Assembly (NCBI GenBank): GCA_030295235.1
Contig: AP026148.1
Location: 682,001-746,000, forward strand
Direction: 5' to 3'
Length of the DNA: 64,000 bases
Source: Fistulifera solaris
Taxonomy: Eukaryota
Under the pieces are notes generated by a model. The model was not told where the DNA came from, ran no database searches, and saw nothing but the letters and a program-made list of their open reading frames with translations. Shown here piece after piece: positions 1 to 64,000 of this stretch. Positions within the stretch are counted from its first letter, which is position 1. Each line of letters begins with the position of its first letter. Made by a program: the position numbers and the translations under genes.

Positions 1-289
1 ATCCGGACATCAAAGGTATCTAACTAAAAAATATTATTAACACATTGCAGGCAGCGTCAAGTTCTTTGTTGCGGGGCAATTGTCGCGATGCGATGAGACT
101 TTGAATCTACCTAGTCTAAATCTTTCGACAACACGTTTCCAGTCGTGTTTATGTTGACACCATTTGCAAACGCTGTATGGCACTACGCACTACTGCTAAG
201 GCAGCTGCTTTACGTCCAGCTTGGCTCGACTAGGTCTCTCAACTAACACAGCAAACAGCAAAAAGATCTAAAGGATTACCAGGTAGCGT

Positions 290-1647
290 TTAAAAGCGCC
301 AGCCAACTTTCGTGGCCAAGGCGTGACTGGAAATGAAGCGGTTATTCTTCTCTCGCAATGTGGTGTGTTCGTCGTACATCGGACTGGGATTGCGCAAAAT
401 ATCATGCATAAAGAACCAAGATTTGAGGCCGGCATAGAACATGAAATCGTTCCAGCGGTTGACATCGTCGTCTTCGGTGGTGAACTGAAAGGTATTGCCG
501 ACACCACCGCATCCGACCCAGCGAGAAGCCATCGCGACATTTTTTTCCGAAGTGTTTCGAACGGCATGCCACCACCACGGTGGAACGAACAAGAGATCAC
601 CGGGGTTTACTTCGACCTTGTAAGAGGGTAGCCATTTCATTAAAGGATGCAATTTTTCATTGTAGTCGTCTGGGAAAGGAGGAAATGCGAAAGTGGCAGC
701 TAGGCCAACCGCGGATAAAGGATACAGAAACCAAGTATTTTCCGGATCAATCAAGTACCACGTCTTGGAGCCTTCAAACATGGTGAAGAAATTCCAATTC
801 GAAGCGCAATGCAAGGGCGTTTTGGTTCCATTTTTCCTACAAACATTTGGCAGTATCCTGGTTTCTTCTTCATGTAAGGCGCAAACTGTTTCATGTTGGC
901 AGCAATACCGATTTCGGGGTGTTTGTTATATAATGTCTCGCAGTTGACCAAATAAACGCGAGGATCTTCGACTTCCTTCAGTTTGCCGGCGTAGTCTTTG
1001 CCGATATCGGCCCGCGTTAACATCACCTCTTCTTCGCCATACTTCTTGACAATATTATCAAACGAAAACTCTTCCATCTTATCTTTAGTGATTCCTCGTA
1101 AAATACAGGCCCGAGGATTCTTGACAAACTTCTCGTAGAAGTCTTCCGGTGAACCGTTCTTCCAGTCATACTCGGGCAGTTTCAAGAACTTTTCCATTCC
1201 CTCCGGCTTGTCTCTTTTGCACACGTGAAGTATGTATGCGTGCGTGATATTGTAAACAAGGGAGAGGAAAATACGGAAGCCGCACAAGTAAGAGAGTACC
1301 ACTCCAGGTACACCGAAATTACCCCCGATCGTGCCGTTCAAGAACCAGATGATCTTGAGAATGATTTTGGGGGCATAGCCGATATCCACGGCGTGATCTT
1401 GATCTTTGTTGTAGTGTCCGTTGATTCGTGGGGACAGAAATGGCTTGAGACCGCACCATGATACCAACATATATCGAAGACGAATCATACACTGCAAATA
1501 AACGACATGACGACGAGTGCGATCACCCGGGCTCGGGTTGTCGGGCCACAAGAAGAGCCATACTGTGATTATACCAACCGCAGAAGCTGCTATTACTTCC
1601 TTCTTCTCCAAAAGGAGAGACAGCATCGTGTTGAGATGTTCTATCAT
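290..1647 (-). CDS. JmjC/cupin_8-type Fe(II)/2-oxoglutarate oxygenase with an N-terminal membrane anchor; one frameshift near 832
   Basis: ORFs 751..1719 and 290..814 join if one A is added to an A5 run, giving QMFVGKNGTKTPLHCASNWNFF. JmjC motifs G.K.W.L..P and PGDLLFVPPWWWHAV are present, with a hydrophobic segment near the N-terminus. Confidence 0.8.
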
Positions 1648-1941
1648 GGCTGATTCGTTTTTGTGTGTTGTCCGATTCACTTTGTGTCGTATGAGAAGGT
1701 CTCTATCGGTCCCACTCAAGGTTTTTGAATCGGTAAAAAATGCGGCCCAAATACGAAAATGCGAACAAAGGCGTACATCGCGTGATATTTTTAGACTCCG
1801 AGTAATTGTTGATCAATAGGTGTTATCTTGTCAGAAACAACGATTGGAGTGTTAGCAGTTAAGTAGTGCCGGCGTTTCATAAAGTTTACTATTTACAAGA
1901 TCGATAAATTTAGCACGATGCGTCGTTACGTATAGACACCC

Positions 1942-2022
1942 GGGAAGGACGTTAAAATTCTGCCTCCCAGTACAAGATTCTACGTAGCGTCCACGACGAG
2001 GCAGAATTTTAACGCCGTTCCC
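1942..2022. repeat. 81-bp hairpin element (MITE-like), copy 1
   Basis: 25-bp inverted arms at 1942-1966 and 1998-2022 (2 mismatches) around a 31-nt loop. A near-identical inverted copy lies at 45391-45471. Confidence 0.9.
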
Positions 2023-2258
2023 CGCTAAAACGAATCTGAGCCATAATGATAACTCACAAATAATCGAGAAGAGTATTCATCGCAGCGGGTCGGAGACGGA
2101 GTACGGACGGACCGCTAGTTTAAAATACGTAGTACGCACGAAAACGCGACACGAAAGACACGAAGCAGGTGGAACTTTCGACGAGAACGTTTTCTGACAA
2201 GCAGGAAGCAATTACAAGGCATTCGTTTCAACCACAAAGACATAGGTACCTTAGCATC

Positions 2259-3057
2259 ATGAGAAATGTCTTTATTATCCTACTGTCTTTCCCTTTCGCG
2301 GGCGCTTGGATATCTTCCGGAAATATTGTTCGTTCAACACAGAAATCTCGACTCATGACTTACGCATTGGTTCCTCAGACCATCCTTGTTGCCGATATAC
2401 ACGCCGTAAGTCAAGCCGGAATCATCTATTCCGACGCTTTTGCTTATATCCAATCCGTATACCCGGCCGCCTTGCTTTCACACCGAAACGCCGCCAGTCG
2501 AACCGATGGTTATTGGCCGTACCTTGCGCAGGGCATCGAGCCGCCCCGGTCACTCACGTATGGAGAATTCGACTTTTATTTCTTTGCGGAGCTGTTGGAT
2601 CGTGCCTTATTGCTAAGTTCACGTGAGAGTTGGCGGGATACCGTCTTTTGTGATGTGGGTAGTGGAACTGGTAGGCTCGTCTTGGCGGCGCATCAATTGC
2701 ATGACTGGAAAGAATGTCGTGTTACCTCAAGTGCATCGAGAAGCGGAACGCAAGTTACAAGAGTGTGATGGTATTACATTGATTTGTGGCTCGCTTGAAG
2801 ACAACGACAATCTCAAGAATGCGGACTGCATCTTCGCCTTTTCGAGCTGCTTCACACCAGAAACGATGGAAAGCTTAGGTAATGCTGTCGGGAAGCAATG
2901 TAGCTCGGGAACCATGGTTATTACTACAGACTATATGCTTCCCTTGGAAGGTCCCGACTATTTGCTTCGATTGGTCGAACAACGGAGTGGTTGGTGTTGG
3001 TTGACGGGTGGCCAGAGTACTGCCTTTCTTCACCAAGTTGTGCGATCTTCTTCTTGA
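2259..3057 (+). CDS. SAM-dependent methyltransferase (DOT1-like fold), probably plastid-targeted; frame break near 2720
   Basis: LTYGEF and motif I DVGSGTGRLV. Signal peptide ends AGA|W. The C-terminal half is in ORF 2623..3057. Confidence 0.75.
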
Positions 3058-3141
3058 ATAACTTTGGGGCTCAAAAGAAGACAACGTTCACATTGACAAA
3101 ATTGGGGTTGACAGCTAAATAATTGTATTGAACGTTGATTG

Positions 3142-4607
3142 TTACTGTTGCTGTTCATCATCGTCTTTTTCGTTCTCGTTTTCCGTCATATTGGCCAAGC
3201 ATATGGACGAAGAAGTTGTTTTCTTCCGCGACAACATTTTAATGTCCTTGATGGTTTCTCGAGGGACTGTACTACTCCACAGAGCATCTTGAAAATTCAT
3301 GGGTTGCGGCAGCGTTTCGGGTGGTCGATACAAATACTGTGTTTCGGACGTTTCCACCACTCGCGTGGTGGTCGTTTGGTGGGGGAAGCTACGGGGCAGG
3401 TATTCCTTGTACGTGAACGTGTAACTGTGCGCAATCGCAAAATGACCATTTCAATCACCACACAATAATCGATCAATCCATTCGCCACTTCTTCCGATGT
3501 CCACGAACCTAGATGATCAATGATCCCGTGTGCTTTCAAATAAAAGATAATGACACCTTGCCACCAACAGAAAAAGACAATGCCCTTAACGCAGATGAAT
3601 TTTCCCAACGGTCGCCAATTGATGGGATGCCGCAATTCGGCTTCGACGGCATGATACAGCATGACGAGACAATACAAAGCGTACATGACACTGAGATTTT
3701 GCAAAAAACACAAATAAGGGTACGCCACGAGCCATTCGAATTTGCCTTCCCCGTACACATTCGCCGACTCGCACAAGAACGTCAATAATGTGGCAATGCA
3801 TTTGATGACAACATATTGCAAGACGCCGTGTTTGCATTGGAGTGTGAATTCTTCACCCAACTCCCAGGGCTCTAAAATCAGACTGAGCGGAAACGAGTGT
3901 TTGCCGAGTTGCGGATCCTTGTGTCGCAACAATTCCGTCAGCGCGTCTTGTCCACCCAGTAACGCCATGAGGTAGTAAACGAAGGAAGCAATCACGTAGG
4001 CTTCATAGAAATCGCGGACGGAATCAATGTAAATACGGGATTTGTGATAGCGCAAACTGAGATAGGATTGCATGGCATAAAGGGGCACCATCCATAGAAT
4101 GCGCACGACATATTTTTGAACTTCGGGCATGTACCAATGCGTCAAATGCAAATACACCAAGCGCACCGACAAGATGATGGTTCCAATGACCATAATCCAG
4201 GCCGAATTGAACGCCGCGGTATCGACCTTCTTGTCCGAAAGAGCCCGGTACAAGACAATCGGCAAAAGTATCAACATGACAATCACGGTAACGTAGGCTA
4301 TATAATTTCCAAAGCGTCGAATGAATTCTCGTATTTGTTTACGATAAGTCGTCGGTGCATGGGTTTGTGAGGGTAATTCATCATTATTGTTTGGAAGAAA
4401 CGAATGACGCTCGTCTTCGATATTATTGTTGTCGTTGTTGTTGTTATTATTGTACGCAAGATTCGAATGCAATGCATCTTCGGAGCCATTGTGAACTGTT
4501 GTAGTCACCGTTCGAACGGTTCTCCGCAGAACTCGTAACCCTTCCAGCAGCGACAATTTAAAATTGCTGCTGTTGCTACTCGAGGACGAGTACGGATCGT
4601 TTTCCAT
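3142..4607 (-). CDS. TMEM184/OST-alpha family multi-pass membrane protein; frameshift near 3440
   Basis: QKYVVRILWMVPLYA, RDFYEAYVIASF, CKHGVLQYV and KFICVKGIVFFCWWQ. One extra T restores IEMVIFAIAHSYTF. Confidence 0.9.
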
Positions 4608-5027
4608 CCTCAAAATGATGATTGATTGTTTGGATAAAGATATAAGTCGTGATCCTTTTGAACGACAGAAAATAATCAAGGGGCCAGAAAACAGCTCCGT
4701 CGCTCTTTTTTGCCTTTCAAGATGCTTATTGAATTCAGACACAACGAACTGAATACTTTTGAAAACAAGCAGTATCACCAAGATCCGGACGTTCACGATG
4801 AAGAAAATGGCATTAATTAACAACGATTGAATGGCTTTTTTTCATCGTGCCGCGCAATTCGTGCGGGCGGCCTATCGTTATCTCTTGTCGCTCTACCTGG
4901 TAAGGTTACCGTTCCAGTTTCAACGGTTGCTAATCATTGGGTGACGTTGGTGACGCCTTATACGCGACTCGCAGTACCGGTACCGTACCCGTACCTGGTA
5001 TTGAAGGTGTTGCCTCACCATTCACAC

Positions 5028-5048
5028 GACTGGAATTCAGTCATGAGT
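5028..5048 (+). promoter_or_regulatory. Recurrent 21-bp intergenic motif GACTGGATTTCAGTCATGAGT (copy with 1 mismatch)
   Basis: Lies between the divergent TMEM184 and PPTase genes. Other copies at 8226, 16253, 35010 and 36784. Regulatory role is inferred. Confidence 0.55.
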
Positions 5049-5406
5049 ATGCATCGATTGTCTCGTGTTTTAGGAGACGTTCCGTCGCTATCTTTGCCAA
5101 GAATGGGTTGTGATATAAGCTAATGTAAATAGCCACAGATACATTGTATTTGTCGATTCATTACGTCAATTTAACCCCCCTGGATGACAAACAACTTTGG
5201 TGGGTGAGAAAGATGACGTCGACTTGTACAACTTTGTCTATACTTTGTAGAGAAGTGTTTTCGTGGGAGACGTAACAGCAAAACGCATAAAAAAATCGCC
5301 ACAAGTCGACTTTGTTTAGGTACAAAGTATTCGCCTCGAACGTTCCGTGTTGTTTTCGAAATTAGCATTTTTGCTCCTAGTTGACTACTAAAAATAGTAA
5401 GAATAC

Positions 5407-6404
5407 ATGAAAGGAAATTCTGGAGTATTACCGCGCTGGACAAGTGGCGGAGTTGTTATCTCGATCCTGATGATAATGATAATGATGATGATTCGCCGTG
5501 TCGACGCCTGGACGCACTCTTCGTCTCGGCAACTTCTTTGCCGGTCAACCTCCCTGTATCTAGAATCGTCTCTGCATACAGTCTCCTCGACAGACTCATC
5601 GATCGACTGTACGAGCAAACTTTGGGATGAGGAGCTCCCCGTCGGTGCTCGATGTGTCGCTCTACAGTTGCAACAGTTGCAAGAGACAAATCAAAAGAAT
5701 TGGATACCCCCAGGTTTGCATCCCCTTGAACTTGAATACGGCCTCCAATTGACCTCTTTCAAAACTCGAAATTCGTTCTTTCTGGGACGACTTGCTTTGC
5801 GACAAGTTTTGGATACGACGGAACCGATTTTGAAGGATGCGTACGGACGTCCGCGTCTTCCGGCAGGATACGTGGCTTCGATCAGTCACAAGGGCAACGT
5901 GGGTGTGGTGGCACTTTACAACCACCGATGCTGGGGAGTATCGGTGTAGATCTCGAATACAGTCAAGGGAATCCAAATGTGGCTCGCAAAGTATTGACAC
6001 CCCGCGAACAAGAGTGTCTGGGACGAATATCGGTAGGTACCAACCAGGAGGATGATTTGTTTCTTGCGATGAGACGAGTGAATGTATGCTTGACTCACGC
6101 TCGTTCGACGCGGCATCAAACTTGCTATAGACAGTCACACCAGAAGAAGAAGTACTGTTACGTTTCAGTATGAAAGAAAGCTTGTACAAAGCCATGCATC
6201 CTTATCTGTGTCATTATGTCGGATTTCAGCAAGTGGAGGTTCAACCCACAACCGATGGAAGAGGAGAAGTCCAACTGTTGTTTCCAAATGCGACGCAATT
6301 GAGTGATGTGCAAATCTATTGGCAGCGGATGGGGCCCTACTTTTGAGTAGTTGTCGTGTGCTACCAGTGAGTCCGTCCATGGGGAAAGAAAATAGGAATG
6401 AATG
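5407..6404 (+). CDS. 4'-phosphopantetheinyl transferase (EntD/Sfp-like); one intron ending at 6130, plus frameshifts; 3' end approximate
   Basis: ILKDAYGRPRLP..ASISHK, IGVDLE, KVLTPREQ and, after the intron, LLRFSMKESLYKAMHP. Confidence 0.8.
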
Positions 6405-6453
6405 AAAGGCTATCTCTCTCTCTCTACGCTTCGTTTCTATCAGAATAAAAAAG

Positions 6454-8095
6454 CTATACACGAAATCTGAGATCCTTCTCCGGATACCACCAGCCGTGAA
6501 AATCCATCGCACTGCGTTGTCCAGTCCATACTTTGCACAAAACCTTCATTGTTCGGGCATCCAACATTAACAGCGCTGTTTCTCGCCGCTTACCATCGTA
6601 TATTTGACTTAACAATATGCCATCATCTTCACTCTTATTGCCAAGTGGCACAAACACGGGTTCGGACGGATAGACGGACTCTTCTCGGAAATAGGCCGCG
6701 ATACGTTTCTTCTCATTGGACTGGTCCGGTTCATATTTGATCAAGCCCCATGCATCGTACTCGTCACTGCAGCCAAAGTACGTACCATACGCGTACACGT
6801 ACCGGGGATTTCCCGGCTGTCGGGAATAGCGCGTCGTCGGCAATTCAAATCCTTGTCCGCTGGTCGGAATCCAACGGACTTGAACCTGTTGCGTTGCCAT
6901 AGTACAGATCACATCACAAAAGTTCCTCCTCGTGAAATTCGGTTTCTTGCTTCTCGACTGTTTTGACATTGCTCCAATCGCATGAAATGATTTTCGGAAG
7001 TGATAATGTCGGGCGTACGATACGCGCACAGTCGGATTCGAACACTGTCCTTCTCGGTGGTTGCCGAAACGGTATGATAGAAAAAGATTTTTTCTTCGAT
7101 TGTTTGGTCCACGACGATTTGTTGTGTTTCCAAATCCCATACGAGTATTCGCGTTGTATCCGTCTCCTTCATGGAACGAAGGAATCCGTCGGTGACCATT
7201 TTACGGACATCTTGCACATTGATGCGCAACGTTTGTACCACGACAATGGCATGACGATCGGTCAATCCAAAGGAATGAACGTAGGGGACACCATCGGGCG
7301 ATGGTACTGACGCCACGGCCGTACGGACGCCCTTTGTTCGTGCACCAAGACGAGATGGGGACCTGCCGTTGTCAAAGTGACGGCGACGTTGTACGTTACG
7401 CTCGGATCGGTCCAGGAATACGCCGGATGCGCCGTTTCCAAGAATTCGTACTGCAGTCGTGGCCCCTTTTGCAATGGAGACGCCGTGGCGGACGACGATA
7501 GAGTGTCGAGCGTGTCGGGATGAATTTGCGAACGCGGCGGTGCATCTGTAATAGTCGTGATGGGACCCTGTGAATCATATTGCCACACATTGACGCAGGT
7601 GTTATCAAAGGTCACCGAATGATAAATCGCTTGCGCTATCTGCCACCACGTTCCTTCGAGACGTTTCTTGTCGCGCAATAACCTCCCGGTAGAAATTGTA
7701 GGGACTAATCGAGATTTCTCTTTCACTTTTTTGTAAAAGTTCGTTTGCACAAATTTGGTTTGAAAGGAAACATGTTGACCATCCCAACGATATCCGGATA
7801 ATTTCGCCAATCCATCGAAAATGTGCGAATACTGTGTGTGTTTACCGATTTCCCACAATCCGGCACCATTGCGAATCAATATTCCCGACGGTAAATCTGG
7901 TGGGAAAGTGCCTTCGATCTCGGTCAATTTCTTCCATTCGTTGATTTCGTCGGGTGCACTCGTAATCCAATCGACGAAATTCACGTCTTTGTGATGATGA
8001 TTGGTTTGCTGGAACGTTGTGGGCAAAGTAAATCCCCCAACACACCTACTAACACTTATCATCAAAAACGAAAGAAGTAATAGTCGTTGCATCAT
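6454..8095 (-). CDS. Carotenoid cleavage oxygenase (CCD/RPE65 family), probably plastid-targeted; frameshifts near 7318 and 6918
   Basis: HIFDG, ETAHP, YVHSF, FYHT, FELP, SEPVFVP..EDDG and DFHGWW; all four Fe-binding His are present. Signal peptide ends VGG|F. Confidence 0.9.
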
Positions 8096-8225
8096 TTATA
8101 TAAAGAATGAACAAGCAACCAGGAATTAGGACTAAGGGAAATAGAATAGAATGAGAAAGGACGAGTGCGAGTCAGTCGTCGTCATCATCAAGCGTTCGCC
8201 AAAGATAGTACTACGTATGTATCAA

Positions 8226-8247
8226 ACTCATGACTCAAAATCCAGTC
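8226..8247 (-). promoter_or_regulatory. Recurrent intergenic motif copy (ACTCATGACTCAAAATCCAGTC)
   Basis: Reverse complement of the 21-bp motif with one insertion, about 130 bp upstream of the CCD start codon. Confidence 0.5.
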
Positions 8248-8588
8248 TTTCGACGTTGACAGACAATTATTACTACTTTATTTCATGTTTGGACGACGAA
8301 TGAAATAAATAGAAAGCAAATAATTATTTTTCACCAAGTGTGTTTCACAAAGATTGCCATGATGCATACGAAACGAAATCGTCAGGCTTTTCGATGTGGA
8401 GGGAACGGTTCATGACGTTTGAACGACAATCGAGATGGTTCATCATTATTGATTTGAAAAGTAAAACAAAAATGGAAAGAGAGTTGCAAGCAAGAATACT
8501 TGTAAATGCGAAGATCGTGACTCACAAAAGAAATCCGATCGCGGCAAACGTCACAAACATTTTGCAGCCTATACCCGGTGGATTATTA

Positions 8589-11500
8589 TTATTTTCGAAA
8601 GTAAAACAGCAGATACGTGGATCCATTTTCCAAGACTTGTTTCGCCTCACATTGACTCACATGTTGGTCATTAATGGCAAACCACTGATTATGAACTTTG
8701 ACACTGGCCGTGTAATGTCCCGACGTCAGCGTTCCGTAATGATTGACGGTGCCCATTAAATCGTACGAAATGTCGGGAGTCGCTCCACCGCTGTCGTTGT
8801 CGTCGTCGTCGTCCACTTGGCGGGCTTCACACCAGTGCGGCAAATAAATTCCCATGTTCAAATGGCGTTCGGGAAAGGACACGGAATCTTCAATCTTACG
8901 ACTGTTATCAAACCGCTTCAAATGCAAAACCAACAAACGGGGCAGTCGACGTATCACGTGTTGTTGTTTGGTAACCGTTTTCTTGTGGCAGACAGGACAG
9001 TCCACTGGATCGGCTAATGTTTCCAATGATGTGAAATTCTTGAGGCACGATTCGACCGAAAGTTTCGATGGTTGACGTTCGACCTCCTTCGATAAAGGCA
9101 GTGAGATACTCATGAACGATTCTGTTTGAGATCGCTTGTTACGACACTCCTGGCAGATCAAAACAGACCGGAAACTACCGTCAAACAGGCTTTTGACTAG
9201 ACCAGTCTCCTTCACTTTTCCATCCACCTCGCTTTGTCCTAATGCCTGACGGATGCTGGTGTGAAATTCATTGTCGCTAATCACCCAAATACTTAGAGAA
9301 TGTGACGACAATTTGTACAATCACCAACCTCACGTACCTTTTGGACAAGCCATCGAGAAATCCGTGTAAAAATTCGTGTGCATCGCGTTGTTCGTAACCC
9401 GCAAGATGAGTCAAACCGGGACATTTCCAAGTTGTTAAAAGCATTTCGGATCCCACTAGTGGATACCCAAGCTGCCGCTGCTGCTGCTGTTCGATGACGT
9501 CTCCTTGTTTCGCTTCTAACAAATCCAAAGCATTCACTCCTCGAGCACTCCCGAAATAGTGTAGCACCAAACGATCCATGGCACAAGCGACACACACGGG
9601 AGATCTTCGTGAACGATGTTCTTGACATGTAGCAAACGGATGCTGAAAATCTTCCAGAAAGTATTTTTGAACGAAAGGGCATGCTATGAGGCATTGAAGT
9701 ACGGAACTCTGATAGCAAGTATTGCCTAAGTTGAACATTCCGACGGGAGCAGGTGCAAAATACCGTCTTTTGGGTCCCAATGTCCGCTGCTCCTCGGCAA
9801 AGTTACGCATCGACCCGGAAACTTCCGGTGCCAAGGACTCGACTTCTCCGTGAAACAAAATTTGTCGTTGCCGACACGCCCGGGCACCTCGCACGTGCGC
9901 ATCCGGGACGATAGAAGGATATGTGGCATACATGCCCCTCCAAAAGATTCCTTGATCGGGAATGTGAATGAACCGATAAGCATCGAACGAACGTTGAACT
10001 GGATGCTCTTTCCACGACAACCAAGGTAAATGGATGGAAAGGTCAATACGTTCTTTTTCTGCATCAAAGATTTCGTGCTGCACGAAATCTCCACACCTCA
10101 AAACAGTAGACTTTGGCCTGGTGGTCACATGTAACGGCTGTAGCACACAAGATAGAATACGCAGTTAGAAAAAGAAAAAGTGCGCCACCCGCCCGTAATC
10201 AAATACGTACCAAAATTATGATTCGATTCCAAATTGTGGCGCAACATGTGCTGCAACCGATCAGGACCGCAAGCCGCGACCGAACACTGCAAGCATTGCA
10301 TCAAACCCTCATCGGTGTTGCATTCCTGACACATTCTTCCGGAAAAGATACATCCTCTTCCATCGCACCAAACAGAGTCAGCTTCGGCTTTTCCTTCCGC
10401 AGCCAATAACTCAGACGACTCTGTCGATACTGCTCCATCCACATTTGCGTTTGACGCCGGGCACGATCTTGTTCGGCTTGATACACCGCCGGGTCGTGTA
10501 TTTTGTGCAAATACGGACGATGATCTCTCCACGCCATCATGTACTGCAATGCCATGGGCTTTGAATCCGATTTGCGCTTCTTTTTGGACGACAATGCGTC
10601 CCCCATGCGTTTCGACAAAAAGGCGGTGCGGAGCTTTTCAATGTGGGATTCCTGCGTATGCAAATTCCAATATCGATTCTCGTCCAAGAGTCGTTCGGGC
10701 GTTTTGTATGTGTGTACAGGCGTTTCATTTGTTTTGGCTTCGGGTGCTTCCGCCCTGGGGGTATCTTCGACTACCGTCGAAGACACTTGAGGCGGTGGAT
10801 CAGTCTCGACCAATTCTTTTGCTTCAACGGATGCTGATTTCACAGTCTCCGGTTCTACTAAAATTTCGGAATCTACTGGAAGATTTTTCGGATCTTGATG
10901 TGTCGATTCAACCGCGGTCGGCGAATGCTGTTCCGCAGCTTCTTCTAGTTTCACTGGTTCCGTTGACAAGGATGGATTGCTTGGCAATGTTTCGACACCG
11001 ACAACTTTCTCCGTGTGACTCATTTCAGTCGCTTCTACCACAGCCGGCCTTGGTAGCGGAGGCCCCATAGTCGTAGTAGAGCCTTCTGGTAGCGAATCAT
11101 CGGAACGATGCGGGTGTTCCCCGTGCCTTCGGGCACTACCAAAGCTATTGTTTCTTTGTTGCTGGTCGTCGTTTCCTCACAATCCCGTTCATGCTGATGC
11201 AACTCATTCCAATCCCGCGTATACGGATGATGCACATCGGTAAAACCCCGCATTTGCAAGACCGTCCGCCGTTCTTGTTCTTCTCCGTACAAAATGGGCA
11301 TATCACGCACGGCCCGAAATTCTTCACTGCCCTGAAATTGGGTTCCCAAATGCAAGGCGTGGACCGGATTTTGTATCATCCAGTGATTCGGGAGTGTTGT
11401 GCTTTGTGCTAATTCGAGCGATAACGTGTACGGCAAACATTCTAACAAATGCGGGCATTGTGGCGGAGTATCCGGTTGTGTCAACGAAGCTTCCGCGCGT

Positions 11501-11598
11501 TGTAAAATGACTTCATAATCGGGAAATTCTTCTTCCAAAATGACTTTGCGCTTGTTCTTTGTCGTGCTATCGACTGATACGGATTGATTGCTATTCAT
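8589..11598 (-). CDS. USP22/Ubp8-like ubiquitin C-terminal hydrolase (ZnF-UBP plus peptidase C19) with a long N-terminal extension; introns and frameshifts
   Basis: Cys box GMFNLGNTCYQSSVLQCL, QRDAHEFL, His box HYGTLTSGHY..ND and ZnF CLQCSVAAC..HMLRH. ORFs 11035..11685, 10301..11068, 10125..10532, 9277..10146 and 8589..9320 chain together. Confidence 0.85.
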
Positions 11599-12219
11599 GG
11601 TAAAGTTCCTGATAGAATTAGTGTGTGTTGTCGATGCCTTTGTTGTTGTAAAATGGAAGTACATAATATTATGTACATGCAACAAAAAAAATCAAAATGC
11701 GCTGCTGCGATCTACAGGGCCAGTCGGGACTCAAATGCAGTCCGGGCCATATCGATCCAATAGTTTCACAGTTTAGTTTCCAAGCCAAACGAAATCAATC
11801 TATAAGTCAACACATCTTCATAAAAAGACGTATTTATTCAAATTTATTTATATCCTACAACTATCTCTTTCTACGTAATATGTTTCATTCATTAGCCCAA
11901 TGACACTGTCGTGAACAACTTTATTCGCAAGCTGAAGTTTTGTCGCGTCATATATTTTACCCGATGGACCCTTTTCTTGATGCAATTCCTAGATCCGGTA
12001 ACGGAGTAACAACCCAAATAGTTCAGGTGAACTGGCTACAATGTTGGTTGTTTGGAGCATTTGAATGGTGCACGAGAACTGGTTACAATGTTGATCGTTT
12101 GGAACATTTCAATGGTGCAGCGAATCTATATGGATTATTATTAGTTAGAATATCATCACAAACGACATGAAGTATTGATGGTACAACAAAGAGTGTTCCG
12201 GAGTGAGTGATGCAACGTC

Positions 12220-12795
12220 TCAAAACAGCAATAAGCAAACAATCACAAAGGACCCCAGAATGAGTAATATGCGTGACAGATATTCGGTCGCATGTAGTTC
12301 CGAGGTCGAGTAGTCGTAGGGAGGATGGTACAAATGGTACAGCCGTGCCAAAGGCCGGGAAGGTCGTAACTCATCATCTCGTATCATGGGATCCGGAATC
12401 GTACGGGGACGACTGGGACGGGCCGGTATACGGCGCTGTCGTAACACAGAATCGTCCTTGCCCTCCTTTTCCGCACAAGGTGTGTAGGTTGTTGTATCAT
12501 TATTTAAGGTCTTTTGTTGCTCGACTAAAGCATAAATGGGAATCACGGTCGGTACCGCACACGGTGCCTTGCAAACGGGACAAACACGACGACTCTCGTC
12601 GACATCGAGCGAACCTCCCAGCAGTCGTTCTCCGGGTAACATGCCCGGTTCGAGCCATCGATACAAACAAGGCCAACAATAGAGATGGCCGCATTGTGTT
12701 ACGACCGGTTCAATGACAGAATCAAGGCAGATATTGCATTGAAAGCGGTATAGTGAGTTGTTGTCCTGGCAACGACTGCTCGTTGTTGAAGTCAT
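12220..12795 (-). CDS. RING-HC E3 ubiquitin ligase, RNF5/RNF185/RMA1 type
   Basis: FQCNICLD..PVVTQCGHLYCWPCLYRWL...CPVCKA..VIPIY, with a C-terminal transmembrane tail. Confidence 0.9.
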   Translation of the reverse strand: MTSTTSSRCQDNNSLYRFQCNICLDSVIEPVVTQCGHLYCWPCLYRWLEPGMLPGERLLGGSLDVDESRRVCPVCKAPCAVPTVIPIYALVEQQKTLNNDTTTYTPCAEKEGKDDSVLRQRRIPARPSRPRTIPDPMIRDDELRPSRPLARLYHLYHPPYDYSTSELHATEYLSRILLILGSFVIVCLLLF

Positions 12796-13329
12796 GTGTG
12801 TGGGTGTCAGTCAAACGACTTCTTCGCTTTTCACGACAATCGACGCTGTTTTTTGCATCTAACAATTGTAAGGCCCTCTACCACTGAATCGGGAAGACAC
12901 GGAAAGAGATAAGTGGAATGTGTCAGAGACTTTTCGTTATCAACAGCAACAAATAAAACTGCAACTAAACCGGAAAATACACTGCAGCCAGAAATTAGGC
13001 GACCTTCTTGAAGCTTGAAATTTTGCATAAAGAGTGTAGATGCTACAATTTGGACCATAGTCCAGCGAAGTTGACGCCATCCGATTTGAACGAGTCGCGG
13101 ATAAAGCGCGGTGCGACAACTCAAACTGTTGCAATTATTGTTGACTTTCAAAATAACTAGACTGTTTTCTATTATTATTCGACAAGCAACCAACCGTACG
13201 TTGTTTGCCGTACATTACTAAAAATGGGTCAAGGCGGCACATCGTGCCTGAAATGAAATCTTCCAGGGCGGGAAGTGGATTTGCGTCCGAAAGACGCAGT
13301 GGGACATTTTATTCGAAACAAAACAGCGT

Positions 13330-15843
13330 CTACCAACCGTCGTTTCCTCGCTGACTGTCGTAACGACCGCGAAAGCTACTATTGCGTCCACTATCTCGGC
13401 TGCTGCTGCCACCACGTCCATCGTCTCTGCTTATTGTGTAAGCGCCATCACGACCACGTGCCTTTGGCTTGAAATCACGACCCGAAGATGGGAAATCACC
13501 GCGTCCTCGAGGACGTCCAGCGGATCCTCCGCGTCCGGCATTGTAGGGACCGCGGCTACTGGTGCTGCTACGGGCAAAGCGGCCGCCGCCACCGCCGCCT
13601 CCTCTGCCGGGGCTACTGTAGACACGCCCAAAGTTATTACCACGTTCCACTTCCATTTCTTTCAAGATAGAAAATGTGTTTCCGCCCGCGTCGACGTCTT
13701 TGCTAAATTCGACCAATTTCTTGGCATCCTCCAAACTCATGTCGAAAATGGCGGTCTTATCGTCGCGGGCAAGGATCTTGCCAATATCATTCTCAAAAGT
13801 AAGATCGGCACTCTCGCGACTCAATCGAGCCAACTTACTGACGGTGAACAATACATCATTCGGGGCAACCGAGCGGCGCTCGTTCATCATTTGAACCGTC
13901 ACCATACCAACTTCACCGGTCAACAACGAGCGGCTTTCGACTTGGGTGGCCCGACGTGAAATGGCGGCCAAACACCGTGCCACCACTTTGACTGGATCTT
14001 CGTCTTCATCGGCGAGCAGAGCAGCTGCCGATTCTTCAAAGTGTGTCGACACTTCTTCGGGAATACCCTGACAGGCCAAAGCAGACGTCTTGGCGGCAGC
14101 ATTCAAGGCCGCTTCGATCGAAGGTGGGCCCGTCAGCTGGAATCGAAAGTTGTGACCCAGATCTCGCTCAATACGGACAATATCACGCGACTGTTGGGGA
14201 TTGAACATGAGAACACTGACACCCTTGTTTCCAGCGCGACCGGTACGTCCCGAGCGGTGCACATATGTGTCGACATCGCGAGGAGGATCCATTTGTACAA
14301 CCAAGTCGACATCTTGAATATCAATCCCACGTGCCGCTACATCTGTCGCGACCAACACATTAAATGCACCAGCGCGAAAGGCATTTAGTGTGGCATCTCG
14401 TTGTTTTCTGGCTGACATCACCGTGCAATGCCTGTGCTGTCAAACTTTTAAAGACTCCACCCGACACAAGCTCGTCGGCCATTTTCTTGGTTTCGCAAAA
14501 GACAATAGTCTTTCCGAAAATCTTTGTTGCAAATGTTGCTTTTTGGCCTTTTTGGCAGCAGCAGCCACCGGGTTGTGAAATTCGTTCTCACTTTCGTCAG
14601 TGGCGCTTTCACTGTCTCCACCAGCATCTTTGGATATTTCGACGGCAATAATATCTTCCAAAATAGCCTTCTTCGCCGACACACCGGGTGGTACTTGAAC
14701 GGCCAAGTGTCGAACGGTGGACGCGACACGAGCGTCTTGATTTCCCGTCGCGTCAATTTCCAACACGTTGCGTTGATATCTGCGGCCAATTTCGTTGACC
14801 CATTTGGGTGTAGTCGCGGAAAACAAAAGGCACTGTGTCTTGTCTTTGTTGGATTTTCCAGCACCTTCTAAAATGACTTCGACGTCTTCGGCGAAACCCA
14901 TATTCAACATTTCGTCAGCTTCATCCAAAACTACAATTTGCAATTCATTTAAACTCAGCGTCCCACGATCCAAATGATCCATCACACGACCGGGAGTACC
15001 CACCACAATATCCAATCCTTGTGACAATGCCCGAGACTGTGGATCATACGAGACACCCCCGTGAAAGACATCCACATACAATCCCAACGGTTCCGCCACG
15101 GCCGCCAATTCATCCTTGACTTGCCGGGCCAATTCACGCGTCGGGCACAAAACCAACATTCCCGGCAACCGTCCCCGGGGCAAACGCCCATTCGCTTCCC
15201 GTCGATTCGCCAACAACTTGTTGAGACGAGCAATGGAAGGCAAACCAAACGCCAATGTCTTGCCCGTCCCGGTGCGACTGCGACCGATGACATCCCGACC
15301 GGCCAGGACCGGATCAAAGGCTTCACCTTGGACTTTGGTAAAATGCGTAATGCCCCGTGAATTGAGGACATCGAGGACACGTGAATCCAAACCAGCTTGA
15401 ATCCAACGAGGATTGGTGGTGCGAAGAAAGTTGGGGTCGGTAAAGTCCTGCGTTGAAAAAAGGAGGAAAATAAAAGTAAGTGAGTGAGGGAAACTGTTGC
15501 TGCAATTGAATCACATCAACAACAACATCCATTGCTGTTTGTTTGCTTCATACAACTCCACTCCTGTACGTACTTCTTCTGTAGCAACTAAGTCGGTCCG
15601 CATCGGTTTCGATCCCTGAATGTGTGCGGGTTCGACACTTCCAAGAATTTCATCAATGGCGGAATCAAGGTCTTCATCGTACACGGTCGCTTTCGTACTG
15701 AACGCGAAGGAACGCAATTGCTGCGCTTGTGGTAACTGACGAATGGTAGTTGTGCTAAAGGCACGAACGGCATGACGCCGCAAGTGAGTTGAAACCAGCC
15801 ACAACATGACAAAGAAGAATCGAGAGGATACAGTCGTCAGCAT
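13330..15843 (-). CDS. Plastid-targeted DEAD-box RNA helicase (RH3/DDX21-like); intron 15448-15573; frameshifts near 14540 and 14405
   Basis: TGTGKT, PTRELA, DEAD, SAT, ARGID and HRSGRTGRAG, with an RGG tail. Bipartite presequence VRA|F. Confidence 0.92.
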
Positions 15844-16169
15844 AGAAAAGAATTTCAGCTCGTGAAAATCAACGTTGGTGTGAATGTGCTTTATCTAAAT
15901 CGGAAAGCAAAGGATTCGTTTTGTCTTTGAATCTTTATATTCGTTAAAGATAGAAAGAAAGATGCCGAGAGATCGTTGTAGCAACACCAGTTGATCGAAA
16001 TGTTCTGCGCCAGCAACAAAGGAAAAGACACGCAACAATAAAAAAAAAAGAAGTGATGGGTGGTGGCGGTGAAAGAAAAAAAAACAACGCAGAAAAAAAG
16101 CAGCGATGCGTGGAACGATGGCGTGGTGGACGGAAGAAGGAAGGACGGCAAACATCACTGTTTTGAGGA

Positions 16170-16212
16170 GTACGGTACCGGTACCTGGTACAGGTACCAG
16201 GTACGGTACCTG
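16170..16212. repeat. Low-complexity GGTACC/GTAC repeat tract
   Basis: gtacggtaccggtacctggtacaggtaccaggtacggtacctg. Similar tracts near 4973, 36843 and 46549. Confidence 0.8.
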
Positions 16213-16252
16213 GAATACTTTGTAGCCCAAAGTGTTGGTTTAGAGAAACCAC

Positions 16253-16273
16253 GACTGGATTTCAGTCATGAGT
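16253..16273 (+). promoter_or_regulatory. Recurrent 21-bp intergenic motif (consensus copy)
   Basis: GACTGGATTTCAGTCATGAGT, upstream of the DEAD-box helicase gene. Confidence 0.55.
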
Positions 16274-16445
16274 TACACTATTGAGAGGATTGTATCGCAA
16301 AGAAGAACAGCAAGGAAGAACAGGCGAATGAAAATGCATTCTGTTTGATGTGTCTATGCGGGTCTGTAGGCATTTTGAGGTAGACGGAAATCTATTGTGG
16401 GACATGGAATAAAATATTTCCATATGAAAACCCAAAATGGTTGTC

Positions 16446-16988
16446 CAGATCTTCTGGACGCGCAAAAACACATTATACAGAAGATCCGTCAGAAGCCCCG
16501 ATACATGCTTTTCCAGATTTTCTGGACAGGCAAAATTTTATCCAGATTTTCTGGACATGCAAAACCACATCATACAGAACTTCCGTCTGATGGCCCAAAT
16601 CCATCTCCAGATTTTCTGATTTTCTGGATACGCAAAACCACGTCATACAAAATTTCCGTCTGTTGGCCCAAATGTTTATTTAGATTTTCTGGATACGCAA
16701 AACCACGTCATACAAAATTTCCGTCGGTTGACCCAAATCCCAAATCCCAAAAAATGTTTGTCCCGATTTTCTGGAGACGCAAAACCACGTGATACAAAAT
16801 TTCCGTCTGTTGACCCAAATGTTTGTCCCGATTTTCTGGATACGCAAAACCCCAAATGCCCTACAAAATTTCCGATTGATGACCCCAAATTGGAGACGGA
16901 AAACTACGAGATACAGAATTTCCTAGCGTTGACCGCAAATGCATCTCCGGATTTTCTGGATACGCAAAAATACTCATTACAAAATTTT
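16446..16988. repeat. Degenerate tandem minisatellite, about 9 full or partial units of about 60-65 bp
   Basis: Unit approximates GATTTTCTGGATACGCAAAACCACGTCATACAAAATTTCCGTCTGTTGACCCAAATGTTTGTCCC. The best-preserved units start near 16618, 16683 and 16765. Confidence 0.9.
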
Positions 16989-17128
16989 TTTTTCGTGTCT
17001 CTCGGCTCTGCGAGCAGCATTTGTAAAAAATGAAAATGCGCAAATGCTATAATACGCGAACATAATGACACCAAAAAACAAAAACAAATAATAATCAAGA
17101 GTCAAGCATATACAAATTTGTCTAATCG

Positions 17129-19148
17129 TTATGGCTGCTGTGCTTCAATATCTTCCTCGTCGGACGACAAAAGCGCACTCTCCTCATCGTCAACATCATA
17201 ATTGACGACAACGTGATCAAAGCCGTTCTCCAATGTCTAGCTCCACAAACGATCCATTTGATCTTAATCAATTTCACCTACTTGATGAGTTTTTTCGGCC
17301 CTCCATAGTATTCAACAAACAACCAAAATGACACGGCACAATGTGATGTTCGGGCCTGCTCATGGCAACATCATAGGAGCCTTGCAAAAGAGATTGTTGT
17401 GACCGGTCTGGAGTAACCCCACGAATGTATTGTACATCTTTCTGCAACAAAGCACGAACGGGAATGGCAGGGACCGTGTAATCCAGCAGGAAGCGGGTGC
17501 GAATAATCTTTTTCATTTGCAAAGCCTTGGCGTACGTGGCATTCGACAAAATCTTGCCAGCCAACACTATCTTGTAGTCTATGATTTCACTCAAATCGGT
17601 CGAGTGCGAAATGTTGGGATGCTGTAAAACACTATTACGAGAAAAGATACGAATCTTCAAGGTCGGAAAATCACGGACGAGTTTCTCGCAAACCGCGGTA
17701 CCGATCTTGCCGCCGGCTTCAATGTAGTAAAACTCTTGCAAATGCGGAATGGACGCGATCTGATGGTACACGGATGCGGCCGTCATGGTATCGCCGGTCC
17801 AAATTCGAATGTTTTTGTCTTTCAGATACGCGTTTTGCTCAATCAACTGAACCATAGCAACGCCTCCGTCATTGAGCAGTTTCATCTTGTTAAGATTGCC
17901 CAAACCGAAGTATCGCATGCCGTTTTCACGGTGTTCCTTGCGCATGCTTTCGAGCATGTTTTGATTTAAGTCGTCGTACCGCTTCGGTGTCATGTAATCG
18001 ATGGGTTTACGGAGAAGGCAGATCATCCGTCCAATGTGCTTTCTGGCAATGCAGTAGCGCGGACCGTAGTAAAAGTCACAGAACAGACGGATCATGATGT
18101 GACAAATGACGTGGATGGTATAGAACTCAACGCGCAAAGGGAAGTAGCGCCGGTAAGGACTGTACGCTTGGAACAAGTTGACTTCGGGGATGGTCATAAA
18201 ATTACCCAAGCCACCATTGTGTGCAATGAAAACAAGATCTTGCTGTTTGGCGGGCAACATGGGCGGTGATTTCTTCTCGTAAGCACGCTCCGTTCCGAAC
18301 AGGTAGTCCCAAAACGGCATGAAAACCGAATAGTTGCAATCGAGAAAGACTTGATGGCCTGTGTGGAAGGCCAGTGTGTACAATAAATACTTGAGCGGCG
18401 AGTACTGGTGCGTGAAGAGGGCGTTTCGCACAAGCACGCTCGAATTGCCCCACGCATGCAATGCATCGTAAGTGATGACATAGAGTGCAATGGCGACCCA
18501 GTGTTGACAACCCTGCCATAGAAACGGTGCAAAGAAGACGGAACTTAACGTGACGGCGTAAATGAAATGTTCGAACAAGCTGTGGACCGTAGATGTGGTC
18601 GGCAAGGTTTGAACCGAGAGATGATGCAAGCCGTGCATCGCTTTCATCAAGAAAGACGTGTGCAAAAGTCGATGCGCAACGTAGTAAAGGGGCTCGTCAA
18701 AGATGACATGAGCCGCAAAGACTTCCCAAAGGCACGACGAAATATCGGTTGCATCGGCAAAGAACAGAGACGGCAAAGCAATCTGGAGACCGACTTGGGG
18801 GTACATGTGGAGGATGTAGATCGTCATGTACTCGTGCTTTTCGCGTTTCAACTGGTCTTGCTTCAACTTGTCGACGTAGTTCTCCATGTCCACGAACAGA
18901 TAATACAAGGACAACACCACTCGCATGAAGACGATACGAGCAATGGCGATCGCGTAAATGTTCCAGACGGGAGTGAGCTTGAAAAAGGGAGCGGGGCCGA
19001 CGAATAGACGCCAATCGTAGCGTGTGTTGCGTTGCCAAAACGCCGATGCAGTATGAGTTCGTTTCTCCTTTGTGACTTCCATCGAAGATGCGTTCGACGA
19101 CGAGGAAGTCGACGACGCTTCTTCCTTGATTTTGGGACGGAGACTCAT
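17129..19148 (-). pseudogene. CER1/CER3 (WAX2)-like fatty-acid hydroxylase-superfamily hydrocarbon-forming enzyme, disabled
   Basis: His boxes HRLLH, HGLHH and altered HTGHQ; NYSVFMPFWDYLFGT; GLGNLNKMKLLNDGG; WTGDTMTAA; PCHFGC. The C-terminus has frameshifts and two in-frame stops (GEID*DQMDRLWS*TLENGF). Confidence 0.8.
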
Positions 19149-20003
19149 GTTGTATCGTTCACTTCTTTTGAGATTTGAGAATTGGCGAACGCAGAATGAG
19201 TGATCGACGAAAACTGAGAGATTGCCGGTACAAACGTGAGACGTGGCCGACATTAGTCACTAACATCCTTCATGAAAAGAGATTATCGTCACAGTTCACT
19301 CTTGGGACGGCTTAGTTATAAGGTGTACACGCCTTAGCCGCTTGTGTTGAAAAAGTAGCTCTCTAGAGGGCGCGACTTAATACATTCTGGACACGGCGTT
19401 AAAACGATAATCCCAGCTTCCACCGGTGCGTTTTGGGACTAGAATGCATGAAACAATCGAACATACACCTTCTTTCGAGCCCTGGGAACTAATACATACA
19501 AGTAATATACAGTACCAGGTAGCGTCGAGCGGCGCGAAGGTGCAGGAATTTTCGATGTGTACAACAGGGATTTTCCTTACATATCTGGGTACCGCTAAAC
19601 CAAACACGAAGACAAAGAAACGTATACTGCGACAGTGTCGCTGTACTAAAAAGTACAGTGGTGAATGACGTTATGACGTCAGAAAGATACCCCTAGTCCT
19701 GAGCAGGATGCCACTTGGAATTTCGGCAAATAATGAAGAATGAAAAGTGGAAAATTCAGTCGAATGTCAAGATTAGATTCTGACGATTAAAAAATTAGGA
19801 ATAAAATGTTTAACTTCAGAATGAAAGGAAATAATTCAACGAAACAGAAAACGTATCCGATATTTTGGAATGAACGTGTAGATTTGGGACCAAATATCAC
19901 AGATTACAAGTGTGGAATGTCTTCGACGTTTTCCTATTCGATCTCGTTTGACACTCATCAACTTTTTGAACTATCTTGTCGAGCGAAAACGAAAGAACGT
20001 AAG

Positions 20004-21940
20004 ATGAATGCATTGGCTTTATTATTGCTCCTGTTTTGTTGGTACGAAGGAGCACAACCAACGCCGGATGATGCTTCGAGATGCGCCAATGGAGAAAATC
20101 GAACGGCCGACAACACGTACGACTACATTGTGGTGGGCGCTGGTGCCAGTGGTGGCTTGGTCGCCTCTCGTTTGGCCCGAGCCGGATATCGCACGCTTTT
20201 GCTGGATGCCGGTCCTCGGTTTCGTGATGAACCGAGCGTTACAGTACCGTTGTTGTGGCCCTTGTCGACGGAAGACCGCGACATTGAATGGCGGTTTCGC
20301 AGCTCGAACTCGGCGCTCGATCCGGGTCGTGACGCCGTCCTTTATCCCCGCGCATCCACCATCGGCGGCAGTGCCTTGCACAACGCCATGTTGGCCATGT
20401 ATCCGTTTCCCGACTGTTTCAGCAACTTACAACAACTTACGGGAGACGATGAATTCGCCGAAAGCAAGATGAGAGCGCGCTTTCAACGCATCGAGAAGTG
20501 TGAATACATTCAATCAAACAACAAGCTGTTGAAGAAAGGGCACGGTTTCCAAGGGTTCATGAGCACAAGTTTGGCGGATTTGGGACTGGCGGTGAAACCT
20601 GGTTTTCTCGATCCCCAACTTGTGGCCGTCGTCAATCGATTTCTCTTGACCGCTATTCCGCAGAATCCGATTGCTCGTTTCTTCCAAAGCCTAAAGAAAT
20701 TTCCCAAGAATCTGCCGCTCATTTTTGATATTAATGCTCCGGGTGCCAATCTCCGCGAAGGAGCTCACTTGACACCCAGTTCCATCAGTCCAGCCAAGGG
20801 TAGCGTCCGATCCAGTGTCGCCGATCTCATTTACGAAACCGAGCAGTCGACGTCGACCTTGACTGTCAAGGACAATTCGTTTGTCACCCAAATATTGTTT
20901 GATACCACTACCGGCGATACTCCCATTGCATACGGCGTCCAAGTGCAAGAAGGGACGGCGTTGTACAGTATCGCTACCGGCCCACGAACGGTGGGAGACG
21001 AAACAATGTACTTTGCCAACAAAGAAGTCATTCTCGCCGGCGGGACGTTCAATACACCCCAGATACTCATGTTGAGCGGTGTTGGTCCCTCACAGCATCT
21101 CGTTGAACACAACATTCCCATGTTGGTTGATTTGCCCGGTGTTGGTGAGAATCTTCATGACAAGTTAGAAGCGACCATGAATTGGCAAATGCCTCGTACA
21201 TGGAAACTATTTCAACAGGGATGCACTTTTTGAAACCTACACCGGAAGATGATCCTTGCTTTGTTCGATTTCAGAATGGTGAATTTCCCAGTCTATATTC
21301 TTCGTCGGGGACATTGATAGCGATTCAACGCAAATCCGATCCGTCATTGCCGTACCCGGACATGTACGTGCAGATTGTGGTCAACAAGTTTCAAGGATAC
21401 CAGGACGGGTGGGTCAATCTGACATTCTACGATGGCGAAGAGGATACGCTATCGATCCATACCATGAATACACGGTCGGGACCGGGCAAAGGAACTGTTC
21501 GACTCGCATCATCGAGTCCTTTCGATTCGGTAAAAATTGATTTCAATGGATACGACGATATCGATTTGGAAAAGACGACTCGTGTCTTCGAAGACATGCG
21601 TAAAGCATTCCGTCGGTTGCAACGGCTGGGTGTCGTCGGCGAAGAAATTGCTCCAGGATACGATGTCAAGTCGTTTGATGATGTGAAGGCGTGGGTCCGA
21701 GCGAATGGATGGGGTCATCATCCAATGGGGACCGCTAAAATTGGAAGTGGCGACGATGTCATGGCGGTGGTGGACGGGCAACTTCGTGTCCGTGGCGTCC
21801 AGCGGCTGCGCGTCGTCGATGCGAGCGTGTTTCCCGATCAAGCGGGCTTTTATCCGATGGTTCCTGTGTACATGATGGCTGAGAAAGTGGCAGATGATAT
21901 TCTTCGTGATGCCGACTCAACAACATCGCAGTGCGGCTAA
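20004..21940 (+). CDS. Secreted GMC (glucose-methanol-choline) oxidoreductase; frameshift near 21230
   Basis: Signal peptide, YDYIVVGAGASG, YPRASTIGGSALHNAM, GGTFNTPQILMLSGVG, WGHHPMGT and LRVVDASVFP. One extra T restores CTFLKP. Confidence 0.9.
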
Positions 21941-22403
21941 GCTTGACTTTGATGCAAAGAAGCGATACATATCAAAAGTCAACATCTTCTACACGGATGC
22001 TTTTGTCGACTTTTTGTTCAACTTCTTGAATAAAAACGAGGAAATGCGTAACTGCGTCTGCAATGTTTACAAAGGAAGCAAGTGCTCGGGTAGTTTGGAC
22101 AAGTCAGGCAATGGCATGGGGCAATTGAGCGATCTGGAATTGACAAGCAATAACGGACGAATCATCGACAGAAATTCATTCGGATGCAGGATGCTGCATG
22201 CCATATCGGCCGAGCCTAGCGACCAACATTGTTTTTACATTTCCTTTGAGCCCGTGGCAGACTAGAATGGAAAGATCAAATGCCAGACAGAGGGAGACTT
22301 AACTGCTTCTGACTTGTTTAATCCTTCCGATTTCGATGCATTGGATGCCTACATCGTTGAAAGAGGCTTGGATCCTGCGAATGGTTACAAATTGTCCGGT
22401 TAG
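21936..22403 (+). pseudogene. 5'-truncated degenerate copy of the Cys-rich secreted protein at 23083-23968
   Basis: KRYISKVNIFYTD..CNVYKGSKC..DRNSFGCRMLHA..HCFYISFEPVAD*NGKIKCQTEG aligns by eye with the downstream paralog. In-frame TAG at 22263. Confidence 0.8.
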
Positions 22404-23082
22404 TACGAGAGATACTTTGCGATTAGTGCGGATGCGGTCAAAAGAAATGTACTCTTGATGCAACAAGTCGATCCGTGACTTTCCGTGTGTAAACTAAAGC
22501 TACTGAAGGAGTGTTGCTTTGCTAGGGAGTACGATGCGTGATAAAGTGGTGGAAAACTGTCTCTCGATGAGTAACTCGCATCACACACAGATTTGGCTGC
22601 AGAATAGATAGGTAATCATCTAGTCAAGTTTTTTTAAAGATGCTAGAGGGACTTATGCAAACTGGCAACTAGAGTCAGCGGAACCTTTTTTCAGTAAGAG
22701 ACCTTATAAGCTCAAGTCCCCAATCCCCTATGTTCAAAATTTCCTGTTTACTATGCTCCATTTTTGACATCAGTACAAGTACCGCTTCAGTCATATCATC
22801 GCCATAGTCACAATGTCGCAATCACAAGAAGAAGGCGTGTCATACGCATGCGTCGTCAGATTTATTAGCACATTTAACTCTATTCTCTATTCTGCCTTGT
22901 CATTTACATTGCTTTGCATAGTCGTTTTGTCATAATTCCTGTTCGTCTTTCGTCTTCCGGCAATCGACAACCAAAGCAACGACAATTATTAAAAGAACAC
23001 AATGCAGCTCATTCCGTCAATCTTATTGCAACGAAACATCTCAAAGACAAGGCAATAGTGAAACATTCACATTTTGGAAAAG

Positions 23083-23968
23083 ATGAAGATCCACCTTTTC
23101 CTTCTACTCACTTATTGCAGATTCGTCGATGCAACCATCTTCCCTCTCTTTCCCCGTTTGGGTTGCTTCGCTCGTTTCGCCACCTTCCGGTTTGATATTG
23201 GAAACCAACACCAATACAGGAGATACTTTCGTGACGACAGCGCCATGTCATTGTGGCAAACGGGTCGTTACGTGGGCGCCGAAGCCATTCGAGAATATGT
23301 CGACTTTGTGACCCCTAAGAACCCCCCTGTGGTCGTCGAATGAACAGCTGGATGTGATCGTAAAGTTCGTGCAATTCGATCGAGACTCCAATCAATGCCA
23401 GTTCTTGGCCTTGTATCATTACAACTACGAGATTGATGAGTCTTTGGGAACTATTGCTACGAATTACACCGTCGCCAACATGGTCAAGTTGTTCTTTAAT
23501 GTCAAACGGCGCTAAATTCCCCGGATCCACGTGTTTTATACAGAAGATTATGTCAACTTACTGTTCGGAACGTTCTTTGGTACAGCCGAGACACGTGCGT
23601 ACATTTGCGACGTTTACGAAGGAAGCACTTGTGCCTCCCAGTTAGATCCGCCCACCGATTGTGCGGCGCAATTGAGTGCGTTGGATCAAGCAGGGACGAA
23701 TGGACGCGTCGATGGGAACTCGGTGGGTTGTCGTATCTTGCACGCCGTCTTGGCGGAATTCCGCAGCGTGCATTGTCCCCACATTTCGTTTGAGCCTTTG
23801 GCCGACTTTCAAAATCAAATCAAGTGTCAAACGGAAGGAAGCTTGACCGTGTTGGATCTATTTACGGCCGAGGATTTAGAGGCGTATGACGAATATGCCA
23901 TAGCAAGAGGTTTGGATCCTAACATGGGACATGACTGGACCGATGGCAGCGTTCGCCTCCTTGCCTAA
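23083..23968 (+). pseudogene. Cys-rich secreted protein of unknown function; frameshift near 23325 and in-frame TAA near 23513
   Basis: Signal peptide, GRYVGAEAIREY, DGNSVGCRILHA..HCPHISFEP..IKCQ. The stop falls where the paralog has Tyr (RR*IP vs KRYIS). Confidence 0.7.
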
Positions 23969-24359
23969 GCTGGAATGCCGCCAATCGAACGCTTCTACTT
24001 TTTACGAACCTATTTTGTAACTTTTGTAGCACCGCATTAAACAGTAAGCGATCTTCTTTTCTGTGATGGTTAAGGCTGCGTATGCTGGTCATGAAGGTAA
24101 TAACATCATGATAACCATCACGAACCAGGGGCCCCTAATTTTTTCTCTGCGTGTGCACAGCGTGCAGTATGCAGAACCGCTTTGAACGCTAGTACGACAC
24201 AAACACGATTTAGGAGATTCCCTCCAACAAGCGCCGAGATCTTTTGTCGTTGTGCAAGGTAGGAGAAGATCATATGTATTTACTCCGTATTGATTATTAT
24301 TCCGTCATTTCTTTTTACTTAGGAAAAACAGTATTATCTGGTTGTTGTTGTTTTAAAGC

Positions 24360-27300
24360 ATGAAGGAAAGCACGAGTCGATTCTTCGCGAAAGAAAACAA
24401 AAAAGACGATGAGGTCAGTCGATCGTCGTCGCCCGTCGAGAAAGGTGAGACTGCATTCGAACGGGCCTCGATGAATGTATTCAATCAATTACCCAACGCT
24501 ACGAAGCAGACAACACATGAAAAAAAGCGACGACTTGGAGGAATGCTTACGGCGCGCGCAATACGAAATAGAATACGATGCGTATCGTGGTATCAAGACG
24601 TTATTACTGAATGAGGGCAATGAGATTCCCCCGAGTCCCTGGCAAGTGTGTCAATTTGGGAGTGTTTCGACAGCTTCTTCAAACGCCACAACATCCATGA
24701 TTGAATCGATTTATCAATGTTCCTGTCCAACCTTACAGGAATGGTGTGACGATATACACAAAAAGAGTAAGCGACGCAAATCATCGACGCCTCGAAAACA
24801 ATATGGGTGTCACAACAATCCTTTCTGTCTTCTGTCGTCGGGAGGTGTTCTGGAAGATATTAAAAGGATCGATGGCAAGCCTTTGGACAAACGCTGCGTG
24901 ATACCGAGAGCCCTAACCAGACGAATGTTTACCCCGCGGACACGCAGCAATTACTCAATCGCATCCGCACATCCTTTCGCGTACCGACAGAACGCATACG
25001 ACGCTACTACCACGATTTAGTGGGACCCGAACGCGTCGAAGAGGGTTTACGGGCCGTCCGGAAACACAACGATCATCTCGTATTCTCATTGGAAGACGTT
25101 ATCGAAGAAGAACCCGACGACAATTACGTTGACTCGTTGATTCTCAGTTGTCCTCCCGGGATGGAAAATTTAGGAGCCACTTGCTATTTGAATACACAAT
25201 TACAATGTTTGGCACAAAATTTGCGGTTCGTCGAAGGCATTCTGTCGTATCCATCCACGGGAGATGATCGGATGAGTGTAATATTGCGGCAATTTCAGAA
25301 TTTGTTGCGCGACATGACGTTGGGGCCATGCAAAGAAATCAATACTGCCGAATTCACCAAATCCTTGGGTTTGGATCATGCCGAACAGCAAGATCCGAAT
25401 GAATTCAGTCGACTTTTTTTGGACAAATTGCACACGAGTTTTCGGCAACATGAAAATGAAACCGACGAACTGTTGCCGTTTCTGTTTCAAGGCATTCAAC
25501 AATACGAGACGACGTGTCGGGGTTGTGGTTCCGTTTCCAAACGACCCGAACAGTTTATGGATTTGAACTTACCCATTATTCCGAAAAAGACCGGAAGTGT
25601 GCTGGAAATGATAGCAGATCCATCGCTGCAAGATTGTTTTGCAGCGGCTTACACGCAAGAAGAATTGCTGGAAGGCGACAATCAATATTTCTGCGACACG
25701 TGCCAAGGAAAACAAAACGCGACACGAAAGGTGACCTTTCAAAAGCTTCCACCGATATTGAACATTCAATTGAATCGTTATGTGTACAATATGCAGACAT
25801 TTATGAAACAAAAGGTAGAGCAACCCGTTTTGTTGAATGAGGATTTCCGGATCAAGGACCGAAAGTACCGGTTGGTGGCGGTCATGAAGCACAAAGGACG
25901 TTCGGCGTATCAGGGCCACTACATTGCAGAGGCTATGGATTGGTGTACAGGACTTTGGTACGAGTTCAATGATACCGTTGTCACATGGTTGCAAGATGGA
26001 CCGCGCAATGCGAGTCATGGTGCATCCTCGAGCAAGAAACTACCCGCAGGGTCGTCAGAGGCTTACAACATGTACTATGTGGAAGATGAATTCTTGGCGC
26101 AATGTGTGTGGGAAGCTTGCCTTAATCGAAGCAAACAACAGTATTCTCCTCTTTATTATGAATTACAAGAGCAATGTGACCGAGAGCGGAAGTTGTGGAA
26201 ATCTATCCAAGATCAAAAAGCGTTTATTCGTGATAAAATGAATGTTTTCCAAAAATTGAATTCGTCTGCAGTTTGGGTTGACACCGATACATGGGAGCTA
26301 TTTGTGAAATGCCAACCGCATGCTTTAATTTACGAGATGTGTCTGCACGGGCGAGGTTTATCACCGCGAGACGCTCGACAAGGCAAACTGATTCCACCGA
26401 GTGTTTTTGAAGTCTATTGTCAACTGACAAATCAACATTTTGATAAATCAACGTTGATTACTCCGAAATGTAATATGTTTTGCGACGAATGTACAGCAGA
26501 CTATCGAAAGTCACTCGCATCAAAAGTCAAGGTAGTGGAAACAGCAAGGCGAATTCTTCATGCTGTTCAAGGCAATGACCCTGAAGCGACAGACGGCGAT
26601 GATCTTTACACGTTCGTTGTTTCTAGGAAGTTTATCACGTCTTTTAAAGGAGATATGTCGAAGCTTGCCAAAGCGGTTATTGCCGCGAACGATGACTTGA
26701 GTATTGTAGACGTCTCGTCGTTCTTCGGTGAAGCTGTTGTCAATCAATGTATATCATGTAAGTGCAAACGGCGTTGGTAACGGTGTGCGAGTTATAGCGA
26801 ACATGTAACAGACTAATTAGCCTGTTCACCTTGGGTTTAGGTGAACATGGGAACTGCGAAATCACGAACAAGCGACGCGTCGTCCAAGTTTCACGGAGTG
26901 TTTGGACGGACATCGTGCACCTATATCCGAATTCTATTGAGCACAAGCGTCTATTTCGGCCAGAGGATGATGTCGATTATACTTGTCCACAATGTAGAGC
27001 CTTCTCAACTACCTTGGATACGAAACGTGAGTATTTGTCGGAGCTCCTGCGATTCAAATTGGACACGCTTCGCCCAAGCGAAATAGTCGGTCTGGACCAG
27101 GAAGACTATAAAAAGTTTTCATTTCGCATCATTCACTCGGATGACTGGACCATCTGGAATCGTTTCTTACAAGCTGCAAAGAGGCAACTTGATTGCGGTA
27201 CAATATCCGATCAAGCAAAGACTGTTTTGAAGCAGGTCAATCGCTGGAATTATGAGAAGTACACATCGATACAAGCTGTTTGTGGTAGCACAGCGGAGTT

Positions 27301-28909
27301 TCTTTCTCGCACGGTCCATCCTTTCGTATGCCGCGCTCATGGGCAGCCTCTTGAATCAGCTCTTTTCCTTCCAAATGTAAACCCAAATCGTCTTGATGAA
27401 GGCAAGTTGTTGATAATGGGAGACCCGATGTATAGAAAGCTCACAAATCACTGGGAACGCGTTACCAGGGAGGTCTTGGTTGATGAAGCAGACGCTGAAG
27501 CCACGAGCTCGATGCAATGGCTTCATCCGTCATTTCGACACGCACAGTCTGACAAGACAGGAGCTTCGTTTGTCATTTCATCAGATATGATTTCCATGCG
27601 GTTCATTTTGGAAGGTCAAGTTTGCAAAGACCCAGAATGCAACTCGAATTATTGCCTCTGGATGGATTCGTGCAAAACTCCGGGCAGTGCTGCACATGAA
27701 CCGATTGCGATCGATATGGATGGAGTATCACTTCCTGGAGTAACCTTGTCTGTTTTTGAAGTCGAACCTGGAACGACCACGGAAAATTTTACTGCTGATA
27801 AAGATTCTACAGCGACAGCCGAAGACGCATCCATGGACCAAATGCAAAGCCTTCGTCGTTCCACTCGCAAAAAGAAATCGCGATATCCCAAAGGATGTAT
27901 TTTGTCGGAACAACTATTGAACATCAATATGCAATCAAACCTCGCTGCGCTTCGTCTTTTCTTGCTCGAGCGGTGTACGGAAGGAAGTCCGTTTGAAGTT
28001 TCTCATACCATTCAAATGCTTGTCCCACATGAGGAAAGCCAAAATCAGGGATACCGAGTGATTGATCTACCACTCGATAAATCAGGTGAAAAACTGGAAG
28101 ATATTCTTGCGGAAGACATGAAAAAGCCATTTGCCGACGTTCCCAGAAGTTTTATAAGTAGAATAATCATCACACGTCAGGCACTTGAAATGGTTGGCGG
28201 AATGCCAAAAGAGGCACTGTTGGACCATTTCATGAGCATTTCCAGCGATGTGCAGCCCGTTCGCAAGAAACGACGCGTTGAACGGGGATTCACGGGAACG
28301 TTTCTGAGTTCGATTCCGTCGAACCACGAGCAAGAAGGTAAAGACGACAATGACTCCATGGTTGAAGAACTTGAAAGCTTTGAGGTACCAGGACTGAGCT
28401 TCATCCTCCAGACGGGTGTTTATGAAGAGGACGATGAATCAGTTCGCATGTTACCAACCCCTCAGAGAAGGAGTGACGTGTTGCGTGCTACATCCGAGAA
28501 TGATAACGGTACCGACGGTGACTCGGTTCAAGTTGTGGGAGCTTCATCTGCTGTGCAAACCGAATCAATGATTCAGCCATCATTTCCACTACAAAATAAG
28601 GAACTTACTCGGAGTGGACTGATTTCCGTCGCTTCCTCGGACGACGATGACTCAATTCTCCACGGTGGACCTGTATTTCAAACTTCATCCGAGGCCAAAC
28701 AAAGAAGTGAAGAACTTCACCACGAAAGACAACTGAGAGAGCGCATTCACGATCTGGTTCGTCTGTTGGAGCAGAATCCTGACGTTGAAAATCGATCTAA
28801 TATGTTCCTTGCCGCAGAAAAAGCAATACAAGAACAGCCAGATTTACCCATGGACGATTTGCTAATGTTTGCCTACTGTCACTACAGTGAGATCCAGTCC
28901 TCCACGTAA
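24360..28909 (+). CDS. USP48-like ubiquitin C-terminal hydrolase; intron 26758-26840; frameshifts in the 5' part
   Basis: CHNNPFCL N-terminal motif, GMENLGATCYLNTQLQCL, QQDPNEF, HKGRSAYQGHY..FND and C.HG repeats. Confidence 0.85.
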
Positions 28910-29849
28910 CTGAGTTGACCATCGATAACGGAATCGTTGCTTGTACGCATGCTTTGGTTTCATGTTCTAGGCTACGTGGCCGACGCTAGTCATCGCCCGT
29001 CCGGTCGATGATTTCGTTCAGACTTATTGCAAACCGTATGACGAGGGCAAATTTGTAGAAAGACTGTCAAGCGATTTTCAAATCCCGAATAGCGGGTATT
29101 TTTTCACAAGGCTCGATCGGCCAGGAATTTTTCTTCAACGAATTTCGCAGTTTGAGACGTGATTTGCAACAACTGTTATTGTAATTATAATTGTACCTTT
29201 ACCATCGCCATCATGATCATTTGAGACCATAGTCAGTCAGATCAGATCCGATGAAAGTCGGTTGTAAGTTCATTATGCTTCTTTCCAAATTCGTGATTGG
29301 TGAGTAAATGGAGTCGTGGCAATATACAATGTGCACTATTGGACCATACCAGGTTGCAGCGGAACGATCCGAGACGATGTTCGACATGAAAATGAGTCAA
29401 GGAATGCGCTGCAAAGCCTCTGAAGTTTCACTTGTACTCTTTCAATGCTATTTAATTCGCAAATCGTATTTACAACAGGAATTGGCAACAGAAGTCAAAA
29501 TTCTTCAATCCCCAAGCTCTCGTGCTTTTCCATTTACTCTCCAACAAATTTGCTGCAATTACATGATGTACGTGTTGACAACTGATCAGTGAGATATGAT
29601 CATCCTTTTGATGGAGTTGGTATCTTTTATTTTACAATCATTAGGAAGAAACGAACTACATGCGACTTCACTTGCTTTTTCACTATACGATACAGTGAAG
29701 GCGACCATTTCTAACGATTGGCGACTCGACCTCGTGTCAGTCACGGAACGTGTTTGGCAACAACAGCAACCAGAAGCCATAAAATAAACCGCCGTTACAT
29801 CTTCGAATCTACCATTCCATCATATTCCTAACACACTAGTAATTCAACC

Positions 29850-30809
29850 ATGTTCTCGGCGAACGAAAATGTCTTGTTACGTCAACACAAAAAGCGCATT
29901 GTCGCGCTCGTAGAAGAAACCATTCCGGAAGACTGTTTGGATTTGGGTGTCCAAGTGATGGTGATGGAAGTTAAATGTCAAGCGCCCGGTTGCGTGCCTC
30001 TCGAAACAGTGATATTAATAGTTTTTCCGAAAGTTACGAATCCAGCCGATGGCAATTTTTTATTACCTGGATTGCCGCAATCCAACGGAGGCAATTTCAA
30101 GACCAAAATTCTCATGCCCATGGCGAATGTCACGAAAGACGATGTGCTGGATGCCTTGCCTCCGCAATTTATGGGAGGACGACGCTCGATTCCCAAATTG
30201 GCGTTACAGGCTCGGGATGTCATGTTGGGACAAATTACGCAACTGTTTGACGACAAAGAATCAAGAAAACTCATGGCGGAGTATTTGCAACAGCAGTTGC
30301 AGGAATTTGTCAAGCGGGATTGTGAGGAGCCCGTGTGGGGGCAAGAATACGAGTCTACAACGAGGAGTAGTGCTTCTTTGGTGGATGAGACGACCCAATT
30401 ATCATTAGGTGAGAGCACGAAAAGCAGTCGTCCAGAGTTCGACAACACAAGTGCATCACTGACGAGCAACGACACTCTCACCAACCAGGCACAACAGATG
30501 GATCTATTACGAAATAGCAACAAAAATGTAGTCATTCGGAGAGTCTTGGATAGTACTCCTCCGGTGTCGTCTGTATCAGCTCTACCAACACCAATTCTAC
30601 CAACCTCGCATGCCCACACTTCATTACCCATTGAATCTGTCGCCGCCCGCCGCCGACAACAAAACTGGTCACGCGCCTTGTCTTCTTCGCCTTCGCCCTT
30701 ACAACTACTAACACAAAGACAACATGCACCGGGCTTACGACCCGTCGGTTGTCCCTGTTGTGATCCCGACAATCCTTCGAATGTGGCCGATCAGTTTCTG
30801 CATTTGTAA
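29850..30809 (+). CDS. Uncharacterised protein with Cys motifs
   Basis: Clean 319-aa ORF with MEVKCQAPGCVPLET and C-terminal GCPCCDPD. Confidence 0.8.
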   Translation: MFSANENVLLRQHKKRIVALVEETIPEDCLDLGVQVMVMEVKCQAPGCVPLETVILIVFPKVTNPADGNFLLPGLPQSNGGNFKTKILMPMANVTKDDVLDALPPQFMGGRRSIPKLALQARDVMLGQITQLFDDKESRKLMAEYLQQQLQEFVKRDCEEPVWGQEYESTTRSSASLVDETTQLSLGESTKSSRPEFDNTSASLTSNDTLTNQAQQMDLLRNSNKNVVIRRVLDSTPPVSSVSALPTPILPTSHAHTSLPIESVAARRRQQNWSRALSSSPSPLQLLTQRQHAPGLRPVGCPCCDPDNPSNVADQFLHL

Positions 30810-31397
30810 CCCTAGAAGGTACGAATGATAGAATGAATCGCATGAACTTGGTGTAATTATGAGAATCAAATCACTCATAATTTAATGATAAGATTTCAAA
30901 CATGTGCGATATTATAGCTGCAGGAGAGTTGTTCTAGCAAGAACGAACGTACCTGTTACTTGCGTTCCTTTTCTTTCTTTCGTGTTTGAACTACATCGTG
31001 ATTCTTCAAGCCGTGACCAACGACGGTCCTTGATGTTACGTCACACAATCCCTTCCTCGTTACGACCCGTTTGTGATGACGTGGATCAAATTGGTTTCGG
31101 GTGTGACGTGTGCTTCCGGAATCAATCGTACAATAGTATGACGTACGCACGTAACATGGGATCGTGATTCGAAACATTCTAGTGGACAGTCGGGTCATTC
31201 GTACATTCGAGCCTTTATTCGTTTCGATTGTGGGATGTTCTGTAGATGCGTAAGTGCGGGCGTTTTCCGCAACGTGAGCCATCAGATTCATTCTTCGCAA
31301 AAAAGCGATGGAATTGTTTTTTTTTTTCTCATTAAAAAATTTAACCTTTGACTGCCATTGCACAACTTCTTCTGCATATATATAACCAGAACAAATC

Positions 31398-32552
31398 ATG
31401 CTGAAAGCTCCTTCTAGTTCACCCATGGCAACATCTGCCGCTGCGGCTCCTCCCAGTCTACTCACGCAAGTAGGTATGGCTGGAGGAGCTGCCGTCATTA
31501 CAGTGACTTTTATTCATCCGATTGATGTTGTCAAAGTACGTTCCTTGTTGAATGGGAATATGCAATGACCCCTGTTCAGCGACTAAAGATACTTATCCCT
31601 TATCTCTCTTTTCTTGGGCTCTTTTTTCTTTCCCTCCTTTACCTTGTCTTTTCTCTCTCTCGTAACCTTCCCAACGCTCTCTTTCAACATAACAGACCCG
31701 CATTCAAATCAGTTCCGAGTTTGCCGAGTTGGGAATGTTCGGAACCATCAAGAAGGTTTCCGGCGAAGAAGGTGTCCTTGGTTTGTGGAAAGGAGTCAAT
31801 GCCGCTTGGTTGCGGGAAGCCTCGTACACTTCGTTACGTTTGGGTCTTTACGAACCCATCAAGGTCGTCTTTGGTTGCAACGACCCGGCGACTGCGACCT
31901 TTGTTGGTAAATTCTTGGCAGGATCGGCCGCCGGTGCCATCGGATCCGTCGCCGGTAATCCGGTGAGTTGCTGCTAACTGTTGAATTTAGTCATGATACG
32001 CTTCTCTTTTTTTCAGTGCACTCACAATTCACCATCTCACTACTATGACAGTTCGACGTTTTGAAAACACGACTCATGGCCGCCAAGGGAGCCGAAGTTC
32101 CCTCCATGGTGTCCATTGCCAAAGATTTGTACTCCAAACAAGGCATTTCTGGCTTTTACCGAGGTATTGACTCCAACATTGCCCGCGCCATGGTGTTGAA
32201 TGGAACCAAGATGGGTGTTTACGATCAATCCAAGGGATACGTAGTGCAATTGACGGGCCTCCCCAAGTCCTCCCTCATGACACAATTCTGTTCGGCCGTC
32301 GTCGCCGGCTTTTTCATGACGTGCACGGTGTCACCCTTTGATATGATTCGTACGCGTCTCATGAATCAACCGTCCGATGCCAAGTTGTACAACAATGCCG
32401 TCGATTGCATGATCAAAATTGCTACACAAGAAGGTCCTTTGACCTTTTGGCGTGGATTTATGCCCATTTGGTCGCGCTTTGCTCCCACCACGACACTGCA
32501 ATTGGTCATTTTTGAACAAATGCGAACGATCATGGGAATGAAGTCTTTGTAA
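31398..32552 (+). CDS. Mitochondrial carrier (SLC25; UCP/2-oxoglutarate-malate type); introns ~31537-31695 and ~31963-32051
   Basis: Three PxDxxKxR signatures (HPIDVVKTR, NPFDVLKTR, SPFDMIRTR) and REASYTSLRLGLYE. Confidence 0.92.
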
Positions 32553-32631
32553 ACGATCCTAGTCAACAAGAAGTATAAGTGAACGGTGGTTTGGTTTTTA
32601 CATTGCCCTACTAGTTTACTTTCTATTTCTT

Positions 32632-34328
32632 TTAATACTGTTGATCGCGGATTTCTTGTAACCACTGCTCGAGAACCGCACGAATCTGTTGATGCGCTTC
32701 CACAACATCGGGAGTATCTAAATGATCGTCCGGATGATTCGACAAGTCGGAATGGTGAGCGCCATTCACCATATTGATGACGGGCAAATCGTCCGAGATG
32801 CTCTCCAAAGAGATCCGGCACTCCACATGTCGTTCAGTCCGTTGGTAAAGAGAATCTTGGTGGCATTGGCACGGATCAAGTCGTCAAAGTGATACATGTG
32901 CAATAGTTTGTAGGGTTTCGGCGTCACTTGGAAGCGGCGTTCGCAGTGCTGTGTTAACCATTCCAACGTCCATGGACGGTAGGGAAACATGGATTCGTGG
33001 GAAAAGCCAATGGCCGGTGTCAATGTGGAACAGCAATGGAAATCAAACATCATGCCATCGTATCCAACACCCACGCCACTCCAGTCGGCGCCACTGATAC
33101 TGGAATGATGTCCTGCCGGCAATTGACTGCTCATATCGAAGCAGGGTAATAGGTTATCATTGTAGAATTCAACATATTTCCAGAATTGCGACAATTTCTC
33201 GGTCGGCGTGTTGTAGTGATCATTCAAAAAAACGTGATGACACACATCGTATAGATCTGTGGAATGATCCGGCGGATACGCAAACATGTTGAAATCGGCA
33301 AACGTATACCCCACAATCATCATCATTTCCTGTGACAGTAGTTCCGCATTGGTAATATAAGTGGGGATGGTACCCGGGCAAATATTGAGATCATGACGCG
33401 CAAAGTGAATGTAATCATCGTCCACGTGACGAATTTGTCGGTCGACCGCTTCCAACGTTTCCCGCACCGCTTGCGCACATCCCGGTGCTACTTGATCCGT
33501 TACACGTGTCACCACATCCATATAACCAAACTGGTCGGCATCCATCGACCACAGTTTGAGTGGCGCCGAGGACGCGTACGCGATATCGACCTGATCCGGA
33601 TAATGAATCCGCATCAAGGTGGCGACAAACGCCGGATACGACCCTCCGACCGCAATGACGGGACAGTAGTGGGGTGAGGTCTTGTCGAGACTGCAATGAT
33701 ATTGATTTTTGAAGCGTCTCACAATGGCCAGCATGTCTTCGATCGCATTTGGCAACGTCAAGAGTTGCACAAGTTCTTCGTTGGTGACTGGATCTACCGG
33801 TTGACTGACACCATAAAAACGATGTTCCGGATGTAATACAAGTGCTCCCCAATGCTCGGCCAAGTACTGATCCACAAACGGATAAAACATGCCGGTATCG
33901 ATGCCCCCTTCTCCTCCTACTACGAGAATGATGGGATGACCGGGTCCGCGGAAGAATTTGGTTTCAATGAAATAACGTTGGGGCCATGTATCGGTGTTGG
34001 ACGAATCGAAATGATCGACTTTTTGTGAAAAGTAATGCGGTGTATCTCCCGGACTGCGTTGTACTTTTTGCCACATTTTCTTTTTATTGTGAGTTGTAGA
34101 TGTTGTAGATGCTGTAGAATACAGAGCCGCGAGGAACAACAAAGCAATGCCTGCAGCCAGTAGAATCGGACCCGATGCACGACAACCAGGACGCCGATGA
34201 TGATGAAAGAAAGCAGCCGATGATTCTTTTTTGTGGGTGATGGTGTCATGTTGCTCATCATTGTTCGTGTCAAGTGTCACGACAGGAATGCTTCCGTACT
34301 GATACGAAGGCGACGAAGATTGTGTCAT
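32632..34328 (-). CDS. Peptidase S28 (Pro-X carboxypeptidase-like); frameshift near 32812
   Basis: QKVDHF, GGEG, EHRFYGVSQP, nucleophile GGSY, NGLND and AHHSDL, with an N-terminal TM segment. Confidence 0.9.
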
Positions 34329-35009
34329 ACTACTATCGGGATATTGACCAAACTGCAAGTAGAAGATCGATTCAAAGATATGCTATTGCTTTCAATACAG
34401 CATCAAAGTAGCGAATGCTTTCCGAGTAATATAACCAGGTAGAAGATCGCTATCCAACAAAAGGTATCGGCATCAATCGACATCAATCGACATCACTCTG
34501 CTTTGTCGATCCGACGACGACTCCTCACTCCTCACTCGACACGAAAATTCATCCCAAAACGTGAGACGGATGCATCTTAGAGATACTCTAAGCTTATAGT
34601 GTAGTGCAGTGTCGACTGGAGTGTCGCTGTTGTCGGAGTGTTGCCGCGAATGAAACTGCAAAGTGCAAAGTGCAAAGTGATTGGTGATTGGACTTTCTCA
34701 TGACTGAAAACTGCAAAAATGGGTGCCTACATTGTACGAGTATAGTCACAATAGATCCACTCCGGGTATCTTCTATCCTCTCTGGTGATTTTTTTTTACG
34801 TAAAACTTTTCCCTACGAAGGCAAAAGTGAAATTCTTGTAAAAAGTTCGGAGTATCACAATCAAAGTCTTTTCGATGCTTGAAGCTAGACAGGACATTTC
34901 ATTACCAGGTATCGTCGGAAGACACGATCAATGTAAATTATTGGTGAAGTTTACGCTTCAGGCGTTGCGCTGTCGACTAAAGAAAAGGGTACAGACTTTC
35001 AGACTCAAT

Positions 35010-35030
35010 ACTCATGACTGAAATCTAGTC
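35010..35030 (-). promoter_or_regulatory. Recurrent intergenic motif copy (ACTCATGACTGAAATCTAGTC)
   Basis: One mismatch to the consensus, about 185 bp upstream of the MetAP1 start. A partial copy lies at 34697-34709. Confidence 0.55.
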
Positions 35031-35214
35031 TTGGAGAAAACAAATGAAACGAAACGGTGCGTCTGTCATGCACCCCGTATCATCGTTGTTGACGACCGTC
35101 AAAAACCGCATTTCCGTCCATTCACTTCTTTCTTTCTTTCTTGCTAAGCCTTATTATTATTATCTCAACAGCAACCTCCAAACCCTTTTTCTAAGCAACT
35201 CAAAATACACAAAA

Positions 35215-36546
35215 ATGACAACAATCGAATCCTGCGCGACGCCGGGCTGCACAAACCCCTTAACACAACGCTTAGCTTGCCCCAAATGTCAACAAATGGG
35301 CATTCCCATTGCTTACTTTTGCGGTCAATCTTGTTTTGCGCAGAATTATGCCAAACACAAGCAAGTACACGTTTTGTATCAACAACTAAAACAGCAACAA
35401 GTGTTGCAGTCGTTTGAGTGAGTCCTACAAAGTCAATGGTTTCCAATGGCTTCATCCTATAGATGTATATATATATATATATACATCTTTCTCTCCACAC
35501 ACTGAATCTCTCTCGCACATTATTATTATAGCCCCACAACGACTTGTCCCGACGACGCCACCATGGAACAAAAATTACAATTACCCCACTGGGCACGAGA
35601 TTATCGTTTTACCGGAACCCTCCGTCCGACACTGCTCAGTCCCCGTCGGACCGTCCCAACATCGATTCGACAACCCGATTATGCGCAACATCCGGCGGGT
35701 GTTTGCACGCATGAACAAAATGAACGCAACAAACCACCGCATATACGTTGTTATACAGACGAAGAAATCAATGGAGAAGTAGGATTGCGACACGTGTGTC
35801 AAATGGGACGGGAAATCCTCGATATTGCCGGAAAAGCCGTGCGGGTGGGAGTTACGACGGACGAATTGGATCGGATTGTCCACGAGGCGACTTTGGAACG
35901 CGACTGTTATCCTTCGCCGTTGAATTATTATCGATTTCCGAAAAGTGTATGTACCAGTGTCAATGAAGTCATTTGTCACGGTATCCCGGATCATCGCGAA
36001 TTGTGCGATGGTGATATTGTGAATTTGGATATTAGTGCCTACAATCGTGGTGGATATCATGGCGATTTGAATGAAACTTTCCTTGTGGGTAATGTGGATG
36101 CGGAAGGACAGAAATTAGTCAAGACAGCCTTTGATTGTTTGGCGACGGCCTTGGAACTGGTCCGGCCGGGGACGTTGTATCGAGACTTGGGAGCCGCCAT
36201 TGAACGCAAGGCCAAGGAAACGCAGTGCAGTGTCGTTCGAACATATTGTGGACATGGAATCGGTCATGAGCTATTTCATACTATCCCCAACATTCCGCAT
36301 TACGGCAAAAACAAGGCCAAGGGTGTCATGAAAGTGGGACACGTCTTCACGATTGAGCCGATGATCAACTTGGGGACCAGTGGTGACAAGACGTGGCAAG
36401 ATGATTGGACGGCCGTTACGACGGATGGAAAACGCAGTGCCCAATTTGAACATACTTTGGTGGTGACGGAAACGGGATACGACTTGTTGACGAAACGAAA
36501 GGATGAACCGGTGATGACTTGGAAACCCGAATTATTGCAGCGATGA
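35215..36546 (+). CDS. METAP1: Methionine aminopeptidase 1 with N-terminal zinc finger; intron 35418-35531
   Basis: [67 protein letters not shown] and SAQFEHT. Confidence 0.96.
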
Positions 36547-36783
36547 TAAGTCACCGTAAACTTTTGCTGTGTAAAGCTTACTTTGCGTTGTTGCATCAGC
36601 CATTGTAACAGTTTGATAAATTATTGTCATACTGATAGATATATTTTTTTTCATTTCGTCGTAGTGATGAAGTGTAAGCCTTGGTGAGGTACAAGTACGG
36701 TAGAGATCCCTCACGATTATTATTATTTGTGCTTCTCTGTTCGACTAAAATCCTATAGTAAAATGTAGGCGGCATTTCAACAG

Positions 36784-36802
36784 GACTGGATTTCAGTCAC
36801 GA
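36784..36802 (+). promoter_or_regulatory. Recurrent intergenic motif copy (GACTGGATTTCAGTCACGA)
   Basis: About 240 bp upstream of the elongase start, followed by a GTAC-rich tract. Confidence 0.5.
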
Positions 36803-37038
36803 CAAATGTCATATCGAGCGTCTGTACGCCCATCACATGGGAGTACGTGGTACTGGTACGTACTTTGTAGTGTGTGCGGGAAAAATGAGGCGCTGCGAAA
36901 GCATCATCGAGAAAGACAACAAAACATACACACGTCGTTTTTGTCATCATCGCATCTATCTTTCTCCCTCTCCAAGAAAAAGACTCTTCTTTCTCATCAT
37001 TCCGTTGTGTCTTCCCAAGGCATTCATCTTCCTTAAAC

Positions 37039-38008
37039 ATGTCTTTAGCAGATAACTATATTGCTACTTTGGACTCCGTTGGTGAATCCATTTTAAAATG
37101 GTCCGATCCGGAAAACCAGTTTCGGGGTTACACCAATGTACGTAACGTGATGTCATCTTGCGGCTTCCTAGGCTTTTCATTTGCTTGCTTGCTTGCTTGC
37201 TTGCTTGCCTGTTTTCTACTATCCAAACTGCCCTGACTCATTTCCCCATTCACCCTTTCTTCTCAATCATAGGATTGGCCCTTGGCGCGCTTCTCGACTG
37301 CCCTCAGCATCGCTCTGGCGTACTTCCTCTTTGTCGTCTTGGGAAGTGCCATTATGAAGCTTGGTGTCCCCGCGATGGAACTCTATCCGCTCAAATTCGT
37401 CTACAACGTGTCACAGATCATGTTGTGCGCGTACATGACCCTCGAAGCGCTCTTTTCTGGCCTACCGTAACGGTTACACCGTCACGCCGTGTGTCGGATA
37501 CGATCAAATGAATCCGCCTGTTGCCAACTTGTTGTGGCTTTTTTACATTTCCAAGGTGTGGGATTTTTGGGATACCATCTTTATTGTGACGGGAAAGAAA
37601 TGGCGTCAATTGAGTTTCTTGCACGTCTACCATCACATTACCATCTTTCTCTTTTATTGGCTCAACTCGCACGTCAATTACGATGGTGATGTCTACTTGA
37701 CCGTCCTTCTGAATGGATTCATTCATACCGTCATGTACACGTACTACTTTATCTGCATGCACACCAAGGTTCCCGAAACCGGAAAGTCATTGCCCATTTG
37801 GTGGAAATCGAGTTTGACCATGATGCAAATGATTCAGTTTATCACCATGATGTCGCAGGGATCGTACCTTTTGGTGACGCAGTGTAAAACCACCAGTCTG
37901 CGTGTTGTGGCTTGTTACATTGTTTACATTCTCAGTCTATTTGTGCTATTTGCGCAATTCTTTGTGCAATCCTACGTCAAGCCGAGCAAGAAGAAGAAGC
38001 AATCTTAA
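37039..38008 (+). CDS. ELO-type PUFA elongase (Δ6-elongase-like); intron ~37138-37272; frameshift near 37455
   Basis: KVWDFWDT, QLSFLHVYHH, NGFIHTVMYTYY, WWKSSLT and a KKKKQS ER-retention tail. Closely resembles diatom Δ6 elongases as I recall them. Confidence 0.92.
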
Positions 38009-38102
38009 ACTCATTTTTTAAAAAAAATGAAGCAGAGAATATATTTCGTAATAATTTAACGTTAACCACCGCAATTCTTTATTCCACTCCTGTATTTCAC
38101 AA

Positions 38103-41100
38103 TTAAGTTGTCTTGTATTCTCCATCGCTGGGAGTGGATAAATTCACAGGATCTTCCAATGCTGTTTCTTTACTATCCGTCGCTGCATTGTCTTCATCGG
38201 GAGCTGAGACGCTACGCGCCAACATGGCTTTCAAATTCTTGATACCGAAGCCTTTGCCGCCCGTTGCGGATGGTGGGCGGGCAGGTTGCTGGGAATGCTG
38301 TGGAGATGATGATGTCGCGGAAGTTTGTTGTGGCGGTGATGCTTTCATTGGTGGTGGCTGCAACTTGGCAGGTTGCGGCAGTGCTTGCGGGGCTGGTTGT
38401 GTCGAATGAGCCGTGCTTGATTGTTGCTTCTGAGCCTGTGCCTGCATGGCTTGCATGTATTGCATCTGCATCATTTGTTGGTGCATTTGCATCTGCATTT
38501 GCTGGTGTTGGAGTTGTTGAGGGGGGCATCTGACCTTGCAACTGAGGGTCACGTTGCTGTTGCTGCATCATCTGCTGTTGCATTTGTAATTGCATCTGCA
38601 TCTGCTGTGGTGACATAGGCTGTCCCGGCATGGCTGGTTGTGCATATTGTTGTGGCGAAGGTATGGGTTGACCCTGCATGGCTAGATTCTGTGAGGACTG
38701 ATGCATCAGTTGACTTGGCTGGGTCTGCAGTTTAGGCGGTGATGGCTGCATTTGCTGCGAAGACTGCCTAATAAGCTGACTTGGTTGAGGTTGCGACAGG
38801 ACTGGCTGCAGTTGTTGAGACGAATGCCGCACAAGATTACTTGGTTGAGGTTGCAGTTGCGGTGGCGATGACTGTCTATGTTGGGCATTCTTTGACGGAC
38901 TGGATTTTGGTGCATTTGCGTTTCCTTTCGGATTGCTGTCTGTCGGTACATATTGTTGGGCTTGAGCTAATGCATGCTGCTGACTTTGCTGTAGTCTATG
39001 TTGCATCATCTGCCGTTGGAGCTGCTGTTGCTGAGCTGTATACTTCTGCTGTTGCTCTGTTACTGCTGGTTGCTGTTGATTAAAACTTGGCCGTTGTTGC
39101 TGTACCAAGGGCTGCTGCTGGTGCTGTTGCGGTTGGCCTATGTGCTGCGGTTGCTGCACTACTTGGTTCTGTGATAATGACGAATTAGCGTGTGGCTGTG
39201 GCTGCTGATTTTTGTTTGAAGCTCTTGCTTTGAGTGTCGCCAAATCTTTGGCCCCACGCCCCAAGCCGCCATACGGAGATCGACGATCAGCACCAGGCGA
39301 AACCGAAGCAGGCGACCTTCTGTCGGAAATCTTTCTTACAACGATCGATGCTTCCAAGGAAGATGTAATAAAGTCCTTCAAATCATTGAAATCAGCTGAG
39401 GTATAAGCATCGCCGACGCACGAAGCCAAGCTCCTCTCATAAGTCAAACGGGACGAGTAACCTCCCATCGCCCCCACGGGTCCGATCGGCATTCCAACTG
39501 TGAATAGGTGGACGTCAAAAGCCGATAAGCGTTGCACTCCACTGGACGCGTCGTTTGATAAACGTCGGTCCTCAAGGGATTCCTGATCCTTCCTCGTAGC
39601 TGGAGTAAGTCGGTTCACAGAAATTGGAGGGACTTGACCTTGGTTCAGCATCTTGGATGAAGCAACAAGGTTTCTCAAAAGCTGACTTGTGTACTCTTTC
39701 ATTGCAATTGTAACAAGCCAAATAGCGTCTTCCGAGACCATCATTCCCAAGGATTGGGCATTCCTGCGCATGTACGGGTCAATAGTAAGAGCTCCAGGTA
39801 TAGTGGCAGAGTTTCGGACAGTGCTTTGTGTTTTCAAATGGGCTTTTGAAGGAAATGTAATCAAAGGAGCGTACTGGGCGGGACGACTAGGCGCAGATAT
39901 GGCATACTTCAAATCTATTTCCAGTTTCTTTGAATCATTTGCAAGTTGTCCGTAATCCTGCTTATTGCGTCGACGGGCTATGGGGCGGATGCGAGCTCTG
40001 ACATCATCAGGAACAGCCTGTAAGTCGACTAAATCTGATGGAATCCTATCATCCAAACTTCTATCGATTAAGGCTGTGATCGATGCGAAACTGCTTAGCT
40101 TTTGGTGGTAAACGTAGAAGAAAATCTTTCTGCGAGATTCTTACCCAATATAAGTTTGTTGTGCAGACGACGCAGTGGTTTCGTCCTAAGAAATCGATAA
40201 ATAACCATCTTGCAGGCTTTCGAATAATTCATTGACAAACGGCTATCCAGATATAATGCAATGGCGTTCCAGTAATCGCGAAATAGTTTTTCGTAACCAA
40301 CTTGACCGTGAGCGCGAATGCCAATTGAATACAGTCTCATCTTAAGGCCTCTGAGATTTAGATATCTCTTAGGCACTTCGACTTCCGAACTTGAGACTTC
40401 GTCGTCCAACCTCTGGCGTTTTTGGCAAGCACTATCCAGTTCTTCATCATCGCTCACTGGGCTCCTCTTGTTTCCAACTCCAGTGGCATCTGTTTCGTTT
40501 TTCTTGAAAGACTTTCGATTATCCGTTGATTCATAAGTATCTTGAGCCACTGTCACCTGGCCCTGTGTAGCACATTCCGTTGATGAAGCAGCTAGCTCTA
40601 GTGCTATCTCCACCGGGACGGTCGCAGTCTCCGAGAGTCCGCTCACGCCAACATGGATAGTTGTAGACGGCTGGTCTGCGCTTGCTCTAAGAATGTGTTT
40701 GTCAGTGGAATCGGACACAATAATGCTTTCGATACCATGTGAACACTGAGTTAGCGGAGTAGCATGAACTCCACTAGGCTCTTGCAGCGAGATCTCCACA
40801 TTGTGAATCGAATCATCTTTCATTTCACCTAATACAAGTACACCTGCAGCAACTGACTGAGGTAATACGACAGAATTACCGTCCACTTGAATAAGCTCCG
40901 ATGACTCAGACTCACTTTTAGATTCTTTTGGGAGTTCAGCTAAACGATCATTCTCAACATCACCGGCCGCTGCTGGTTTGGCTACAATTTCGTTGTCGCC
41001 GGCATGAAAAAAGTCCAACGGTAATCTTCGTCACGGCAGTTGTAATTCCAATGTCTGCTGACAGAGCTGTCGCTTCAAAATCCATCTTGTCTTCTCTACT

Positions 41101-42845
41101 CAAAGGCTTTTGTTGACCATTGTGATTATTTGCTTTCTCATTGAATGGATTTTTAACCTTTTCGACATCATCGGCATGCTGTACTGCCCCTGTCGTTAAA
41201 GATGACTTTTCTCCGTTGTTCACATCGGTCCCCTTCACTACTACATCTTCCATACGCTTCTCATCTACTTCACTTATTTTCATCTTTGAACTGTCCTCTA
41301 CTCCTGATGCGGGACTTTGATCCAAATCTTCCGTCACTTTCGCATCTTCTTCGACAACCACTTCGTCACCATCGCTTGAATCAGCCACAGTACTTTTAGT
41401 TGCTTCTGGAGTAGTAGCCTCGACCGAACCAAATATGTGTTCTACGTCCATAGCGTCGTCGTCGACTTTCGCATCTGCAGTATTCATTTCAGCAGTTTGG
41501 TCCTTCTCGTCAGAAATCCCATTCGCTCCTTTTACATCAATTTCACCAGCCTTTGAATCTTCTTGAAATTTGAAAGCGTTTTGTGTCTCTACTCCCAATT
41601 GAACACTTTTTCCATGCTTGAGTTGCCGGTCTTCCACCATATCTTCGATTGAAGCTTCCTCACTGAAAGCATCATTTTGCTTTTCTGTTGGTAAAGTAGC
41701 CGAACCAAGCTCTTTTTCATGTTCGGTTTCTTGAACGCCTTCGTGTGACTTCTCAGAACCTCGCTCAGTATCTGACTTAATGTCTACTACTTTTCCGCTA
41801 GCGTTTTCGTTGTCTGCTTTTTCATTGTTTGCATCTGCTTTTGGCTTTAGAAAATCGAATAACTTCAATTGCTTTGTATTCTTTTGGTTTTTGCTAACTT
41901 CTTCCTCCTCTTGTTTCTTAGTATCGGCAGATTTCCTTTTAGATTCACCTGTTTTTGCCTTGGGACGAGTTGTGCTATACGGATTAGATTTTTCCTTTCC
42001 GGTTGCAGTTTCATCTGTAATTTTACCCTCTGTAGAGGGCGCACCCGTTTTGCCTTGCGACGACTTGCGTTAGTCGGTTCAGTTTTGTCCATTCCAGTTG
42101 CAGCTTCATCTGTATTTTCACCCTCTGCTGCGGGCGCACTTTGTTCTTCTTTCGCCGCTTCTTCTTTTGCTCCAAACTTTTCTTCGGGTATTTGACTTTT
42201 TCTTGTTTTGGACCGCGATGCTCTCCTGACTCGAGAGTCACTCTCATTCTCCGAATCACCATCACCCTTTTCCGTCTTTTTCTTCTTCTTTCTCTTCTAC
42301 GTCGTCTTCGGTTTTCGAAGTGTCCTTTTGACGGTTTCATCCTTTGAGTCAAGGCTTTTCCGAGAACGCGAGGCACGTATCTTTCGAGTTTCCGGCCGGG
42401 CTTCTATGCTTTCGGTCTCGCTGATGTCCTTGGTCGGCGTGCTGGAGCGTTTTGCTGGTGCGCTTTTTTGTTTGCCAACTTTCTTTGTCGATTTATTAAA
42501 TGACTTTTCTTGCTGTTCGCTTTCAGCATCTCCTTTATCGTCGTCCTCGTTCTTCTCGGCTGATGATGAGGCTTCTTTGTCCATTTTGCCTCTTCGTGTT
42601 CTCCGAGTACGTGTCCGATCGTCGCTCGTCTCGTCGCTTTCTTTAGTGCTTTCATTTTCCTCATCTTCCTCGTCCTCATCGTCGACCGTCTTTTCATTCT
42701 TCGAAGTCACCTTCTGCGTAGACCGCGTGGCTCTTCCCCGTCGTGACTGCTGAACATCCTCTTCTTCTTCTGCGTTTGTGTCTTGTTCCTTGGAAGTTTC
42801 TTTCGCAGCTTTGTGCTGCGCCCTGGTTTTTCTTGTCGCCGGCAT
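38103..42845 (-). CDS. Large low-complexity nuclear protein with an ADA1/TADA1 (SAGA)-like core; intron ~40074-40144; several frameshifts
   Basis: LNLRGLKMRL..YWNAIALYL..LHNKLIL and histone-fold-like MRRNAQSLGMMVSEDAIWLVTIAMKEYTSQLL, with an acidic/basic N-terminus and poly-Q C-terminus. Confidence 0.6.
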
Positions 42846-43447
42846 CCTATCCGAATATTTATTCTAAAAATGTGGTAAAGTCAATGCAATAACCAACGCT
42901 GGAGCATGAACTCATGAAGGTAGTTGCGTTTCGAATCAATGCCTTGCGGCTCTATTCGATTTGCCACTGCTGCAAATAATGAAGATCGAGAGCGACCCCC
43001 AACGGGACTGCTACAGTCATTCAGTTGAGTCGCGTCACGTCTACAGTTTGCCAGAGAGTTCAAACAGATGGAATTGCCAAGGAAGGCAAAGAATCTGATC
43101 ACTCCTTCACCAACATGACGAGCAACAAGTGCCGACGCTTGTATGCTTGATTGATTGTCTATAAAGACGCAGCATAATGCTGGTGTTAACATGGGTAAAA
43201 GGGTCAATTCATTTCCAGGATCGATTAAGTTCGTGATAGCAATCGGGTTAAGTCTCGTCAAACGTCAAACCGACAGTGTCTCATCGAACTCTAACCTTAG
43301 TAATTTTTGCAGCATTTACCTGTTCTTCAATAACACGCTGAATTTTTTCAAACAAAGCTGAAGACGAAAGGTATGATTGCCGTTTGATGATTAAGAATTG
43401 AATCATTTCAAATATCTCTCTTCAAAAAAAAAAACTTATACACTCAC

Positions 43448-43849
43448 ATGAGTTCAAATACAGACATAATGAAAACGCCAATGCTGTATTTATATCGCTC
43501 TCTCTTACGCGCTCATCAGAAATGTTTACCGACGCAAATGAAGCAATTGGGCGATGCCTACGTCAAATCCGAATTCAAATTGCATTTACAGAAAACGGTA
43601 AAACCAGAACAGATGCAGGCTTTCTTATCCGAGTGGAAAAACTATTTGAAGCAATTAGAAACAACCGCGCGAGCCGTCGAACAACAAGTTGTGACGGAAG
43701 GTTCGCCCCATCAACGCGGAAGTAGTAGACCTATCAAGGCAAAAGTGTTTCAATTTGGAGCCGATTTACCATCCGATGTTACTTTGTCTGATGAACAAAA
43801 AGTGCAATTGGAGAAATTGAAAGAAGAAGCGTCATCTTTCAAGATTTGA
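43448..43849 (+). CDS. SDHAF3: Succinate dehydrogenase assembly factor 3 (ACN9/Sdh7, LYR family)
   Basis: LYRSLLRAH..LP..MKQLGDAYVKSEFKLH..FLSEWKNY..LSDEQKVQL. Confidence 0.9.
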   Translation: MSSNTDIMKTPMLYLYRSLLRAHQKCLPTQMKQLGDAYVKSEFKLHLQKTVKPEQMQAFLSEWKNYLKQLETTARAVEQQVVTEGSPHQRGSSRPIKAKVFQFGADLPSDVTLSDEQKVQLEKLKEEASSFKI

Positions 43850-44256
43850 GACAACATAGAGGTGGCATCACTTGAAGGGATGTTGTATATCTAGAGCAAG
43901 CGGTTTCTAGGTCGCAGTTTTTGAAAAATAAATAGATACGACTTGGGCTACTTGGCATTGTGCTCTGTAGCTTAGATCATGCGCTAACTACTAATTTACT
44001 ACTACGTATGTTGTTATTCCTAAACTTCTCCACAGCAACATTTTCGTGATAACATTCCATGACACATCTCACCTTCCCTATCGCATGCATTACCATGAGC
44101 AGGTTCAAACGGTCGACACAAAGCCACATCCAAACAGACTTTGATTACTCTCAGCATCCTTTCACATCAAGCTCCCGCGGAAAGAGTGTCATTTCATATT
44201 ACCAATGTTACAAGAAGTATTCTTCGATAAAACAAATAAAAAGGCCGCCAATTCGC

Positions 44257-45093
44257 TTAGGCCACAGCATTGCCTCCTTCTCCGACAAAGACGGGCTTGC
44301 CCGTGCGCTCACGGTGCACCAAAAAGAAGGAAAAGAGGCAAAAGACAAAGGCGACCGAGCCAATGACAACCAACGAGATGGCGAGCTTTTCGTTGGTATC
44401 CCTCTCTTTCTTGATTTCGTCCTCGGGATTGTTTGCCTGATAACGTGCGGCACACGAAAAGAAGTCCCCGTCACCACAAAAGAGATCCGTCTTGCACGCA
44501 TCAAACCACGAGTCGCAAAAGCTCTTCTTGATGGGCATTTTGTGCATCTGCCACGTGTTGAACTCTTCCAAATGCGACTGGCTGTCGTTGTACTTACGGA
44601 ATAGACCCGCCGACGGCTCGCACTCGTAGAAACAGGATTCATACACGAAAAAGCGCTCACACGCTGGTGTCATGGGGCCGCATCGATCCCAGTGATACTC
44701 TTCACCGTACGATTCCTTCAATTTCTCCATACTGGCAACGATTGAACTGTTGCAGCAGGAGCGTTGCTTCCAAGGCTGGCATTCCTTCATGCCGTCGTCT
44801 TCGGGAGTCGGCTCGTCCTTGTGAAAGTACTGTAAACCGCATTCCTCAGGCGGCTGCTCACCAAAGATATCCAAGGTGACTTGATCGTTCGGATTCTTAT
44901 CCGTATCGAAGAACCACATGGTGTAGCCAGGTTCCGTGTCATCGACGACGAGGAAACTGTCAGAAAATAATTTCTGGCAGAGCTCGGTTCCGCTGGCGTA
45001 GATCTCAGGGAAGGGTCGGCAGGTTTCTTCCCAAGCCATGGTTGTAGGCAAAGCCATTAAGGCGTAAGCGTAGTACTTGATCGAGAACTTCAT
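44257..45093 (-). CDS. Folate-receptor/riboflavin-binding family type I membrane protein with circularly permuted domain order
   Basis: Signal peptide, HKDEPTPED..CQPWKQRSCC, WDRCG.MTPACERFF..CFYECEP and CDSWFDAC, then a C-terminal TM segment and short tail. Confidence 0.88.
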   Translation of the reverse strand: MKFSIKYYAYALMALPTTMAWEETCRPFPEIYASGTELCQKLFSDSFLVVDDTEPGYTMWFFDTDKNPNDQVTLDIFGEQPPEECGLQYFHKDEPTPEDDGMKECQPWKQRSCCNSSIVASMEKLKESYGEEYHWDRCGPMTPACERFFVYESCFYECEPSAGLFRKYNDSQSHLEEFNTWQMHKMPIKKSFCDSWFDACKTDLFCGDGDFFSCAARYQANNPEDEIKKERDTNEKLAISLVVIGSVAFVFCLFSFFLVHRERTGKPVFVGEGGNAVA

Positions 45094-45390
45094 GATCTTG
45101 TAAAAGTTACGTTCAAGTAAAAAAAGAAGATACTTTATTAATCCAAAAGATCTTTTAGTAAGACGAAAAGTCGTTACCTCTGAAATAATGAGGACGAAAT
45201 GAATGGATGGACGAGATCGTTTGAGTGACAACAGGGATCGAAGGAATTTTTCTGGATCGTACCAAAAGATCGCACATCGCACACCATTCGTCTCAAAGAT
45301 ACAGTATGGCAAACAGCGGGCGGCGGGCGGCGGGGAGAGTTCCCAACGACGTACTTGCTGGAGAGAGTCTGGACTATTGTGTGGTACTCT

Positions 45391-45471
45391 GGGAACGGCG
45401 TTAAAATTCTGCCTCGTCGTAGACGCTACGTACAATCTTGTACTGGGAGGCAGAATTTTAACGTCCTTCCC
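45391..45471. repeat. 81-bp hairpin element (MITE-like), copy 2 (inverted)
   Basis: Reverse complement of 1942-2022 with 2 substitutions, both in the loop. Confidence 0.9.
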
Positions 45472-46645
45472 GGAGAACCAGAAAACCTTTGCGTCAGCTT
45501 AGCCTTGACTCTTTTATGAATAAATCGTTCACCCTACCAGTAAGAAAGATTGTTTTTCGCTTCATGAAGGAGTCCACCCTCACCAGCTTCCTTCCGTTCC
45601 GATTGTCCTGCTAGCTTGCATTTGCCTTCCTACCAGGAAATGATGCAGATGACCACAGCAGCATTCTTAATGCGCATCGCGATATTCGTTCGAAACTACA
45701 AATCTATTTTGAGTCAAGAGTCAATTTTCTTCCGAACCCGTTTGCTACCTCACCAACCTTTGTTCTGAAAGCTTATTAAGCTATAGCTTCCTTTTATTAC
45801 ATTGAAGTAATAATCAGCAGCTACAATGCAAGTGTCGATTCGTTACGTCTCGATAGAAGCAGACCTTTTACCACGAATGCATATCAGCATATCAGTCATG
45901 AGGAAACGGAGTCCCGAGCCTGATTTCTGCCCTCCTTCGTCCAACATACGGAAGTCCTTGTTCATCATTCATCAGTCATCATACATTGTCATTTGGGAGA
46001 TAAGATGGTTTGACTAGAGTTGCTAGATACATAACTTTGTTAATGTTGTGTCCTCAAATTCATCTGCCAATTAATTTCAAGTCGCCTTTTTCGCCGACAT
46101 GGAAGTCTGTCAGGATCAGGTACTTTGATTCAGCTTTCCTTTTGTCCTCTTTCGTCTCGTTAGGGAACCTTAGCTCTAGCTCTAGCGCCATTTTGCTGAT
46201 GTTGGGATTTGGGATCAGGCAGACGGACGCAGAACCTCTGTACCACAAATTTCTCAGTAGGGAACGAAATGTGTTGCTCTGTATTCTGTTCTTCATTGCC
46301 ACCTCAATTATTCCGAGGCATAATAACCCAAATCCCAAATCATGCAAAAGCAGCAGGACGAATTTCTTGGATATTCCCAACTTCTCGATAAGTCGGTCCC
46401 AATCATTCTTTCCTGTACACTACGACCGATAGGACACTTTCGGCTTCAAGACCAGAAAAGTAAAAAATGACTGGTCATTTTGCCTTCCGACATCTTATCC
46501 GCTGCCGCCGCGAGAAAGGAGGACAAAAGACCCTCCGTCCGCTACCGCCGGTACCGTACCTGGTATTCATTTGCGTTCAACTCTTTGATGAGTAAACAGC
46601 AAATTTGCTGCTTGAAAGACATTCGTTTCATACAATCATAATATC

Positions 46646-47189
46646 ATGTCGGAACTAAGCTATAATACTACCAGCAGCGTAATCGAATCGTGGGAGAGAC
46701 TCAAGCGTATCAAGAATTACCAAGAAGTCGCTGGTGTCACTGTTTTTCAAAGGTATGATGAATAGTATACAATTGCGTGCTTCTGTTTGCCGTCTCTAAT
46801 AGCTCTCATTTCATAGACTTTTCGAGAAATGTCCCCAAGCGCGCGTCTTATTCGGCTTTCCTATTGATATCGATACAAATTCATCCGAGCTTTTGCAATC
46901 GAAACGTTTCTTGACACACGCTGCGCATATGATGGATATGATGGACGCTGCTTTGAGCATGTTTTTGGGCCCCGACATGGACATGCTACATGAAATCATT
47001 GACGAGCTCGCCGATAAACACAGACGCTATGGCGTCACCGCTCCCATGTTTCCGATTCTGGGCGAAGGCTTTCTTCTGGCACTGGAAACGCATCTCGGTG
47101 AATCTTTCTTCGACAACAAAATGAAGGAGGCCTGGAAAGAAGCCTATTCTCTTCTTTCATGTGAAATGATCAATGCCATGTCAAAGTAG
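46646..47189 (+). CDS. Single-domain 3/3 globin; intron 46753-46816
   Basis: VIESW, GVTVFQR|LFEKCP..LF (CD1 Phe), distal His RFLTHA, proximal His LADKH and KEAW. Confidence 0.92.
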
Positions 47190-47432
47190 AGTCTCTCGTC
47201 GCACTCGTAATCAATGAATGAATTATGCCACATCTTTTTTTTTTAAGGGTCTCCGCTTATTGCAGCGATATTCCTTTTTTAGTGAGGGAATACTTTTCAC
47301 AGTTTTCCCTTTCTTTTACTCCGAAATATTAAATTATATAATACTAAGAGTCGAAGCGTGTAACATATACTCCTTTGGTCGAAGCGACACGAACAGAGTT
47401 TTAGAATTTTAATTTTTGGAATCCATCATAAA

Positions 47433-49427
47433 TTACCATGCGGCTCCAAAATTGCCACCACCGGCATTTCCACCGTATCCGCCACCACCATTGTAGCCTC
47501 CGCCACCACCGTGATATCCTCCACTGCCTCCTCCATAGTTGCGATTGCCTCCGCCACCACGGTTGTTGTTGTTATTGCTGTAACGGACATCGCGGCTTCC
47601 AAATCCACCCCCGCCGCCGCGACCGCGGCCTCGTCCACCACCGCCACTACGTCCCGTATAGTTGCACATTTGATTCAACCAACTGGGAACTTGCTGATCA
47701 TTTTCATCGAGCAAGTCACGCAACTCGCGAATTATACCACTATTCTTCTCGTTGACAAAAGAAAGAGCTGCTCCGGTGTTTTCCTGCACGGCCTGTACGG
47801 CCAATACGGTGAACGTAATCATCAATATTGCCAGGCAAATCGTAATTGATGACTTGCGTCACATTGGGAATGTCGAGACCACGACTAGCGACGTCGGTGG
47901 CTACCATGACGGGTGTTTGTCCCGATTTGAAGCAGCGCAAAGCATATTCACGTTCACGTTGACTTTTGTCACCATGAATGCTGCACGCGGGAAACTTATT
48001 CTGGCACAACATGTCTTCTACGTAGTCGCAAGAGCGCTTAGTCTCAACGAAGATAAGGATGAGGCCTTCCTCAATAGTGAATAGAAACTTCATCAGGGTA
48101 TCCATTTTTTCGCGTTCTTCGACAAATTCAACGGTTTGCGAAACGTCCTTCGAGGCTGAACCGACACGGCCGACAGTGAGGAATATGTAGTCGCGCATAA
48201 AGTCGCTCGCCAAGCGCTGGATATTTGCGGGGAATGTAGCACTAAACAACATGGTTTGACGTTCCGGCGAACCGGGCATGTCCGACTCTTCAACGATTCG
48301 GCGAATTTGTGGCTAAAAATGACAAAAAATTCTAAAAGTGAGTCAAGTTGGAGCGAGAAGCGACCTGAACATCTAATCAAGTGGTGTACTTACTTCGAAA
48401 CCCATATCAAGCATGCGATCGGCTTCGTCCAAAACGAGGAAGCGTACATTCTCCATCGAGATACGTCCACGCTCCATCAGATCGACCAAGCGACCCGGCG
48501 TGGCGACGAGCAAATCACAACCTGCCTCGATTTGACGCAACTGATCACGCACTTCAGCTCCTCCGTAGATGACCACAGGGGCAATTCCGGTGCAGTACGT
48601 AAAGCGACGCGCTTCATCAAAGATCTGCTGCGCCAACTCACGCGTAGGAGCCAAAACGAGCGCTTCGGGATACGTGCAGCGGTGACTGTTCGCATTAGAG
48701 GGAGGATCACGTCCCCCGTTACGGATCATAGTCAAGATGGTAGGAAACAAAAACCCAGCCGTCTTCCCACTTCCAGTTTGTGCACAGGCCATCAGATCAC
48801 GACCGATAGTGCAGATCGGAATACTGTACTTCTGTACGGGAGTCGGCTTTGTGTAACCGCACAACTGAGCATTGCGGAACAAGTCCTCGCCAATCGTATC
48901 GACCGTGTATTCCGAGATGGGATCGGGGACATTTTCTCCTGACACATCAATGGGAATTTTGTCGTAGTTATCAAAGTTGATCCCCGTCGTTTGCTTGTCG
49001 GTCGTATCAAACAGACGCTGCTCCAAGCGTTTGTCGGGGTTCATATCACCATGAAAACCGCGTTCATTCTTACGGGGACCACTGCGGCTGTAAGAACCGC
49101 GTCCTCCGCCACCGCCTCCGGCGTTGTTCCAACGCGTGTTGGTGGAAAAGCCGCTTCCGCGATCGTCATCGCGATTGTTGTAGCCCCCACGACCACCTTC
49201 TACGCGGCCGCCGTAGCTACCGCGACCTCCCCCACTGTAGCCGCCTCCACGACGATCGTAACCGCCTCGTCCTTGCGAAGAAAACGAACTGCGTTGCTCC
49301 GAATTACGTTGCTCGGAATTATTGCCACCGCCACTTCTCTGAGAGTTTCTCAGATGAGGTGGCACGTACTGCTACCTGAAAGATTAGATTGTTTGTGTGA
49401 GTTGTTATTTGTTAAAGTACTTGTCAT
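47433..49427 (-). CDS. DDX3: DEAD-box RNA helicase DDX3/Ded1; intron 48313-48393; probable 5' micro-exon; frameshift near 47783
   Basis: [52 protein letters not shown] and RG-rich termini. Confidence 0.95.
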
Positions 49428-50366
49428 GATTCACAGGCTTTTGTTGAAGACACCACAAGAAAATTTTTTAAAAAAGGAAAAAGAAAATTAAAAGGACACG
49501 ATTGATCGAATTGAATCGAAAGTGCTCTGCCTACTGTTCATCCATAAGTGACAAGACGGAATCTGGAATCACAGCCTGAAAAATATCACATAAAAGACAA
49601 AACAAGTCGCTTCCCTGTAATTTTCTCGTGGTGGCAAAAGACCCGAAAATGATTCCAAAGTTGTCTGGAAGCGGCTGCCTTGCGCGATTTTCGTCAATCC
49701 ATTCTTATTATCCACAACTAGCGAAAGAAAGTAAAAGGGCGACTCACCATTTTGCATGAGATATAGAAAGATGAAAGGTCTGTAACGACGAAACCTCAAA
49801 AATGGAAAACGAACGACAAGAGACAAAACAACGATGAGGTGCTAAATTTCGCGGACCAAGGACACACTTTGTCCGTTGAACTCTTTGCAGATACAGCCAA
49901 CGTCACCACGACGTTTCTCCAGCTCCCGACCACTCATTCGATCACAGTTTTTCGTGAGGGTTCCTTGTTCGCGCAAATGCGCGAGATGGTCAAATGACAG
50001 ACGACCAATTCTCCGTAATCGAAATTTGAATCCCCCGTTGGAAAAATAACAACTTATCCGCAATCCGCATAGCAATAGTGTGAAGACCACTTCTATTGTT
50101 TGACAAAAAGCCTAGCAACTGGAAATCAATCATAAGAATAACTCAGAAGACGGATGAACGCTGAGTAATAAGGAACTTTGGGACTTGGAACCGACAATCC
50201 GTCAAGCTTCAAAATCTAAGTCTATGAAAATCAATGTCTAAGCTAGTCCGCGAACAGTGAAGCGTGCAAATCAAACAGGTTATTGTTGAACAACAAAACC
50301 TGGCCGGTTCGACGCCCATAACGTAGCAAAATGCAATTATCAAGAGAATCCTCGCTTTGAAAAACC

Positions 50367-51784
50367 TTATGCGTCGTCGTCAAGGTTACGACCGTCTTCA
50401 ATAAACGACGTCAAAGATAATTCCAACTCAGCGGAAACGACCTTTTCCTCTCCTTCCTCCATTTTGCTAAGAACAGCACAAAGAATGCTGCCGGTTGAGT
50501 GAACGAGTTTTTTCTCGCTACAAGAGGAACCAGGATTGCATTCGATTTCGTACGCAACTTCTGCGTTCATTTTCTCAGTTTGCTCAACGGCACAGACATG
50601 GGACAACCGCCGTGATCTGTCACTAATGCGCCTCGCGGATCGAGGTGCGGGCCATCCTATGACAGACATATCGTTGGAGCCACTATCGTTCGCTCTTGGT
50701 TTTGGATAGCGACCACATGTCATGAACAACAAGTATCCATTTCCGATAGCCGGCTTCATAAGACAAACAACAGCCGAGACAGCGCCCTGTAGATGAGACC
50801 AAGTGCCTCCAGCCCACGCACCCTGCAGACAAGCCGACCAAAATTAGAACGCCCGGCAACGAATAGCTGGTACATGTTATCCAATCATACACTTACCCAT
50901 GGCTCTATCCAGAAACGCGCAATGAACATCAAAACCAGAGAGGGTAACCACATCACAATAAACACCAAGATCAAGCGCGCGATGAAAACTGACACGTTTC
51001 GAGTGCCGCCCGTCGCAGGTAGCAAATTTAGCCACCATATTTGGATCGCAGCATAAATGACATAGACTGCCGGTATTCCGACCAGTGCCGGTAGAAACGC
51101 CGTGAAGAAAAATATCATCGATTCGTCGGAATACATAACGGGGAGACAAGCCAAACCGTTTTGAAGGCCGGGCTGATGAGGTAGTATATCCCAAAAGACC
51201 CACGAGGCAAGGAAAGCCGACCATCCATACACAGCAAGAGAGTTGAGAATGACTTTTCGTCTGGACGGCGGAATGTACCGCTGTCGTTGCGATGACTTTT
51301 GTAGCAAGTCGTAAATGTGATAAGCAACAATGGAATTGAGCCATGAATTGGCTCCAATACTGAAAGTGACGTAAAACGTTTGAAACCAACACCATGCTTC
51401 GGAAATATAACTTCCGGCAGAAACATTTAGACCACAATTGACGGAACATAGAAATGAAAAGAGAAAGTCTGGAATCTGCGTAGTAAACTTGTAAGCGGTC
51501 CGACATGAGTTGAAAGTGCAACAAGCTTGCACACGCCTTACCATCAAAAACACTAGATAAAGATTAAAGCCGGACTTTCTTATCCGTTTGTTGCATAACA
51601 TACTCATGAGGACAGAAGCCACAAAAATCGCCACACCGCTCGCCACCATGACCCACACAGACCACTGCAGCATGCGATCACTGTCCGGACCAGCAGCCAC
51701 CAAGTGATCGTACATGGAGTTTGTCTCGTTTAATTCAGAATACAGAAAAGTGACATGATGGATGGCAGTAAGTTCGCGTTTCAT
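50367..51784 (-). CDS. 7TM (GPCR-like) receptor; introns 51476-51541 and ~50824-50896
   Basis: About seven hydrophobic helices, FNLYLVFLM|IPD, CWFQTFY and WAGGTWSHLQG after splicing. Start codon uncertain. Confidence 0.8.
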
Positions 51785-52286
51785 TGCATAAAATCGATTT
51801 TCAAATTTTCGGTAAACGCAAAGCAATAATCAATGTTTTCGAATTACTAGTGTCTTGTTGACACGTAGTATTATTATTCCGTGTATTGTGTATTTCTCTT
51901 TGTCCTTGCGTTCGCCGGGAGATTTTTTAACAAAGGGGTGTGACTCTCACGTATCGTTGTCTTGGTTTGCGCTGTGTTGTTGGTCGCGGGTCGCGGCGGA
52001 GAATGGAGAATGGCGAACGACGCGAGGCAAACCGCCAAACGTAAAACCAGAAGCTGTACTATTTTGTATGTGGAACACCACGAACACAATTCAGAAATTA
52101 TTACCAAGAAAAGGACATCAACCATCAACGTTCTTTTTACTACCTACAATGACCAATGACGGATGAAATGACAACGGACAACAATACCTAAAGTACCCAA
52201 GTACCCTCTTTGTTTAGTACTCCGTAACAGATTTCGGATGAGGAGAGTCTGACTTACCGGTACCCAGAACCACCCCGAGTCCGAGT

Positions 52287-52361
52287 GACATCACGCGGAC
52301 TTGGACAACCGAAATAATCATCTCCGACATCACGCGGACGCGAACAACCGAAATAATCATC
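52287..52361. repeat. 39-bp tandem duplication immediately upstream of the glycosyltransferase gene
   Basis: GACATCACGCGGAC....ACAACCGAAATAATCATC occurs twice. Confidence 0.85.
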
Positions 52362-52368
52362 CAAGTCG

Positions 52369-53433
52369 ATGAAACAAACAAATGACACAACCATGACGAT
52401 GATCCTTTCGAGGAAACTATTTGTATTCACAATTCTCTTTGCTATTTCATGCTGCCTTTGGTCGTTAACGGAAGACAAACGGAATTTAGCCGAAAAGACT
52501 GCAAATACTGGGACGAATAAGCGAAACGCAACGCAGATCGAAGCACCCAACATTACTACGGAAATTTTCATACAATTATCAGGGCAATTCGGCAATCATA
52601 TAAGTAAGATTGCCGCTGGTGTCGCTGTTGCGATTGAATTGGAATCGCGTGGTCGTCATACCAGTCTCACGCTTCTACGCCCTCGACGAGGGCACTCGGC
52701 AGAACAAACGACTGCATTACTGCAACAGTGCTTTCCTTCTTTGCGCAATGTATCGTTTGACAACAATCATCCGGACTTAGTTCCTAAGCCACTATCGTGG
52801 AATCAGGACTCTCCTAGTGATTTTGACAAGGCTATTGACCTGATTTTCAAGTCCAAAACTACGTCTGTCTTAATAGATCACTTGAGCGGACTCGATCTGA
52901 TCGTCGATCGCCACTACAAGGCACTTCGGCGATTCTTTACTATCGACTGCTGTTCCTCCAAAATACAACCTTACCATACAGTATTTCATTATCGCAATTT
53001 CGAACGAGAGATGCCACGACGGGGAAAACAGAAAGGCTATGAAGAATTATCGGCTCAATTCGTGAACGAACTATTTCACGACAATAATCACAGCACGCCT
53101 ATTCTAATTGTTACTCCGTATGCCCCCGATGTCAAGAATTACGTGGACGTTCTACAGAATCAAGGAAGAGTGGTGCATACGCTGGCCAAGTCGACGCCGC
53201 TACTGGACTTTTGCATGCTGATATCGGCCACGGAAACCATCATCGGATTAGCGCGATCCACCTTCTTTTTGTGGGCAGGTTTTCTTGGTAATGCGCCGCA
53301 TATTCGAGCCTATTCGATCGACAGTGAATGGAAACGTCAGTCGAATAGTCCGGTGTGGGATCATTACAATTGGACGGACCCAGAGTTGAATGAACGGTTT
53401 CATTTTGAATTGTATCACTTGTCGTCACGATGA
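52369..53433 (+). CDS. Type II membrane glycosyltransferase, GT11 (alpha-1,2-fucosyltransferase)-like
   Basis: N-terminal TM segment, LSGQFGNH, VFHYR and DFCML..IIG..STFFLWAGFL. Confidence 0.7.
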   Translation: MKQTNDTTMTMILSRKLFVFTILFAISCCLWSLTEDKRNLAEKTANTGTNKRNATQIEAPNITTEIFIQLSGQFGNHISKIAAGVAVAIELESRGRHTSLTLLRPRRGHSAEQTTALLQQCFPSLRNVSFDNNHPDLVPKPLSWNQDSPSDFDKAIDLIFKSKTTSVLIDHLSGLDLIVDRHYKALRRFFTIDCCSSKIQPYHTVFHYRNFEREMPRRGKQKGYEELSAQFVNELFHDNNHSTPILIVTPYAPDVKNYVDVLQNQGRVVHTLAKSTPLLDFCMLISATETIIGLARSTFFLWAGFLGNAPHIRAYSIDSEWKRQSNSPVWDHYNWTDPELNERFHFELYHLSSR

Positions 53434-54487
53434 AAATCAGTTCACAGAAGACGTTTCCCATGATCCATGGTCGAATGACCAGAAATGCTTTTGCGGACTA
53501 CGTCAAAGTCTATCCCTGAACTGGCTAGTCACTTGTCATCGTGATTTTCATTGCATTTCAAGTCGGAATGGACGTTGAAATAATACGGAGTAGTGTATAG
53601 GTTTGCACTTGCACATAGTCCATACAGTACAACGAAATGCGCAGTCAGGTCAAACGTCAAACTTCAGTCCCCTTCCAAACAACTGCAATGGGAGATGGGA
53701 GTTTTTTTTTCGCCTGATAGCGATGAGAGAGAACACAACGCATTGATACCGTAAGCTTTGGGAACTGAGTGTTGAGAACTGACTATCTTTTCTTTGAAAA
53801 AAGCTAATTTACTTTATTTGAAGACTACATAGACAATAGACAAACTGATAATGTCTACAATCTTTAAGAAATATTGGACGGAGAGCGGGGTATTCTAGTT
53901 TGTCGTAGCTAGTCAACGGAGTATTTATTATCTAATTGACCATCCGGCCGATTCAGTCCCATGTCGGAAGCTCCTGATTGGATAGTCAGTCCCATACGTA
54001 TATCAGTTGTAGGAGTAGGAACCAATCAGAGGACAGGGAGGACAGAGGACCAGAGTGAGCCGATCCGGCCAAGAACGGAACTCCTTAACCCTTTAACACT
54101 GGCGCCGCGTTCGCCCAGTAGAACTTGGATCCGTCACATAGTACTTTGTACTGCCTTCAAGCTAGTTTTTCTGGCAATTAACCAATCAGCCACGACGACG
54201 CACTCTCCACAATTCGTCGGATAATACTGAATTACGCATTCCGAATTACAACGCCAACCTACTCTTTGTAATCCTTATTCGCAGGTTCGAGGTTTGGACC
54301 TCAACTCGGTAACGGTTTCAAAAATTAAAGGTTTCAAACGGCAAGTCGAGTGATACTTATTGCCAAAGAGGTAACAAGAAGCAAATGAATCTGTAATTAC
54401 ATAAAATGTCAATGAAAAGAGAGAGACAGATCGACGGCTCTGATCTCGAGGGAGAAGAAGAAAAACGGAAGCGGTATTGGTCAAGTT

Positions 54488-55737
54488 TTGTCTTTCCTTC
54501 ATGACAGCGGTGAGCCGTTGCTGCCTTTTTCTCATCATTACAACGAACACGGAAGCCAGCCGGCTCTATTTCCTGTCAACGTGCATCCACATTCACACCA
54601 GAATCAATCCACCGCGATTACTTCCTTTGCCTCCGCTACTTCGCCACAATGGCCTCAAAATCAAACATTAGGTGCTCAACGGAAACAGGATAGCTCCGGA
54701 GCATTTCAAAACTTTCCAGCCTCCAGCGTAGCCCGACGAGACACCCAAAGCGCATTTTTGGAAAATGACGCAAAAAGGGGGAGATACGAGCTACTGCAGC
54801 CGCGTGAGCTAGCAACAATGAACCAGGTTGGCGCCCAAGACGACGGATATCGCAGCTTAAACCTTCTGATCGACAGATTCATCGAGAGTGCTGAAAAGGG
54901 CCAGTTGCTCAGCAACATGACCAATCTAGTCTAGACCATGCCAACACTCCATTACAAGCGGGATTGCAGATGACTTTGCCGGACGCGCTAGGACGAGGCT
55001 TGTCAGGAGCGTCGTCTATTTCTTATTATGGAGGGCGCTCCTCCAATGCAATCCAACCCGGATATTATCAAACAGTCAACCTGGATAATACTATTCATCA
55101 TCCTCCCCCCGCACTGTATACGTTTCCTCATGCTACGACACAAGGCACGGCAGTGCCGCCAATTTCGGCACACACTGCCGACCAGCGAATTCTTGCACCG
55201 CCCCGTCGCAAACTCAGCAACCAAGTGACTTCATCTTCAGCTACTTCGTCGTCATCAAGCATGTATTCGTCTCGAAGTTTGTTTTTGCCGGAAGATGCGG
55301 ACCATTTATCTCTTTATCAATGCGTACTTCGAAAACAAATTGAGTTCTTCGCTGCCGATTGGGAGGATGTTGCCGTCATCCAGGGGCGAAACAAGCCCGT
55401 AATACGACGGCAGGTCGGCATACGCTGTATTCATTGTTCTCATCTCCCTATCAAGAGTCGTGACAAAGGATCATCGTATTTCAGCGCCCGTCTCGATGCG
55501 CTTTACCAGTCGGCGCAGAACTTGGCGAAAAAGCATTTGCTCCAAAAATGCCGACAAATTCCCTACAATGTTCGAGAACAACTAGCGCAGCTAAAAAATG
55601 TCGTTCCTCGATCTACAAAAGGTGGAAGCACGAACTCGCAAACCAGTGGATCCGGCAAGGGATACTGGGCCGAAGCAGCTCAGAAAGTGGGCGTCTTTGA
55701 AGATGAAACCAACGGGAGGCTCGAGTTCCGTTTCTAA
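54488..55737 (+). CDS. Protein with a low-complexity N-terminus and a C-terminal Cys/His domain common in diatoms; frame break near 54930; start uncertain
   Basis: LSLYQCVLRKQIEFF..GRNKPV..QVGIRCIHC..LYQSAQN..HL..C..GKGYW in ORF 54964..55737. Confidence 0.7.
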
Positions 55738-56360
55738 ACACAATCTTATCTGACAGTAATTTCAAACACTAAAATAGCCGTTACTGACATTAGCTGCCGT
55801 TGTCATCGTTGAACGTAGACTGCTATGCAAGCAATCGTGTGTTATAGGGACAAGTTGGATACATGGCGTCATGCGAAATCAAGTTGGCATCTGATTCTGT
55901 TTGGCATTTGGGTCGGATTTCGCAGATGTGTTTGCGCCGTTCCTACTTTTAGAACCATACTAGTGCCCGAAAGCCTCACCGGCCCACTATTGGGCTTGTT
56001 GGGCTCCATTTTGTAGTCTCGACGTTTTAGTACCCTATGAGGCCCAGGGCCTTATGGGCTCGATGGGCCTATGAACAGGCCCAGTACAAATTGTACGTAA
56101 GTTTTTACGTGCGTTCTTTTTGTAACGCCGTTTTTTCCTTTGCGAAAAAATCATTATTCAATCGAAATCAAAACGCCGATCCGTTTCCATCTCATGATCC
56201 GGTTTTCTTTTATAACAAATGAAACATGACTTAAACATGAAACTGGAAACGATGCCTCAATCGTGGAGAGGGAGGGACCTGGACTTCATCAAAGCAGCAA
56301 TCAACCTCGTAAATTTTTCAAAGTGCTCTTAACCTACCTTTTGGAAGTGGACGCAGCACC

Positions 56361-59300
56361 ATGACAAAGTTTAGCCGCGCCGATCTGAACGCCGCGTTCA
56401 AGAAGGACTATCCCTGCCTCATGAAAAAGAAACCTTGTCTTCCAGTAATCATTGTTGACTCCTCGGATAAAGGAAAAGGCAAATGGCTCGTCGAATTTGT
56501 CAATCCAGACGGAACAAGAAATGGCGTAACCCAAGTGGCTACATCAAAGCAACTCAAGAAGCTCACAGATAATGATTCTCATCCTCTTGTGAAAGAAGTT
56601 GGCGAAGAAGACGATGAAGAGATCAACGAAGAAGAAGCTGTTAGTACATTTCTTGTTGCTGGGCATATCCAGCCTGAAACGTCATCGAGTCCGAGCTTTC
56701 AGGAATCGGAGGGTAGCCTCGATGCAGCAGAGACCAGTCTTCTCGACAATAGCGTTTCACAGGAAGTTTTTGGAGTCCAAGATGGCCCAGAAGAGGAGGT
56801 AGAACACGAGACACGAAACGATTCAGATAATGAGAGTGAGGATGAAGAGGTAGATCCCGACTTAGAAAATGAAGAAGATCTTGGACCATACCGTCCAGAT
56901 GACGAGGAGGGTGAAGATGATGGAGATGACTTGAATTTTAGAGCTATTGCAGAAGAACAAGCGGCGGAGGATAAGCACAGAGAGAAATGGAATCGATACT
57001 TGACCGAAAAAGCAGCTCTCATTGAAATGGGGTCAAAAGTGAAATGCAATCCGCCCAAGCACCAAGGCATTGATGTAGGTAGTCAGGTTCAACAGCGCAG
57101 AGCTCCAAGGCGCACGGGCTATGTTATTGCAAGTAATCGTGATGAAGATCATGGCTATGCCTGCTGGGAAGTTGAATATGAAGATGAAACTGTAAAATTT
57201 GTGAAATCGACTGAACTTATTTGCGTTAAAGACGATCGAGTCTTTGAGTGGACTTATGTCGACGATGTTTTCCCCATCAACCCAGTTTTGCCTTTCAGAG
57301 AAACTGGGGTTGTTGGATATAACTTTGCCGCATTCAAAAAGGAAAATCTGGATACAACCAAAGACGACTACGGTTTTCCATTTCTCACTCTGTTGCAACA
57401 CCTTTGGCCAGGTAAGGTTACACCTTGATTAAATGAATTCCAAGTCCAAGCACTAACCTCAACTCCGTTTAATATAGGTGATTGGCTCAAACATCTCAAT
57501 AAATTGAACACTCATCTTGGTTCAATTGACCAAAAGTTACTGAGTTACAAGGAATGGTGGATCTTTTGGGGGGTCATCTTTGCCGCGTGTCCATGCCAGA
57601 AAGGTGGCATCAAGCTGTTTGAAAAAGGCTTGTTTGACTACATCTTTACCACCGTAAACTTTGGTGTCAATGGTCTTAATCTCATGTCTCATTCGCGGTT
57701 CAAGATGATCTACGCAAATATATCACAGGCCTTTTACGACGATGAATCAACTAATGATCCATGGCATCCGATTACGGGTCTCATTGATAGCTTCAACAGG
57801 AATCGTAAGAAGAACATAGCAAGCGGATCAAAAATTGTGCTGGACGAATCAATGAGCCCGTACAAGCCTCGAACAACAAAGACATCGTTATTACCGCACC
57901 TGTCATTTATCCTACGAAAACCAAAGCCACTTGGCGTAGAGTACAAGGTAAGTCAGAACTTATTGCGCGTGTGTCCGTTGACACAGCAACAAGATCTTAC
58001 ATCCGTTCAGAACGTCATCTGTGCAAAAACCGGCATCCTACTGTTTCAAGAAGTGCAACGTGGAAAGAGGCAATGCGCAAGTCAGCATTTTCCAGACAGA
58101 TTGGTACAAATGCGGCCTGTGCTATTCGCTTAATCTTGGGTTCCGTGTACAGTGGAGAAGATCACGCGGAGAGAGCTGCCCCTGTGAACCAGGAACGTCG
58201 GTATCTTGTAACGGCTGATTCATGGTTTGGCAGTCCGAGGCTTGCTGAGACTATAAAGCTACTGTGGCGTGACGAAGACGGGCAATACAGGATTAATAGA
58301 AGCCGCGGCGAGAATCCGAATGCGCATGAGTTGATAGCATCTGTGAAGTCAAATTCTGGCTGGTTTCCGAAGCACGAGCTCAAGAAACGAATGAAGCATT
58401 TTCCAAGTGGCTCCCATCTTGTGATGCGTTGCAGAACCCCGGGATCAAATATTGAGTTATTTGCTATCGGATACAAGTACAACTTGCGAAAGATCCTTTT
58501 CTTTATCATGACAAGAAATGCAGGACAAACCACACCTGGCCCTAAACCGTACATTGCGAAGTTCCCAGATAACGACGGCAATGTTAAAGAACGGCATATC
58601 AAACGCCCTCAGGTTCTTTCCGATTATTTCGAGGATTCTGATGCTATTGACTCCCACAACCATTGTCGCCAACATCGCTTAGGCTTGGAAAAATTCTGGT
58701 TGACGCAAAATCCTTGGGTCAGAAATGATTGTACTTTGATCGGGATGACAGCCATTGATGCATATCGAGCTGTGAAACATCAAGTTCCTGAGCTATCTCG
58801 TGACAAGCAGTTTACGGTTGCTGCATTTGCTAAAGGTTTGACGTATGACTGCTTGTACAATAAGTTTTACGATGATGCAGAAACAACGGATCCCAGCATG
58901 TACCTCGAGGCGGATAATCTTACACAACGGGAGCGCAAGATGAAATACGCTTTGCAGTTACATTGTGAGAAAGTGAATGCAATGAACAAACAGTTCTTGC
59001 AGCAAGCAAGTGAGGTCTTTTTCAAAGCAAACTTGCCCTCTGTTGTCAACGCGAATGAGTTGTCTACAGTGGGATCACCCTTATCAATGTCAGTGGCAGG
59101 CCCAAGTGCTGACGTGGTACTTCATGAGTGCCTGGAGGATGCACATGAATTAGTGGACATTGAAATTAGCGAGAAGCAAGGACGAGTAATGAAACGCAAA
59201 TGCCGTATATGCAAAACTGGCATCAGAATGCAATGCAGCAATCCTCGGTGCCTCGTAGCCGAACCCCAAAAACTAGGCCATCCTGTGGGCACTCCCATTT

Positions 59301-59425
59301 GTCCCCCACGGCTGGGAGCTCGAAAACTTAAAGATTACCCAAATAATACCCTCACGTGCCTTGAAATCCACCGAAGGGAGGAAAAGGCCAAGAGAATGGA
59401 AGAAATGAGATTAAAGCAAAGTTGA
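56361..59425 (+). CDS. piggyBac-family (DDE_Tnp_1_7-like) transposase, ~978 aa after splicing; introns 57412-57477 and 57948-58010; frameshift at 58064-58066
   Basis: IVLDESM, RKPKPLGVEYK, VTADSWFGS and AIDSHNHCRQ (D-D-D triad), plus a C-terminal Cys-rich domain CRIC..CSNPRC..C..CLEIH. Confidence 0.9.
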
Positions 59426-59981
59426 GTCTTTTATTCAAAGGATAAGTTCTAAGGTTTCTCCCTCGTCTCTTTTATGAATTATAAAAAATGTAAATTGAAC
59501 GACTCTATAGATCAAAATCATGTCAAGTCACTTGTAAGTGCCGTAGATACTTCCGGGACTGCTTTTTGTTTGAGTCGGAAACCGGAGTCGCGACACCAGA
59601 TCCAGATCCCATGGATAGTCGTTGCGCTGTTGCTAAAGCCGATGGGCCCGAACTGAAAATAAGAACAGAACCAAAGGCTCCGTACAATTGCATTGGCGAC
59701 CCCAAGTACACAACGCAGGGGACAGGTCGTGCGATGCCCTTGCTTTTACATCACCCTCTGCAAAGCATGGAAATAATACAATGAATGTATTTATCTTAAT
59801 ACAAACAATGTATTTGGCACTTGGCACACGCTATGTACTCCAAATAGCCTGTTGAAAGTCGCTCAGCTGTCCATCTAAATAGATGCATGAGGCGTCGGCA
59901 TGATCATTATTGTATACCGCAAATAAACATTCATTCGCTTTAAGAGAGAACTATAAGCATGTTAATACCGTCGCCGTAGCT

Positions 59982-60575
59982 CTATTTTGATAAGCACATG
60001 GTTGGAGCAGTACATGAATTATCAAAGTTCAGTGATGAGACGTCCGATCCCATTTTGAAAGTAATTCTTTCTCGATGAGGTCGATCAAATGTGCCATACA
60101 CCCTTATCACGCTCCCAACATGATTACCATGTTCGCTTCGGATTCTACTTTTAGCCTTTAGAAATTCAACGTCCAGAAACCGAATTTGAAGTGCTGATTC
60201 AATAGTAGTGCCCGAAGCACGGGCCTCCAACCAATCATCCCTCTCGTAAACTGCAATGGTACTTCGATCGACAATAAGTTGAGCAAAGAAGACAATATTG
60301 TAATCTGTTTGCCGATCATCAGCACGTCCGCGCTGGGCAAAGTGCACGACAAATTCGTTACCGGAGGACATGTCAAGAAATAATGAGGCGAGCACTTCCA
60401 CGGATACTTTGAGTGATTTTGGCGGAGCTCTTTCCATTTCCAAAGCCGGCAGCCTATGAATAGTGAAACTGCCGAGCCCCATTGCCACCAAGTAGGTAAT
60501 ATGGCATTCAACGCCGTCGGTCAATGTACAGCAAAACTGCCGAGTCCCATTACCGCAAAGCTGGCAATATGGCAC
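59982..60575 (-). CDS. Unknown ORF (197 aa) inside the transposon, convergent with the transposase
   Basis: Open frame only, with no recognisable motif. The coding strand in this region is ambiguous. Confidence 0.3.
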   Translation of the reverse strand: MPYCQLCGNGTRQFCCTLTDGVECHITYLVAMGLGSFTIHRLPALEMERAPPKSLKVSVEVLASLFLDMSSGNEFVVHFAQRGRADDRQTDYNIVFFAQLIVDRSTIAVYERDDWLEARASGTTIESALQIRFLDVEFLKAKSRIRSEHGNHVGSVIRVYGTFDRPHRERITFKMGSDVSSLNFDNSCTAPTMCLSK

Positions 60576-61122
60576 TCAACGCACGGCCTCGTTCCGTAGT
60601 CAACTCCGAAAAAGCATCACAGCCACACACGCAGCCGCCCAAGATCGACAGAGGTTGCCTCATAAATCTTTACCTCACCTTGTTGATTAACGTAGATGCC
60701 ATTCCTGAGTTCCTCTCATCGCCCGCTACTGGGGATGAGTTCTCTCTCACCCGTCTTGAAAACGGTCTGTGGGACGTCGTTGTGACTGCCTATAAGCGCA
60801 ACCAAGCCAAAACCATCCATGATCCTGAGCACATCGATCTAACGGCTTCTTCGGATGAGGAAGCGGAGACTCCTTCACTACGAAGAAAGCTGAAGATGCT
60901 CTGTTTGGCGTCGATGGTGGTGCGAATGACACGGTGGAAGATAAAGGTGTCGGCAACGCCGAGGAGCATGAAGTCGCTTCTGTAGCCTCCACCGCAAACA
61001 TGAACATCACCAAAGCAGTCGATAGCGAAAGCGATGACAGCAGTGTCGACTACGGTTTGTCGCAGGACTTTCTTCTCATGGCGGAGATTATTGGAGACAG
61101 GAGTGAAAATCTTGATGATTGA
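60524..61122 (+). CDS. Possible second transposon-borne ORF with acidic C-terminus, interrupted by a frameshift
   Basis: ORFs 60524..60985 and 60934..61122 join by one frameshift. The antisense in-register frame has stops. Confidence 0.3.
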
Positions 61123-61906
61123 TGAGGATGAATGAAATTCAATAAGTAGTCACTATAACCGTTTGTGTACTATAATTTTCGATTTCTGGGCTCCATCACG
61201 GTTTTGTATAGTACTATAGTGTACAATTTTTCAGGCCCAAGAAGCCCAATTTTGCGGCCCAAGCGGACCACGCTCCGTGGCCCGCAAAGGCTTTCAGGCA
61301 CTAGATGTCGCAGTGGAAAACTACGCTTCCTTGTGCGGTAGAGATCCGTGCGAAGTGATAAGGATCCTTATAAACGTCATCATCAAAAGTAACAGCGTAA
61401 AATCATTAATAAGAACTAGTCTTTGTTTGGATTTTAAAAATAACGTAGAATTGCAGAGTATTTGACTAAATGGATGCGGAAGACATTTTCCGGGCTGCAA
61501 CTCGTTAAGTCATGTAATCTATACTCAACACCTTATTCCATTGTGAAAAATGATTTGAAAAAAGGAAAGGCAAATTTTCTAAAAATGAAGATCAACATCA
61601 CAGCTCGGCTTGATCATAATGAGGCGTCTTTCCATGTAGAAAACTAGGATTACTTATTAAAAAGGGCAGATTGTTCAGGATTCAGGAGGAGTCAGTCCTG
61701 CGATGTCAAGCCTACAAGTTATGCCATAGTAGAGATTTTTCCGGGCGAGAATAATACGAAGTACGGAGTAGTAATAAGGAAGCAACGAATGCAACGCCAA
61801 TCAACAACGCAATAACAAACGACGACGAGGAGGAAGGTTACACGGAGTATTATTGTTCTCGTTGTGATGTGCATCTCATCACTGTTTCGCACTCTCGAAA
61901 TAAAAC

Positions 61907-62665
61907 ATGGAAAATACAAAGGAAGGCGTTGTTTTGAAAGAATTGGGCTGGTTAAATTCATCCAAGCTGGAAAAGCTAGAAGAATGGCCTCCAGAGGAAA
62001 TTCTGGCCGCTGCCCTGAGCGACGACACGTCCACAGGGCATTTACAACAAGGTGCACGTAATGCTTTGTTACAGAAATATGGATACAAAAGCTGGGAGTC
62101 GCTGATATCACGCGCCTTTGACAAGCAAAAGGAGGTACCCGATGAACTGATCGAGTTGTTGACGACAGGCAAAAGTAATCAGCGACCGTTGCAATGGGCT
62201 TTGATGGATTGTATGCCGGGCTGTCAATTTCGACTGCACGCTCATCCCAACATTGAGCTCGTCTACTGCATGGAAGGCGCTTTACACGAGATTCGAATGG
62301 ACGGCTTACCATTTACTAAATCATTCGATTCGGACGGCGCTGGCGAAGGAATATTGATCGGACCGTCTGTCACGCAGTTGCAACGACCGTGGAAGTTTGG
62401 CACGTTACAAAAAGGAACATGGCTGGTCAACGAAGTCGGGAGCATACATAAATCATTCACGGCATCCAACTGCGGTTGTAAATTACTCGTTTTGTGGGGC
62501 GGGTCACACGCCAACATTCCCGAAGAACCCTCTATGATTTCCGAAGCAGTTCGCTCCATGGACGAAAAAGTGTGCGCTTGTCATGCGGGGGAAATGATTT
62601 CGGAGACATTTCTTCCCAACTCGGAGAGAAACAAACGTGGGAGTGAAGAGAAAATGAAAGGATGA
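61907..62665 (+). CDS. Cupin-fold protein (ChrR-like cupin)
   Basis: PGCQFRLHAHPNIELVYCMEG and WLVNEVGSIHKSFT..GCKLLVLWGG. Confidence 0.8.
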   Translation: MENTKEGVVLKELGWLNSSKLEKLEEWPPEEILAAALSDDTSTGHLQQGARNALLQKYGYKSWESLISRAFDKQKEVPDELIELLTTGKSNQRPLQWALMDCMPGCQFRLHAHPNIELVYCMEGALHEIRMDGLPFTKSFDSDGAGEGILIGPSVTQLQRPWKFGTLQKGTWLVNEVGSIHKSFTASNCGCKLLVLWGGSHANIPEEPSMISEAVRSMDEKVCACHAGEMISETFLPNSERNKRGSEEKMKG

Positions 62666-63439
62666 CGACGAAGGAGGAAAGCGATGGTGACTATTTGGCG
62701 CCTAAGCGGAGCTTTTTCTGTGCCATGCGGAATGCGGATACCGCCAAGGATACTGCGTGTGGAGATGTGAAATGTGAAGATGCAAGACAAGGCAAGGAAA
62801 GAGGAAAGGCAAGGAGCAAGGAGCAAGGATGCTGTTCTTCCTCTCATCGTCCTATTTACAAGAATGAAATTGGAAAACCTGGCCAGCTCATTGGTCCTAG
62901 GTCATAGTTCACACTCCATAGTACGTGAAAGAGAGTCGGTGGTGTCTTGTTCTTAGAAACGGCACTGAAGGAACTGAAGTTTGTACAGCTGTTTGCTTCC
63001 GGTCACTGACATATGTAAATTTCGTAGAAAATGTACCGGATAGTACAAAATCTACGTGCCATTTTCGCGTACGAGCTAAGTCTACTTCACGAAAACCTAT
63101 GATTTGACTGAAAAAGCATCTTTTTCAGAAAATAAATTTGATCATACTGACACTAATCATATTTGACAGCAATTTCTTGTCATCAATTCTTTTTAAACCT
63201 ACCTTTTTTTGAACAAATGGTCGGTTTCATTTCAGTCCCGGGTCAGTCACGCATCGTCACACGACCGACAGGCACGCACCGTTTCGCGCAAAATCTCGCT
63301 CCCTTCTTGCAACTTGCAACATGCCCTCATTACCATTCTTGTTCATGTTGCTGCATCTTAAAGCGAATTTCTTGATAAAGTAAGTTGAAATTACATGAAA
63401 TTAGTACTCTGCCATGAGCGCTGAAGCGATCCAGCGCTG

Positions 63440-63740
63440 TTTAGTCTGTTTCATCCTCTATTTCGCCCTCTGACGGCAACTTGTCCATATCGTCACTTCC
63501 GTCTTCATCATCGATTTCATGATTGGAACGGCTTTCTTCAACAATGATCGTGTCAATTTTGTTGAACCAAGCTCTCTTTGAGTGCTAGGTGATGATCTTT
63601 CAAGGTCTGAAGGAAATGCTCTCCACAAATCCATTTGTCTTGATAGCCCGCGAGTCATCACTGCACACAAACGTGTGCCAATTTTCACCGACAGTTTTAA
63701 GAACCGAAATGTTGCGAGTCAGGCACGATATATATACCAA
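63440..63740 (-). pseudogene. Degenerate coding remnant with acidic C-terminus
   Basis: Frame reads VLKTVGENWHTFVCSDD..FRP*KIIT*HSKRAWFNKID..DDEDGSDD..ETD*, with two internal stops. Confidence 0.35.
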
Positions 63741-64000
63741 TCGACGCTAAATAAAAAAAAGGAACAATATGTGTGTTGATCGTGCCTGACTAAAGCAGTC
63801 TGCAAGTGTTATTAGCAATGTAATGATAGGATCGGCATTCTCGAAAACAACACGAGATTTGTCGCGATGGCAGTAGGGCGGAGGAGTAGTCGGACCGCGA
63901 CTCAACTCCGTTGTGGTAGGCTTCTACGGAGCCTACATGAAGTCTGGGCCATTATGCAAACAGCTGTACGAATAAGAAGGAAATTGGAAAACCTGGCCAG

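Follow-up and report, generated by a model that had tools for sequence, protein, structure and literature searches.

What does a diatom encode when a folate-receptor domain appears with its C-terminal part placed ahead of its N-terminal core, and which vitamin would such a protein serve? The question arises in a stretch of 64,000 nucleotides of Fistulifera solaris (contig AP026148.1, positions 682,001 to 746,000; hereafter the window), where an open reading frame without introns on the minus strand, at 44257-45093, encodes a protein of 278 residues (P0001). The Pfam family PF03024 matches this protein in two stretches (E 1.8e-34; 119.5 bits versus a curated cut-off of 29.8), and all the motifs quoted by an earlier sequence-only reading, which had called it a circularly permuted folate receptor with a transmembrane anchor, are present in the frame. 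The features of the locus are as follows:

44057..44188, minus (the gene's strand): TPP riboswitch (RF00059) aptamer downstream of the gene, 68 nt past the stop codon (Rfam)
44257..45093, minus: single-exon coding sequence of a type I membrane protein with an almost certainly permuted FOLR/FRBP fold (Pfam, PDB search, profile, model)
45034..45093, minus: probable signal peptide, residues 1-20 (weak hydropathy, relatives' leaders, low pLDDT)
44863..45033, minus: segment B, residues 21-77, equivalent to FRalpha 151-206, the C-terminal part of folate receptors (sequence and structure comparison); includes C25, C39 and F43, the last being the W171 equivalent
44842..44862, minus: linker, residues 78-84, bridging the former C-terminal helix and the former N-terminus (pLDDT ~89-97)
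44452..44841, minus: segment A, residues 85-214, the Frizzled-like cysteine-rich core (FRalpha ~15-147; Pfam, PDB search, model); includes E152 (D81), Y156 (Y85), N179, W181, Q182 and a shortened C206-C214 loop
44374..44451, minus: helical stalk, residues 215-240 (model helices at 211-221 and 223-263)
44317..44373, minus: transmembrane helix, residues 241-259 (19-residue window hydropathy 2.8; model)
44260..44316, minus: cytosolic tail, residues 260-278, with the motif E-(R/K)-x-G-x-P-x-F (conservation in relatives)

Segment order, fold and membrane topology

A phmmer search of the PDB aligned residues 89-207 of P0001 with FRalpha 19-131 and residues 23-73 with FRalpha 151-204 (4lrh numbering). 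Because the match to the C-terminal part of FRalpha precedes the match to its N-terminal core in the query, the two segments are in swapped order. The front piece matches only weakly when a single sequence is used as the query (12 bits, independent E ~0.9); a profile built from 115 relatives raises this match to 25 bits, with an independent E of 7-9e-5 over the whole PDB, and the same profile finds two stretches in all 10 of the 10 folate receptor (FR), JUNO and riboflavin-binding-protein sequences. Two relatives in normal order, compared by BLASTP, likewise give two swapped matches each, with second-match E values of 3e-9 and 3e-6. The segments cover the parent once, residues 85-214 corresponding to FR ~15-147 and 23-77 to FR 151-206 (in JUNO, 20-161 and 168-230). 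The chain is newly opened between the positions equivalent to FRalpha C147 and C153, and a short linker connects the old ends, the N69-to-C85 spacing that spans it having a median of 17 across 216 permuted proteins. Public contigs bridge the junction of the two segments (pieces at 44692-44959).

Evidence independent of AlphaFold comes from positions that change together across the two segments. C39 (FR C167) and C193 (FR C117) are both present in 195 and both absent in 21 of 217 domain units, with one discordant unit, and on the tree they undergo 11 and 12 changes, 12 jointly. Moreover, V49-K190 and C39-C193, which rank first and second among 18,171 covarying pairs, each span the segments (182 sequences, effective number 123). 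Thus, the phmmer search, the profile, BLASTP and covariation agree on the circular permutation put forward by the sequence-only reading, and we regard it as real with very little reservation.

The AlphaFold model of the full protein has a mean pLDDT of 89 and a pTM of 0.77, with residues 21-80 at 87-98, values to be read with the caveat that the training of AlphaFold includes folate receptors. Structure aligners that follow chain order cover model residues 77-221 alone, placing them on FR or JUNO ~20-161 with Z ~9 and an rmsd of 2.4-2.8 across ~130 residues. Taken by itself, the segment 21-80 places 60 of its 60 residues on JUNO 168-230 (Z 2.8, rmsd 3.4), JUNO being the sole chain at Z of at least 2 among 48,161 searched; Foldseek with the front piece alone returns a single weak match, to JUNO (E 1.4). 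As the JUNO 168-230 match complements the sequential match of 77-221, the two pieces tile the parent fold once. When residues 21-80 are folded alone, the pLDDT is 83, the pTM 0.51, and the strand is lost. As judged indirectly from cross-segment covariation, alignment and the gain of pLDDT and of the strand in the full model, the front piece completes the core fold. It is predicted to pack onto the core by a beta-strand pair and by the putative disulfides C39-C193 and C25-C138.

The 14 ectodomain cysteines of this four-helix fold align to FR cysteines, and the pairings in FRs include C67-C153 and C130-C147. Two further pairs, C113-C187 and C117-C167, are implied by the pattern C8-C12 and C9-C11 (PMC4256011). 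Neither end of C113-C187 is kept in the permuted or the algal normal-order proteins; in animal-type units C113 is present in 14/14 and C187 in 13/14.

The transmembrane anchor that had been read from the sequence is likewise found, as a helix at 241-259 with a mean hydropathy of 2.8, followed by a 19-residue polar tail; since the polar tail succeeds the helix, this is an anchor of type I rather than a GPI signal. The tail motif is seen in 142 of the 160 permuted proteins with a transmembrane match, and its positions E262, G265, P267 and F269 are each conserved at 90% or more. A signal peptide is probable, though this is a weak point: the hydrophobicity of the P0001 leader is modest (1.17 in the best 11-residue window) and SignalP 4.1 gave no signal peptide for the F. 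solaris protein (PMC9544697), but the leaders of relatives are more clearly hydrophobic and end before the same W-E-E-x-C start. We also considered whether such a tail is common to other algal nutrient receptors; a search of the F. solaris genome matched the six FOLR copies alone, at a sensitivity too low to reject the idea.

As for the surroundings of the gene, a short palindromic element at 45377-45485, ~280 bp upstream of the start codon, has 39-nt arms that are 85% complementary, recurs across the genome in 40 or more nearly identical copies (40 of 419 candidates scored), and is MITE-like; it shows very high depth in one sequencing run (X1). In three runs whose kind was guessed, coverage is confined to the gene, the aptamer (2/3 runs) and the repeat, and one contig spans the end of the coding sequence to the aptamer; we draw no evidence from these runs. 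Neighboring genes encode an LYR-family protein (43451-43849, plus strand, converging on the aptamer), a globin (46803-47189, plus) and a DEAD-box helicase (47433-49371, minus); no tie between these three and the permuted receptor was seen.

Gene copies, breadth and origin of the permuted order

The gene is present six times in the F. solaris genome, as three pairs of homoeologues, and both homoeologues of the window gene have the permuted order; the translation of the one on contig C25 is identical to GAX20339.1. The four paralogues are devoid of the C206-C214 cysteine pair. Two of the six copies (L088:2636-3430 and L089:8625-9257) have a frame break in this assembly, one near the part coding for the transmembrane helix and one near the 5' end; as the matching public proteins P0019 and P0061 are intact, these breaks may be sequence errors. 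Genes for M43 (pappalysin-like) peptidases are interspersed among those of the paralogue cluster, which is adjoined by a sigma-70 factor gene (L088:3704-4771, L088:355-1200).

The sequence-only reading had treated the protein as a single oddity; this no longer holds. By word search, 254 relatives comparable in length were found (120 of the 254 listed), and a profile search gave 910 clusters at E of 0.001 or less, from which the best 150 of 910 were taken. Among the 268 collected proteins, a sample biased to the segment order of the query, 216 are permuted, 17 are in normal order, 10 are tandem and 25 are fragments. The permuted and mostly membrane-anchored form occurs in diatoms (Fistulifera, Nitzschia, Thalassiosira, Cylindrotheca), dinoflagellates (Prorocentrum, Gymnodinium), a haptophyte (Pleurochrysis), choanoflagellates (Microstomoeca, Choanoeca), Telonema, Diplonema and lancelets (three Branchiostoma species), with the caveat that predator transcriptomes may contain prey sequence. 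The contigs of the lancelet records are 1.6-44 Mb in length. The named normal-order relatives are Cymbomonas, Pyramimonas (in an A-B-A form) and Gromia, and a long tandem in normal order is additionally found in B. floridae.

Trees of the individual segments separate a protist clade, comprising the permuted and the algal normal-order proteins, from the animal-type FRs with SH-aLRT of 99-100; these trees comprise 76 and 41 selected rows, and the designation animal-type rests on one named protein. The lancelet permuted proteins nest within the protist clade, and four of them (P0085, P0088, P0090, P0093) have ~50% identity to the diatom protein. Among the matches listed, no named animal besides lancelets has the permuted form, which might have reached them by gene transfer or possibly persisted there through wide loss elsewhere.

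In glypicans and FRBPs, C11 and C12 come after C8 and C9 in sequence (PMC4256011), and since these families have the normal cysteine order in common, that order is ancestral and the permuted one derived. Free trees need 3-5 changes of segment order; a single permuted clade is not rejected (AU p 0.586; 41 rows, LG+G4). Two normal-order proteins, P0171 and P0209 (Gromia), are placed among permuted ones, and the permuted P0164 is sister to the algal normal-order group (SH-aLRT 97); these placements are possible reversals of the permutation, and the domain may have flipped between orders more than once.

How the permuted order came about had been guessed earlier as tandem duplication. Tandem and A-B-A forms do exist among close relatives, but none is established as the ancestor. 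The B-to-A spacing in tandem relatives is 9-55 residues and so brackets the median of 17 in the permuted proteins, making duplication followed by trimming feasible. We propose that the permutation would have arisen once, by tandem duplication and trimming from A-B-A-B to B-A, inside a protist clade whose pocket had already changed; an origin by duplication is the explanation that we moderately favor. A precedent for this type of event, in a different fold and likened only as a model for duplication plus trimming, is offered by the swaposins, which are natural circular permutations of the disulfide-rich saposin module, a family that also forms tandem repeats.

The tandem forms were recovered by the profile search only, the word search for longer homologues having yielded one candidate of 422, which was not tandem. 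Other architectures were also noted: P0258 combines a double domain in normal order with a transmembrane helix and a tail of similar type, P0321 and P0335 are fusions of permuted domains with somatomedin B, and in P0241 a long repeat region precedes a domain in normal order. Viral relatives were also considered and set aside, as 49 pattern matches on viral contigs contained no true relatives. In the ESM Atlas, P0001 has no match at 0.9 or above, and the normal-order relative P0223 leads to chordate FOLR clusters at 0.90-0.92, which we treat as leads only.

Pocket, TPP aptamers and the predicted ligand

FRalpha contacts folate through D81, R103, R106, H135 and S174 at the pterin, through W102, K136, W138 and W140 at the glutamate and phenyl parts, and through Y85 and W171 as stacking aromatics (PMC9055165). 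We mapped these contacts through the phmmer alignment and counted residues over 182 relatives; R103 and R106 were mapped by sequence only, in an ungapped alignment anchored at P111/P187. D81 is kept as E152 (E in 179, Q in 3 of 182), Y85 as Y156 (180/182), and the W171 position, residue 43, is always aromatic (W in 148, F in 31 including P0001, and Y in 3). Most of the remainder has changed: R103 is replaced by N179 (171/182) and R106 by Q or E at 182, a new W181 is found in 179 of the 182 relatives, S174 corresponds to S46 (A in 109/182), and W102 to F178, which is variable in the family. The loop that holds H135, K136, W138 and W140 is reduced from 16 residues in the FR-like P0245 to 7 here (C206-C214), and in P0001 it is without His, Lys or Trp. 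As the algal normal-order group also has E152, N179, W181 and Q/E182, the change of the pocket is independent of the permutation. What remains is an acid with an aromatic sandwich that could hold an aminopyrimidine ring, as in thiamine; the fit to thiamine is predicted from these residues. A glutamate contact to this ring is known from thiamine-binding proteins. With the swap, the stalk follows directly on the shortened loop that adjoins the pocket, and the pocket therefore probably, if speculatively, faces the membrane differently than in the GPI-anchored receptors; the permutation relocates the membrane anchor to this loop.

A second line of evidence is the linked RNA element. The window aptamer scores 42.1 bits (E 2.5e-5), with model positions 1-105 all matched and the gathering score of 54.3 not reached, and contains the ligand motifs CUGAGA and GCG; in folding energy it does not surpass shuffled sequences (z 0.35), and this measure is uninformative. 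It matches one listed for FisN_9Lh048 (Table S1b, PMC9544697). Aptamers accompany 6/6 gene copies, with 2/6 passing the gathering score. Of 181 metagenome relatives, 79 related loci were kept, and 56 of these have an aptamer at E of 0.1 or less (53 at 35 bits or more, 30 above the gathering score), which corresponds to 34 of 49 clusters at 70% identity. All 56 share the strand of the gene: the 16 in diatom-like loci lie downstream of it, and the other 40 lie upstream, most of them in dinoflagellate-like transcripts. Of the 23 loci without an aptamer some have short flanks, but the majority of haptophyte-like loci are without it even though their flanks are long. Rfam searches of the gene copies and related loci found no folate or FMN aptamer families. 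In the dinoflagellate-like transcripts (L028-L084; e.g. L034:12-109, L051:31-130, L052:33-129) the aptamer is at the extreme 5' end, and three upstream-aptamer transcripts start with what we take to be the spliced-leader tail motif, with the aptamer right after it; this 5' position suggests control of translation. Riboswitches from a Karenia transcriptome have been mentioned previously (PMC4260697).

Genome-wide, at least 12 aptamer matches were found in F. solaris (49 of 1,427 candidates scored). The six that are not at FOLR copies form two clusters of three (C7:971779-975054 and C8:872971-876241; loci L095-L097 and L099-L101), and the adjoining genes are NMT1/THI5-like in 3/3 tested; such clusters have already been noted for this species (PMC9544697). 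Six aptamer-tagged loci of this type would be an odd finding in a host unable to join the precursors.

The host itself appears unable to make thiamine, although genes missing from a draft assembly fall short of proving auxotrophy. Searches of the draft genome gave no match for THIC (control search positive in 13/14 genomes) or for thiamine-phosphate synthase (TMP-TENI; control positive in 11/14); thiamine pyrophosphokinase (TPK) is present. The genome has eight SSF matches, none at an aptamer, of which one presumably resembles a urea transporter and one a choline transporter. Table S3e of PMC9544697 lists F. solaris as without THIC, TH1, THIG and SSSP, the last being the only algal thiamine transporter shown experimentally at the time of that paper. 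As we read this table, 3 of 19 genomes are without TH1 and FOLR is present in 3/3 of these, versus 2/16 of the others (Fisher p 0.010; 0.044 after merging kin).

Hence the ligand is probably not folate, since a TPP aptamer is linked to the gene, most of the folate contacts have changed and the genome searches found neither THIC nor TMP synthase. That the protein has a B1-related function we consider very probable; that it is a cell-surface vitamin B1 receptor is the prediction that we favor, with appreciably less assurance, and the same holds for the uptake of intact thiamine. This gives the earlier notion of an algal B-vitamin receptor a specific form, to which the aptamers at all gene copies and most related loci point. 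Under this proposal, P0001 would enter the secretory pathway as a type I protein with an outer domain that is a whole FRBP fold, its chain opened at a new site. Its pocket would keep an aminopyrimidine clamp of E152, Y156 and F/W43, the contacts for the rest of folate being gone, and would bind B1, probably intact thiamine, at the cell surface. B1 might then enter by endocytosis via the conserved tail or be handed to a carrier, whereupon thiamine pyrophosphokinase would make TPP. The receptor would thereby be the B1 supply route of a diatom apparently unable to make thiamine. Counting against this proposal are the sub-threshold score of the aptamer at 44057..44188, the lack of regulation by diatom aptamers examined elsewhere (PMC9544697), the 23 loci that have no aptamer, the tagged NMT1/THI5-like loci of the host and the weak signal peptide.

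The alternative that fares best retains the same permuted receptor and changes the ligand to another B1 form, either a precursor or degradation product of the pyrimidine or thiazole half (HMP, AmMP, FAMP, HET, cHET) or phosphorylated thiamine. The kept E152, Y156 and W/F43 would fit an aminopyrimidine alone, the host has the aptamer-tagged NMT1/THI5-like genes, and expression of ATS1, a comparable gene of Micromonas, rose more than 100-fold in precursor treatments (PMC4260697). However, as neither a thiamine-phosphate synthase domain in the genome nor TH1 in Table S3e is found, free precursors are not joinable by the known route, and FOLR is present in all three diatom genomes without TH1 (PMC9544697); we regard such a ligand as unlikely. 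Somewhat less likely still is a B1-linked surface protein for sensing, storage or adhesion without delivery, or an aptamer that is a relic beside a protein of unrelated role like JUNO. Here the precedents are that the aptamers examined in two diatoms, P. tricornutum and T. pseudonana, exert no control over expression (PMC9544697), that the strongly conserved cytosolic tail (142/160) could serve signaling, and that the fold family includes non-transport members such as JUNO. Against it, the aptamer is kept at different sites by lineage (3' in diatom-like, 5' in dinoflagellate-like sequences), the pocket is near-invariant (E/Q152 in 182/182, along with Y156 and N179 as counted above), and the presence of the gene tracks the loss of B1 synthesis.

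A scavenging receptor for folate, a pterin or riboflavin, with folate or riboflavin being the ligand named by the sequence-only reading, is what the solved homologues would suggest, as those with a known ligand all bind folate or riboflavin, and D81 (as E), Y85 and the aromatic residue at W171 are kept. Both arginines are nevertheless replaced, the H135-W140 loop is cut short and the linked RNA element is that for TPP, with folate and FMN aptamers not found in the Rfam searches; we therefore regard that ligand assignment as decidedly improbable. Finally, an assembly error, or a front piece that matches by chance, to which the single-sequence E and the structural Z of 2.8 might have pointed, is refuted by the breadth of the family, the same order recurring in 216/268 collected proteins and both homoeologues, with the bridged junction, the profile E and the cross-segment covariation adding to this, and we give it a negligible chance.

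Relation to known receptors

The F. solaris FOLR gene (FisN_9Hh048/FisN_9Lh048, GAX20339.1) was published with its 3' UTR TPP aptamer by Llavero-Pasquina et al. 2022 (PMC9544697), who also proposed thiamine transport by receptor-mediated endocytosis. Whereas aptamers are listed there for two alleles, we find six copies, all with aptamers. The main text and supplement 4 of that paper mention neither the permutation nor the transmembrane anchor of the protein, and a pocket analysis was not found in the accessible part. Within literature mainly of the non-subscription kind, including PMC4807442 and PMC10199209, no report of a permutation of the FR fold or of its breadth was found, and the ECOD study, in its accessible text (PMC4256011), does not apply circular permutation to this fold. 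What appears new is the permuted order with its breadth, the altered pocket and the tie to auxotrophy; the B1 link for the gene is already in print.

A close parallel is ATS1 (Algal Thiamine Sensitive 1) of Micromonas, a PF03024 protein with a TPP riboswitch (McRose et al. 2014, PMC4260697). ATS1 is induced 80-fold without thiamine, such starvation induction having been shown for Micromonas ATS1 only, and the Micromonas strains are without TH1 and THIM and have ATS1 in place of SSSP/SSSF transporters (PMC4260697). It resembles the window gene in combining PF03024 with a TPP aptamer; no relative named Micromonas is among the matches listed. As the named prasinophyte relatives Cymbomonas and Pyramimonas are in normal order, ATS1 may be an unpermuted sister.

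B1 auxotrophy is common in marine eukaryotes, and SSSP is apparently absent from F. solaris. The permuted proteins form a type I membrane subfamily that would act in the manner of a folate receptor and most likely serves vitamin B1 uptake. A bolder version, which we advance only tentatively and at rather less than even confidence, is that the permuted subfamily is a dedicated thiamine receptor and the missing uptake route of SSSP-less B1 auxotrophs in at least six lineages, lancelets having possibly acquired it by gene transfer. If true, thiamine would be the third vitamin for the folate-receptor fold, and the database labels 'folate receptor' and 'riboflavin-binding protein' on these proteins probably name the wrong vitamin. 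Independently of the ligand, this is a natural circular permutation of a drug-target fold for which normal-order sisters and tandem forms are still extant.

At the level of the superfamily, P0001 has the four-helix cysteine-rich core in common with the Frizzled-like CRDs (FZ-CRD, the NPC1 N-terminal domain and glypican), as also reflected in a weak NPC1_N match (E 0.0023; structure Z ~4). In contrast to glypicans and FRBPs, the C11 equivalent (C39) comes first here and C8-C12 is gone. With FOLR1-3, JUNO/FOLR4 and riboflavin-binding protein it shares the fold at ~26-31% identity; it retains 14 of their 16 cysteines, and Y85 is kept, as is the W171 position. It differs from the vertebrate FRs in the swapped segment order, the absence of the C113-C187 pair, the changed R103, R106 and H135-W140 loop, and an anchor consisting of a transmembrane helix and cytosolic tail rather than GPI, attached after the C147 equivalent and not after the last helix; FOLR3, for its part, is secreted, whereas the window protein is anchored in the membrane. 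Thus, on order, pocket and anchor the window protein is outside FOLR proper, and it is within the PF03024/FRBP fold family.
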